Of a stretch of 64,000 bases of DNA, positions 1-64,000 are shown in pieces; the first letter of the stretch is position 1, and every line of letters begins with the position of its first letter. Source of the stretch: Harriotta raleighana (lineage: Eukaryota). The notes beneath the pieces are model-generated. The model ran no database searches. It was not told the origin of the DNA and worked only from the letters and a program-made list of their open reading frames with translations. The position numbers and the translations under genes are program-made. The stretch spans positions 1,132,910 to 1,196,909 of the forward strand of contig JBNZDD010013635.1 in the NCBI GenBank assembly GCA_050575255.1, in the 5' to 3' direction.

Positions 1-67
1 GTTAGTATGACACACTTACGATTAATGATTTGTAACTCTTGTTACAAATATTCCAATGACCCAACAG

Positions 68-368
68 TCAACAACAACAACAACAAAATTACATTTATAG
101 AGCGCCTTTCACGTCGAGAGGACATTCCAACAATCGGGTCGGGACCCAAGCAGTGGGGGGAGGGTCAGAGTAGAGGGAAGGGGAAGGAGAGGAGGAGAGG
201 GGGAAGAGTTAGGAGGGGAGCCGAAGGCACGATCGAAGAGGAAACTCTTGAGACTGGACTTGAAGGAAGAAAGGGAGGAAGCGGGTGGGGGCAGAGAGGC
301 TGAAAGCCCGGCCATCAATGGTTGGATGGTTAGGGCGGGGACGCAGAGCAGGCCAGAGTCTGCCAGGC
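68..368 (-). mobile_element. L2-clade LINE, 3' fragment
   Basis: Minus-strand translation SLSSFKSSLKSFLFDRAF matches the typical L2 ORF2 C-terminus. It is followed by a pyrimidine-rich 3' UTR, the GACGTGAAAGGCGCTCTATAAATGTAA tail and (GTT)n. Confidence 0.85.
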
Positions 369-508
369 CTGTCAGCATCCAAAGGCTCAATTATCCCATT
401 GGATGTTTCCTAAGCATTATTGAAAGGGCAGAATATCTTGTCGGAAAATAGTATTTATTCAATTCTGGAGTGGTATGAGGTCCTTTCCTGTGTTAGCATA
501 TTCCTTAC

Positions 509-602
509 CTTGTGATACGTACATTTCAATCTGCCTTTTGTTTCTTCCATTTCTTTCTGGACAATGACAATGTCATTTGCTATTACAAATTTACCCACTT
601 CA
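509..602 (-). CDS. Candidate internal exon (94 nt) of an unidentified gene; could be non-coding or chance
   Basis: Acceptor ttttgtttgttgcag and donor AAG|gtaagg. Only one frame is open: EVGKFVIANDIVIVQKEMEETKGRLKCTYHK. Peptide not recognised. Confidence 0.3.
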
Positions 603-2373
603 CTGCAACAAACAAAATTTGGGTTTGACTTCCCTGCTTCAAATGTGTGTTGGGGGGGGTGGAAGCAGATTGAGTTAAAGTTATCGTTATTCCACACACC
701 TTCACCCCTGCCTGTACTCACTGCATGTCCTTGCCTCATGACAAATATGAACAATAAGTCAAGATGTGAAATATATCATGACAACCAGAAATAAATCATA
801 TCGACCAAGAGTGCCATCATTAAGAAAAATGAAGGAAATGAAATGAGTATTACACAAAGCCTTAGAATGGGCTTCGTGCCATTTTATAAGAGCAATGTCT
901 TCAGGAGTGAATGAGTCACCTAGCTGGCCGTTTCATTCTAATTTCCTTCAATGTTCAATGCAACACAGAGGACCTGTAATGCATTGAAAATTAATAACAA
1001 AACACAGAGCGGTGGGTCGCTCCAGTAGAAATGAGGTCAGCCGAGTTTAGTTCTTGGAATTAGTCGGGGATAGATCAATTTTTTGCATAAGGAATGGTAG
1101 GACATATTTTATGGTGCATTATTAATTTATTCAAATTAATTTGAACATCTTATTTACAATACTGCCTTCCTGACAAAAGAAAATCAGCACTGAATGCCAG
1201 GGGCTCATTTATCAAGAAGCGATTTGGCAGCAAAATGGAGTTTGTGTCATATTCTCAAACTGTTTATGAATCCAATTCCAAGGCAGTTTTGTTTATAGAA
1301 AAAAAATTGCCTTCATTAATATTCTCATGCTGTGGATCAATTTGTACCATTTATTGCTTTAATACCTTATACACTTCTTGATGGTTCCTTTAAGACTCCG
1401 TTTGTAAAATCTACCGAGCATTGTGAAATCAAGCTGCACAGAACAGGAATATTTCAGGATGAATCCCTGGCCTAAGATGTATTAGTTGATCTCAGCCCAG
1501 ACTTGCACTCAATACAGAATGCTTCCCTCTGTGATATTGAGCTGCTGATTTAGAGTAAATTCAAGTAAATCGAAAGGAAGTGCCAAAGGAGCTGTAATTA
1601 AAGAGAAAAAAAAGTCAATGGAGAATTCTGCAAAGGGGGAAAACAACAAAGGTCCACAATGTTCTCTGAATTGTATGATTCCCTTGTAGCCCCACATATC
1701 ATCCATTGTTCAATATACTTTCCTTGTTACCAAATCAGACTGACTCCTGCCAGATCCAGGCAAACAATTGATCGTTGGTGACGGGGATAGATTGCTTTCA
1801 TGAAACCAACTGCCATGGTAATCAGGAATATGCAAATACATTTCATATTACACTAAGTGCTCACAAGTGACCCGCCAGAACAAACATTTTAATTTTATTA
1901 CAACAAATTCTAATAAGTGTAATGGAAATCCCAATTAACCTTTCCAACTGAACTGAGATATTCTCTTCTCTTCAGATCTGCGAAAAATGAAATTGACTTG
2001 AAAACATACATTTACGAATACGTGGATGAAAACTCATGCCGCACTATTCATAAACTTTGCGGAGACTGTTCAAATTACTTTTGCTGGCCTGCCCTGCTCG
2101 TTTCAACAAAACACCATCTGTGTCTTACTCCCCATAAATCTGCATAAATCTGCATTCTGACAGAACTGTGCCAAAGAGACCACACCCACATGTTGTGTCT
2201 GCCAAGACAGCTTTTGAAGGAAGCTATAAAACTCTGCAGATCAAACATTCCCAATGAATTGAAAATGGAAGATTTAAGGATTCGAAAGTTGACTTTGATA
2301 TTAAAATCCATATAGATCTCATATATTATAAGTCCCAGGACATTTGTAGGACTATAGCTTGTCCAGTACTCAC

Positions 2374-2414
2374 TCTGGTCAGCGCCCTGCAGAACAGAAC
2401 ACATGCACTGCTTT
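2374..2414 (-). other. Candidate small exon (41 nt; alternative 13-nt form 2374-2386)
   Basis: Branch-like tcataac, pyrimidine tract tcttcccttttgttgtgctttgtatctag, second acceptor ttctgttctgcag, donor AGA|gtgagt. Confidence 0.2.
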
Positions 2415-2750
2415 CTAGATACAAAGCACAACAAAAGGGAAGAGTTATGATTGGACAGTGTTTATGGCCTCCTGGTGGCAGGAGGACGAAGACAGACCCA
2501 CTAACTGATTGTTCAGTAGTAAAGGTGTAAACCCCAACTGGACAATAGAAATAGGATGTAAAAGCAAGTTCAATTTATGGTGGGGGGATTCAGCTAATCA
2601 CCCAAAATTATTCAATGAAGATTAAAACAAATATCAATATTTAGCAGTTTTTGCTCCTGTTCAAATGTGTCAAAGCATTTTGTTGAAATCTATTGGGGTT
2701 CCACAGGTACATGCTAGTTGCTAAACATTGTGATAGAGCAAATGTATATA

Positions 2751-2818
2751 TTCAAAGAGCCGGCATAGACTAGATGGGCCGAATGGTCTCCTTTTGTGCT
2801 GTAAAATTCTATGGTTCA
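2751..2818 (+). mobile_element. CR1 LINE 3' end
   Basis: GATGGGCCGAATGGTCTCCTTTTGTGCTGTAAAATTCTATG is a CR1-type 3' terminus with an ATTCTATG repeat. Confidence 0.75.
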
Positions 2819-3090
2819 CAGAAATTAAATCTGCCTGATTATATATGGTGGCTTCTGTGGGAGTTTGGCTCAGATACCAGTGATACAAACTCAATTTAAT
2901 TCTTCTTGTTTTCAAGCAGGATCTAAGGGGAGACTATGGACTTTCAATGTGTTGGGCAATAGATTGCTTTACGCCCACAATCCTCACTCAGTGGTCAGTG
3001 GTCTCACCAATGTTGCGTTAACTTGGCTGCGCATAAAACAGACATGTCAACAGGGATTAAGGGAAAAAAAATACAAGTAGAATCACTTCT

Positions 3091-3231
3091 CATAGAATCA
3101 TAGAATTATACAGCACAGAAGGAGGCCATTTAGTCCATCATGTCTATGCCGGCTGTTTGAAAAGAGCAATGCAAATCAATCCCACTCCCCCACTCTCTCC
3201 CCAAAGTCCTGCAAACTTTTCCTCCCCAACT
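3091..3231 (-). mobile_element. CR1 LINE 3' end
   Basis: CATAGAATCATAGAAT terminal repeat plus AGGAGGCCATT motif; homologous to 35858-35998 and 45585-45724. Confidence 0.85.
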
Positions 3232-3514
3232 TCCAAGATATTCTGGCTCAGCTAGGAATGCAATGGTTCAGGCAGATCACCTGGCTGCCCTCTTGGATGC
3301 GAATGATCTCCAGCATGAGGCCATGTTCAAAATGTTCACCAGACTTATTGCAGGGAGCCTAATGGCAGGTCTCACTTTGGTGAGCACATGCATTCAGCAA
3401 ATGAGTGAGAAAAAAAACACATAAAACAATTTTCTTGCATGATGTCATTAGGTTTTGAAATCAACACCTTTCAGTTTAGAATAATGTCTCACATATCATC
3501 AGATGCCATTTGAG

Positions 3515-3541
3515 GAAGTGTTCGGTGAAGTGTTCGGTGAA
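3515..3541. repeat. 12-bp tandem duplication
   Basis: GAAGTGTTCGGT x2 followed by GAA. Confidence 0.8.
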
Positions 3542-4282
3542 TCGAAAGGCAATATTTTAGTGAATGCTGCTCGCCTTTCCAGCTGCTTAATGTATGTATA
3601 TATGTAGGTTTGCAATATGTTATTTTAATCATTGATTTCAGTTTTAAAAAGGCTTTGCATACATAAATAATAATCGCTTGGGGTTTCTTAATTACACATC
3701 TAATTAAGTATTTATATAATTACGAAACCTCAAGCATGTATTATTAATGTGTAAACAAAGCCTTTCCAAAAAAAAATGGAAATCAATAACAAGAAGTGCA
3801 TGACTGTGGATGCAGTCTAATAATTTAGTTCTTGATCAGTAGTTTCTTGGCTTCAGTGGGAATCTTGGTGCTGCTATGAAGGGATCTTATAAGCAGCTTG
3901 GTCAGGAGGTGCAGTGTCACAAATGATAGTTACTACGCATTAGCTGAAGGCTCAAAACTATAAAAAATGTAAGTGCATATTCAATTTCAATTGAAAACAT
4001 TTTTAGCTCCTTTTTTCCTCTCCTCCTTTATGGTCTCTAGTCTGTAACTGACCCTCCAACACCCTCCAATTTGCCAGCATTGAAAATACACAATGGCTTC
4101 ACAGTAAGTACTGTATTGTGAATTAAATCAATCAGTAAGTATTGTGAAGCACCTTGAGACTTTCTCCCAACCAAAGTGAAAGGTCGTATATCAAGTGCAA
4201 GCATTACAGTTATATACTAGTATATAAGTACTGTATAATAGATTTATTGTATACTGAGTGTTACGGAACATTATTATTACAT

Positions 4283-4578
4283 GGAGTCCTGCAGCTCGGT
4301 GGTTAGAGCACTTGCCTCATAAATGAGAGACCTGGGATCAATTCTTGGCAGGGCGAAACCTTGTGCACATTTCCTTACTCCGCACACCTAATAATAATCC
4401 CTCAAGAAAAAAATAATATTTTGGTCAATTCAAACCATGACTGTTTGTGGGACACTGCTGTGTACAATTGGTTGCCACGTTTCACCCACAAAAAAAGTCA
4501 ATTGCACCATAATCTGTGAAACGATTTGAGACGTCTAGAAGATGTGAAAACCACTATAATGAAAATGCAAGGATTACT
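4283..4578 (+). mobile_element. tRNA-derived Deu-domain SINE, full length
   Basis: tRNA-like head with degenerate A/B boxes, TGTGGGACACTGCTGTG core, AATGCAAGGATTA tail. Confidence 0.9.
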
Positions 4579-5806
4579 CTGCAAAGCATAGGCACTGATA
4601 AGCAAGTCAACACATCACCCAGGAGGTTAAGGACAAAAAATGTCTGTGATTTGATTAAATAATTCTCCCTGACATAGCCTAATACCAATATGGTCAGCAC
4701 ACTGATTTTTTGCATTACAAGCTTTCTCTGGAGTTTGAAGAATGAGGAAAGGGATTCACAACAAGAACTCGATTAAGGGTGTTTGAATTACACTCCCAAG
4801 TGTCCAATCTGGAATAAACATTAGCTCACCGAAATGGTATAAATGTAACAGTTCTGAACTCAAAGTAATTGAAGCGGCTGATTTTGATTTATATCCTTCC
4901 ACCATTTCTACCAGCCACCAAACTCTATGTCACTCTAGAACTGGCCTGTATACAAGAGATTACGAGCAACCATTGACAGATTGGAGTATTTGTTTGTTTC
5001 ATTCTCATGTTTAAATGGAAATGCTTTAAACATACATCGGCCTTATACATTTCTCATTTTATTTAACCTCCTTTACTTTAAAGTGCGTCACCATTTTCCC
5101 TTTGCCTGTGTTTTGTCTGGCAATCAAGTCATTTTGGAGGCAAATTAGCAGGATTTGTCCTGGGATAAAAAGGCTAGTGAAGTAAAAGAAACAAGGAAAA
5201 CAAGGAAGCATAAAAGCTTTTGATTTTAAAACTACAGTGACATTGAACACTTATTATTGAATTATTTCAGCTTTCTGTAAAACAATATGATAGTCCATTA
5301 AGCTTTAAACAAGAGAAGCCTGCCAGATCCATGTTACTTTATCTACAAAATGAAATGTGACACCATATTCTATATTGGATCTCATTCCCAGCACTTAACG
5401 ATAAAATGAATCAGCGAATGATCTAGTCGGAGCAAGTCAGACGGTAGAATTAGACCGTTCAACAGAGGTCAAATGTCAAACTTTTTTTGCTATGAATTTC
5501 ACATGATCAGATCCTGTGCCAAACATTGAACTCTTGCAACATATTTAGTTAAAAACGAAATTCTACAAACTTCATGGGCTTTATCTAACCAAAAATGCAA
5601 TGTGGCTAACGTGGGCAAGAATATACTGTACAGTAGCTGCCTCTTCATGTAGACTAATTAAACCATTCACAATAATTCACCAGCAGGAAAAACAATGCCT
5701 ATTGAACTAAAGCTGATCTAATTATTTCAGGAAATGCTTTGCAGTGAATTTGGATGACCAATTGACAGCCTGCAGCAGCAGCACTTCCCTCATTTTGGCC
5801 CAACAT

Positions 5807-5876
5807 TTTGCCCTGCTGGGTGTAGAGCCCAGGTCGCTTGTGAGGCGAGTGCCCTAACCACTGAGCTACACGACTC
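5807..5876 (-). mobile_element. SINE head fragment (same family)
   Basis: Reverse complement TGTAGCTCAGTGGTTAGGGCACTCGCC. Confidence 0.75.
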
Positions 5877-8023
5877 TAGAGATCTTTTAAATCTCTGAAT
5901 AAAAGATATGATGGATGATTTTCAACATTTTCCCCTTTTACAGGCGCTTTTAATTAGTGCAGCGATTTCAAAAGGGGAAGAGGTAATTAAGGATATGCAA
6001 GGCGATCAAATGAAAAGTCATCTTTGGTTGAGTTTGAATCCTTTTGAAACATCAGCATTAACGTTAAATCTAATCACTAATTGCTATCACTAGAGAAGAA
6101 TATCGTATGGACATGCAGCTTGTGTGCACAGAGATGCTGCTTTCCATAGACATGACTATCTACCAATTATTATAAAAGACATCTGATAATCCTTATTTAA
6201 GTGTGAATAAGATTTCTTTGTTAAAAAAAAATCTGGATTCATCATGTTCACTGCATCATAAAGATTTTGATTTCATTAAATGTTTAGGAAAACTGTACAG
6301 CAAAAGGCAGAGCTCACCCAAGAGACAAAGGAAAATATTGCCAGCAACATAAATGGAATACACCCCCAGCTTCCCTTCATGATCAATCATATTATTTTAA
6401 TTGTGGCAGCTGAAAGTCACTGCTTTTCATTTATATGTTGTGTTTATTCACAAACTTTTGTCTAAATCTCTCAAATCAATTAAATGGGAAATTCAGAGTA
6501 ATAACCCGAATTAATGGTTTGAAAAATTTCCACTAAAGCACCTTCTTGTGTCTCCTGATGTGCTATTCAGTTGAAATGACATGAAAAAGAGCAATAAAAC
6601 CCAAATGTGCATGAAAATGTTGTGTGCAAAAGTGATAATGGGCAGAAAGGGACAATCAAAGTCAGGTTATTAGACATGAATTGGCTGAAAATTAATTGGT
6701 GTTTTAAAAATAATGTATCAAACAAAATGCAAGAAAGCAATAACCAAGTCAATGGCAATAAGTGATCCATCACAGTGATGATCTTAAACCTTGTGTGTTC
6801 AGGTAGAGAGGAAAGCCTTTGGTTTGTTCTACACCGTTCAGTCATTTTGGGATGAAAGGGCAAGAGAAGACAGCTCACTAGTCACAAAACACACTATGAA
6901 AGATTATAATCACCGGCACTCTGCAGTAATTTTCAATGTCTGCTCCTGATCATTCCCATTGTAAATTGGGTAAATTGCATTCACACAATAGTGCAGGAAG
7001 AAGACACATGGGAAGAGCTCAGCGAGTGTGGAAACAGTGTTCATTTGTCATGCATAATGACGATAATGAATTTAAGCATGTTCATTTATCTCAGTCCACA
7101 ATCTCAAAGAAAGTACATTTAGCTGGAAGATTGATGTGGGGAGGTGTTTACTGTAATTTTTATATTGCATAAGCAACAACAACATGCAATTTTATTGCGC
7201 TGTTTCACACAGGATTCCTTCTTGGAGCACTGCACAGGGACAAAACTGCTTCAGAATGTGCTATAGTGAAGGGAGCTGATCTACCTCAATTAGAGGTGGA
7301 GTAACAAGTGGGTTACATTGGAAAGCACTATCATGAAGGGACCAATTTATCCTCATTAGAGGGGGTGTGGGAAATACACAAAATCATCAATTTGGGACTA
7401 ATACTCACGAATGATATAGGTGAGAGATGTCTAAATACAAGCAATGTGGCTCTTGAGAGCACACACTGCAGTGTTTGATACTGTAGTGCTCTAATAATCC
7501 TTGAATTTGATACTGCAATATTATATATTTAGTGATCGCACAATGTAGGAAAGCAACAGTAGCAATAAGCATCATGAAGATGCTTGTATTACCTCATTGG
7601 GTTCGGGTGTACATGTATTAAATGTGATATCTAATAGAGACAAACTGTCTGAAAAGACCCTTCTCTTCCTTCCCCCTCTCCCCAAAACACGCACTCTCCA
7701 ATCTTTGAAGTGTCAGGGAGTCAGATTAGTCATTTTCCACTTAAACATATCTTGTTTCAAGCTTATTAAAGGAGCACTTGTATGGGGAGAATTTTATTTG
7801 TTCTGCTGAAAAACATTTCCAAGACTTTTTGTAACTTGATAGGTGGCATTCTCAAAAAGAATGAAAAAAGCACAGACGCCTTTATCATTGACAAATACAT
7901 GATAAATATAAAAACATCAATGTATCAATGCTTCCCAAATGCACTAATTTTGTGGTTACCAGTTCTATATATCATATTGTTATGTTTGGGTCAATGGAAT
8001 TTGCACGAATGTTTGCGTGAATA

Positions 8024-8455
8024 CAGTAAAACCTTTGTTATCCAGCAATCTCGGGACCTGACTGGTGCCAATTGATTGAATATGCCGGATATTCGAGTGG
8101 CAAGTTGCTGAAAATCCAACAACAAAAAATTAACTTAGTTTAAAGCATACCATATTAATAATAGACTAAATAAAAGCAGAATATTGTAGGGATACTTACC
8201 AATAAAGCATTCCAGCACACTCGGTAAAATGATCGGTAAAAAAGCATTCCAGAGTTTGTTAAGTTTAATGAGTGCGAATGCTCCACGCATTGCACGCATG
8301 CTCCACGCATTGCACGCATGCTCAAATTGAGCATACCGCGAGTGTCCCGGATGGCTACAGTATGAAATCTGGTTTCTGGAATGGTGAATTATAGTGGGAG
8401 ACACCGGTTGGTTGAGTATGCCATTTGGTTGCGTACAGATAAACAAGGTTTAGTG
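8024..8455. mobile_element. Non-autonomous pogo/Tigger-type DNA transposon (MITE)
   Basis: TA|CAGTAAAACCTTTGTTATCC left end and a degenerate right end AGATAAACAAGGTTTAGTG. Interior is homologous, in reverse orientation, to 43086-43432 and carries a 20-bp tandem duplication. Confidence 0.8.
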
Positions 8456-8466
8456 AAAAATCTTAT

Positions 8467-8775
8467 GGAGTCCTGTAGTTCAGTCGTTAGAGCACTCACC
8501 TTGCAAGCAAAAGACCCGGCTTCGATTCTAGGTAGGGTGACACCTTGCGCAAATTTCCTTACTCCACAAACTTGATAATAATCCCTCCAAAAAAAAATTG
8601 GTCACTTCAATCCACAACTATTTGTGGGACACTGCAGTGCGCAATAGGCTACTGCACTTTGCCCTCAAATATAGTTAATTCACTTTACAGTATATTCTGT
8701 GAAGCGCTTTGAGACGTCTAGAAGAAATGAAAAGCACTACATCAAAATACAAGGTTTACAATTATTATTATTACT
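8467..8775 (+). mobile_element. tRNA-derived Deu-domain SINE, full length
   Basis: Head GGAGTCCTGTAGTTCAGTCGTTAGAGCA, Deu core, GTGAAGCGCTTTGAGACGTC, (ATT)n tail. Confidence 0.9.
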
Positions 8776-10900
8776 AAACAATCGCAACATGTGTGAGTCA
8801 AATCGTTACTTGTGAGGCGTGTTGAGACATGAGAAGGCACAATAAAATTACAAATTATTTCTTTCTGGTAAGTTGCAATCAGTAAGTAGTCCATACTTCA
8901 GTGTTCTGTCTCAGTGCAGTTACCATTAGAATTACTGTATCTAACACCTATGCATCTCTTGAGATTTCCCACTGAGAAAGCAGCTGCTACTTGACAAGAG
9001 GGTTGAAAATATAACACTGGCTCAGTTTCAACTTCCTTTGAAATATGGTGCTCTATCATTACCTGTAACGATCATGCATCACAATGCATACAATTTAGTG
9101 TTGTGAATGGCTTGCAACACAGTAGGTAAGTATAACAGGATAAAATTATGAGATGGTTGTCACTTCATCTCAGTGAGAATTTTATATATCAAGAATACAC
9201 TGTTAGTTTGAAGCCTGTTGATATTTTGGATAGGACTGTGGGGGCAAATTTTCTTTTATTAGTTAACATACAATTCTGTCTGAAAAATGAACTGTTGAAA
9301 ACTTAATGTTAGCTTCCTCCTGTCTAAATACAGCATGTTGATAAGTTTTTCAGCTGTTCTCAATCACAACCTAATTTCTCACCTCCTGTTACCCTTTCCA
9401 GCAATGTAACAATGCAAGCTAAATCTGTGAAAATATATCAGTTAAAGTATATAAACTCGACATAGTATGCTTGTTTTTTTTCAGACATTCTCCCCTTCAA
9501 AGGTTCCTCCAATCAGAAGAATTCAGATGCAGAACTCTCTCAAAGTTTCTCTACATTAGTAGTAACTGCAAGAGACAGGAGCTGTTTTCTGTTGAGGCGT
9601 GTAACAATAAACTTGCTAGTGTGAGTTTGTTTACAGCTGTATAATTTCATCATCTAACTGTTTATTATTGAAAAATCATGACAAAATCTCACTTCCTTAT
9701 AATCATTTGCAAACACAGTCAAAAGGTTCTTGGTGAATGTCACAGAGACATTTTCCTATCGGACTATAATCAATGCAAGGATTATTATTATTATTGTGGT
9801 ATTATTGTCTAGAGGGATTGTCATGTTATAATCAGGTAGGATATTCAGCAGTTTTCCCTGAGGTCATATTTTACATATGCATTTAAATTACACAAAAACA
9901 TCATGGGATATCAAAGCTGCCATTTTTGCCCATAAATATTTAATTCAGTATGTAGGCAAAAAAGGTTAGTTTTTTGGAGATAAGAAAATGCTATTGCAGT
10001 ATCTTTTTCTCTGCAGATATTTATAATGGACACTAGTAATTGTTCTGTTTAATCCATGTGGACAAAATTCAGTGCAGTGCTAAATTAATAGAAATATTGT
10101 ATTAAAGAATGGAATCGAGTTTTGACTATGGTAATGGTCCAATTTTTTTGCATTAGTTTACATGCTTTGCAATCTTTGCTATTATAAAATTGCAGGCAAT
10201 GCACTCACGTCAAAATTGAAGCAGGAGCCTTTAAAACATCATTAGCTGAGCAACGGGGAATGGTCTATTAAGATACCATCAGCTGAACACCCATGTAGAC
10301 CTCATTATCCATCACAAGAAAAACTGGAGTTCATTCAGAAGACACCGCAATAATAATCTTACGTTTTACATCAGGAATAATTGCGCAAATTACGATGTGT
10401 GCATCATTTCCTTGCCATTTCCTTGTGTACCCCTCAAATTACCTCTCTCCCTGGTTGTTGTGTCTTTAACCTGCAACAGGAATGGCTCAATTCATGCAAC
10501 ATCTGGAGTAATCTCAGTATTGCTAAAGAAATACACTCCAAATGATATCACTCTGGGAATATGGAAAATGATACAGTACAATATAATAATGAGCTGTGGG
10601 ATGTGGGCTGTTTACTGTGGTCGGAAGAAGTATTAATAGATGTTCTGGTGAAAACTGCTTAGTTATTCACTTCAGTTGCAGAATGTTCTGATTAATAATA
10701 ATGCAAAGTTTTCATGACCCCTGCATGCAATTAGGAGCTCAAGAGCAATTTTAGGATACTCGTGTTTGTACACATGACTGTGAAATGCTTGATCAAAATG
10801 TGCTGCTTAATGGCAGTGCACGTGACTAAGTGCTGGAAATCCTCTTTTTGCAAACTGCATGAGTTAATGTCATCCCCCCAGGGGTAAGGTAGCAGATTCG

Positions 10901-10959
10901 CAATGAAAGCGCTTAAACGGCCTGAGACTGCCATTAAAGCACTCAAACGGCCTGAGACT
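10901..10959. repeat. 30-bp diverged tandem duplication
   Basis: Both units share AAAGC-AAACGGCCTGAGACT at a 30-bp period. Confidence 0.75.
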
Positions 10960-11019
10960 CACCAGTAACGTTTCCCCTCCATACATACCCTGCAGTGAGA
11001 TCTCATTTCCAAATGTGAG

Positions 11020-11095
11020 TCCAACATTGAAGCTCCCATTCTACTATTTGAAAACAAGAGGGAGTTTCTCCTAGTGTACCAGCCACCAATCCTCC
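11020..11095 (+). mobile_element. Very old Deu-domain SINE remnant
   Basis: CCCATTCTACTATTTGAAAACAAGAGGGAGTTTCTCCTAGTGT resembles the central Deu domain as recalled from AmnSINE1/SacSINE1. Confidence 0.4.
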
Positions 11096-13084
11096 ATATG
11101 CCTGCCCTGGGACATTTACTGACATTCATTAGGATATATAGGGAGATGAAACACCCTGGTAAATTTCTATTACTTTTCCACAAATCTCATATCTGTGGTC
11201 TACTGCTTGTGATTCAAAGAAGTGAATTGGACTATTTGTTTTGCCTCCAGCAAATCATCTGGTAAATCTCTCTGCTGAAGTGGAAACATTTTCTAATTGT
11301 TCAGATCAGTTTGATTTGGGTGGAAATTTCAAGCTTTCCTTAACTGATTGATGGCTGAGATTTTCCACTGCTGCCAACAGTCCTTGTGGTGGAAAAAATT
11401 ACAATCAATTTTTTTCTTTGCAGGTCTTTTTGAAGGGATGGTTAAGAGAGTGAGACTTTCTATTGCAAAAAAAACATTTGTTGCCCTCCAAATTGTAGAA
11501 TGTAACCTTTTGTTGAGTTACACTCATCTCTTTGGGATCCCCAAAGCTCATGAACTTGGCAGGTGTTTGATCATTTCAAAACCCAAATCCTACAGATCCT
11601 TCCATGTCAGTAGGACGTCCAAAGGTGCTGGACTATTTCATCTGAGCTGGGGGTTTAGTCAAACTTGTAAATCATTAATGATGTTTAAAATGTGAGTAAA
11701 TTAGCATACACTTGAAATGTTTCCACTGTTTGGAGGTATTTTCTTTATCTTTAATTATTCCTGGCTTCCAGAAATATTCAGCGATATGAGAAAGATGTAT
11801 AAAGAAAGATGTATTTTGTTTTGGGACAGGAAGAAATCTTACCTTCCTACTGTTTAATATTTTAATCCAGTATTCATTACAATAATAAACATTTTCACGT
11901 ATACACAAAAACCACAATGGAAGCTGGAACAATAAATGTGCTAAACAGTCTCTTGAAGGAAATAAGTCAGTTTTCCTTCCCATCAATTTCTTCCCTCCCC
12001 CATCATCTGACTTTCAGTTTCCTGCATTTCCAATTCTATTTGATACACTCTGATAGGTCCTTATTCTTCTCACTTTACTTTTCCCTTCACTGATTCATAT
12101 TTCAGGCACTTAATCCTATTCCATTCTATTGTTTTACACTACCTCCCAAGAGTTACCCACATGAACAGAATAAAATATCCAGCTTATATTGACAGTGCGA
12201 AGCTATAGCAAACCTAATGTCTGGTAAAATTTGACCTCCAATTGTCAACCTGCTTAAAGTCTGAACTTCAAATTGGTTACCACATAAAATAAATACATCC
12301 GTTCCATCAATAATCTTTTTGCATGGCTCCCAAAGACAGTGCATCCTTTCACTATCTTATATCCCAATCCTTTTCTAGACGACTGGCAGCCTGAAGGTTT
12401 TGAAAGCCTGCTATTATTATACACAGACTGTGCTTTAACATTGAAATGAGGCTGCCTTATCTCAAAATTCAGAAACAGAATAGATTGAAATGACTTCATT
12501 AAAGATTTGGAGGGAAGGTTCAGATTCTTTTGCAAATGGCCATTAGAACGATGTGGAAATGTGCTGAATTTTAGATCCATACCATCACAGCTGCCTGAGC
12601 CCACGGGGAGACATTTGTACTCTCACAATTCAAAGGGTTCTAAAATGCTTTATACCTCCCAAATAAATTTATAGTTAAATAATCGTCTGAATCACACAGA
12701 ACTACAAAAAGTAACAATTCAACTTTCCATAATTCATCGAAATGGTAAACCACTTTTGCCTCACAGGGAGTCATTTTAAACAGTCGAGGTTTTTTCTTTT
12801 AAGATCAGAAAATTTTAACTTAAAACAATTGTTTATTCTTAGAGATAAATTAACCAGATTGTCTCAGTCCAGAAAACATCAGGAGAAGTCTTTGAAGTAC
12901 TCACTCTTACGAGAAGCATCTGATATAGAATAATGTGGGGGAGAACAATTTGCTAAATATCTTCAGTGACTGAGTTCTTGACTTTAATCACAATACTGAT
13001 TACACACATTACTAGTCACTCACTCACTTGTCTCAACTAAATGAGTTTTGCCAACTCTTGGGAACCCAGAGCGGAGAGGAGAAG

Positions 13085-13225
13085 AATGAGCCTTGTTATC
13101 CTCTTTAGGGTGAAAAGAGAGAAATCAACTAAGCTTCCCAATCCTGATTGTAGCTTGTGCCCTCTATTGTGAAACATTTATGTGGAGTCATTGCATGAGG
13201 ATAGAAATTGGACTAGACTGTGATA
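13085..13225 (+). mobile_element. Old SINE-like interspersed repeat fragment
   Basis: Weak similarity to 45335-45540 and about 48730-48820; family not assigned. Confidence 0.3.
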
Positions 13226-14350
13226 TATAAAAAGGCCAACAGTCGTGCATTAGAAACGATCAGCTGGTCAAGTTCTGATGGCCTGAAGACATCATCTTAA
13301 CCTGTCTGACCACATTTTCTGAATATCTTAGAATCCACAACACGGAAAATTCTCATACCCAATATCGTTTGGCAGTGAGTTCTTTTTAAGAACTTGATGA
13401 AAAGTGCTTCCAAGATAATACTGAATTGAGGAATAAGTGACAATTCTGCACATCTTACCATTTTATAATAAAATGGCCTCAGGTGTTAAAATCAGGTGAA
13501 TTATAGGGATTCACATGGAGGATAAAACTGCACTGGGTGTGAATACTGTAGCACAAAGCAGTGAAATTGTGAGACAAAAGAAGAAAATTGAAGAGCAGCA
13601 AAAATAGTAAGCGTTCATTATTTTTGCACAGAATATTTACTAAGAAAGGCTCTGTGGTTTAAATGTCCCAATGTTTTTTCAGTTGCATTAATCACTATTT
13701 TAGTACATTTGTTGTGTCTTATTTCTAAATCAGACTACAGACATAAAAGATCAACTTAACATAGCATTTTTATCTAAATTGCCATGATAATGGAGTCAGT
13801 GACCCACTTAGAATCATCTTAGTGTTTTGGGTCACTTCATTACTGAACCTCTGATAGTAATATTGTTTCTTTAATTATATGCCTGTTTGCTGTTTTACGA
13901 ATAATTCTCTGTTCTTGAGAGTCATTACCATCTGAATCTCATTGTAAGACAGAGATGGTTTATAATCCATTGGCTACTCATTGGCAAAGCCCTATAATTT
14001 GAGCTTTATTATGCATGGATGAAGATCCCGTGATGACTTGCATTGTTCAACAGGGCCTTTTTTTTTGATTCTGCAGAGAACATTTCTCCGAATATTGGCA
14101 GACTCCCAGCTCCTAATTATCACAATTCAAATTCATTACATGAGCCAGGGAAAATTAATTTCTACTTTAGCACACAGATGATAAAAAGAAACCAGTAGGT
14201 TCTAAGTGAGGGATAGGTTCTTCTTGTAACTTGGTTGCTTGCATTGTGCCCTCGCTCCCTGATTGAACTACTTCCAGTAATTCACAGTTTGGTCAGCATC
14301 ACTTTTTAATGTGGCTGTACTTTGAGCTCACTGAGAAAAACAAGCTTGAT

Positions 14351-14522
14351 TGGTAGCACTCGCCTTTGGTTCAGGAGATGACCGGTTCACATTTTGAGCT
14401 CAAAGTCCAGGCTGATACTCTGGGCAGTGCAGTACTGACAGAATGCTACATAGATGGAGGTGTTGTCGTCTTTGGATGAGATGTTCAATTAAGATGTCTG
14501 CCTGTTCAGGTGAATGTTAAAT
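14351..14522 (+). mobile_element. Older DeuSINE (SacSINE1/AmnSINE1-like), 5' part
   Basis: GTAGCACTCGCC head, then AGGCTGATACT...AGTGCAGTACTGA...GGAGGTG...GTCTTTGGATGAGATGTT...TTCAGGTGAATGT, the 5' Deu-domain motifs. Confidence 0.7.
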
Positions 14523-16376
14523 AGTTTTTTTGGGACCATGGAACCAAATGCCAGCATGAAACGTTGGATCTATGAGCAAAAGGGTTTATAAAAGAAAGGG
14601 AAAGATTTGAAAAAAAACAGTTTCCACGGACGATATTCTTCTGCTTACTCTATAAATATATGAATTTAATTAAAAATACTGTCAAATAAGTAGTGCATTT
14701 CTTGTCATTTAGGATGAAATAATATTGTTAAAATGATTAGTTCACAGACTGTAGTTTAACATTGGAATGGGACTGCTGGGATTTGAGATTCGAAAATAAA
14801 CAGATTGAAATAATTTCATTAAATATCTGTAAGAAGAAGGTCACCCGACACCATGAAAATGATGTGCAAATGCACCACGTTTTATATTCACAGAATTCCT
14901 GCTGCCATACCCTATAGGGAACCATTTGCTCTCTCTCAATTCAAAAGGTTGGGAAATGTTTTATAATTCACAAATAAAATGTGCAGGGAAACAGTCCGAA
15001 TCATACACAGCTTTAGCCTGTGGCAAATCAACATCGCCACAACTGTCTCATTAAAAATGGAAATGCTTTAAACACCCCAAAGAAAATATGTTTGAAACAT
15101 TTTGAAATTGCTGAAAGATATAAAGGTGAAGCTTTTTTAACTCTCCATTACTCGTCCACCCCCCACTTGAATTCCTTATTGCTGCTCTGTTGGCTTATCT
15201 CCCTGGAATACTCTGAGATAATGCAAACTGTGCTTCAGTGTTAAAGACTGTGACAAATCCTCAAATGGCTCGCTCTATGAAATGCTTCAGATTACATTTA
15301 TGCGGGTCCTGTCAAACCAAATATAAATCGTCAGTAAATAGCTTACAAATACAATTAAAACATTCAACAATTTAGAAAATGGTGAATTATAAATACAGAT
15401 AGTAAATTGTTGATCTGGGTTGCAATGGGCACAGCAAGAAGTCAACTTTATTACGATTGCTGCAATTGTTGCAGAGCACAATAACCTATGAGAAAACTAT
15501 GTTTTGAGAAATTACAATGCTATAAAATGCTTTATCAAATACAAGGATTATTGTTACAATTTAGAATTATAGAGTGTCAATATATCTTAACTGATCTTAC
15601 TCCATTCAGCATTCAAAGTTGCCATCATCCATTCATGATGTTTATATAATTACTGGAACATAAGTGTTTAGAGCTATACCTCTTCATTAGCACATATTTA
15701 TTCTCAGATTTTGCTTCTAGTATACCTTGGGAATGAGCTTTGGAGCTATTCATCCATCATTAGTTACTATTCAGTTCACAAAATCGCAGGTTTCTTGTAT
15801 GAATTATAAATCAGGGCAGATTCCATCTGGTAGGACTTTCAACATAACTATATACTCAGATCTAATGTAGTAATTTGCAGATGAATAGAGTATTAGAAAG
15901 ACAAAAATACACATTGAGATGTGTGAAGGGCTCATGCCTGTAAAAAGTGCTATGCTGTGAAACTTCATCCAGTATACATCAATCATCCTGTTTGTTTAGC
16001 GAGAGCCCCAAATCAGACCAGGATTGCAGGGCTCATTTCTCTTGCAGCTCAGTGTCACAAACCACATTTACACCACAGTGACAAATTCAATTTGGAGCTT
16101 ATTATCTAAATTGAGTTTGCTAAACAAGTACTCACAATTTAGACTGGGGCTGGGGAGCCTATTATAGTTCATCGATTGCCGCTACAAACCTGGCAGAAGC
16201 ATCATTTATTGTCTTTCGTATGCCTACGTGACATCAATCTATAAAACAATAGCTGGGCCAAATAAAAATACTCCACAAACATCTTGTTCTATGGTTCTAC
16301 ATTCCTGCAGCATACAAAGAAAACTCAAGTTCTAGGAGGGAATGAGACATCACTTAATAAAATAGTAAGACTCACT

Positions 16377-16445
16377 CTAACTAACCAACTAACTAACTAA
16401 ACTAACTAACTATCTCTCTCTATCTCTCTATCTCTCTTATCTATC
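16377..16445. repeat. Compound microsatellite (CTAA)n/(CT)n
   Basis: Directly visible. Confidence 0.9.
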
Positions 16446-16516
16446 TGAAAACATTCATCCCTAATCAGCTGAAGGAAACTGTTAGCTGCAGGATTACTGA
16501 TAACTATTCTTCTCAG

Positions 16517-16833
16517 ATAATAATAATAATAATCCTTGCATTTGATATAGCGCTTTTCACATCTTATCGACGTCCCAAAGCGCTTCACAGAATATACTGT
16601 AAAGTGAATTGACTGTATATTTGTGGGCGGAACGCGGCAGCCAATTGCGCACAGCAGTGTCCCACAAACAGTCGTGGATTGAAATGACCAATTTTATTAT
16701 TGTGGTATTTTTTTTTTTGAGGGATTATTATTAGGCGTGTGGAGTAAGGAAACTTGCCCAAGGTTTCGCCCTGATTTGCCGGGATTCGAACACAGATCTC
16801 ATGCTTGTAAGGCGAGTGCTCTAACCACTAAGC
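16517..16833 (-). mobile_element. tRNA-derived Deu-domain SINE, young near-full-length copy
   Basis: Retains many CpGs, B box GTTCGAATCC, Deu core and (ATT)n tail. Confidence 0.95.
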
Positions 16834-18344
16834 CGATCATTTAAGGTAATAAATATAATCCTATAGAGCTAATCTTCAGAATGTTAGGCAGAGTTTGGCA
16901 ATGTTTTCCTTGTGTGCTGAGATACTTGTCATGCAATTATGAAATTAAAATTATATTTTAAATGATACATGAAATGTTGGGATATTCTGGGCTGAGTGGA
17001 TGAGTGGTTTGGGAGTGTGGGGGGAAGATTTCTCAATTAGCACCAATGCAGAACAGTGATATTGGTACAGATGGGTATCTCATATTTGGGTAACTCATTA
17101 TAATGAAATGATCAAAGGTTCAGTGGAGAACATCACACTACTGTTGATTACCTGTAATTCCTAATGTACTTCCAGCAAGTGATCCCACTGCAAAAGGTTG
17201 CTTCTGAGGATTGTTACAAGTACTCTGAGCTCCATCAATTTTATTTTCCAGCCAAGTCTCTAATAATGAAATATGTGATTTGAATAGAATCGGGTAGAGA
17301 TTGTTGTACAGTGTTGTACTCATCAGAAAAAAAAGAATGATAGAATAGCATTGGAAAAAAATTGTTTCGCATTAGATACAAATTCCTAGTATCCTCAGTA
17401 ATTTTATAGTTTCTGTTTTTTACCTGCAGAGCAGTTGGTAATTAATGAAAGAGCGAGAATTGGCAAATAATGACAAAAGTGAATTCCCAAGATTAGCAAG
17501 AATTCTCAAGATTCCATCTTGTTTTGCAATAGTAATTTGTGGTAGTGGGAATCAATGATCCTGTTAACCAGTACTCAAGAGCTAAATGATATTTTGCTAG
17601 ACCACCCTGTTGTGGAAATGAGCCCACATGCTGTATCCATCACTGTTTGTGTCAGCAATGCCCTGAACAAACACGATTCAGCAAATTGGTAAATTTAACA
17701 AAATATAACAAGTTGCCGTTCGCAAAGACCTAGAGCAACACTTATTTGTCAGACAACTTCACTCTCTCGCTGTTCTTGGTTTATTTTATTCCACTTCAGG
17801 GCTGATTCTGTGCAAGTCTCAGAAATAAATGAATGTGTATGTAACATGTGATGTTGTTGTTTTGCATAAGTGAAGAGATCAGTGCCTCAAGTATTAGAAT
17901 ACAGCCTTTGTGAGGCCAGATCGAATCTGAATATGACTACAGGAGCACAAACCACCATCAAATGTCAAATTCATTCATTTGCGGCAGCCAAAAGTTGTGT
18001 CTGACACAACTCAGAATTGGAACAAAATCCAATTCGCTTCTACATGTGTGGTGCTGGTAATGTGTTTGCTTTGAAGAGATAACCAATCTGTTTTCATCAA
18101 GCATTCAGTCATTGAGCCTCACTCGGCTAATTCACGATACGGCGAGTCTGTACTGTATTATGGTGACATTTTGTTCTGACAAAATATAGATTGTGAAAGG
18201 ATTTAATTTTAATGCAAATTTTTAAAAAAAAAGAAACTGGTGAATTGTTCCACATTAAATCTGCAGCCTTGTCCTTGGATCAAGATCTGTATCCCCGAAA
18301 CATAACTCCTCAACATTCATAGTGCTTTCTTTGCTTGCAGTGTC

Positions 18345-18595
18345 AAACTTCTGATGGACCTCTGTCACATTTCTGTAAGGAATCAGTAGAGAGGAACACA
18401 GGTGCCCTAACCAACAAATCCCCCCAAAATAAAATCAGTCATTAGGTTCGTGGTTTCTTGTGGGACAGTGTTGTGCAAAATGGGACTGTAGCATTTGCCT
18501 AAAATATACACAACCATAGCAATAAATCCTGCGAAGAGCATCGAGACATCCTCCTGATATGAAAGGTGTTAGATCAAATGCAAGGATTATTATTG
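18345..18595 (+). mobile_element. Older DeuSINE, 3' part
   Basis: TTGTGGGACAGTGTTGTGCAAAATGG core and tail GAGACATCCTCCTGATATGAAAGG...AAATGCAAGGATTATTATT. Confidence 0.7.
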
Positions 18596-19441
18596 TGCTT
18601 CAGGTTTCTTCAAGTGGGAAGTTTGCCAACCTCCACATATTGCAAGCTTTGAAGCAGGAGTGAACTCTAGCTGCCCGAAGCCAGATGTCAGAGCAGTACA
18701 TATTCTATGCCCGTCAGAGTTTGTACATCAAATATTGACATCTTTAATGAAAGATGGGTCGAATATTTTTTAAAAACATGTTTGTATCATCGTGCAAATA
18801 TGAACGCTCTATGCCATTTAAACTGCTCTTTCAAGTCAAGTTATGAACTGCAACTCAACTAGAAGCAATGCCATGACCTTGACCACTGTTGGTGAGCCCA
18901 TAAACAAACGTACATTCAAAGAGGCTGAAATCACAGAAAACTTCACAAATACTGTAATGGGATTACATGGGAGAAGATATTGGTTTGTTGGTTAATTTTC
19001 AATGTCAGCTCCTGCTTTTCTGCTTCAATGATGAAGATTTTATAGTAACAACAACTTGAATATATACAGGGTGAATCAAAAGTCCTCACTTGTACCATAG
19101 GTACCATGAGATGTTCAAACTGCATGCCATGTAATCATTTATACATATTAACTCGGTGACAAAATCTTTCACAAATGCAATGAACGACATCTCATTTAAT
19201 AGCTGCACACTCTATGAATGTTGTCTAAAAAAAAGGAATATAGTAAATAATTAAAACCTCTACAAGTAAGGTCTTTTGATTCATCCTAGATAGAGCCCTT
19301 CATATAGGTAGCTCTGATAATTTACATAAGTTACACTTTTTTTTTGTATGTTTGCTCTTTTGCACGATCACTGCATTACAATAAAGAATAGTTTTTTCAA
19401 ACAAAAAACCATTCAGGGAGACAAGAGGAGGGAGATCAGAT

Positions 19442-19548
19442 ACAACACAACAATGAAGTTACATTTGTAGAGTGCGTTTCACATTGGGAGGACATCTCAA
19501 GGTGCTGAACTGTCAGGCGTCAGGACCCGAGCATGGCGGGGGGGAGGG
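19442..19548 (-). mobile_element. L2 3' tail fragment
   Basis: Similar to 68-165 (TTACATTTGTAGAGTGCGTTTCACAT, GGACCCGAGC). Confidence 0.7.
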
Positions 19549-20184
19549 ACTTTGGATGGATCTCTGCAGACAGACAGAGTAAGATCCTCTTTCTTTGATC
19601 ATGAATTTATTGCTTACTGGTAAGAAACTGTGACATGCTCATCCAAATCTGCTGCCATCTTTACAATAACCAGATAGAGGGATGGTACTGTAGTTGGTAC
19701 TGTCAAACACACAAAGTCTCCCATGTGAAAGCTCATCAAATAATCAAATTGATCTTCCCTTTCAAATTAACTTCCCCAATATTGCAGTAGAAACAGGGAA
19801 CTTGTGGATTTGTGGGTGTGACTCCCCACTTTAACAATTTGAGACATCTCACTTCGATGCCCCCAAAATTCATCAAGTTACCAGAATATTTTTACTTCTG
19901 AAGACTTGGCCCAAGAAAGTTGTCAACAAAATACAGTACTATAGAGGGGAGATTTGCACCACAACATGGGAAGATCAAACTGTAACATGGTGTAAGATAA
20001 ATCTTGCATCACAATCTTCACATTACAAATCAATATAGTCCCATCTCAGGTAAAATCGGATAGCTGGCTGTTGGTAGAAAATTACATCTGTAAAGGCATT
20101 CCAACTTTGTTAGATTCAGCTTCTTCCATTAAACTAAATTCAGGGTTTACATTACAATCGAATGGTGGTAGGAAGAAGGAGGCA

Positions 20185-20488
20185 AATAATAATAATAATC
20201 CATGCATTTGATATAGTGCTTTGCATATTTTCAAGACATCTCAAAGAGCTTTGCAGATATACTGTAAAGTGAATTGACTGTATATTTGTGGGAGAAACAC
20301 TGAGGGAAATTGCGCACAGCAGTGTACCATAAACAGTCGTGGATTGAAATGACCAATTTCTTATTTTTTTATCTAGAGGGATTATTATAAGGCATGTAGA
20401 GTATCAGCTGTGTGGATTTGCCCTGCTGGGAATCAAATGCAGGTCACACGTTTGCAAGTCAAGTTCTCTAACCACTGAGCTACTGGAT
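20185..20488 (-). mobile_element. tRNA-derived Deu-domain SINE with internal deletion
   Basis: Tail, Deu core and head (CTCTAACCACTGAGCTAC) are all present. Confidence 0.9.
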
Positions 20489-21009
20489 TGTCAATCAAAG
20501 TAACAGTCGAGATACACAAGATGTATGAACTTAATACAATACACATTTTATTTCACGGATGAAAGACAAAGTAAAGATTCCATATTGAAATCATATCCAA
20601 CAATTGGGTAAGGATGGCATCAGAATACAAAGCAATTCCACACTTCAGAAAGAGAACATCTGAATGCACTTTTAGCCCAAATCGAAAGGTCTTAAAATGT
20701 AAAACAATATCATCAGATGGAAAATATATACCGGATTTCTAATATTCCTGCAATTTTAGTTCAGATCTACAATGAAATTCCCCTACCAGGCTCTCCTGTG
20801 AGACACAGGACCATATTATTTTGCAGTTAGTGAATAATAATATCCAGTCCAGGTCATTCAATCAATGCCACAATCACCAGTCCTGTTAAAGGAATAGAGA
20901 ACGGTTGCTGGATAAGCTTGTTACTAGTTGTCACAAATGTGCAAAATTAAACTGGATTTGAAGAAGTGAATCCTCCAGTGGACAAGATTTCATTGAGGCC
21001 TGTGATAAC

Positions 21010-21075
21010 CAAATGCTGATTGGAATAACACCCGAAAATGCTGGAAACGCCACAGTGAGGTCAATCAGAATCTGC
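21010..21075 (-). mobile_element. Penelope-like terminal fragment, degenerate
   Basis: GAAAATGCTGGAAAC...AGGTCAATCAGAATCTG resembles 61005-61085. Confidence 0.4.
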
Positions 21076-21702
21076 CACTGATAAGCAGGAGACCGCAGCA
21101 AGCCATGTAGAAACTTAATGTGGCAAAAAAAAAGAGAAAAATAACAAAGAAAATTGAAAATAGAGTAAGGGAAGTAAGCTGTGCCCAAGTATCCTGCCTG
21201 GAGGAAGTGCTGTAATCAAAAGCCTCAGGCTACAGCAGGCAATTTTAACGAAATTCCTATTTCATTGACACAGTCTTCAAAAGCACTGAACATAAGGATT
21301 GTGTATAAACTGAGGGACTGAAACCGCTTAGGTTATAAAGATACATTTACCTTGTTTGATTAGACTTGAATCTTTAAAGTGAAAGTTAATATGCTATAAA
21401 TGCCAAATAATTTTATATTCTACAAAATATTCAACAGTTAATGAAATGTGCCATTGTTCCCCTGCCTCCAGCCTTCACCCTGCAAGGCTACAGATCAGTG
21501 ATTTGCTTTTAGTAGATATTTAATGTACGTCATCAGTGACCGTTCCCATAATTTTGTATAGTGTGAATCTCTGCTTAAGTTAATCAGAAATCAACATTGC
21601 CGAGCAATAGACAAAATCCTCTCTTTTTTTTCCATTTCTAACAAATGTTTCACAAGCTTCAAGTTCATAAAGAACGGTAAATACTGATACACGTCAATTC
21701 GT

Positions 21703-21809
21703 GGACGTCCTCCTAACATGAAAGGCGTTCTACAAATGTAATTTTAATAAGAATAATCATTGCATTTGATATAGCACTTTTCACATCTTATCGATGTCTC
21801 AAAGCACTT
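21703..21809. mobile_element. Tail-to-tail L2 3' end (+) and SINE 3' end (-)
   Basis: GGACGTCCTCCTAACATGAAAGGCG...AAATGTAA abuts TTGCATTTGATATAGCACTTTTCACATC. Confidence 0.75.
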
Positions 21810-21880
21810 ATATTGTTGTTGTTGTTGCACTGTAACACTTTTATCTTCCTCCAGCTAAGAAAATACCTTGTTACATTGTA

Positions 21881-22516
21881 CAGTAAAAGCCCGTTTATCC
21901 AAAAAGCCCGTTTATCCGAAAAACCAGTTGAACCGGCACCTCAAAAAAAAAGGCCCAATTCGATAAACTGGAAGTTATCCGGCAGAATAGTGATGATGCA
22001 TTTAATGAATCGATTGTCGCACACGAGTACTGTGCAGGTATATCCGCTAGCCGCTAGTCGAGCCTAAACTCGGGCAACTGCCGTTTTTTTAAAAAGTTGC
22101 ACTACTGCTGTTTTTTTAAAAAGTTGCACTGCCATTTTATTTTCCTCCCGTGGCGGCCATTGCAGAAGTTAAGTATAAATAATAAAGTACTAATACAATA
22201 TTCTGTTATTATAGTATCGGTTATTAGTGTATTTAGTCTATTATTTATATGGCAGTGTACAAGATTTACAATAAAGTAGCCATAAATTTTGTGTTATTAC
22301 AGTATCTGTTATTACTGTATTTATTCTATTAGTGTACAACATTTACAATAAAATACCCATGCAATATTGTTATTATCTGTTATTATTTAGTCTATTATTA
22401 ATATGGCATGTGTTAAAATAATTTTAATTTTAATTTTAAAAAAAACGTTCAACTGGAAAGCTGTTTAACTGCCACTGGCCAGGTCCCATGGGTGCCAGAT
22501 AAACAGGCTTTTACTG
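21881..22516. mobile_element. Complete pogo/Tigger-type MITE (636 bp)
   Basis: TIRs CAGTAAAAGCCCGTTTATCC and AGATAAACAGGCTTTTACTG match 18/20. TA flanks both sides. The interior is AT-rich, internally repeated and has no transposase. Confidence 0.92.
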
Positions 22517-24990
22517 TATTTGTCTGCAGGAATGTTTGCCATGAAAACCCATCGTAATGGGATTTGTATGAGCAGATCATGGGTCTTCAGACTGCTCCAT
22601 ACATACTAACCTGGAATTTTCAACCATGTTGCTGTCCTAATCTATCCACTGTGGCCCTCAACCAAATTTCTCAGGGGAAAATTATATATTCCTTAATTCA
22701 GGAATGGAGACCAGAGGGATTTGGAAAAATGGAAATTAAACACTGAAGCTAAAAGAAATGGCAAAGAAGGAAATTAATGTCAAAACATTTAAAGAAAACA
22801 AAGAGAAACAGCAGCAAGCAGAAATAGGAGCGGAGCTTAGAGAAGCGATGTCAGGAGAAAGCAATACCTTATAAATCTTGGTATAATTGGCTCTGCATGT
22901 TGATGAATGAAAACACACTTATGAAAATATTATCAGTGTTTCCGTACTTTACCCTGGTCTATTCAATCTTATTTACTTACTTGAAGATATGCAAAGAATT
23001 TGTGCACACAGGAAAAAGTTAATCATGATACAACATGGAAAGTTACATATGCCATAATTTTTTCTAAAAATCCTACATAAAACAGTTCTGCTCCCTGAGT
23101 TAGAGAGGGTAAAATCAATCACAAGGCGTCTTTGAAGGGCATATACTCAAGTTGGGACTGAATTTATTGAAGTTTGGGAAGAGGGTAGATGATGGAATCC
23201 AGTTCTCCAACGTCAATTCTCTCTTTCATTCCAATCACTATTTTAGTTTGAATTCAATGGTGAGTATCTACCGTCACAGTATAAATGTACCTCAGCAGGT
23301 GAGAGCGAGACTCAATTGTAAGGCAAAAGAGCAGACTTTAGTTGTGTCCACTTTCATTTGATTGGGTTTTGAGGTCGTGAGTTGTGGTGAACAGAATGAA
23401 AGTGATGGAGTATTGACGATTTGTGCCAAACCTTTTGAAAGCGGTCATGAACATTCCTTCACGTCATGCAATTACAAAAACACCAGAATGCAAATGACTC
23501 TTAGCATCTCCGTATTCGACCGATTGAGGTCGCCCATTTCGGCCCTGTTAAATGTAAAGAAATTAACCCAAGAATAGAACGCCTGGAGACAGACAACGGT
23601 GGGATTTGGACATAGAATGCATGAAAAATTAACTGTGACGGGGGCATTGGGATTACTCTGGCTTTTGCACGGCCAACAAATTACATTTTACAGTGAACAC
23701 AATTACATAGCTGGTGGTTCCTTAATAATGTATGAAAGGCTGTCTGCATCACTGCCACCAGGCCAGCCAGGCAGCCATCTGCTCCCATTCAGAGTTGATT
23801 CATCAGCTCCTTCTCTTGCCCCTAGATACAGAACCCAGAACTGTTGTTGACTTTTGATAGAACAAAGTCACTCATTTATCTCTGTCCTTTTGGGCTCCCC
23901 TGGAATCGCATCAAGGTTTGTGGATTCAATTGTAACCTGTATTTTTATTATTATTACAAATGATGTTTCTTGCTGCCTTTAAAGCCTGTCTTCCTCTGGG
24001 AACTGCTCAACCACCCACCAGTATTAGATATAGATCTCGGTTGCACATCTGAGAGGTAGAGGAATGAAACTGCTGGATTATGTATTATGTTTGCAATGAT
24101 TTTTTTGAACCTGAGGGCTTTTGCTAAATTCCATTTGCATCACAAATAACATTAGTGTAATGATAACTCCTTGCCCTCCAGAAGAAACACCCTACAGCCT
24201 ATTTACATGTGTTTTGCTTCCTGAGTAATTCAATGTGAATAATGACACTGTAAATGTAATCATTTGGATTTTTGAAAGTTTTTCTGCGTGTCTTTATTGC
24301 TAATTCTGACACTTGTGCAGAAATATTGGATTCTATGGATCAAAGCTAAATGGCAGTAAAACCAATAGGGGGTTTGATCACAGTACGAAACTGCCTTTAT
24401 TTACCTGGAGCCCATGATTTAACTGCAAGGTTTCAGCTACAGCGACTTATGTGCTAATTACGCTCATTGGAAACAAAGCTGTTATTCCAATGCCACAAGT
24501 GTATGGCCTCAGTCAACCATAGAGCTTTTGACTATAAGATGTATGTTACTCAGATTTTAACCCATTCGTTAACCACAATGGAGCCTTTAGCAGATCTAGG
24601 GAAAAAGTTAATTTCAACCATGTTATTTGTAATTACAGCATTTGTAATATTGATGGTTCACTGTACATGAACCAGAATAAAATATTGTTTTAGTTTTAGC
24701 TGTGATGATTAGCAAAATCAATGTATTATAAAGGCAGATTTACTTTCATCTTGAATCTGGATAGAGTCCAGAAGATTATTCATTGTTGTTAAGATTCAAG
24801 GAACACAATAAGACCAGTCTAACAGAGATACATGTCACTGTGACAGGAAAATCAACAACATTATTCCAAGTGTCTGCTTCATCTGTGTATCTACAACACA
24901 TAGAACTTAACTCTTTAAGGACTGATAACATTTGTGTGTCAAATGTTTGAAATCAACTATTTACTAAAGAGTTTCAATAAAGTAAGACGT

Positions 24991-25326
24991 GAAGTCCGAT
25001 AGCTCAGTGGTTAGAGCAGTTGCCATACAAGCGTGAGACCTGTGTTCGAATCCAGGCAGGTCAGGGCGATACCTTGGTCAAGTTTCCTTACTCCACGCGC
25101 CTAATAATAACACCTAATAATAATTTCACACCTAATAATAAAAAAAACACAATATTTAAAAATTAGTCATTTCAATCTATGACTGTTTGTGTGACACTGC
25201 AGTGCTCAATTGGCTGCTCCATTTCGCCCACAGATATACAGTCAATTCACTTTACAATATATTCTGTGAAGCGCTTTGAGACATCTAAGAGACATGATAG
25301 GCGCTATATCAAATGCAAGGATTATA
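24991..25326 (+). mobile_element. tRNA-derived Deu-domain SINE, full length
   Basis: A box TAGCTCAGTGG, B box GTTCGAATCC, Deu core, tail; internal CCTAATAATAA repeated three times. Confidence 0.95.
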
Positions 25327-27224
25327 TAATTATATTATATAGGAAGGAGGAACAAGACAAACCAATAGGTGGGAATCAAAATCCAATCATACAACATTTC
25401 TACACATTGGCAGAGAGCTTCTTTAAAATGAATATTTCTTGTGATAGAGAGGAGCATAGTTGTTAAATATTTGGACTTTGTTAAATACCATTGGAGCTTT
25501 CATAGCAGGGACAGATGTTATAACTATTGACTATTCCATAGGAGCTGATATTGCCGATGCAATTGCAGTATACACAATTTCCATCCAATTTTAAAAGTGC
25601 CTGTACAGATTTTAAAACAAAGTTAGTTAATATTAATTTAATAACATGTTTTTCTGATTATGGCTTTTGGTTATGTGTGTCGAAGCCATTTTGGAATTGG
25701 AAAACTATCTTTCAGAAATATTGGTTTTATTTTCTATTAAATTATATAACCTAGCAATAGCAAGACATGTATTTATTAATGAATGCTACACCCCTGCTTT
25801 AGGATATTTTTTCCAATTTGCTGATACTTTGATATACATCAATGTTTCCACGATATACAGATCAAAGTCAAATATATCATCATTGAGTGATACCATTGAA
25901 ATAGCAAGAGACACATATTCCCTGTTGTGTGAGCCTTCAAGAGACAGCTCATTTCTGGTTTTATTGCTTATCAGCCTTTCAGCAGCATAAACCTACACAG
26001 GTTAACATTTGTAGCAAGATTGCTACTTTCATAGTGGAGTCTATTACTCTGGGTGTGTAATCCATGTGAACAGAGGTAATTATACCTCAGTAACTAATTA
26101 TAGTTAACCTTAAAGCAAGCTTGATCCATGAAGGCAATTCTCTCCCTCAGCCACCACCACCCCTACTCTGATTAGAATGACCAGATTCTGAAGTAGAAAG
26201 CAATAGAATTTAATTTTGAATCCGAAATCCATTGGAACTCCCCCTGTTGCAATAAGAGGAGAAAACTGTCAGAGGAATGAGTTGTGATCTGAATGTTATT
26301 AACGATGGATATTAGGAAAAGATTGCATGACTTTTACTTGGGCTTGATACCATACAATACTCCTGCAGAGACCTTGCAATATTCCATTTGACTGAACACC
26401 TAATTTCAAATATTTGGATGTGGTGAATAGGGAAGAATGGGGTGAAAAATTGTGATGTGTGACATGATAATTATCATTGGTGCCTGAAATTTTCTGAAAC
26501 TAATGACTGTTCACGGGAGAATGAAACTAATTTTCACTCTTCGTAAAAGGAAAATGCTTAGAATGGAGCTTGGAAAGCTCGGTGTGATTAATTTACCATC
26601 CAGTGTGTGCATTATGACAACCAAATACAAATGAAATCTGCAGAGACTATGCCAGAGAGCACAGTGAAATCCAAGGCATTGTCTCTGATGGGAAGGGACA
26701 ACTAATTATCTACTTTAAATTTCACTTGCAGGTGAAATGATAATCTCTATACTCAATGAATGTTCGCTCTCTATAAATAATTCAGTATTCTGATTAAACT
26801 CTGAAACTCTGAAAATAAATCCGTAAAACCAGGATTAAACTGCTTCTCCGTAAAACAAAGGACTATTAGGGTTCCCAAGGTAACACAAAACAATGAATAG
26901 AGCTCAATGGGGGTATCAATTACGTTACATTTAAGATTAATTTGAGTGCATTCCCTATTCTGGAAGTTATGTACAGGCAGATTCCAGTCCCATTTCTCAC
27001 TGTGACCAAGAACAGACGCAAAATATACAAATCTGTGTCCCGGGTGTACAGTGAGCTTGACCTACCTGCAGATTTACAACTGCCCATATTTCAGGAGTAG
27101 TTAACAAATAGTTAATTTCACCCAGCCGACATGTTAATTTGGAAATGAAAATAATGCAGCATTATTTTGCAACTGATCTGAGCACTTGGAGGTGACATTA
27201 AATGTAAAAGTGAGAGAAGGATTT

Positions 27225-27388
27225 CACCCCCAGCACCAGCATCCCTCACCTAATCAATCACCCCAAATCCCCTAATTTCCCTCCACCCTACCTGATCCCG
27301 ATTCGGGTCTAAAACATTGACTGTTCAGCGCCTTGTGACATCCTCCTGATGTGAAAGACGCTATTCAAATGTAATTTTGTTGTTATTG
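27225..27388 (+). mobile_element. L2 3' UTR/tail
   Basis: C-rich UTR, then TTGACTGTTCAGCGCCTTGTGACATCCTCCTGATGTGAAAGACGCT and a (GTT)-type end. Confidence 0.75.
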
Positions 27389-27796
27389 TAATCAAGATCA
27401 AAAAAGGTTAACATTTAAATGAAAAATGTCAATTGAATGACTTTCTTCCTGTTATCTCTAATTGTACAGAAAGGCTTCAGTTTCAATCAAAAGCACTTTC
27501 TGCGATGATTTTGTCTACTCAGAAAGAGAATGTACTTCCATTAAAATCCTAACCTAGCAAAGGTACTTAAAACGATAATCCATGCATCTCTGAGAATCAA
27601 ACAAAAAAGATCAAAATAATTGTTTTTCTTTCAGACGCTTAAGACTGCTGAGCAAATTTACTTTCCTTACATAGGATTTAATATATTACTGCAATCTCCA
27701 TTTGTTTAAGTAAGGTTTGTGCTACTATCATGTGAATAATCAATACATCGACATGGGCTGTGTATTTTGTTGAGTGGTGAAAATGAATATAAACAT

Positions 27797-28000
27797 GGAG
27801 CTCCTGTAGCTCAGTGGTTAGAGCATTCGCCTTACAAGCGTGAGACCTGGGTTTCGAATCCAGGCATGTCAGGCCGCAATTGGCTGCCCGTTTTGCCCAC
27901 AAATATACAGTCAATTCGGAATACAGTACATTCTGTGAAGCGCTTTGAGACGTCCAGAAGATGTGAAGATGTGAAAAGCTCTATATGCAAGGATTATAAT
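27797..28000 (+). mobile_element. tRNA-derived SINE with large internal deletion
   Basis: Intact head joined directly to CGCAATTGGCTGCC of the Deu core, then the tail. Confidence 0.9.
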
Positions 28001-29507
28001 TTATAAAGCTATAAAGTTTGTTGATATTTTCCACACTTGCAGTAACCGTCAGCTGAGTGCCAGCAATTGCACTTTGCCTGGGGCGAAAATACTGTGTGAG
28101 CTTTATGGCATCCAAGCACCCAATGAAGACTTAATCATGTAACATTTGTGTTGTTAAATACTGTTTGGGTCCTATTGACTATGATAAGTGTGACAAAGTC
28201 TGCAAATCCAACTGTGGAACAAATTGTTTGGGTTTTTTTTAATCAATGGAGCAAAGCTATATGAGAGAATGCTGCAACCTTGGTAGAGTAAATAAAGGAA
28301 ATTACTGGCAATGAAATTTGTTTTGCAATAAAAATGTTAAAATCAACTGTTATTTGTTTGCTGTGAGTTGAAAGATAAAGTTAATATTTATGCATCATTT
28401 TTCTGTTATGCATTTTCCGTGCAATCATTTTTGCTTTCAACAGGAACAACAAAGGGTTTGATATTCCTTTACTGGTTAACATCGAAGAATTTAAAGGATG
28501 TTAAACCTTATACTGTATTATGATATGTCACACACATTTAAATAACTTGATAAGATCCCGTGATAAAATCCCTCAAAATCTTTTGCTAGGTTTAATCATA
28601 AAATAGAAGATATTTCTATCTAAGGTGAGATACAATATAATTTATTTACAGTTCAGAATCCAGTGGTCTTTAAATAATGGGCTGATTTTCCCTTTAGTGC
28701 AATCACTCAAACTCTGACATGGAAAAAGCCACAGTTATAATTGTTTGTGTTCTACTTCAGGTTCCCTTGATTGTGGATTGTCTGCGCTTAGCGGGCACCA
28801 ATGCTAAATGCAGTTTCTTTTTCTCTCCTTCCTCCCCCACTACCCCCCCCACCTCCCCCACTCCACCTCAATTGCAGTAATACCAGCACTGATAGACAAT
28901 AAGTTAAGCAATTCAAACAAATATATTTATGTGCTGAATTTTAAGTGATCAAAAAAATCAGTCAATAGCACAAACTTGCCAGGGACAGGAATCCTAGTAT
29001 AATTTCTTTGGACAATATTTCATTACCTTCTGCGCATTTGTTGCATGCACTTAAAGTCAAGTGACAGGAGCATTTTCGAGTAACAGGAACAAATGTTACA
29101 GCTATTTTATAGTTGTTCCAGGTTCTGTGGATTAGAGGTTGTATATATATTTATATATACTGCATATATTATCGATTCACAAACAACAGGGAATTAAATA
29201 ATTTCCTTCAGCCATCCATGGAGAACACTGGTCATTTGCATTATGTATTACACCATCAATCATATACCAGCTGATTACTCTGGTTCCTACAATAACTTAT
29301 TCTGATTTCATTAAACATCCACAGGAATATCGAAATGGACGAAAGTCTTCAAGTATAACCAATAACCGATATTGTGACTTGAAGCCTAGCTGGTGAGAAC
29401 TTTTAAATCCATAATCTTCTACCAATAAAATATAGATAAATACATTAATCACTGTACCCACAGAGTAACTGAGAGAAGCTTTTAGAATGTTGTGGATGAT
29501 ACAATGC

Positions 29508-29775
29508 AACAAAATATAAAATTACATTTCTAAAGGACCTTTCATTTTGGGAGGATTAGGACCCGAGCTGGAGGGAGGGGGTTGGGGGAAATGGGGTGGT
29601 ATGTGGGGCTATCGTTATCAGCGAGGTTCGAAGGCAGAGAGGGCAGGAAGGTGGCTGAAGGCATGGTTGAAGAGGAGAGTCTTGAGGCATGCCTCAAAGG
29701 ATGCAGCAAGGCAAAGAGAATGTGGAATGGAGTTGGGGGCAGAGAGGCCCGACAGCCGATGGTGGGGTGGAGGGT
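29508..29775 (-). mobile_element. L2 3' fragment
   Basis: Homologous to 68-368 and 63590-63950 (GGACCCGAGC, GAAGGCATGGTTGAAGAGGAGAGTCTTGAG). Confidence 0.8.
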
Positions 29776-31946
29776 TGAGGTCAGCTGAGCTTGTTCATCT
29801 AAACTAATCCTGTGACTGTTGTATGGGGACGTCATTGTTGTCTTCAGTAGAGATCTAATCAAATAGTATCTTAATTAAAAATATGTTCCACTGCCTCAAC
29901 TTCCTGAAATTTGCTTTGCCCACCTTCACTGAATACCATCCTCCATGCAGGGATCTGAAGCTCTCTGTTGATCCCTGGGAAAGAGGAATAAATCTATTGT
30001 TAGACTGCATGATACATCAATTGCATTTTTGCGCACACAGCTGATGTCTTAAGTTTTCTGTCAGCAACTGTCTACTTCTTTATTTGTGCAGTCAACTCTG
30101 TCTGACATGTGACAACTACTTCAGAATGAAGGGCATTGCAAGGAAAACAATAGTTTGCACATACATATTTTAAATAAATAGCCATACATTGCTGCAGAGT
30201 TTTGTATGAACACCTTTATGTACATATTGTCCCAAAACCAACTTGTGAGGATATGTATTTCCACTCATTCTTTCTATAATTTATCATGTAAAATACAAAA
30301 GCTACTGGCCACATATTCTTCAAGAAACATCATGTTCTGGCACAATGCCATGCATTCCCTTTATAGCCAACATGAATTAATAATGGTCTGAACAACTCGG
30401 TTTTCTTTCCACATAGTCAGTGAACTGAAGCTGTTTCTTAAAAGACAAGGTTGTCACTGTTACCCATTGGAACACCTCACAGGCAATTGCTGTCGAGCTT
30501 ATCGGCAGCCCTGAAACAAGCAAAATAGATGAGCTGAGGTCAAACAGATACTGTAATTCAGAGGTAAATTTGTTAGAAATACATTCATTTTATCTCCAAC
30601 TGTGTCCTCAGCAACGTGAGATGACGTGAGTGAGTGTATGGAAGGACATGCAACATTCTCTTACTCACAATAACTTCTATTCCCATAATGGCTGGGCCAA
30701 GCCTAATTTTCTTTGGCAAACAGCACATGGCTTGACTAACTTAAGTTGCTGAATTCCTGATATTAGTTTCGCTGTTGCAGCAAGTTACCAAGCAGGGATC
30801 AGGCACCGACCTAATACTTTCCTGAACTAGGTAAGCAGGCTGCATACCTCCAGGGAAATTTCTACACATATGTGGCAATACATATGTGGAGCTCTCATTG
30901 AATACCTTTGAGCACAGTGATAGCTTTGAGCATGGGTCAGACTCCTGACTCAACACAAAAAAAGCACAAGCACCAATCTACAGTGTGTACATATCTGTAG
31001 GAGCATCAATACTGGAACAAAACTGGGAGAAAGTCAGTTACTCAGCATGCAGGATACAGAATGTATGCCCTGGCAGCAACAGGGAAGGAAGAAAGTATAA
31101 TAGGAAAAAATTTTTTTATAATCTTCCTTTCAAAATAAAATTCACAATCTGTGCTTGACCATCGCCCCATTCCCCCATCCCCCACCCACCCGCAAAGTAC
31201 GCAATCAATTCCAGGAGTCAGAAAATAGAACAGCTTCCTGGATGAGAGAGTCTTCAATTCGTGGTCGTTAAAGCAAGCAATCGACCTGACCTGATTACCC
31301 GTTGCAACCAAACTCAAACTTGGTGTCCTTCTCTCCCATTTTCTCTCCATTCTATCAGCCCAGAGTATTCACTGCTCAAGTGATTTTAATAACAAACAAA
31401 GCATTTTATTTAAATTTCCCGGCTGCCTTGGATTGTATCAATGACAAAGGACATTGTGTCTTGAATTCTTTCAATTGATTGATTCCTCGTCCCCCACCCA
31501 ACACCAATTGTTTTGCACTGATCCTTCAGTTACTCAGATATCACGACAGAAATCTATTCACTGGCTGCCATTCACCCATCATGTCCTTCTTCATTAAGAT
31601 CAGCACACAGAGACAATTGACTGATTGATTTTGCCTTCATGCTGTGATTGGCAAATAGATCATTGAATGCTTCTTCTGATTTTAGTGTGCTGCGGAATGT
31701 GGATTTGTCTTTCTTTTGTCAGATCATCTTCGGTCGCCATCAGCATCACCTATTGATTTAGTCTGGATGAGACCATACGATGCCTAGCCACAAAACACTT
31801 AAGAGAGGCACACTTTTATCTAATCAGTAATGTCTTTCACAATATTTTACAAAATGTAGCAATTATAACTTGTGTGCATGCGCATGAATAATTTTAACTC
31901 CTTGTCGGCCAGAAGAACAGGTTTGTCCGGGAAACCATAAATGAAT

Positions 31947-32077
31947 CGCCCACAAACATACAGTCAATTCATTTTACAGTATATCCTGTGAAACGCTTTG
32001 AGACATTGATAAGATGTGAAAAGCGCTAAATCAAATGCAAGGATTATCATTATTATTGTTATTATTATTATTATTAT
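31947..32077 (+). mobile_element. SINE 3' half
   Basis: CGCCCACAAACATACAGTCAATTCA...AAATGCAAGG(ATT)n. Confidence 0.85.
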
Positions 32078-34249
32078 CACATTGACCCATAGGAACTCCG
32101 CTCCAATAGGATTTATTTCTGGAGCTGCAGTTTGATGGGGTTCTTCAATATGGAATTGCATTAAGAATAACTTGTATTAGATTGTATTGCTCTGGTATGA
32201 TTTTATACCTGTGGATCACTAGGTCAATGCTTTCTCATTAAATATGTATATAGATGGATGCTACAGCTATAGTCAGGCTTTGCCACATACTACATACCAC
32301 ATACAGTAAACATGCATAAGAGGTGATATTGAGACATACACAAGCAACGCAGTTCAGGGAGCAAGAGAATTGACAGCTTTTACCCAATATGTGCTGTAGA
32401 TCAGGCTAGTAATGTAACACCATCCAGGGCATTGAGTGAATAAGAGCAGCTGGAAATGAAAATCGTAGGAGATTTTATTCAGTTTATATCATCGTTATGT
32501 AAACTGAGGGCATTCTCTAGCACTGGGTGGGGTCTAAGTATGTACATCCAAAGTGAACTTTGTTACATAACCTTCTTGTTCCATCAAAAAGTTTCAGTTA
32601 ATGCGTATCGTTTTTTTTACCCCCTAGTGATTAAAACAACTCCTGGGGTCGTAAATTATTTTGAGTCGACCAGGAAAAAAAGTCTAATTCTCTCAATTCT
32701 TGTATTCCACAGAGAGCAGCAGAAAGTAAGTTTAGGTTCTAGATCTAAAACCGATAATATTTATAGCGAGGTGCAGAAAAAGGTTGTGGCAGGATTCATT
32801 TTTGAAAAATATTTTGTTGCACAAGATAAAGTGGTGGTGAATAGTAATGAATAATAGATGCTGAATATCTATTATGGAGATGTTACAGGCTGTTCATGAA
32901 TCTGAAGCACAGAGTCTGTAAATAGACTGACATCCCAGTTGGAAATGCGTTTTATTGTCTGTCTATCAGAAGAGCAGTTCTTTAAACAGGATTTTTTTGA
33001 CTGGTTCTCAGTTTGCTTCTATTGATCTTAGAATAAGATGCAATGGTTTCATAACTGCAATAGCTTGGCTATCATTTATTCATAATTTCTTCACTTAAAC
33101 TGCTGGATGAGATATTTGAAAGATGGTAAAGCGGAGGCTTAGACTCTTACAATGTGGTGTTTTTTGTCACCACGAAGAACAATATTAATTGTCTAGTCAA
33201 GTCATACGCAAACATTTCAACTATTTCTTTCTGACAGCCCTCTAACATAGTTAATCTTTATCTTTTATTCATATTAAATTAAGTCAACCATAATAGAAAC
33301 TGTGCACATTCATCAGGGAAGAGATAAAGACTTCTATATCAGAGGTATCTCTTAATTGTTTTCTTATAGCCAGCAAGTTATCTTTGTTTGGACAGTTTAA
33401 ATCAGAATATGGCTTCTTTAATCATTGGAGCATTTATCTGGTCAGTTCTTCCAGATGCTCCTGCATAAAACCTGCAATCATATTCTGTGTTAACATTTGA
33501 CTCAGATAATATAAAGTAAAACATTTGAAACAGGATAATTATTCCTTCAGAGAAGAATAACAGGGCTCTGACTGTGAACTGGTGCTTGTGATGCATACCA
33601 GGGATCATGTCATAAATGGTTACTGCCATTTATTATCTAAAATCAATTCTCTTAAAAGGAAAACAAAAATGCTTTTTGTACCTGACCTCCTCATCAGACC
33701 CCCTAACTTTTACAAAGCATTCGCTCAGTTTCCTACACTGCTCCTTTTAGTCAGTGTTCAAAAGAGTCGGCCGATGAAGCTCCAAAACCTTCCTAGCCAA
33801 GTCTTAATTTAATATCAACTCTTTGCGTGACACCTCTACTGAGGTATTCTGTTTGGCCATTCAATAAGTCAGTTCCCTGAAGAGCCTGTGCTTATTCTAC
33901 ACTTGTTTTCGCTTTGGCAAAGCCTTGCGCCTACTGTGCTTTGCAACACAAGCTTGACCTCCATTGTGCTTGTTGTTTTCAAGTCACGCTGACAAGATCT
34001 TTCTGTAAATTAATCTTCCCGACTTGCCAACATGATGCACATGGACTTCACAAGAGACATTTACATACTTACTGTATGCTTTCTATACATTGAACCAAAA
34101 TATCCTTTCATGACTTGCACAAAGGCTTTTCCAACCTGCCTAACTTGAAAGCATTGGTCAGAGCTCAATATTTCCACACAGCACAGCTCAACTCAGAGGC
34201 TGTGCTTTTCTTCTTACTATACATCTTATTATATTCAGTGAAGCATGAT

Positions 34250-35800
34250 TGTGTGCAGTTAAGCTGCAGTCCAATTATTTAAAGGACCTGAATTTCTCCA
34301 GATTAGTTTGTGCTAAATTGGTTTCTGGACAAAGTGTCACTTACATAAGGCATGGATTTAGTCTGATCTCCATGCAGAGGATCTTGCTGACTTGAGGTAC
34401 TACAGTCAATAGTTACTAACATTCTTCTTCTGTTGCAAACACGATTTCATCAGCAAATCTCAAGTTTGTCAGCAGCCGACTATTGATGTTAATCCCACTT
34501 AGGTACTCGGCCGTTGCATTGCACATAATGCATTTTAGGAACAAATTGAAAAGATTGTCTGATAGGAGACAACCCTGTCACACAACAACTGATGTTCTGA
34601 ACCAATCTGTTAGTGCACCATTGATCTTGACTGCACTCTCTGCTCAATTATTGATAGTCTGGATGATGTTGATAAGCTTCACTGGAGCATTAAACAGTGC
34701 TGAAAGATATTAAAGAGACTTTTCTCCCAGAGTTAGTCAAATTCTGATAGAGTTCATGTAAATCAAAAAACATGATATTATTTGTCACAAATTTGTCAGT
34801 TATCAACCATAACCATAACGGGAACATCGTTTCAACAGTGCTACAACTGATATGAAACCATGTACAGTAGTTATCGTACTCGTGAATCCATTCATCGGCT
34901 AAATTGATTGCAAATCTAATAGAATTTCTTCCTTCCTTAAATTCTTTATAATTGTCCTGCATTCCTTTTGTTTCACAGGGACGACAGATGTAACAATCTT
35001 AGTTCATGCTGCAGGAAAATGTTGGATTTATAGTATGCATCACGTTACCAGGTGTTTCAGCTCGTATATCTTCTGAACTCACCACTGAGGTAATCTGCAC
35101 CTAGTCTGTTATAGAATTTGAGCTTCACAATCGCTGGTTTCATTTCATCTTTAATGATGTCTGGTTTTGTGGTCGCAGTCTGGTTGTTCCATAAATCATT
35201 GAGGGCAGATTTACACCTCCAGTTCATGGTTACAAAGCTCCTTACATACTCTAGCCAGACAGTCAGCAAGTATGACTTAAGTGGCAAGTTGTTTGTCATT
35301 CTTGCTGTTTGCAGTTGCCATTCACTTGGGTGGGGCGGTGTGTCATACAGATTGCTGGCGTTGCATTACAAAGATTCAAATGTATTGATGTCGGTTGTGT
35401 CTTTGCAAACTGATAGACTTGCTAACCTTGCTGGAATTGATCCACCAGTTTCTTATAGGCACAGTATTAATTAAGGCTCTATCTTTCGAAGCTCCATGCA
35501 ACTTTTCGGTTTCTTTTAAACTCAAATATTAAAAACATTGCGGTAAATGTGAGTAAAGGTCATTAGGTTCATTTTGAATATTACTTTGTGCCTTTATCAC
35601 CCTATTTAGTAGATTGTACTCTTTCCATCAGGCACTTTTCATATATCAGTTCTAAAGTTCCTTTCTACTAAATGTTATTTGTGTCCTTTGTTCCTAATTT
35701 CTGTAGCAATGCCAAGTTGCTATTATTCACTTGTATCACAATACCACAGCACACTATCTTGCAATCTATGGTCTGATCTGACATGATCAATGCAAAGTGC
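34250..35800 (-). mobile_element. Highly decayed RTE-clade LINE (endonuclease end plus reverse transcriptase)
   Basis: Minus-strand motifs occur in the correct order: SDHRL (about 35770), PDIIKDEMKPAIVKLK..GAD (about 35150), FKEGRNS (about 34930), SAVKINGALTDWFRTSVVV*QGCLLS (about 34600), GININSRLLTNLRFADEIV (about 34460). Stops and frameshifts throughout. Confidence 0.8.
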
Positions 35801-35857
35801 ATCATTGGACTGCCAATTGGTTTTGTCATTGAGTAACTTTAACATCTCCAGCAACTT

Positions 35858-35998
35858 CATAGAATCTTTGAATTATACCACACAGAAGGAGGCCATTCAG
35901 CCCATCGTGTCTGAGCTGGCTCTTTGAAAAGAGCTATCCAAATCCATCTCACTCCCCTGTTCTCTCCCCATAGCCCTGCAAGCTTGTCCTCCCCAACT
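35858..35998 (-). mobile_element. CR1 3' end
   Basis: CATAGAAT terminus and AGGAGGCCATTCAGCCCATCG; homologous to 3091-3231. Confidence 0.85.
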
Positions 35999-36034
35999 TA
36001 GTTGGTTTTGAAAACTTAGTTGGTTTTGAAAACT
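35995..36034. repeat. 18-bp perfect tandem duplication
   Basis: AACTTAGTTGGTTTTGAA x2 followed by AACT. Confidence 0.85.
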
Positions 36035-36056
36035 GGCTTCAAATACTAGTTGATAA

Positions 36057-36170
36057 GAATAATATTAATCCTTGCATTTGATACAGTACCTTATCACATC
36101 ATTGAAGCATCTGAAAGAACTTCACAGGACTTACTGTAAAATGAATTGAGTGCATATTTTGTGGGCGAAA
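36057..36170 (-). mobile_element. SINE 3' fragment
   Basis: AATCCTTGCATTTGATA...TACTGTAAAATGAATTGA...TGTGGGCGAAA. Confidence 0.75.
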
Positions 36171-38599
36171 TGAGAATGATGATAGACTCAGCCCTCTACA
36201 CACTAGACCCAGACACTAGGCCTCAAAACCTGATCTGCTGTCAAATTCCAAAAATACAATACTTTACTTCAGAGAGCTCAATGCTTTCATTTGGTGCAGA
36301 AAGTCAATGAAGATTTCACTTATTGTGAATCAGTTCTTGCCAATTACAAAACATTGTTCAAGAAGAATGACTAGATTTAACATAACTTGTTTATCCTCAA
36401 ATTCTTCAATGTTCCCTGTTGTTGATTAATTATTATATTTGCTCGAAACATGGAAATATGGGGACTATATTTTAAAAGCTATGAAACAAATTCAGGGCTA
36501 AAATGGTTAATATGGATGGAGTGCATATAGCAGAAAGCAATATCCTGCTTTAAAATAGACAGAATCCAAATATTTGACAATTAAGTGGTCATTTCTGGGC
36601 CCTGTTCGACACTGGGATAAAATTCTGATGGAGCCTAATGTTATTGCCGTACAATTTAATGGCATTATTCTGAAACTAGTGGTTGCAGGTCAAAGGGTTG
36701 GGCCTGAAAGCAAGTTGGCTGGTACCAAATCTGTCTAGATATTTGTACAATACACCCATGGAGCCAATAATCAATTGTAACATGTTGTTTAACATCTAGA
36801 CTTTCTCAGTGAGAAAACGGGAGGACAGGGTGATGGAAGTGACTGGAGGTATAATTGGAACAATTAGTTTTTCAGGTTGCAGACAGGCTGTCTCTCTTCT
36901 TCTCCCTCTCTCTATTTTTTCCAGACTATCGAATGTTCAGTGAAAAAATATATAATCTTCATTAATGGAAGGGAAGGCACTGTAATTACACACTGAATTG
37001 ATCTGTTTTCTTCAACAACATTTTCAATGACCCAATTATATACACCGACTGGGATAATGGAATAATCGGAAGGATTTCAAAATATAAAGTAGTACTGTAT
37101 TAGTTGTATCACTGGATTAAAACAAAAGCTTCAGATGTGAAGTGGCATCTGAATTCAGTCAAGGAAAGAAAAGGAAATGTATACTTTTTCTCTCTCATCA
37201 CCTTTCAAGGATAACAATAGATCCAAGTTGCTGTTGATTTCACTAACAGTGCATCGGGTTTACAACAGGACCCAGAGTGATTCTGGTTGGTTTACGCCAA
37301 TCAATCTAATCCAATCTCAGAAGCGTGAAGGACAAATGCAAGTGCAGTGATCTGTAGAGTAAATCATCATTTTTGAAACCTGAAAAAAGACAGATTAGGA
37401 CAGACTGAAAACGTCAGATACTGTTGTAATTCCTGTAAAATAAAGCTGAAGGACATGAGGTGCAGACTGCACCATTATAATAAAAGGGTGTGGAAATGAA
37501 CAGAGCCCCTTTACTCTGTAAAAGTAATTGATCATTGATTCACTTCCACATAAATTATTCTTATTCGCTTCTGAGACGCACTCCATAATTCAGGCCCAGC
37601 ATTCGACTACATATGACTGTCAAGAGAATGGATGGTGTGGTACAGTGGGCAAACTTGAAGTTAAATTCTGCCCAGACAGGGGGGAATGAAATGTTAGCTG
37701 CAAGAGTTGGCGCACGAGTTTTGGAACTTTTAATCCAGCTCCTGAGAGCACAAACCCGCAGTATAAAACTGTCCACTAATTAAGATTGATTCGGTAACAT
37801 CAATGCATGATTTCTGGTGTAGGAAATGGAAACGTCACATGAGTCATTCGTCATCAGCAGGACTGCATCTGAACTTAAAAGTGACTCAATCTGGTTTAAC
37901 TATGATTATGATTAACATAGAGATGGTGTCTCTCATACTCAAAACTGTTCAGTGCTCCAGTCAATTCACATGGTGAGCACTGTGGACAATTCTAACAGTT
38001 ACAATATAAGTAGGCCACTCAAACTCTAAACTTCTAATGCAGCACTAACATCCAAGACAATTATTTCATTAAAGAGACATAGTACAGTAATTCGATTACT
38101 TTCCGTTTACAAGCTTCTCCTGCTTGAATTTCAAATCATTTAAATACATTTAAAACACTTCCTCCAACGGAGTTTCATTACTTTCTTAAAGAGATGACTA
38201 TGGATTTTTCAGATCAGCTTCTCAAGGTTGTGTTGTAAAATACATTGGTACAGAGAACAGTTGAACTGCAACAAACAAGAAAACACGAAATCTAGCAGTT
38301 ATACAATTTTATAATGACATCCAATAAATGTCCCTGACTGGAGATAGACAGGTGTACCCATTTTCAATCTCCATGAAAAATTGTTCAAATTGCATATTTT
38401 GAAATGGCACTGACCTGAACACCCACTAAAAGAAGGCATTTTAATGCAGGTTTCACTGTCCTTCTGCTAAACTGACTGAACAGAGATGGCCTCCAGAATT
38501 ACATGACCTGTAATCGCAACATGACTAATGACTACCTACAGAAATTCCATTAGTATAATAGATTTATAGGGAACTAAAATGCCCATACCATGGTGTTTT

Positions 38600-38850
38600 C
38601 AATGTTAGGAACATGTGGCAAAGCAGTTGAAACCAAACTAAATGCTGGGATTTGTAGCCAGAACACTAGAGTACAAGTCTCTGGAGGTTATGCAGAGGCT
38701 GTGCAACACACAACAGTATGAAGATCAGTTCTGGTCACTAGATAACAGCATTGGAAAATGCAGAGAAATCCAAGACTGATTCGTGGAATTAAAGGGGTTC
38801 AGCTGCAAGGAAAGACTTGAGGAGCAAGCTAGGCAATATTCTCCACTTAT
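38600..38850 (+). mobile_element. Old CR1 ORF2 C-terminal remnant
   Basis: LEYKSLEVMQRL, QFWS and RLIRGIKGFSCKERL-like segments resemble the CR1 ORF2 3' region. Confidence 0.65.
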
Positions 38851-41800
38851 GGATAAATGACTAACTTTTGGCAGCAAGTGTATATTATTCTCTAGTTATT
38901 CATCAATTTAATGTCCTTTACCATTGTGAATTTAACAGGAAACTGCATTTTAATCCTTAAATATTCTTGCTGTTCAGCTTTGCCAATAACTTTTTTTTGC
39001 ACGACAGATGGACTTACAAGATCCAGCTGCAAGCAACTGAAACATGGACAGATGCCTTTGAGTATTTTTTTTACTGTGAGTGCCAAAGGGCAAGTCAAAG
39101 ATATCTCGAAGCTACTGCTTGGCTGAATAACCTGAGATAATCCAAGATCAGCAAGTGATGATTAACTTGGAATTTGAAAGAAGAGTTGCAGGTGAAAGAC
39201 AGCACAACAATTGTCCAACTAAGTAAAACAGCGTGTAAAACTCCCATGTTAGCATTTCAAGGAGACAGCATTCACTTTTGATTACATTTCCCCATCTAAA
39301 GCATGAAACCAACATACACAATATGTCAATGTTATCGGTTCATCATCCCATGTCTGGACATTCGACAACACTAAAACCCAAAGATTTGTGAAATTCAGTT
39401 TAGAAATTGTAACCTACTTGAGGTTATAGTGGTACAAGTCAAGAAGCAGTGTGTTGAAACAAGACAGTGGAATTGTAAACAGCCTAGTATACAGCAATAA
39501 ACAGTACAAATACCTGTCCCATGTAAGTACCGTTAGGTGACTAGACAGCACTGCAGGACTTGTTTTCAATCAACTTTTGAAAGAGTGAATTGACAATCTG
39601 GAGTTTCAAACGAACACCAAAGGCCAGTCAGTTCTCTGGCTGGAACCAAAATAAATCATGTGAAACTTTCTGAGCGAGTACAAACAAGTGTTTTACCAAT
39701 GGCCAATCATAACCGTTTCCCCATTTCATCAGTGAGGCAACACATTTCTTATTTCCGGGCCTAAAAGCACAGAAGTGGAGACAGTAAATATATAGGAACA
39801 GATTGTAATCAGCATGCCATCTTCATCTTGTGCTAGATAGCTCACTCCATTTCAACAGTTACCTTGAAATTGGTATTTAACATACTCCCGCAGGAACAGC
39901 TGTTTGAATTGCCCACTATTTGTGATTTATCTTTCCGGAGTCGCATAATATTTGCACCCCATGAAAGATTAACATAGAACATCCCTTTGGTAAAAAGTCA
40001 GTAATTTATTACAAATTAGCTTGGCTGACTCGTATTTGCTCACAGCAATCAGCAGCACACTTATGTAAGCCATTCGATTCAATCATTTTTTTGTTTGACT
40101 CAAGCCTTTTCTCTGCAAAACTGAGCAACAATTTCCAGCACAAAGCTGCACACAAGCTACACAGTTGAATTACAAGGCAGCTGGGTCATAACATGCAGAA
40201 TCTAATCCCCCTGCAATACAATTCGGCTATTACTGAAACTATTAAATTCAAATTATGCACAGGGCTATTGATCACTCTGCTGAATGATGCAGTATTACCA
40301 TTTTCTGCTCATAAGAATTCCTCTCGAGTAGAATCTTACATTCAACTTTACTCTCTCACACTCAGAACTCATGTGAAACATGACCTACATTACCTTTTAG
40401 TTCAATTTAAACAGGTGATGTAGATCTAGAATCAGTAAATTAAATCTCATCAGTACAAAGTCGGAGAGACTGGCAAATTTGTATTTTTAATTCTTTTAAG
40501 AATTACAATGATCTAAAGACATACAAGAAAGACACCCAGCACCAGGAAAATATGCTACTACAATGACAGGATTAGAATAACAATTAATAAACAAATACAT
40601 ACAACGGCTGCCCAACTCAATTAAAATAATTGTTCCTTAACAACACAAAAAATAATCCCTCTCCAGCACTAGACATAACAATGAAGCTGACACCAAAATA
40701 TGCTGGATGCTCATTTGAATTACTCCATTAATATTCATTCAGGTATAAAACAAGGACAATCGTTCCAACTAATAAAATGAGTGGTTTCCAAGCCGCAAAG
40801 CACATGAGTAATACATATTTGGAGGAAAAATTAGATTCAGCTTGAACAACACCTTCTGTGATGCCGGCCTTCAATTGGATGTATACCAATATAGTATATA
40901 GTTGCGCACAGCACTGAACAGAATTTTTGGCCATATGCTGGAATCAGAATGCAGTGAAACTAAGTTACTGTTATTCAGTTTCATTTTCTATTGTTGTTCT
41001 TCATTAACTTTTCTTGCTATTGCTTTGGCTAGATGTCAATAAAATATCATTACATTGATCTGAGGCATAAAATAATTTCAAACGTTCTACTACATTTATC
41101 GAACCATTTGCAGAAAATTGTATTACTTAAACATACACAGTGGGGAACCCAGAAGATGTGTCAGAGCAAGTAATAGTGCATGAATAAACTCTGAGTTAAC
41201 ATGGCTGAATGGATAACCACTGTCATTGGCAGCTTCATGGGGGAGTGTGAGGGGAGGGGACACACAGATTTTTTGTACATCTCATTCTGGCTTTGCTGTA
41301 CCATTGCTTCTTTCTTTCTCATTCTTATTGCAATGTAATTGAAGGATACCTGAGACAGATAACCAGGGGCACAAATTTATATTCCATGATCTGAGAAGCT
41401 GTAAATGGAGCTACATTAACCCACATTCGTAAATAACTAAGGGCTATTGATGATATAGACACTCCAGGATTGTGGTGAGAGAGGAACTCCCAACATTTAC
41501 ATATGTTTCATTATCGGATCTGGCATCCACTCTTATGAAGGGAATGCTTCCCACATCCGAGATAGGAGTCCAGATCAAGAGGAAGTGAACCACTATCTTG
41601 CCACAGCCCAAGTGAGATCATTGGTGCTCGAATGAAATGTGTCAATGCACTGGTATTTGTGGCAAGTAACAATTAGGCTGGAAATATTGTTTGCACTGAA
41701 TTAGCTGTGTTCATATCCCCAAGTTAAGAAAATGTTTCCATTCTATAAATATATAAGTGGTCTGAGATACCAAGATACTCGTCTTGAATACTTGATATTT

Positions 41801-42973
41801 TCCCTGGCAGCTGCTTTTCTGCGGTTCTTCTGAACTAAGAGTAACATAACCAAAAAAACATGTTTGGTGAGGCGTTCATCAACAGTTCACTGTATCTGGG
41901 ATCCGTCCGGTTGTTTTTTTAAAATAAACAGCAATATTTATTTATTCCACAGTAACAAAAGGTTGGTGTCGGAAATGAAATCTCCACGACTCCATCGCCA
42001 AATCTTGAGCTAGTGCGATATTGAATCTCACACAGTCCAACATTACACATTACGTCTAGCACAATCATCTTGAAATATTTCAACGTGGAAAACTTTATCA
42101 GGTGCAGCGAGTCACAAAATAATTCTAAAGGGAGATCTCGCCTGTAGTGGGCTCAGCTGAATGACAACACTTGATGATTTACTGTTGATGTGTCAAAAGA
42201 GCAACAAAGACAGATGGATAGTGGAGTCAGATGACCAGTAGGGTTATACAGGAACAAAATCATCTAGTCATCTGGGACATGCTAATGCAATCATCCATAA
42301 TCACTTGTCGTAATGGTCAATAGGCTGTACTGTCACACACAGTGGATTGTGATGGATAAGGAGCCTTGCTGTACAAATGGAAAATCTTATTTTTGACTGA
42401 ATTTCTTGAGGGGACAAGTACAAGCCATTAGCAAACATTAGCAAATGTCAGTTGAAAAACCTTAGAGAATGGCCACAGTGGAGAGATGAAAATAGAGGGC
42501 AAAGGGGCAAAAGGGTTTCGATATTTTTAGACATAATCCTAAAAGAGTTTGAATTTCAGAACGTGACTTAAAATGCTGACGTGTTTATCTTACAAATTTC
42601 AATCAACTTTTAAAAAAGACATTAGAAAGTAATAATAATAATANTTGATGTGGGCCAATTATCTCGGTATCAGCCAAGGCTCATTTGTCTTCATATGTTC
42701 AGGCAGATTGTGTGGGAAGGAGAACTGATTGGCTGTGGGGATATCTGTGTGATTGCATCATTGTTTTCTATACATAATGTTGTTGCTTCTTTGACCGAAG
42801 AAGGAGCCCCTGGTCAGCTGCCTTGGCTCACGATTCCAATGCCATTCCTTGAATCCAAGCAGAGTACAGCACACCAACTGTTTACTTAATTGCAACACAC
42901 ACATCTAAAATCCCTCTGTGTGCATTTATATTCCATTGCTTAGATGCTGCAGTGAGTGAGCCACGATGCAGCT

Positions 42974-43563
42974 TAGAACATAAGAACATAGAAGATAAGA
43001 ACGTAATATAAGAACATGAGAAATGGGAGCAGGAGTAGGCCATTCAGCCCATCGAGCCTGCCCCGCCATTCAATCATGGCTGATACAGTAAAACCTCGTT
43101 CATCCGTGACCCGATCAACCGAATTGCTCAACCCCCTTCTGGGACAATTCCCCATTCCGGAATCGCGAGTTTGCTCACTTTGCGCATGTGTGCAATGTGT
43201 GCGCATGCGCACTTAGTAAACTTACGAACTGGGGTTTTTTACCGATCGGTAAAAAATGCTGTTTTACCAATTTTTTCTCAACTGTGCTGGAATGCTTTAA
43301 TGGTAAGTATCCATACAATATTCTGTTACTAAATAGTCTATTATTAACATGGTATGTTTTAAAATAAGTTACTTTTTTATGTTGGGTTTTCGCCAACATG
43401 TGCCCCGTTTATCCGGTACCGTCAATTAGTTGACCCCCCCCCCCGCCCTCTAAATTTAAGACAGTGACCCCTGGTTTTAGATTCTCCAACCAGGGCAAAC
43501 AATCTCCCACTATCTACTTTGTCGTGCCCCTTAATAATCTTATAGGTTTCTATAAGATCCCCT
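42974..43563 (-). mobile_element. CR1 3' fragment (second family) interrupted by a MITE
   Basis: (CATAAGAA)n terminus with GGAGTAGGCCATTCAGCCC at 42974-43085. CR1 sequence resumes at about 43444-43563. Confidence 0.85.
43086..43432. mobile_element. pogo/Tigger-type MITE, one end lost
   Basis: TA|CAGTAAAACCTCGTTCATCC left TIR; interior is a reverse-complement homologue of about 8090-8340. Confidence 0.85.
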
Positions 43564-44077
43564 TGAAGGCAGCTTGAAGGCAGATTCTGAACACTTTGGT
43601 GCTGTGCATTTTGTACAAGGTGAAACTATAGGGGATTATTGAATGCTAGTTAAAGGGCAAATATGACCATCATATTTTGGAGGCAAATGATGTAGGAAAC
43701 ACAGAAATTGGAATAGGCCATTTGGTCTGCCTGTTCCTGCGGATACAGAAGAGAAAATAGTTGCTGAAGTTGTCTAACATTTCACTGCATCAACCACAGG
43801 GATTCAGAAGCCTGCTCTACAAATGGGAATATTTGAAGGACACATCCAGTCTCAGGTTGGGTTTGCTGAAATGAAAAGCCTGCCTCACTAATGTGTGAAC
43901 TTTGGATAATTCCCCACCCAACCCACCCACCCCACCCCTACCACCCAACACACCTGCACACACATGCACAAGTGTTCAATATCTTGTCAAAATGTAATGT
44001 TGCTGTATGAATTGTTATATTTTACAGCCAACTCCTGAGAATAAGGATTAGGAGGCAGCTCCAGAATTTTAATCTAA

Positions 44078-44510
44078 ACCCTTGCCAGACTTCACTGGCT
44101 CCCTATCCCAGAGACGATTGACTTCAAGATCCTCAACCTTGTTTTCAAATCCCTCCACTCCTTTGCACCCCCCTATCTCTCTGATCTCCTCTCCCCCCAA
44201 ACCAGCACCCGCTGCCTTTGCTCCTCTGGGTCTGGCCTCCTCCATGTCCCCCGAATCCTCTGCCCCACCCTTGGCGGCTGTGTCTTCAGCCACTACGCCC
44301 CGAGGCTCTGGAACTCCCTTCCTCACTCCCTTCGCCTCGCCCCCTCTCTTCCCAGTTTCAGGTCACAGCTGAAGACCTTTCTCTTCGACCGCGCTTTTGG
44401 TCACCTTTGTGTCCCTGCCCCTGGCTCGGTCCCGGGATCCGCTGGTGTGAAGCGCTCTGAGACGCCATCTGGCGTGGAGGACGCTACATGAATCAAAGTT
44501 GTTGTTGTTG
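44078..44510 (+). mobile_element. L2 LINE 3' fragment (second family)
   Basis: Encodes LHWLPIPETIDFKILNLVFKSLH..APPYLSDLL and LKTFLFDRAF. Tail GTGAAGCGCTCTGAGACGCC...(GTT)n. Confidence 0.9.
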
Positions 44511-45334
44511 GTGTAAACCCTTGTCAGAAAACGCTATGAGAAGGAAAATCAGTGTCAGAAAAGCGAATGACATTTTACTTTGCAAAGAGAAACTCAAGTG
44601 TCTCATCATTTCGGTTGAGCAGTTGACAAACATTTATTAACATTTGTAAAAACCCCAGTTGTGTTACTTATATTTTTGAATGTCCTACATACATGCCCGA
44701 AAACATGGCTGACATTTAAACTTCGGAAAGATTTCCGGATTGTGATAAATTCTAACAGATAAATTTGCGTGCAGCATGTACTTGATTAAAAACAAACTAG
44801 CTATAAGTCAAGGATAATCAAGAACAAACGCATGAGTGACAAACTGTATTTTTGGATCTGGAGACACGAAACTTTGTACCAATGTTCCGTTTGATTATAT
44901 GTGAGCAGAACATCAGTTAAAGCACATTTCTGATAGGATTTAATAACCAATGATGATTACAGGGTTAACTTTTGTATTTTGGAATTTCATCAATACGCCA
45001 GGTATGCTGTGAAATGTAAATCTACAATTATAAAAGTGAAGGAGTTTCAAGTACCTTTACACTATTTACTCAGTTGCAGTACTTCTATTCAAGCAGCATT
45101 TAAAGTGACTGCTATCAGTGGTTGACAATTGATCAATAACTTTACAAATAAGCAAGGGCATTTGGTCAGATTCATTTCCAGTAAGATAATAACACATGTA
45201 ATGAAAGAAGCAGAATCCTTTACACTACATTGCTGTCTTACAGCAATAAAGCAGACTCACTTTCCTGAACATCAGTGTAACAATGCATGCTTCCTAGCAG
45301 CAATTTCATTACAAAAATAGCACTTACACCCCCT

Positions 45335-45540
45335 ATGGGTCAGTGTGTAAACACATTGGTGTGGTACTGATCCAGACAGTTCAGGCTCAGTTTCTGTTTT
45401 GTGCTAAAATCAAAGCCTCTGATCTCAGCTGGCGCAGAGGTGGAAGCATTATAATTGGTTTCCAAACCCATGGATAAGTCAAGGAAAAGAAAATCTACAG
45501 ATTCCTACTGATGGATTAGTGACTTCCTGGTGAGAGGTAA
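45335..45540 (+). mobile_element. Old SINE-like repeat
   Basis: Degenerate tRNA-like start and CTGATCTCAGC motif, also seen near 1440-1500; family not assigned. Confidence 0.35.
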
Positions 45541-45584
45541 CTTTCTACACTTGAATGTCAACAAGACATAGTGTAAAGGTACTT

Positions 45585-45724
45585 GTATCTGGGGAAGACG
45601 GGTTTGCAGGGTTATGGGGAGAAAGCTGGTGTTAATAAAAGTGACATTGCTCTGACAAAGAGCCGGCACAGACTCGATGGCCCGAATGGCCTCTTTCTAT
45701 GCCATAACATTCTATGATTCTATG
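45585..45724 (+). mobile_element. CR1 3' end
   Basis: AAAGAGCCGGCACAGACTCGATGGCCCGAATGGCC...ATTCTATGATTCTATG. Confidence 0.85.
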
Positions 45725-45814
45725 AAGACAGAGGCTCTCCCGATTGGCTTGTACCAGCACCTCTGCACCTCAGGCACTGGTAGCAGTGCCAAGTATGCAC
45801 ACTCCATCTTATCA

Positions 45815-46260
45815 ATCCAGCCAAGAACCTAGATATCTTGTTCGATCCTCAAATGTCCTTTCTTCCCAACATTAATGCCAAGACACGTTCTGCTTCCCTC
45901 ACCTCTGCAACATTGCCCGACTCCACCACTACCTCATCTCTCAGGTCGCTGAAACTCTCATATGTCTTCATTACTTACAGGCTTGACTATGCCAACGCGC
46001 TGCTTGTCGGCCTCCCCAATTTCTCCCTCCATAGGCTGCAGATCATCCAGAACGCTGCAGCTCATGTCCTCTCCTGCACCAATGGCCATGGCCTTGGCCT
46101 TAGCCTTGCCCCACCCACCCTGCCTCTTCAACCTCGTAATCCCCAACCAATCTGTCCTACCAAAACCAGTTCCAGTCCAAAACACTGACTGTCCAGTGCA
46201 TTGGCATGTCCTCCTGATGTGAAAGGCGCAATATTATATTATAATTATGTTGTTGTTGTT
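45815..46260 (+). mobile_element. L2 fragment with internal deletion
   Basis: KNLDILFDPQMSF and FITYRLDYANALLVGLPNFSLHRLQIIQNAAAHVL (L2 ORF2 post-RT region) joined to the 3' tail and (GTT)n. Confidence 0.9.
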
Positions 46261-46493
46261 CTTGCTGGAAACTGTGGAAATTAGGATCAGGAATTGTAAC
46301 TTGGATCACCCTCCTATTGTCTGTGGATCCACACCAGGGAAGAAAACAGCAGCAATACTGATTGGCACCCTTCAGATTGTGTGCATGTTTCCCATTTCTA
46401 ACTTTATACCAATCTGTATTACAATCAAGACAAGATATTTGGATACATTTGCAAGTGGTTTGAAACAGGCTGCCTAGTCAGTCTATTTAATAA

Positions 46494-46741
46494 AAATAAT
46501 AATAATAATCCTTGCATTTGACATTGCGCTTTTCACGTCTTCTATACATCTTAAAGCACTTCACAGAATATTCTGTCCTACCAAAACCAGCTCCAGTTCC
46601 TCTTGGTGCACGGCTGTGACTCCATAAACTCCAAATAATAATGAGCTGGATTTCAGAAGGACACTCACATTTAAGGAAGGGAGGGAATAGTTTAGACTAA
46701 TTGCAAGGTGAGTGCTCTAACCACTGCGCTACAGAACTCCA
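46494..46741 (-). mobile_element. SINE tail (46494-46571) and head (46704-46741) with interior replaced by foreign sequence
   Basis: Both ends match the SINE family; the middle matches 46151-46176 and about 47954-48065. Confidence 0.85.
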
Positions 46742-46876
46742 GCTTCCCCAGATAGCTGCTCCTATCAGTCTGATTTAGTTCCAATGATGACAAAAGATGT
46801 CTTAGAAAAGTGATGGATGGTCACGGAGGTACAACAAACAACACTGCAAGCTCCAGAACAATGTACAATGTATATT

Positions 46877-47830
46877 GTCGTCAAAAGGTTGACCTAATTA
46901 CTGAAACACCTCCTGTAACTGAGCCGGAGCCGCACAAATCCGGCGACACAGGCCTGAGCGGCGGGGACACGGGCCTGAGCGGCGGGGACACGGGCCTGAG
47001 CGGCGGGGACACGGGCCTGAGCGGCGGGGACACGGGCCTGAGCGGNNNNNNNNNNGGCCTGAGCGGCGGGGACACGGGCCTGAGCGGCGGGGACACGGGC
47101 CTGAGCGGATGCCGGGTGTATGTGGTGGAGCAGGAGGAGGAGGGTCGGGTGCGCACCCAGCATCCCAGTAAAGAGGAGGTGGATCAGCAGATGGCATCTA
47201 CAAGGAACGAACGCATTGATGGCCTGTTTCCCGCCTTTTGGAAGATGGTCCAGGCGGGCGGAGAGGACAGGGAGCGGTGGCTGGACTGTTGTTAATTGTT
47301 GTTGTTGCTTTTGTTTACTATTGTTGATGTTGTTTGTTGTTGTTGTTTGGCCCCCCCGGCCCTGACCTTTTCCCCTCCTTTTTCTTCTTCCCTCTCTCCC
47401 TTTCCCCCCTTCCCTCCCTCTTCCATCTTGCTCCCCTTTATCCCTGGTTTGCCTCCCACCACCTTTCCCTCCCTCTTCCCCCTTGCCACCATTTCTCCCT
47501 CCTTGTCCTCCTTGATTTCCCCCTTGTCCTCCTTTCTCCGCCCTTTCTCCGTCCTTTTTCCTCCCTGATTTTACCCCACCCGCTTTTTCCTCCGTCTCCC
47601 CCCTTGTCCCTTTTTCCCCCTTTCTTCCCTGGCCCCATTTCCGTGTGTGTTTGTGGGACACTGCTGTGCGCAATTTGGCTGCCGCGTTTCGCCCACAAAT
47701 ATACAGTCAGTTTTTCCTGCTTTTCTTCCCCCGACCCCTCCCCCCACTTGACTGTACAGCTCCTTGGGACGTCCTCCTGACGTGAAAGGCGCTATATAAA
47801 TATAATATAAATAAATAAAAATAAATAAAA
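46877..47830 (+). mobile_element. Composite non-autonomous retroelement: VNTR + short ORF + pyrimidine tract + SINE core + L2-type tail
   Basis: Abrupt GC/CpG-rich block ending in GGGACGTCCTCCTGACGTGAAAGGCGCTATATAAAT and (TAAA)n. The 5' boundary is uncertain. Confidence 0.7.
46941..47108. repeat. 21-bp GC-rich minisatellite spanning an assembly gap
   Basis: Unit GGCCTGAGCGGCGGGGACACG with essentially identical copies; Ns at 47046-47055. Confidence 0.95.
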
Positions 47831-48338
47831 TATTCAGGCCATGGCCATCTCCTTTATCGTAACCCTACCACTGATGCGTTCTGAAGGAATTTGACCTGTT
47901 TTCATTGCAGAGTTCGATTAGATTTTGGAAACGTAATGAGAATGCTTCAAACTCCCTCTTTATACATGGCTGTGACTCTACCTAAACTCCAAATAAAAAT
48001 AAGCTAGATTTCAGAAGGACACTCACATTTAAGGAAGGGAGGGAACAATTTACCCAGACTAATTGTGCAGTACTCAGCAAGTATTCCCTCCTCTATTCTG
48101 CTTTCGGGTGTCCCAAGGGCATTGATCAGGCTCAAAATGCAGGATAAACACAGACATTTCAAGGTACAGACAGACTCAAAATATTTTTTTTAATATTGCA
48201 CAAATGTGAAGCCCTATATTTTTACCATTAAAGTGGATTTTCAATGTTACATTACATGGAGGCAGTGAACTTGTGTTATCAGGAACTATACCGTTGCTAA
48301 CCCAGGTGTCATGTAAGCATGCTTTAATCTTTATAATA

Positions 48339-48627
48339 TAATAATAATCCTTGCATCAACATCTCTCAAACCGCTTCAAAGAATATACTGTAAAATGATT
48401 TGACTGTATATTTGTGGGCAAAACACAGCAGCCAATTGCACACAGCAGTGTTTCACAAACAGTCGTGGATTGAAAATGACCAATTTTTATGATTGTGTGT
48501 TTTGAGATACAGATTATTATTAGGTGTTTGTGTGGAGTAAGGAAACTTGCCCAAGGTTTCGCCCTGATCTGCCTGGATTCAAACACAGGTAAGGCGAATA
48601 CTCGAACCACTGAGCTACAGGAGCTCC
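48339..48627 (-). mobile_element. tRNA-derived Deu-domain SINE
   Basis: Tail, Deu core and head CCACTGAGCTACAGGAGCTCC; small deletions. Confidence 0.9.
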
Positions 48628-49749
48628 ACAAATGTTGTGCATGGTTGTTCCAATGGCTACCTTAGTAAATATTTTGTGCTTCATGATAGCAAGACATGAA
48701 GAAAAGAAAGTCTTTGATAAAATGCATGGTGTTTATTGGGACAATCGTTTAGGTGCACCAAGTGGCCTCAGTGAGTTCGAGAGAAATAAAATTTTCCACA
48801 ACTCCCACTGGTCTTTGCTATTCAATACTGGGCAAGAAAAGGGTAGTGTTTGATTGTAATGTCCACCATGGTACAATAAATACCCTGTTAATATATGTTG
48901 TCTAGGCTTAAGTGAAGAATGGACACTTGACAAAGTAATATAGGACAGCTGGTGTTTGTGCAACTAAGAGTTAAGTTCTTCCTGTAACCACCCCATGCAG
49001 AAGCAATCTGAAGGTTTCACACCAGTCTACAATTCAGTGGTGTAATTGCACATATTTTTACTATGACTTGTACACATATGGGACTCAGAGGGCCTGTGAT
49101 TTTCCAGTGTGAGAATTAACTGAACGTGTTCAGCTCTGTTGGGGTTTTAGCAAATTCTCACTGTTCAATTTCAAGTAAACAGACACGGATAGGAAACACT
49201 GTGAAATCAAAATGGACCCTCTGTTCAACAAGGATAAGCAGATATGAGAAAATTCATCTCCATTTTAAAGAAAATCCACAACACTTTCTGACCTGGGCAT
49301 CATCTTCTGTACTAAGTTTTCTTTTATAGATTTCCTCCCAAAACTAATCAATTGGCATGAATCCAGCCTGAAAAATAAATTTCAAGGTAAACACATTGAT
49401 CTTCCTGTGCTTCACCCCCGCAAATGTCAGTTAACTTAATTTCCTCAGCTCGTTTTGGACTGCTCATACAACTTAAATCACTTTAAATTAAGGCTTTGTT
49501 TTCCAAACATGCCAGAAACGGCAGCAAATATATCAGGATTGAGTAATCTCTGTGATATTTATGACCAGAGACGAGAATTGAACAGTCAGCAATAGATTAT
49601 GGAAATGCTTCTCTGCGTTCAAAACAGATTCTAAGATAAATTAATAATAATGCAAAAGCCAGACACGCCTTCCGAGCAAAGTATAAAATTGATCAACTTT
49701 GGTAGCAAACATTGTGAAATATTGGTGTATTGTACGATACCCTACAACC

Positions 49750-49888
49750 AGGATGTTATGGGATAATGGGAGAAAGCGGGGAAATTGGTATTGAAAGGAT
49801 TAGTTGAGCTACAGATCAGCCATGATCTAATTAAATGGCAGAACAGACTCGAGGGGTTGAATGGCCTACCCTTGTTCCTATGTTGCTA
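49750..49888 (+). mobile_element. CR1 3' end
   Basis: GATCAGCCATGATCTAATTAAATGGC...GACTCGAGGGGTTGAATGGCCTAC; homologous to 42974-43085. Confidence 0.8.
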
Positions 49889-50510
49889 TTTCTAATTTAC
49901 AGTATATTGCTTTGAAAGGTTGAACACGTCTTGTTTCCTTCAAAAATTCACGTTTGGCAATACTGAGGGAGCTCAGTGCAATAACATGATTCATTTAATA
50001 TGACTTATGCAAAGTATGAGTTATATCAAACATGCATAGAATACAAACTGTTGAACAGGACTTGGGCAAACCTATGATTTGGGTGATTATACGATTTACA
50101 GATCAAACATATGTGAGTTTTACTGTATATTTTAAATGGCTATCATTACTTTTTGACTGAATAAGCAAGAAAGTCTTGGCATCAGCAATATGACCAACGA
50201 ATTTACTGCAGGTTTTATATTTTCCTGCCCAAGTTCATTTTGTTTGACAATGTTCATATAATTTGCAAATTGCTATTTATTGCCAGGCAGGAGAATAAAG
50301 GGATTCATAAATGTCAAACCATAAACTCTGGGATATAGACCAAAACAGATTTATGGTTTAAAATGATTAATTATTTTTGAGATCTGAGAGAGAGGGGAAG
50401 GTTTTTCCACATGGAAAAAATGGATTTATTGCATGAAATTTGTAATTGTATTTGAAGAAAGGATGATTTTAAAAGAGTAAAAAAAGGATTAAATACTGTA
50501 CTATAATGAG

Positions 50511-50735
50511 CCTCTCCACAATCGACGGTTGGAACCTCAACGTTTCTGCCCCCACCCTCTGGAAATCCTTCAAGCACCATTTCGAGACCCTCCTCTTTGA
50601 CCGTGCCTTCGGTCATCTTCCCACCTCCTCCCCACCTTGCCCTCCATTAGTTCAGGTGTAATCCCTCCACTATTCAGCAACTTGAGACATCCTTCCAATG
50701 TGAAAAGCGCTATATAAATGCAATTTCTTGTTCTT
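50511..50735 (+). mobile_element. L2 3' fragment
   Basis: CCTTCAAG...CTCCTCTTTGACCGTGCCTTCGG and tail GTGAAAAGCGCTATATAAATGCAA. Confidence 0.8.
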
Positions 50736-52030
50736 CAATTCAATGTAAGGAGCAAGTTATGTTTGTATAAAGTTGTAATTTTTGCCTTGACTTTGGCAGT
50801 GATTTGCAAATTATCATAGAGTTGTGAAAAGAAAACACCTCAGGCCACAAAACTAAAGCAATGTTGAAACAACTTACTCCAAATACAGTTTGATTATATT
50901 ACAATAATTATAAAGAGCGAGACTTAAACAAAACTATTCCATTGAGACTCTTCAAAATTCACATAGCATTACTTCCATGCTAATTCGATTATCCAAGTTT
51001 GTAAAGATGTAACTTTTTGAAGCAAAACCAAATTGCTACAAATCCAACAATTAGATTAAGTAAAACAGTGTTGGATTTGATCTGTTTCTGAAGTTGTGGA
51101 AGGACAAATGTAGGCTGACTGACATCTTTTCATTGAAGGAAATTCTCTCGCTGTTGCATTTTTCAGCACAACATTTCATTCTTCATTGCTCTGGTTTATA
51201 AAATAAAATGTACAATACATCATAAAGTGTTGCTCCAAAAGCACTGTGACATTAGTATAGCAGGGTCTGGCTTTTTAAAATAATTAAAGTTACTGGGAAT
51301 CCAAAGAGGCCACACAGTTCCTTTAAAGAACTGTTTGCAGTTCTACTGTTTGGTTTGGTGTCAACAGAGGTGAAAGTTGAGTTGGGTTTAATGCCCACAT
51401 ATGGCCTTTCCAAAGTGATAAGCTTTGCTAAATCACATTACCACAACACTAAATCAGTCAGGAACTCGACTTTCTAGCAGAGTGAAAGATCTCCTCTTGT
51501 ATCTTCAAAGCTAGTCTCTTCTCTGGAGCTTCACGCTGTAGTTATCCAGTTCATTTACACTGTGTTATGATTGTAGCTTTCATGGATATTTGGACAAAAT
51601 ATTAAAAACAAACCAATTATGCAGGGAAATTGTTTTAATTTATTTTGTTAAATATTCATCTAATTGAGACTTGTGAGCCTCATTAACTCCCAGATGGCAT
51701 TCTACAGTGTCAGCGTGGCAAGCTTTGCTTACATCTCAATAAAAGATGCACATATCCTGCCCATTCTGGATCATTCCTGTATCAAAGTCAATGCCGAGTG
51801 CAATCTAAATTGAATTAACTCAACTACTGGGGAACATGTCCAGTTGTAAAACAAACATACCTTAATTTGAACTGAATTCAACTCCAAAGTAGTTCTACTT
51901 CATTTAATGCTTTAGAAGAGTTAATTCCTGCCATTACTTTTTCTTAATTGATTCAGATTTTTATGACAATCAAAGGAAGTATCCACAACAAGAAACCATA
52001 GACTTAAAGACCTTTCTGCGCAGAATCAGG

Positions 52031-52360
52031 CACGCCCCCTACCTCTCCGACCTCCTGTCTCCTCAAACCAGCACCCGTTGCCTTCGCTCCACCGGGTCTG
52101 GCCACCTCTTTGTCCCCCATATCCTCTGCTCCACCATCGGCGGCCTTGCCTTCAGCCACTAAGCCCCGAGGCTCTGGAACTCCCTTCCTCACTCACTTCA
52201 TCTCACCCCCTCTCTTCCCAGTTTTAGGTCTCAGCTAAAGACCTTTTTCTTCGACCGTGCCTTTGGTCACCTTTCTACCCCTTCCTCTGGATCCGTTGTG
52301 AAGCGCTCTGAGATGCCGTCTGGCGTGGAGAGCACTATATAAATCAAAGTTTTTGTTGTT
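52031..52360 (+). mobile_element. L2 3' fragment (same family as 44078-44510)
   Basis: Colinear with about 44165-44510, including GAGGCTCTGGAACTCCCTTCCTCACTC. Confidence 0.9.
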
Positions 52361-55279
52361 GAAATCAAATGCAATACTATTCATCTGGAGGATAGGATCT
52401 GCATGTGACAAACATTTCTTTGGGTTTTGTTTGGGGATTGAAAAAGAGCTTAGTTGCTAAATTTTGAGAGAGTTTTTATTCTCTTTCAAAACATTTCCCT
52501 TCGCTGTTGAATTTGTTTGTTGCTTATTTTCTACCATCATGGTGCCTTTCCCAAATGATTATTACTTATGAGTGAATCTTAACAGTGAGAATGATTGCAA
52601 GTTACTATATTCAATGAACAGTGATTAGAAGCATAATCCTTTGCTACACTAAACAAGAGGCTCCAGCCCAATTCTCCCCAATTTGATTTGTGCTAATAAA
52701 TTGTTCCAGAATCCCAATCTAACAAAAACATCAGTCCCAGAAGTACAAACAGTGCAATATTTACAATATTTGGTCATGTGGCTTTCCGAATTTAAACCCA
52801 ATTGTGTCTCATGTTCATTGGGAACACCAGTAAATTGCAATTGGATAATCACAATTCACTGGGTACCAAGAATGGCTGGGAGAGATAAGCATTGATACTA
52901 TATTACATTAAGATGGTTTTGATTCAAATCCAGTTCCCAGAAGTGTGATTGTTAGACAGTAATGCTTGATGTTTCAAGTCTGGGAATCGATCTTGGATAC
53001 ATTTCTGATCAAGGGGGTTTAAGACTGTTTTTTCTTGATCCATACCAATCTGAATCCAACTAAATATAGAGCCACATTCTGTATTCCTGTTTCACTTCTT
53101 TCAAGTGTGTTGTTGTTAATTGGGTTAAGATTTCAACAACTTTTTGTTTGCTGGAGGTGGTGGGATGGGAGGGGAGTGAANATAGACTGGCTAGCTGACA
53201 GCAAAGGAGAGGAGTTAAGTATTGGCTGTGAGATAGAATAGAAAATGTTAACCCTGGAATGGGCCCTCTAGCCTTTTTCCTTTCTATGTATGTATTTATC
53301 AACACTCCATAGAACTAAACGTAATGCAAATTAAGTTTCAATACAGGCAACTAAACTTTACATTCAAAAGGCATGTAATAAGATGATCACTGGAAACTGC
53401 ATGAAACAAAAGACAAGGTAATACATGACTGAACACCTCTCAGGACCTCATGTACACAAGTACAATCTGTTAGTAGCTTGCTGTGGATGATCTGGACCAT
53501 TTACTTTGAGATGTGAGGCACAATAGAGAACTAGAATTGAAAATGGTAAAGTAGTGGACTGAAACATGATGCATATAGTGAAGGAAGGTTTCCCAAGTTT
53601 GTAATGAAAAATAACAAATAACTTGTATTAAAATGATTTTGTGGTAAATTACAGTAGCTTTTACTGCAGCTGTTTTCCTTAAGGTGGACTGTATGGAAGA
53701 TCCTCAAACCAATTGAAAGTGTACAATCTCATAATTGTGTAAGAGCACAAGTAAAGAGCGGGAAAATCGAATGAAAATAGTTAGCTCCAGAGGATGAGCT
53801 AGCCCAAGTTTAGACTTTAATGGGTTGAATTTCTTCCATTTTGTGCACTAATCGTCCCTCGATTTTTTCTCAAAATACAAAAAAAAAGGTTACTTGAACT
53901 TTTTGTCTAATCAGGAGCAAGTCAGACAGCTGCGAAATCTCAGCAATGATTACAAGAGGTATGGTAGAGGGTAAAGATGGGGTGGAGAGGAGATAAATTC
54001 AATGCCTTTTTATTAGAATATAATTTTTTTTAGTTGAAATAAAAACTGCAAAGAAATTGCCCTTGGCTACAGGCCAGTCCTTGTGCATATGTTACCAGTT
54101 ACTACTAACCACAAAGTTTCCAGCTGAACAAAGAAAGTGGGAAAGAATGTTTCTGAAAACAGCGAATGCAACTTGATCTGCTTCCCTTTTCTAACCATCT
54201 AATAAAGCCAGAGATGTCAACATTCACCAGGAATTTTGTAAGACCTCGATGCATCTGCCAAGCACCTGGGGAACCAAACCCAAATATAATGAGAGCAACA
54301 AAAACTTCAGGAGAGGAAAATATTGAGATGAAAACTTTGTCCACATTTGTAATTTTAGGTAGATTTAAAAAAAAAAAAACGCACTTACTCTATAAATCAA
54401 ATATTCTATGGTTATTCTATTCTATTTGTGTCCTTTATATTTAGGTATATGTTCTGTATCTTTATAGAATAGCAACGTGTGTCTTTTATAGTCTGGGCAT
54501 TGAATGACCATGAAAATCAAATTGAAGTATTCTGTTCCTCGCTGGACTGGATGGATTGCATATCCTAAACATGTTACGTTAACGAATGCATGAACAATTT
54601 TTAAATGAAAATATCATTTCAGCAGAGATAGCTTTGCTGCCTCATTAAGGATGACTAATTAATTGCATGAAATGTTATTGTCAGATAGGGCCTCAAAGAA
54701 TAAATCAAATCTGTGATGCATAACCTCAAAAGGGAAGTGGGTTAGGTTTAAAGCTGAATTGTCTAAAATGTCATTACCTCCTTCACACCCTGTGTCGAAT
54801 ACATTTACACATTTATATTTGTGCACACTGCGTTTCTGTGCACATACTTGTATATATTAAGTGCAAATCAGTCACAAATACAATCCATCACACATTCAGG
54901 CGGTAAATTGACAGACATATTATACCTTCAAATACTTTCATATGTCCATCAACATGCTCTTTGCTTCTCTTAATCCCTGCCATCAATCTGCAACAAGTTT
55001 CCAATGACCTTTTCAATATGGTACAAGGACAGTTCAGATCTGCACTTCAGCATATTTGTTTTAACTGTAATTTCCAGTATAAAATTGATTGCTCGCGGCA
55101 CCTGAAACCCATGATCCTCTGAATCACCGGGATTAGTGTCTGAGGCCATTTATCAATGCCTGAGCATTGCTCCAAATCACAGCGACATTTTTCACGCTTA
55201 AAACAAACAGTTCATCTGTCACCCCGACTGCGCAGATATCTCAGTTGAAGGTCTGGAAAAATGACAATTTGAGGAAATT

Positions 55280-55401
55280 CATCATTGTCTTCACAGCTGA
55301 GCATAAAAAGAATGTGCGCACAGCAGGACTGCTTTAGCAACATCATTGTCTTCACAGCTGAGCATAAAAAGAATGTGCGCACAGCAGGACTGCTTTAGCA
55401 A
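55280..55401. repeat. Perfect 61-bp tandem duplication
   Basis: 55280-55340 is identical to 55341-55401. Confidence 0.95.
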
Positions 55402-55897
55402 CTGCTTGCCAATAGCAGCTTCAAAACCTCAGAATCAACACAACACAAGGTGCTGCAAGATATTCTTCCTGCTGCTAAATACAGCAATTTAGCAAATCCC
55501 AGTCTACTTACCAGCAAGAGAATTTTACAATTTACAGCCAATACTGTATTTAATTGCAATAATGCAATACATTTCTGTCCACAGCATTTATTTTTGGCGC
55601 AAGGCGTGAACCTCAGGAAATACTGGTGAATCTGCCCCTAGGCTTGACATACTCATGTTTTGTTCCTTGGTGTATGCTAAGGGGCACTGGAATACAAGCA
55701 AAGTGATTCCTGCTGACTTACTGGAAACCTTCTGCGATGGGGGGGGGGGGCATCGCAGGATAACTGGAATATCATTATTTGCAATTTGAGGTTGTTCAGT
55801 ATTTTAGGCTGCCTGTTCCATACCCTTTAGTAGTTATGCTTTTACATCATCATGATTGAATTGAAGATTACATGAGCCTAGCAATTAGCAAAATAGT

Positions 55898-55937
55898 ATC
55901 CTTAGTGTATTTACAGTAATGTAAATCCACTAAGGAT
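55898..55937. repeat. Inverted repeat, 18-bp arms (17/18 paired), 4-nt loop
   Basis: ATCCTTAGTGTATTTACA-GTAA-TGTAAATCCACTAAGGAT. Confidence 0.9.
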
Positions 55938-58900
55938 TCTTGCCGGAACAAGGCAAATAGTGTGGAAAATAGGCACATGGATGCCAATTAATGCCTTTCT
56001 TTTCATTCCCAATTTCCCAACCATTTGTAGATATATACAAGATTTATATACAGAATACATGCGTGTCTGCATATGTGTAAAACATATGTACAGATTCCAC
56101 CTACCATTTCATTATAATTTTCCGTTAAGGGATTGATCACAGAGCATCTTTTGTTAGTCATATTATTGTACTTCATGCCACCACATATCCTGACACTGGT
56201 CTGCTGCTGTTAGCCATTAGTTTCTGGTTGGTAAAGATATTCAGTCAGTGTACAAAAGACTGTTTACAATTGAAGCCTCTGCAGTCAATTTTCAATTTTA
56301 CTTTTGTGCAACAACTTTCAGTCACAACAGCAACTCTCTTTAGTCCATTTCAAGGGATGTAAAATCCTATGTTACACATCTTTTTTCTATTTTCCATGTT
56401 TGAATTCATAGTAAGACCTGCTTTAGCTATATGTTTGACAGGAGAGGCAGAGAACTGATGAACTGACAAAATGTTATGCTACTGTGACCGTAAGGGTAGC
56501 TAGATAGTGAATGCTTTCCATATATTTTCCTTTTTGTTTCTCTTGTCTCTACAAGAGACATAAGTAGGTTGTAGCCAGAGGGTGATGTATGAATCTCAAT
56601 TGCTATGTGTACACCTTTGTTGGATAAAGGATACTACAGGTTTGAGAGATAATGGATTTGGGAGATGTTGGAACTGTTTTTTTGAGCTGATGCCAAGGAG
56701 CTGCTAATCATTTGACTATTACTCCACATTAGGTAATTGTATAAGTTTTACTCAGTGCTAATATTTACAATAACACAGTCGCAACTTGGCAGCCGTTACT
56801 TCTGAAGCACTTTAAGATGACTTTGACATTATTGACTCAATATCAAATGCACATCTGTACATAAACTACAATGCAAGGATTATTATCCAAATGGTGTAAG
56901 AAATGCTATTCGACTTCACTCCCACTGGGATAGACTCAGAACAAAGAAACAAAGCAAAGAAAACATTATATTTTGCAAACCAAAATAATATGATGGAGAT
57001 TGGCATGCCTCAATAAAAAACTAGAGCTGCCACCTCCAAAATGTATTGACTCAAATGGGCTGTAGTCATGAAAATTGTTAGTTTAGAGAAGCTTGGCTAC
57101 ATCCCTTTTCAGGGTATAGTGCAATATCTATTCTGTTTTTTGGACTCTGTAATGTTCCCGTTTTAAATCTATACAACCCATTAATGCAACAATAGCACAA
57201 AGCCTCACTTGTTCATATTTTTCTTGAAGATGAATAGCTTTCTTCATGTCTCTTCTATTTGTATTCATGTCATCTGTTTCTGGTAATACAGTAGAAATAT
57301 GAAACTCGATAAAGTATCAACATCTCGCGGATCTCCTTTCCACCAATGAATATGGATGTCTTTGAATCCCAGTTTGTTCCCTATCAGGTATCAAATGTAA
57401 ATTTACTGCTGAGATTATCACCTATCGACCACTAGACTAGTTGTAATCACTCACTAAGAGGTTTACTATCCCTGCATGTAAATGTATTCTCTGATTCATT
57501 CACAGGCTTGAAAGTGCCCAATGTCACTCATACCTCTTATACCTTTAGAACAAATTCTAAGTCTTTTTTTGTTCTGAGTTTAATTAACAACTGGAAGTTG
57601 TTATGAAGAAGGCTGGTTGAGACAAAGGTATTGGGAAAGGATTAGATCAAATTGATTTAAACCTTCCATCACCAGCAGCAGTCTAAAATCTCTTGTAATA
57701 TCATTGATAAACAAGGAGCGTAAGTCTTGGCAGGAATCCAATTTCGTCTAGATACGTTTGATCAAGTGAAGTAGGATCATAACCTCGCAAACCCTTTCAG
57801 AATCTTCTTTAATCAAAGGAAAAATGTAAAAATCATCCATTCTTTCATGAGATTTCAGAAAAGAATTCGAAACGTGTGCAGAATAACGTGGTGGCATTAC
57901 ATTTTCCTTGAATCAAGCTGCAAATCCTCAGTTTCAAGCTATGATATGATTATGTGTCCATTGCTGCTGCTAGACTAAGATTTAACAAAAACTCTTCAAA
58001 TGTGAAATTTAATGGCCTGAGTTGAAGTAAAGAGGAATTTCAAGTGATGGTGACAAGCACATTGAAAGATATAAATAAAGTACAGTATATAACAAAAACA
58101 AGAATCATAATTGCTACAGGATCAGAGGATATCAGGCTTCATGTGATATCTTCGACCACTGAAAATATGGTTGGCTACGTTATCCTTGTTTGTCTTGACG
58201 CATCCTAAAGCAGCGATCTGGGTTCACATTTTCAATCCCATTTAATTTTCTATGCACCTCTAGAATGTCCCTATGAGGCATTGTCTCTGAAGTCTGATCA
58301 GCCCAAACTTGTCTAACGATTGCAGCTCAAAAGATTCAAACTGATACACCTCATCAGAGGTGTGATACAAATGAATTGCCGCAATTATTCAGGCTAGCCT
58401 TGACTGGCAGGTGATTCTGGCAAAAATGAATTGAAGTTTGGAGTAGCATCTGGAATCAGGCACTTTTTAATAGATTATTAATATTGAGTGCCAAATTAGA
58501 ACAGGCCTGTCAGTCAGTAAACGAGCAGTGTCACTACCAATATTTTACACTCCTATCAAATGAATACAGCCAAAAAGCCCGTTGAACTCCAGTCACAGTT
58601 ATGGGAAGCCATTTGTGTTAGCAATGAAACTGTCAGGCAGTGGTGAGACAAATGCCATTTATACAATGCTTTTTGATTTGGTTACCAAGGTTTCTCCTGG
58701 GATTTTTAAAAAGGCATTTAGTTTCCAAAGGTAAGCTTTGACCACAATTGAACATTCTCAATGCAGTCTCTTCCACACTGCAATCGGGTTCGGAAACCCT
58801 TTGTGTTGTCAGCTCCCTTTGTGATACTAAATTATAAATCAGCAACAATTCTCATTGCTTCACCATTTGAACAATGAGCTCAGTTAATTAAATGCATTGA

Positions 58901-59389
58901 GGGGAGAACGTTTATTTTAGAAAGAAATCACAGCTTTGAAAAAATTGGAGCATTTCGTAGGCAAAGGGTTCACCACAAGAGAAGAGCGTAGAATCTCATC
59001 CAATGGTGATCTTGCAGTGTGACCTACATAAGCACTGCAATACAGTTTGTGTGTAATTGGGAAGAGAGAGGAATGATCAAAATATGACATGGATTTGATG
59101 TATTTGTTGTGATAAAGTACTATTGTGATATTTCAATCTAGGCTATGAAAATAAATCCTAATATAGGATTTGAGGCAATCCTATTCTGACTGGAGGCAAA
59201 AGTGCTGCAAACTGACACAATGCACACTTAAAATCCAGAGTTGGTAGTTCAGCCTGGACTTGCATTTCTGACACACTGATGAAAGGGTCTTTTCATATAT
59301 AGAGACATCATCTGTATACATTTCTCCTGTATTTGCCTCATCTACTGCATGCATCCACAATGTTTTGGGAAGTGTCTCAAACTACTACT

Positions 59390-59632
59390 AATAATAATAA
59401 TCCTGGCATTTTATATAGTGCTATTCACTCTTCCAGATGTTTCAAAGCGCTTCACAGAATATACTGTAAAGTGAATTGACTTTATATTTGTGGTCGAAAC
59501 GCAGCAGCCAATTGGCAACTGCAAACACAAACAGTCCCAATAAACAGCCGTGGATTGAAAATGACCAATTTTTTTTTTTTTGGAGGGATTGTTATTAGGT
59601 GTGTGAAGCAAGGAAACTTGCCCAAAGTTTCA
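59390..59632 (-). mobile_element. SINE lacking its tRNA head
   Basis: Tail, Deu core and AAGGAAACTTGCCCAA segment. Confidence 0.9.
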
Positions 59633-61004
59633 CAAAACTGAAGCAATGGAAGACCGTATGGCCTATGGAGCTCACTGTACTATTTTGGTATCCGGATAAA
59701 CCTCATTGTACCTTCAAGGTACAATCTCAATGAAAGTGGTTTGGAACCAGTAAAGCTTTGCTGAGTGTTTTTAGGTGGATTTACTTTCATAACCTCGATC
59801 GAAATGTCAATGTGGAATTTTGCTGGTGGCACCACAGAAACAAACACATCAAATCCACATCATATTCTGTGCAATTCACTCTATTCCTAAATACACACAA
59901 ACTGATTGCTTTCAAGTTTGCATTTATGTCTGGTTAGAAAGCAAACAAGTATATCTGGCGAGTGAGTGACAATAGAATCAGCAGCAAATAGTGGTCGGTA
60001 AGCTGTTGCCAAAGGAGCACTCTCCTAATTGCGGAGGATTTGTGCTGGAACGATTACCATCAAGAAAAATAGTCCAGAGTGTGGACCTGGTAGGTCACGG
60101 ACAACTCTAACTCGACGAGCTTATTAGTTGACGGTAGGTGTCTTGCTCTCCCCCTGGTTTGATAGCCCAATCTCTTTGCTGAAGCAAACATTGTATTGCC
60201 TTTCAATGACCTTGGAGAATGCTGTGAGCAATTATACAGAAACCTGCTTTATATTTTCTACAGGATTCTTTGTTATTCATTTCAGTGTAAAAACACTTAT
60301 CCTCTTGATGTGAAAAATGCTAAATAAATATAACTCACATGGCATTATATTGTGTAATGTTTTGGGTTGAACAGGATTAGTTACAGTATGTTTATGGTTG
60401 TATTTTTTTTCTGACAATGCAGAAATGAGCACAAAAAACCCTAACTGTACATTGCTGTGGACCTTTAACTTGCAGTTGAGACATCTCCAAAGTGCTTCGC
60501 AGGATTTACTATAAAGTGCAGTGACTGCAGTTTCTGGGTGATTAGAAAAGCAGGGTGTATCCTCCTGGGTACAAATGCATAATCCATACAAGGCAAATAT
60601 ATACAAAAAATACAGTAGTTGTGAAACTCTCAGTAGTTTAAGTGCTCCACCTTGTGCAATGCTGTGTGAGTGGCACTATATAAACAGAGGTTATTGGAGT
60701 TTAGTTTTGAGACTCTGGACTTTACAAACAAGAATTGGATTTAACAATTCAAAGATAAATTTGATCATGTTGGAATAATTTGTTGGATTCATTTATGTTT
60801 CCACGGAAACACTATTCACAGCAACTAAAGCATGTAACACTTTAACATCTGAAGCACCAGCAGGTCGCATTTTAGGTGATTGCGTTTGGGATGCTGTAAA
60901 AGACAGAATGCAGCGATTTTGAATTAACATAGGATTCCTAAAGAGGCTATATTTCTTAGGCAGGCAACCCTGATTTAAAGAGGGAAAGTAAAACAGACCA
61001 AAAA

Positions 61005-61200
61005 TGCAAAATACTGCACATGCTGTAATCTGAGACAAAACAGAATTTCGTTGGGAACACTCAGCAGGTCAGGCAGCATCTATGGAGAAAGGAAAGTGAG
61101 TCAATGTTTTGGGTCTACGACCCGTCGTCAGAACTGAGGGATGTTGGGAGGGAGAGGATTTTAAGGACTAAGAGACGGGGGAGGCAAGGCAAGGAAGACA
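61005..61200 (-). mobile_element. Penelope-like element terminal region
   Basis: CAAAATACTGC...ACACTCAGCAGGTCAGGCAGCATCTATGGAGA matches the chondrichthyan Penelope-like terminus as recalled, and contains a hammerhead-like core. Confidence 0.7.
61099..61136 (-). ncRNA. Degenerate minimal type I hammerhead ribozyme motif
   Basis: Minus strand reads CAGTT-CTGACGA-C-GGGTC-GTA-GACCC-AAAAC-ATT-GACT. Confidence 0.6.
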
Positions 61201-62014
61201 AATGGGGGAAAACAGACCATTTTTATAAACAGTTTAAATAAGGAGGGAAAACCTGTATTTGCAAAATAATGTGTAATATAGGAAAAAAAGAAAACATACA
61301 TTTTTTTCAAAAAAGTAGTGAAAAAAAGGGTGGTCATCCAGATTAAATATGGAATGAAGTGTAAATCAGAGAAACATATTGAAGATTAATTATAATTGAG
61401 CATATCTTTTAATCTTAAATAAAAAAGTGGCAGAATGTTCATTTTTCTAACAGAATGTGTTTAAAGGTCAGGAAATTAATTATTGAAGGTGCAAGAGCTA
61501 TGGAAGCCCAATTTAAACAAACGTGCTCATAATTGATTTTAGTTGAATCCAAAATGAGAGTGGTACCAGATCGAAAGTCAAAATAATAATCCATAGTTCA
61601 TCTTCCATTAAAAAATCTATCAGATTCCTTTATAACCCACCAACAAAGCAAGTGCCTGACGTGCTGTACTGAATATTCTCACCACAGATTCTGTTGACAC
61701 CAAATGGAAAAAGAAAGGAACTTTCTTTCAATGGAGCACAAGAGCATTAATGTCACTGCAATAACAACTTTAAAACTATTTTATAACTGTTACTTATATG
61801 GTAGATCACCATTATTTTGTATTCTAGGGTAATGTGAAGTTGATCCACACAGTCCTCAAGCAAGAGCATCACTTGCCCTCTTCAAAGTCAAGAGCACAAA
61901 CATTGCCCATTCTCACAATTACTCAGAAACTTTGCAAACGCATAAATAGGTTCCACATTGGGAGGGACACAATACTTTTACAAACTATTCCTGTCCCCCT
62001 TGAAGTTGATCCAC

Positions 62015-62152
62015 CACTACAACAACAACAATAACAAATTACATTTGTCCATCACCCTTCACGTCAGCGGGAGGTTAGAAAGATCTACAACAACAACAAA
62101 ATTGCATTTATAGAGCGCCTTTCACATTGGGAGGATGTCCCAGGGCGCTAAC
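62015..62152 (-). mobile_element. Two tandem L2 3' tails
   Basis: Two (CAA)n-AAATTACATTT/AAATTGCATTT...TTCAC units in the same orientation. Confidence 0.75.
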
Positions 62153-63589
62153 CTCTAGTGTAATAATGGTGTGATCATCTGCTGATAGTATGTTTGGAGT
62201 TTCAGCACACATTTGCCATTATTCTCTCCCCAACACAGTTAATCTGATACAGCAATATCCCGTCTGAGTCCCCAGGAGATCTTTAAATGCAAAGGAATAT
62301 GCCAAACTGATAAGGATGAAAAACAACCAACACAATCTAAACAGTAAAAGAACTCAAAGGAATTTGATGCCGAGACCTTGTAAAACGACACTGAAACTGA
62401 AATAAAAGGAGACATTCAAACAGAGAGTTGCCAGAGCACTATTAACAATCTCCCGTTTGTTTAAATTTAAATCAGGGTGAGATTGAGAAATCAAATATTC
62501 CCTTCCCCTCTTCCCAATTTTTCCGAACTTAACTGTTCACTCAGTTCATCTCTGACTTTATGGTGAAAAACATTTGTCTTTTTGGTCCAATTTATTTCCT
62601 CTCATTGTTGACTTGACAGCTAATATTGAACCACAACTAAACAATGAAAACATAACTTGAGGGATTAAATAGTTTTGATCAGGATACATAAAAGCACCTG
62701 AAGCAAGATTACAGAAGAGCAAAAAAAACTAGCATTCATTTAAAAACCGTTTCAATCTCTCATTTAATTAACTTGTACAAAGTCTGTTAGCAAAGCAAAC
62801 TACACACAATTTTCTGTTCTGTGGATAAAGGATACTCTTCGAAGGAGCTGTACTTCTTAACTGAAAATGTTGACATGAGATTCATAATTCTACAATCAAT
62901 AATCCACCAATTTAAAATATGAAACCATACAAATGCTTTATTCAAAAGTTAATACATACTCACCAGAAATTCTCCATGGAAGCAATGGATTGACTAACTA
63001 TTAAACTAACCACAACAACAACTTGTATTAATATTGTATCCTTCACGCAGGATTGTGTCTCGGAAAGTTGACTACTCCCCAAAATGAGGCAACATTACAT
63101 GTTATGCAAAAGTCAGCAACATTTTTTTTTATTGTCACACATCAGGATGTATGGAGTCATCTCATCAGAATGGTACATATTGATCCAGTTAGTGTTTTGT
63201 AATTGATTGGCTCATATTGACCACGAACAACTCTGTTTTGTTGTAAGTCATGAAGTTTTAATATCTGTGACAGACAGGCCAATGTGTTTTTCCATAAGTG
63301 TTCATTCCTTTAAAGAACAGAACTGTGGTGTCTGGCTGCCCATGTAGTTCCCAGGTACATCAGATCACACATGATGGATACGATTCTGTCATTTCTGTGA
63401 TATAAATGCAACATTATTGCCACTTGATATAAGATTATTCAGTACTTCTTAGGTTTCCAGCTTAATGTGGAAAATAAATTGTCATTTAGGACAGAAACAA
63501 ATCATTTACAAAACATAATCTTTGCACTTGATATAGCGACAAATAATCAAGACATGAAATAGTTATATATACCTTCAAACTGACTGCGA

Positions 63590-63950
63590 CCACAGCAAAA
63601 TAATTACATTTGCAGAGTGTATTTCACGTCAGGGGGAGGGGCGGGGGAGGAGTGAGGTTAGGCAGAGAGGTAGGATTGCAGCTGAAGCCACAGTCGAAAA
63701 GGAGAGTCTTGAAACTGGCCTTGAAGGAGGCAAGGGAGGAAGCGAGGTGAAGGGACTGTGGGATCGAGTTCCAGAATGTGTGGGCAGAGAAGCTGAAAGC
63801 CTGCCCTCCGATGGTAGGGCAGGTCAGGCGGGAGACATGGAGCAGACCGGAGCCCGTTGAACGGAGGGCGCGAGCAGGTTGATAGAGAGTCAGCAGGCCA
63901 AAGAGGTAGGAGGGGGCAAGACCATGAAAGCGAGGACGAGGATCTTGAAC
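63590..63950 (-). mobile_element. L2 3' fragment
   Basis: HGLAPSYL...PARALRS...IGGQAFSFSAHTFWNSIP...FKASFKTLLF is the L2 ORF2 C-terminus. Confidence 0.92.
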
Positions 63951-64000
63951 TCTAGTTAACAATTCAAGCAACATCGACACCACCCAAGTCTAATTTTTAA

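Follow-up and report, generated by a model that had tools for sequence, protein, structure and literature searches.

Structure and surroundings of the insertion

The 64-kb window, meaning the whole stretch of DNA that was analysed, is about 38% GC, contains many retroposon fragments and is depleted in CpG, with an o/e of about 0.3. A Pfam scan of 290 of the non-repeat, stop-to-stop frames of at least 52 aa, together with two pieces of the element described here (292 window ORFs in all), returned no family above cut-off and five sub-threshold hits, so the region looks intergenic or intronic. Within it, sequence inspection delimits an element of about 950 bp on the + strand, at 46877-47829 (Table 1). 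An earlier note on this DNA had proposed six modules in a fixed order, namely a VNTR, a coding-like segment, a (GTT)-rich stretch, a pyrimidine tract, a SINE-derived piece and an L2-type 3' end, and all six were recovered at their positions and in that order. The term "composite" is likewise apt, since a SINE piece, an L2-type tail and unique sequence are joined in one insertion. The insertion is real and young; it is a composite, carries an L2-type tail and includes an ORF end that has no recognised relative.

Table 1. Features of the element and its immediate borders
Feature	Position	Strand	Basis or remark
Candidate left TSD, ATATT	46872-46876	+	Weak
5' part, Pro/Glu/Thr-rich linker-like peptide, in frame with the ORF	46877-46940	+	Coding score rises from about 46890
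VNTR, 21-bp GC/CpG-rich units, about 8 unit positions, (GLSGGDT)n in frame	46941-47108	+	TRF (period 21, 8.0 copies)
10-N assembly gap inside the VNTR	47046-47055	.	In register with the unit; real unit number may differ
Coding-like ORF end, unique, of 61 codons and a TAA stop	47109-47295	+	Codon-position bias; no relative found
(GTT)-rich stretch immediately following the stop; beginning of the putative 3' UTR	47296-47349	+	TRF, inspection
Pyrimidine tract, 88% C+T, degenerate internal duplication of about 120 bp	47350-47647	+	Composition, half-versus-half alignment
Probable SINE pre-tail piece, sense, one hairpin	47648-47712	+	Alignment, folding
C/T-rich linker	47713-47747	+	Like the short pyrimidine 3' UTRs of local L2s in composition only
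L2-type 3' tail	47748-47806	+	Alignment to local L2 ends, folding
Outer stem of the tail	47758-47765/47786-47793	+	
Inner stem of the tail	47769-47773/47779-47783	+	
Tail loop, CTCCT	47774-47778	+	
A-rich (TAAA)n-like terminal repeat with AATAAA	47801-47829	+	Inspection, TRF
Candidate right TSD, ATATT	47830-47834	+	Weak

The true 5' boundary is uncertain and lies somewhere within 46774-46930. The candidate target-site duplication is at chance level, its 5-mer being present in 26% of random 100-bp stretches, and the codon bias of the 5' part taken alone is not significant. Rfam gave no tRNA or 5S match in 46400-48200, nor any at gathering level, and no such head is seen in the element. No CT-hexamer/Alu-like region was seen at 46742-46940, and the copy is probably 5'-truncated. 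Neither a reverse transcriptase (RT) nor an endonuclease was found in the 950 bp present, the 5' part being missing. The window holds one copy of the element, and no second copy of the VNTR unit, the unique segment, the pyrimidine tract or the linker was detected in its 64 kb.

The surrounding DNA has a history of its own. Just upstream, 46778-46832 (+) gave a sub-threshold match to the C/D snoRNA SNORD109A (E 0.13), which at 22 bits against the 35 required was taken as chance. A SINE on the - strand is split, its head (46701-46741) being separated from its tail (46486-46576) by 125 bp of non-SINE DNA that consists of a 26-bp copy of a nearby L2 UTR (46151-46176) and a segment X (46599-46703). 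On the far side of the element, at 47955-48065, lies a second copy of segment X with 85% identity, and the pair is probably an old local duplication. The two copies were rejected as LTRs, because at 85% identity they must predate the element by far and they do not adjoin it at either end. A local inversion was also discarded as the link between the SINE piece and the SINE tail of 46486-46576, that tail being older (11% divergent). Elsewhere in the window, 55280-55402 contains a perfect 61-bp tandem duplication, from either a recent event or assembly, and dispersed repeats at 8069-8248, 22376-22437 and 43255-43432, about 80% identical and neither SINE nor L2 tail, are possibly a small DNA transposon.

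The VNTR and the assembly gap

A 21-bp, CpG-rich VNTR of near-identical, in-frame units had been claimed, and the TRF result agrees. The six complete N-free units are identical, as judged from five whole internal units and the flanking partial units. The array has a GC content of 80% and a CpG o/e of 0.93, against 0.3 in both flanks, and it reads (GLSGGDT)n within an ORF at 46774-47295 (+). In its first unit the same seven codons appear in slightly altered form, which suggests that a single 21-bp stretch of the ORF was multiplied by slippage. The VNTR looks like in-frame slippage of seven codons inside a reading frame and not like an SVA-type domain.

The assembly gap sits inside this GC-rich perfect repeat, where two VNTR-sharing loci might have been wrongly joined, which would make the 5' part foreign to the rest. 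Such a misassembly is improbable, given that unit starts lie exactly 21 apart across the 10 Ns, that the sequence is contiguous between 47056 and 47829, a span with 2.5 units, the ORF end, the SINE piece and the tail, and that the presence of segment X on both sides fits a single locus.

The reading frame

The unique segment ending at 47295 translates as the earlier note had it (47110-47292), and its frame, already open at 46774, reaches some 100 bp beyond the proposed element start on the 5' side. The open frame alone is unremarkable, as 31% of shuffles were equally open. The codon-position bias of 47110-47292, with G-rich first, A-rich second and G/C-rich third positions, was reached by 0.2% of 2000 dinucleotide shuffles, a P of about 0.002 that is somewhat optimistic because the segment had been chosen by eye as coding-like. 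The same bias was reached by 5 of 2110 background stretches of the window, two of which fall in L2 ORF2 remnants. This signal is confined to about 46890-47295, and the score is negative upstream of about 46860, in rough agreement with the proposed element start.

For the predicted peptide itself, no counterpart was found. The ORF end is unlike the ...LFDRAF end of local L2 ORF2 copies, and tblastn gave no match between it and local L2 ORF2 ends. The 61-aa segment had no Pfam match at E<=1, none among 1.84 billion representative proteins at E<=0.001, none among PDB sequences at E<=10, and none among the seven candidates from a word-indexed search of longer proteins; its best Atlas values, 0.78 and 0.86, were below the useful range. 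The same word-indexed approach, applied to the 5' part with the VNTR peptide, yielded no match among 8000 scored candidates, and exact look-ups of the element peptide returned 0/7 and 0/4. A single-sequence structure model of the 61-aa segment (pLDDT 52) had no informative fold, with no Foldseek match and a best Z of 2.6 in the VIA structure search. These protein negatives are weak: no positive control showed the collections to contain proteins derived from repeats in this lineage, and a degraded RT fragment of the window had no match in them either. By motif, the segment may resemble the C-termini of RTE ORF2. With no protein relative found, identification of the ORF as an ORF1 is unsupported. 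A plasmid or vector origin was set aside after no plasmid match was obtained, and a bacterial origin after a GTDB scan in which 1 of 185 candidate stretches gave an 18-residue match to a planctomycete MAG, taken as chance.

The putative 3' untranslated region

The (GTT)-rich stretch that had been described is present directly after the stop. The tract that follows, described as about 290 bp of nearly pure pyrimidines, proves to be the window maximum, 47351-47640 being its most pyrimidine-rich 290-bp stretch (0.89 C+T, the next reaching 0.73). The two halves of the tract align better than base shuffles (P 0.004), with an autocorrelation that is not significant. The occurrence of this decayed duplication beside intact CpGs suggests an old master sequence that was copied recently. 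For the linker, no significant sequence match to local L2 3' UTRs was found.

A rival reading holds that no family exists. Local L2s end in (GTT)n, and the (GTT)-rich stretch could be a separate tail; the insertion would then be a one-off chimera in which the 3' end of another transcript, with its own (GTT)-rich tail, was joined to an L2 UTR and SINE piece in a single retrotransposition or in two adjacent insertions, the VNTR expanding locally afterwards. The single copy in the 64-kb window and the rearranged neighbourhood, with its split SINE and duplicated segment X, agree with such an event, and composite insertions of this sort are described in coelacanth in the available text of PMC4255032. 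Against it, the tail profile finds no stem-loop tail before the (GTT)-rich stretch, and the CpG o/e of 0.52-0.96 in every CpG-bearing module of 46877-47800, compared with 0.3 in the flanks, fits one event and one age; the source of the ORF would, moreover, still need explaining. We consider a chimera of this kind unlikely, while giving it appreciable weight.

The SINE-derived piece and the age of the insertion

The commonest SINE of the window is about 310 bp long and has a tRNA-like head (Rfam tRNA matches at 4285 and 27805) and an L2-type tail; 13 aligned copies diverge by 5-29%. Its body presumably resembles a CORE domain; together with the architecture of this SINE and with tails in the window that are presumably of shark-type CR1, this suggests that the DNA comes from a holocephalan or another chondrichthyan. 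An old copy at 18458-18594 (+), 29% divergent, carries the L2-type CTCCT loop and not that of the young SINEs, which suggests that the SINE lineage changed its L2 partner.

A piece of about 60 bp nearly identical to the youngest SINE of the window had been noticed, and 47648-47712 indeed matches the SINE at 16670-16607, the least diverged of the 13 aligned copies (5.4%), with 95.4% identity (E 2e-21). The accompanying label of "Deu core" is probably a misnomer. Within the aligned local SINE, the piece begins 161 nt before the 3' end, and PMC5499810 places the Deu match at about positions 124-258 of SacSINE1, apart from a separate 3' region of about 160 bp shared by CmiSINE and SacSINE1-CM. Judged by position, the piece falls in that 3' region and is therefore probably not the Deu core; it probably represents the pre-tail region of a CmiSINE-like tRNA SINE. 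It folds into a hairpin (z -2.71) with a 14-bp stem formed by 47644-47657 and 47692-47705. The stem is free of bulges, with four pairs made by bases that differ from the SINE, whose own stem carries a 4-nt bulge; selection on the hairpin could account for this, as could chance.

The same piece dates the insertion. It shows 0/53 non-CpG changes, whereas seven SINE copies of the window together show 32/367 (P about 0.007), a rate inflated by the partial misalignment of one copy. It has kept 7/9 CpG sites against 23/68 (P about 0.009), the sites having been defined from other SINE copies without the element. The insertion is accordingly young, as had been proposed. The earlier note had read the retained CpGs as a sign of youth or of protection from methylation: youth explains both results, and protection alone accounts for the CpG result and leaves the non-CpG result unexplained.

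This comparison also bears on whether the element is the last exon of a host gene, with a stop, a 3' UTR and an AATAAA, SINE and L2 scraps within the UTR, and CpGs protected as an island. The frame open from 46774, the codon bias and the AATAAA at the end would all suit an exon. We nevertheless hold it to be very improbable: the absence of any non-CpG change in the SINE piece indicates youth and not merely missing methylation, the tail ends exactly where L2 RNAs end, and the searches above gave neither a protein match nor a Pfam family above cut-off in the 292 window ORFs.

The 3' tail and the resident L2 elements

The claim that the element ends in an L2-type tail, with the same 3' motif as local L2 copies, is upheld by alignment, fold and loop. 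The tail (47748-47806) matches the L2-type ends at 27317-27375 and 46186-46247 at 50/59 and 52/61 aligned positions, respectively, compared with 39/50 for the tail of the youngest SINE. Its stem-loop has a z of -2.47, with 3/200 shuffles folding as well, and the CTCCT loop is common to the element and the L2-type ends at 27317 and 46186 and differs from the young-SINE loop. A tree built from 13 tails places the element apart from the SINE clade (support 95/94) without resolving which L2 subfamily is nearest. Across these tails, 83.8% of stem cells pair, against 30-56% for slid controls, and covariation in the stem does not exceed that of shuffles (46/500).

A tail profile recovers 26 L2- or SINE-type ends in the window. 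The (TAAA)n ending that had been remarked in the element is, by eye, the only clear case among them, the local L2 copies ending in (GTT)n; this hints at a distinct lineage. A doubtful exception is found at 60299-60345 (+), where a 35-bp tail fragment has an A-rich ending like that of the element and is possibly a heavily truncated older relative.

In the L2 copy at 45784-46260 (+), the tail is physically joined to an ORF2 remnant, which is probably L2 by its motifs, Pfam giving no match there. This remnant jumps from the interior of ORF2 to the 3' UTR and lacks the ORF2 C-terminal part of other copies. A second L2 subfamily with a different stem-loop is represented at 44078-44510 and 52030-52361 (+), 83% identical, one of them with an open ORF2 end. 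A decayed, RT-bearing LINE remnant at about 33800-35600 (-), without a Pfam or protein match, is presumably RTE-like by its motifs.

A bona fide L2 tail invites the question of whether the element is simply an extended 3' UTR that belongs to a young, autonomous L2 family and was truncated before ORF2, with a captured coding-like piece and SINE hairpin or a small downstream ORF. Local L2 UTRs are C/T-rich, and truncation inside a long UTR would be expected where most L2 copies are, as in this window, short pieces of the 3' end. By eye, however, the UTRs of local L2 copies that keep ORF2 span about 100 bp at most from the ORF end to the tail, and a UTR gives no reason for the codon bias or for a unit length that is a multiple of three (a prior of 1 in 3). 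An autonomous L2 origin is, on balance, rather unlikely.

In zebrafish, retrotransposition by L2 ORF2 proteins requires the cognate 3' stem-loop, and the loop above all (PMC4176376). Given this requirement and a tail of the local L2 kind, the ORF2 protein of an L2 of the matching subfamily is the likely mobiliser of the element.

Proposed origin and its significance

The explanation that we tentatively favour, at somewhat under an even chance, is that the element is a copy, truncated at its 5' end, of a non-autonomous retroposon that bears an ORF and depends on an L2, nearer to HAL1 and Ag-Sponge than to SVA. A master locus would be transcribed, presumably by pol II, because no tRNA or 5S head was seen. 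Its RNA would consist of a single ORF, ORF1-like or captured, followed by a T/C-rich 3' UTR of about 530 nt, with no RT between. The UTR may have grown from the pyrimidine-rich UTR of an L2, the SINE hairpin being taken in through template switching or recombination, and slippage within the ORF, acting on a single 21-bp stretch, would have produced the VNTR, whose changes in length keep the frame. The ORF2 protein of a resident L2, from a subfamily with a CTCCT or CTCCC loop, would then bind the tail and reverse-transcribe from the 3' end, and an early stop would leave the 5'-truncated copy. Against this explanation stand the single copy in the window, the lack of any protein match, a stem covariation no better than in shuffles, a tree that singles out no nearest L2 subfamily, the gap within the VNTR and a TSD that does not rise above chance; an RT may also have lain further upstream and been lost by truncation.

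A broader proposal is possible though unlikely, namely that a cartilaginous fish harbours a currently active, dispersed, protein-coding composite family that parasitises a stringent L2, has a length-polymorphic in-frame VNTR and, in its UTR, a hairpin captured from a SINE, and encodes a protein outside all known families; the SVA-style VNTR-composite design would then have arisen independently of apes and of L1. If the element proves to be a multi-copy counterpart dependent on a stringent L2, the VNTR-composite design would arise convergently, and a tail of about 60 nt would be enough for an L2 to carry ORF-bearing cargo. Multiple copies would also indicate recent L2 activity in a slowly evolving lineage and provide polymorphic markers. 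The loop difference between the element and the young SINE predicts that the two use different L2 partners. If the element is single-copy or an L2 UTR, it would represent an ordinary chimeric or truncated insertion.

Comparison with known systems

Among titles and abstract openings in the literature, none concerned an L2-dependent VNTR composite; the family may already be catalogued in a repeat library such as Repbase or Dfam. In the available text and supplementary tables of the elephant-shark genome literature (PMC3964593), nothing on repeat families was found, and SINE/LINE pairs of sharks are listed in PMC3747384.

The commonest SINE of the window fits, by description, the CmiSINEs of Callorhinchus milii (SINE2-1_CM, SINE2-1B_CM) and SacSINE1-CM, with the partner L2-2_CM; the average divergences given in PMC5499810 are 12.6 and 17.2%. 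The element carries about 62 bp that probably come from the pre-tail region of this SINE, but it lacks a tRNA head, has three times the length and bears an L2-type loop instead of the young-SINE loop. Among stringent L2 LINEs, ZfL2-1 and ZfL2-2 of zebrafish and UnaL2 of eel (PMC4176376) resemble it in the architecture of the 3' tail, where a short loop tops an upper and a lower stem and a terminal repeat follows; those elements are autonomous, whereas the present one shows no RT or endonuclease. Its tail, common with resident L2s, folded as a stem-loop and ending in a short-unit repeat, has the features of an L2-dependent retroposon.

The coelacanth CoeG-SINE and composite insertions offer another parallel, being retroposed inserts of non-coding type, about 1-1.4 kb long, with short or absent TSDs, in a slowly evolving fish; unlike the element, they are not credited with a VNTR or an ORF in the available text of PMC4255032.

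The designation "SVA-like", used in the earlier note, holds for architecture and fails for unit size and mobiliser, and the element is not a member of SVA. In SVA, LAVA, PVA and FVA, as here, the VNTR is GC-rich and is followed on the 3' side by a mosaic of unique sequence and retroelement pieces, a resemblance that is analogous and not homologous. The accessible text of PMC4432496 describes VNTR composites as hominoid-specific and L1-dependent, with a CT-hexamer/Alu-like 5' region and VNTR units of 30-50 bp in SVA and LAVA, which use L1; LAVA carries Alu and L1 pieces, and PVA a gene exon. The element differs in that its unit is 21 bp, its VNTR lies inside an ORF, no CT-hexamer/Alu-like part was seen, its tail is an L2-type stem-loop, which does not point to L1 mobilisation, and it has no convincing TSD.

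Closer than SVA, on the favoured explanation, are the non-autonomous LINEs that retain ORF1, an established class that includes HAL1 (L1), Ag-Sponge (CR1) and HeT-A (Jockey), with no L2-derived example named in the available text of PMC5786205. The element differs in its L2-type partner, its additional SINE piece and in-frame VNTR, and the putative nature of any ORF1 homology. Like these LINEs, it has an ORF directly followed by a LINE 3' end with no RT seen, and it would depend on a partner LINE; the coding-like frame stops at 47295, and what follows, up to the tail, is 530 nt of non-coding sequence with no ORF2.
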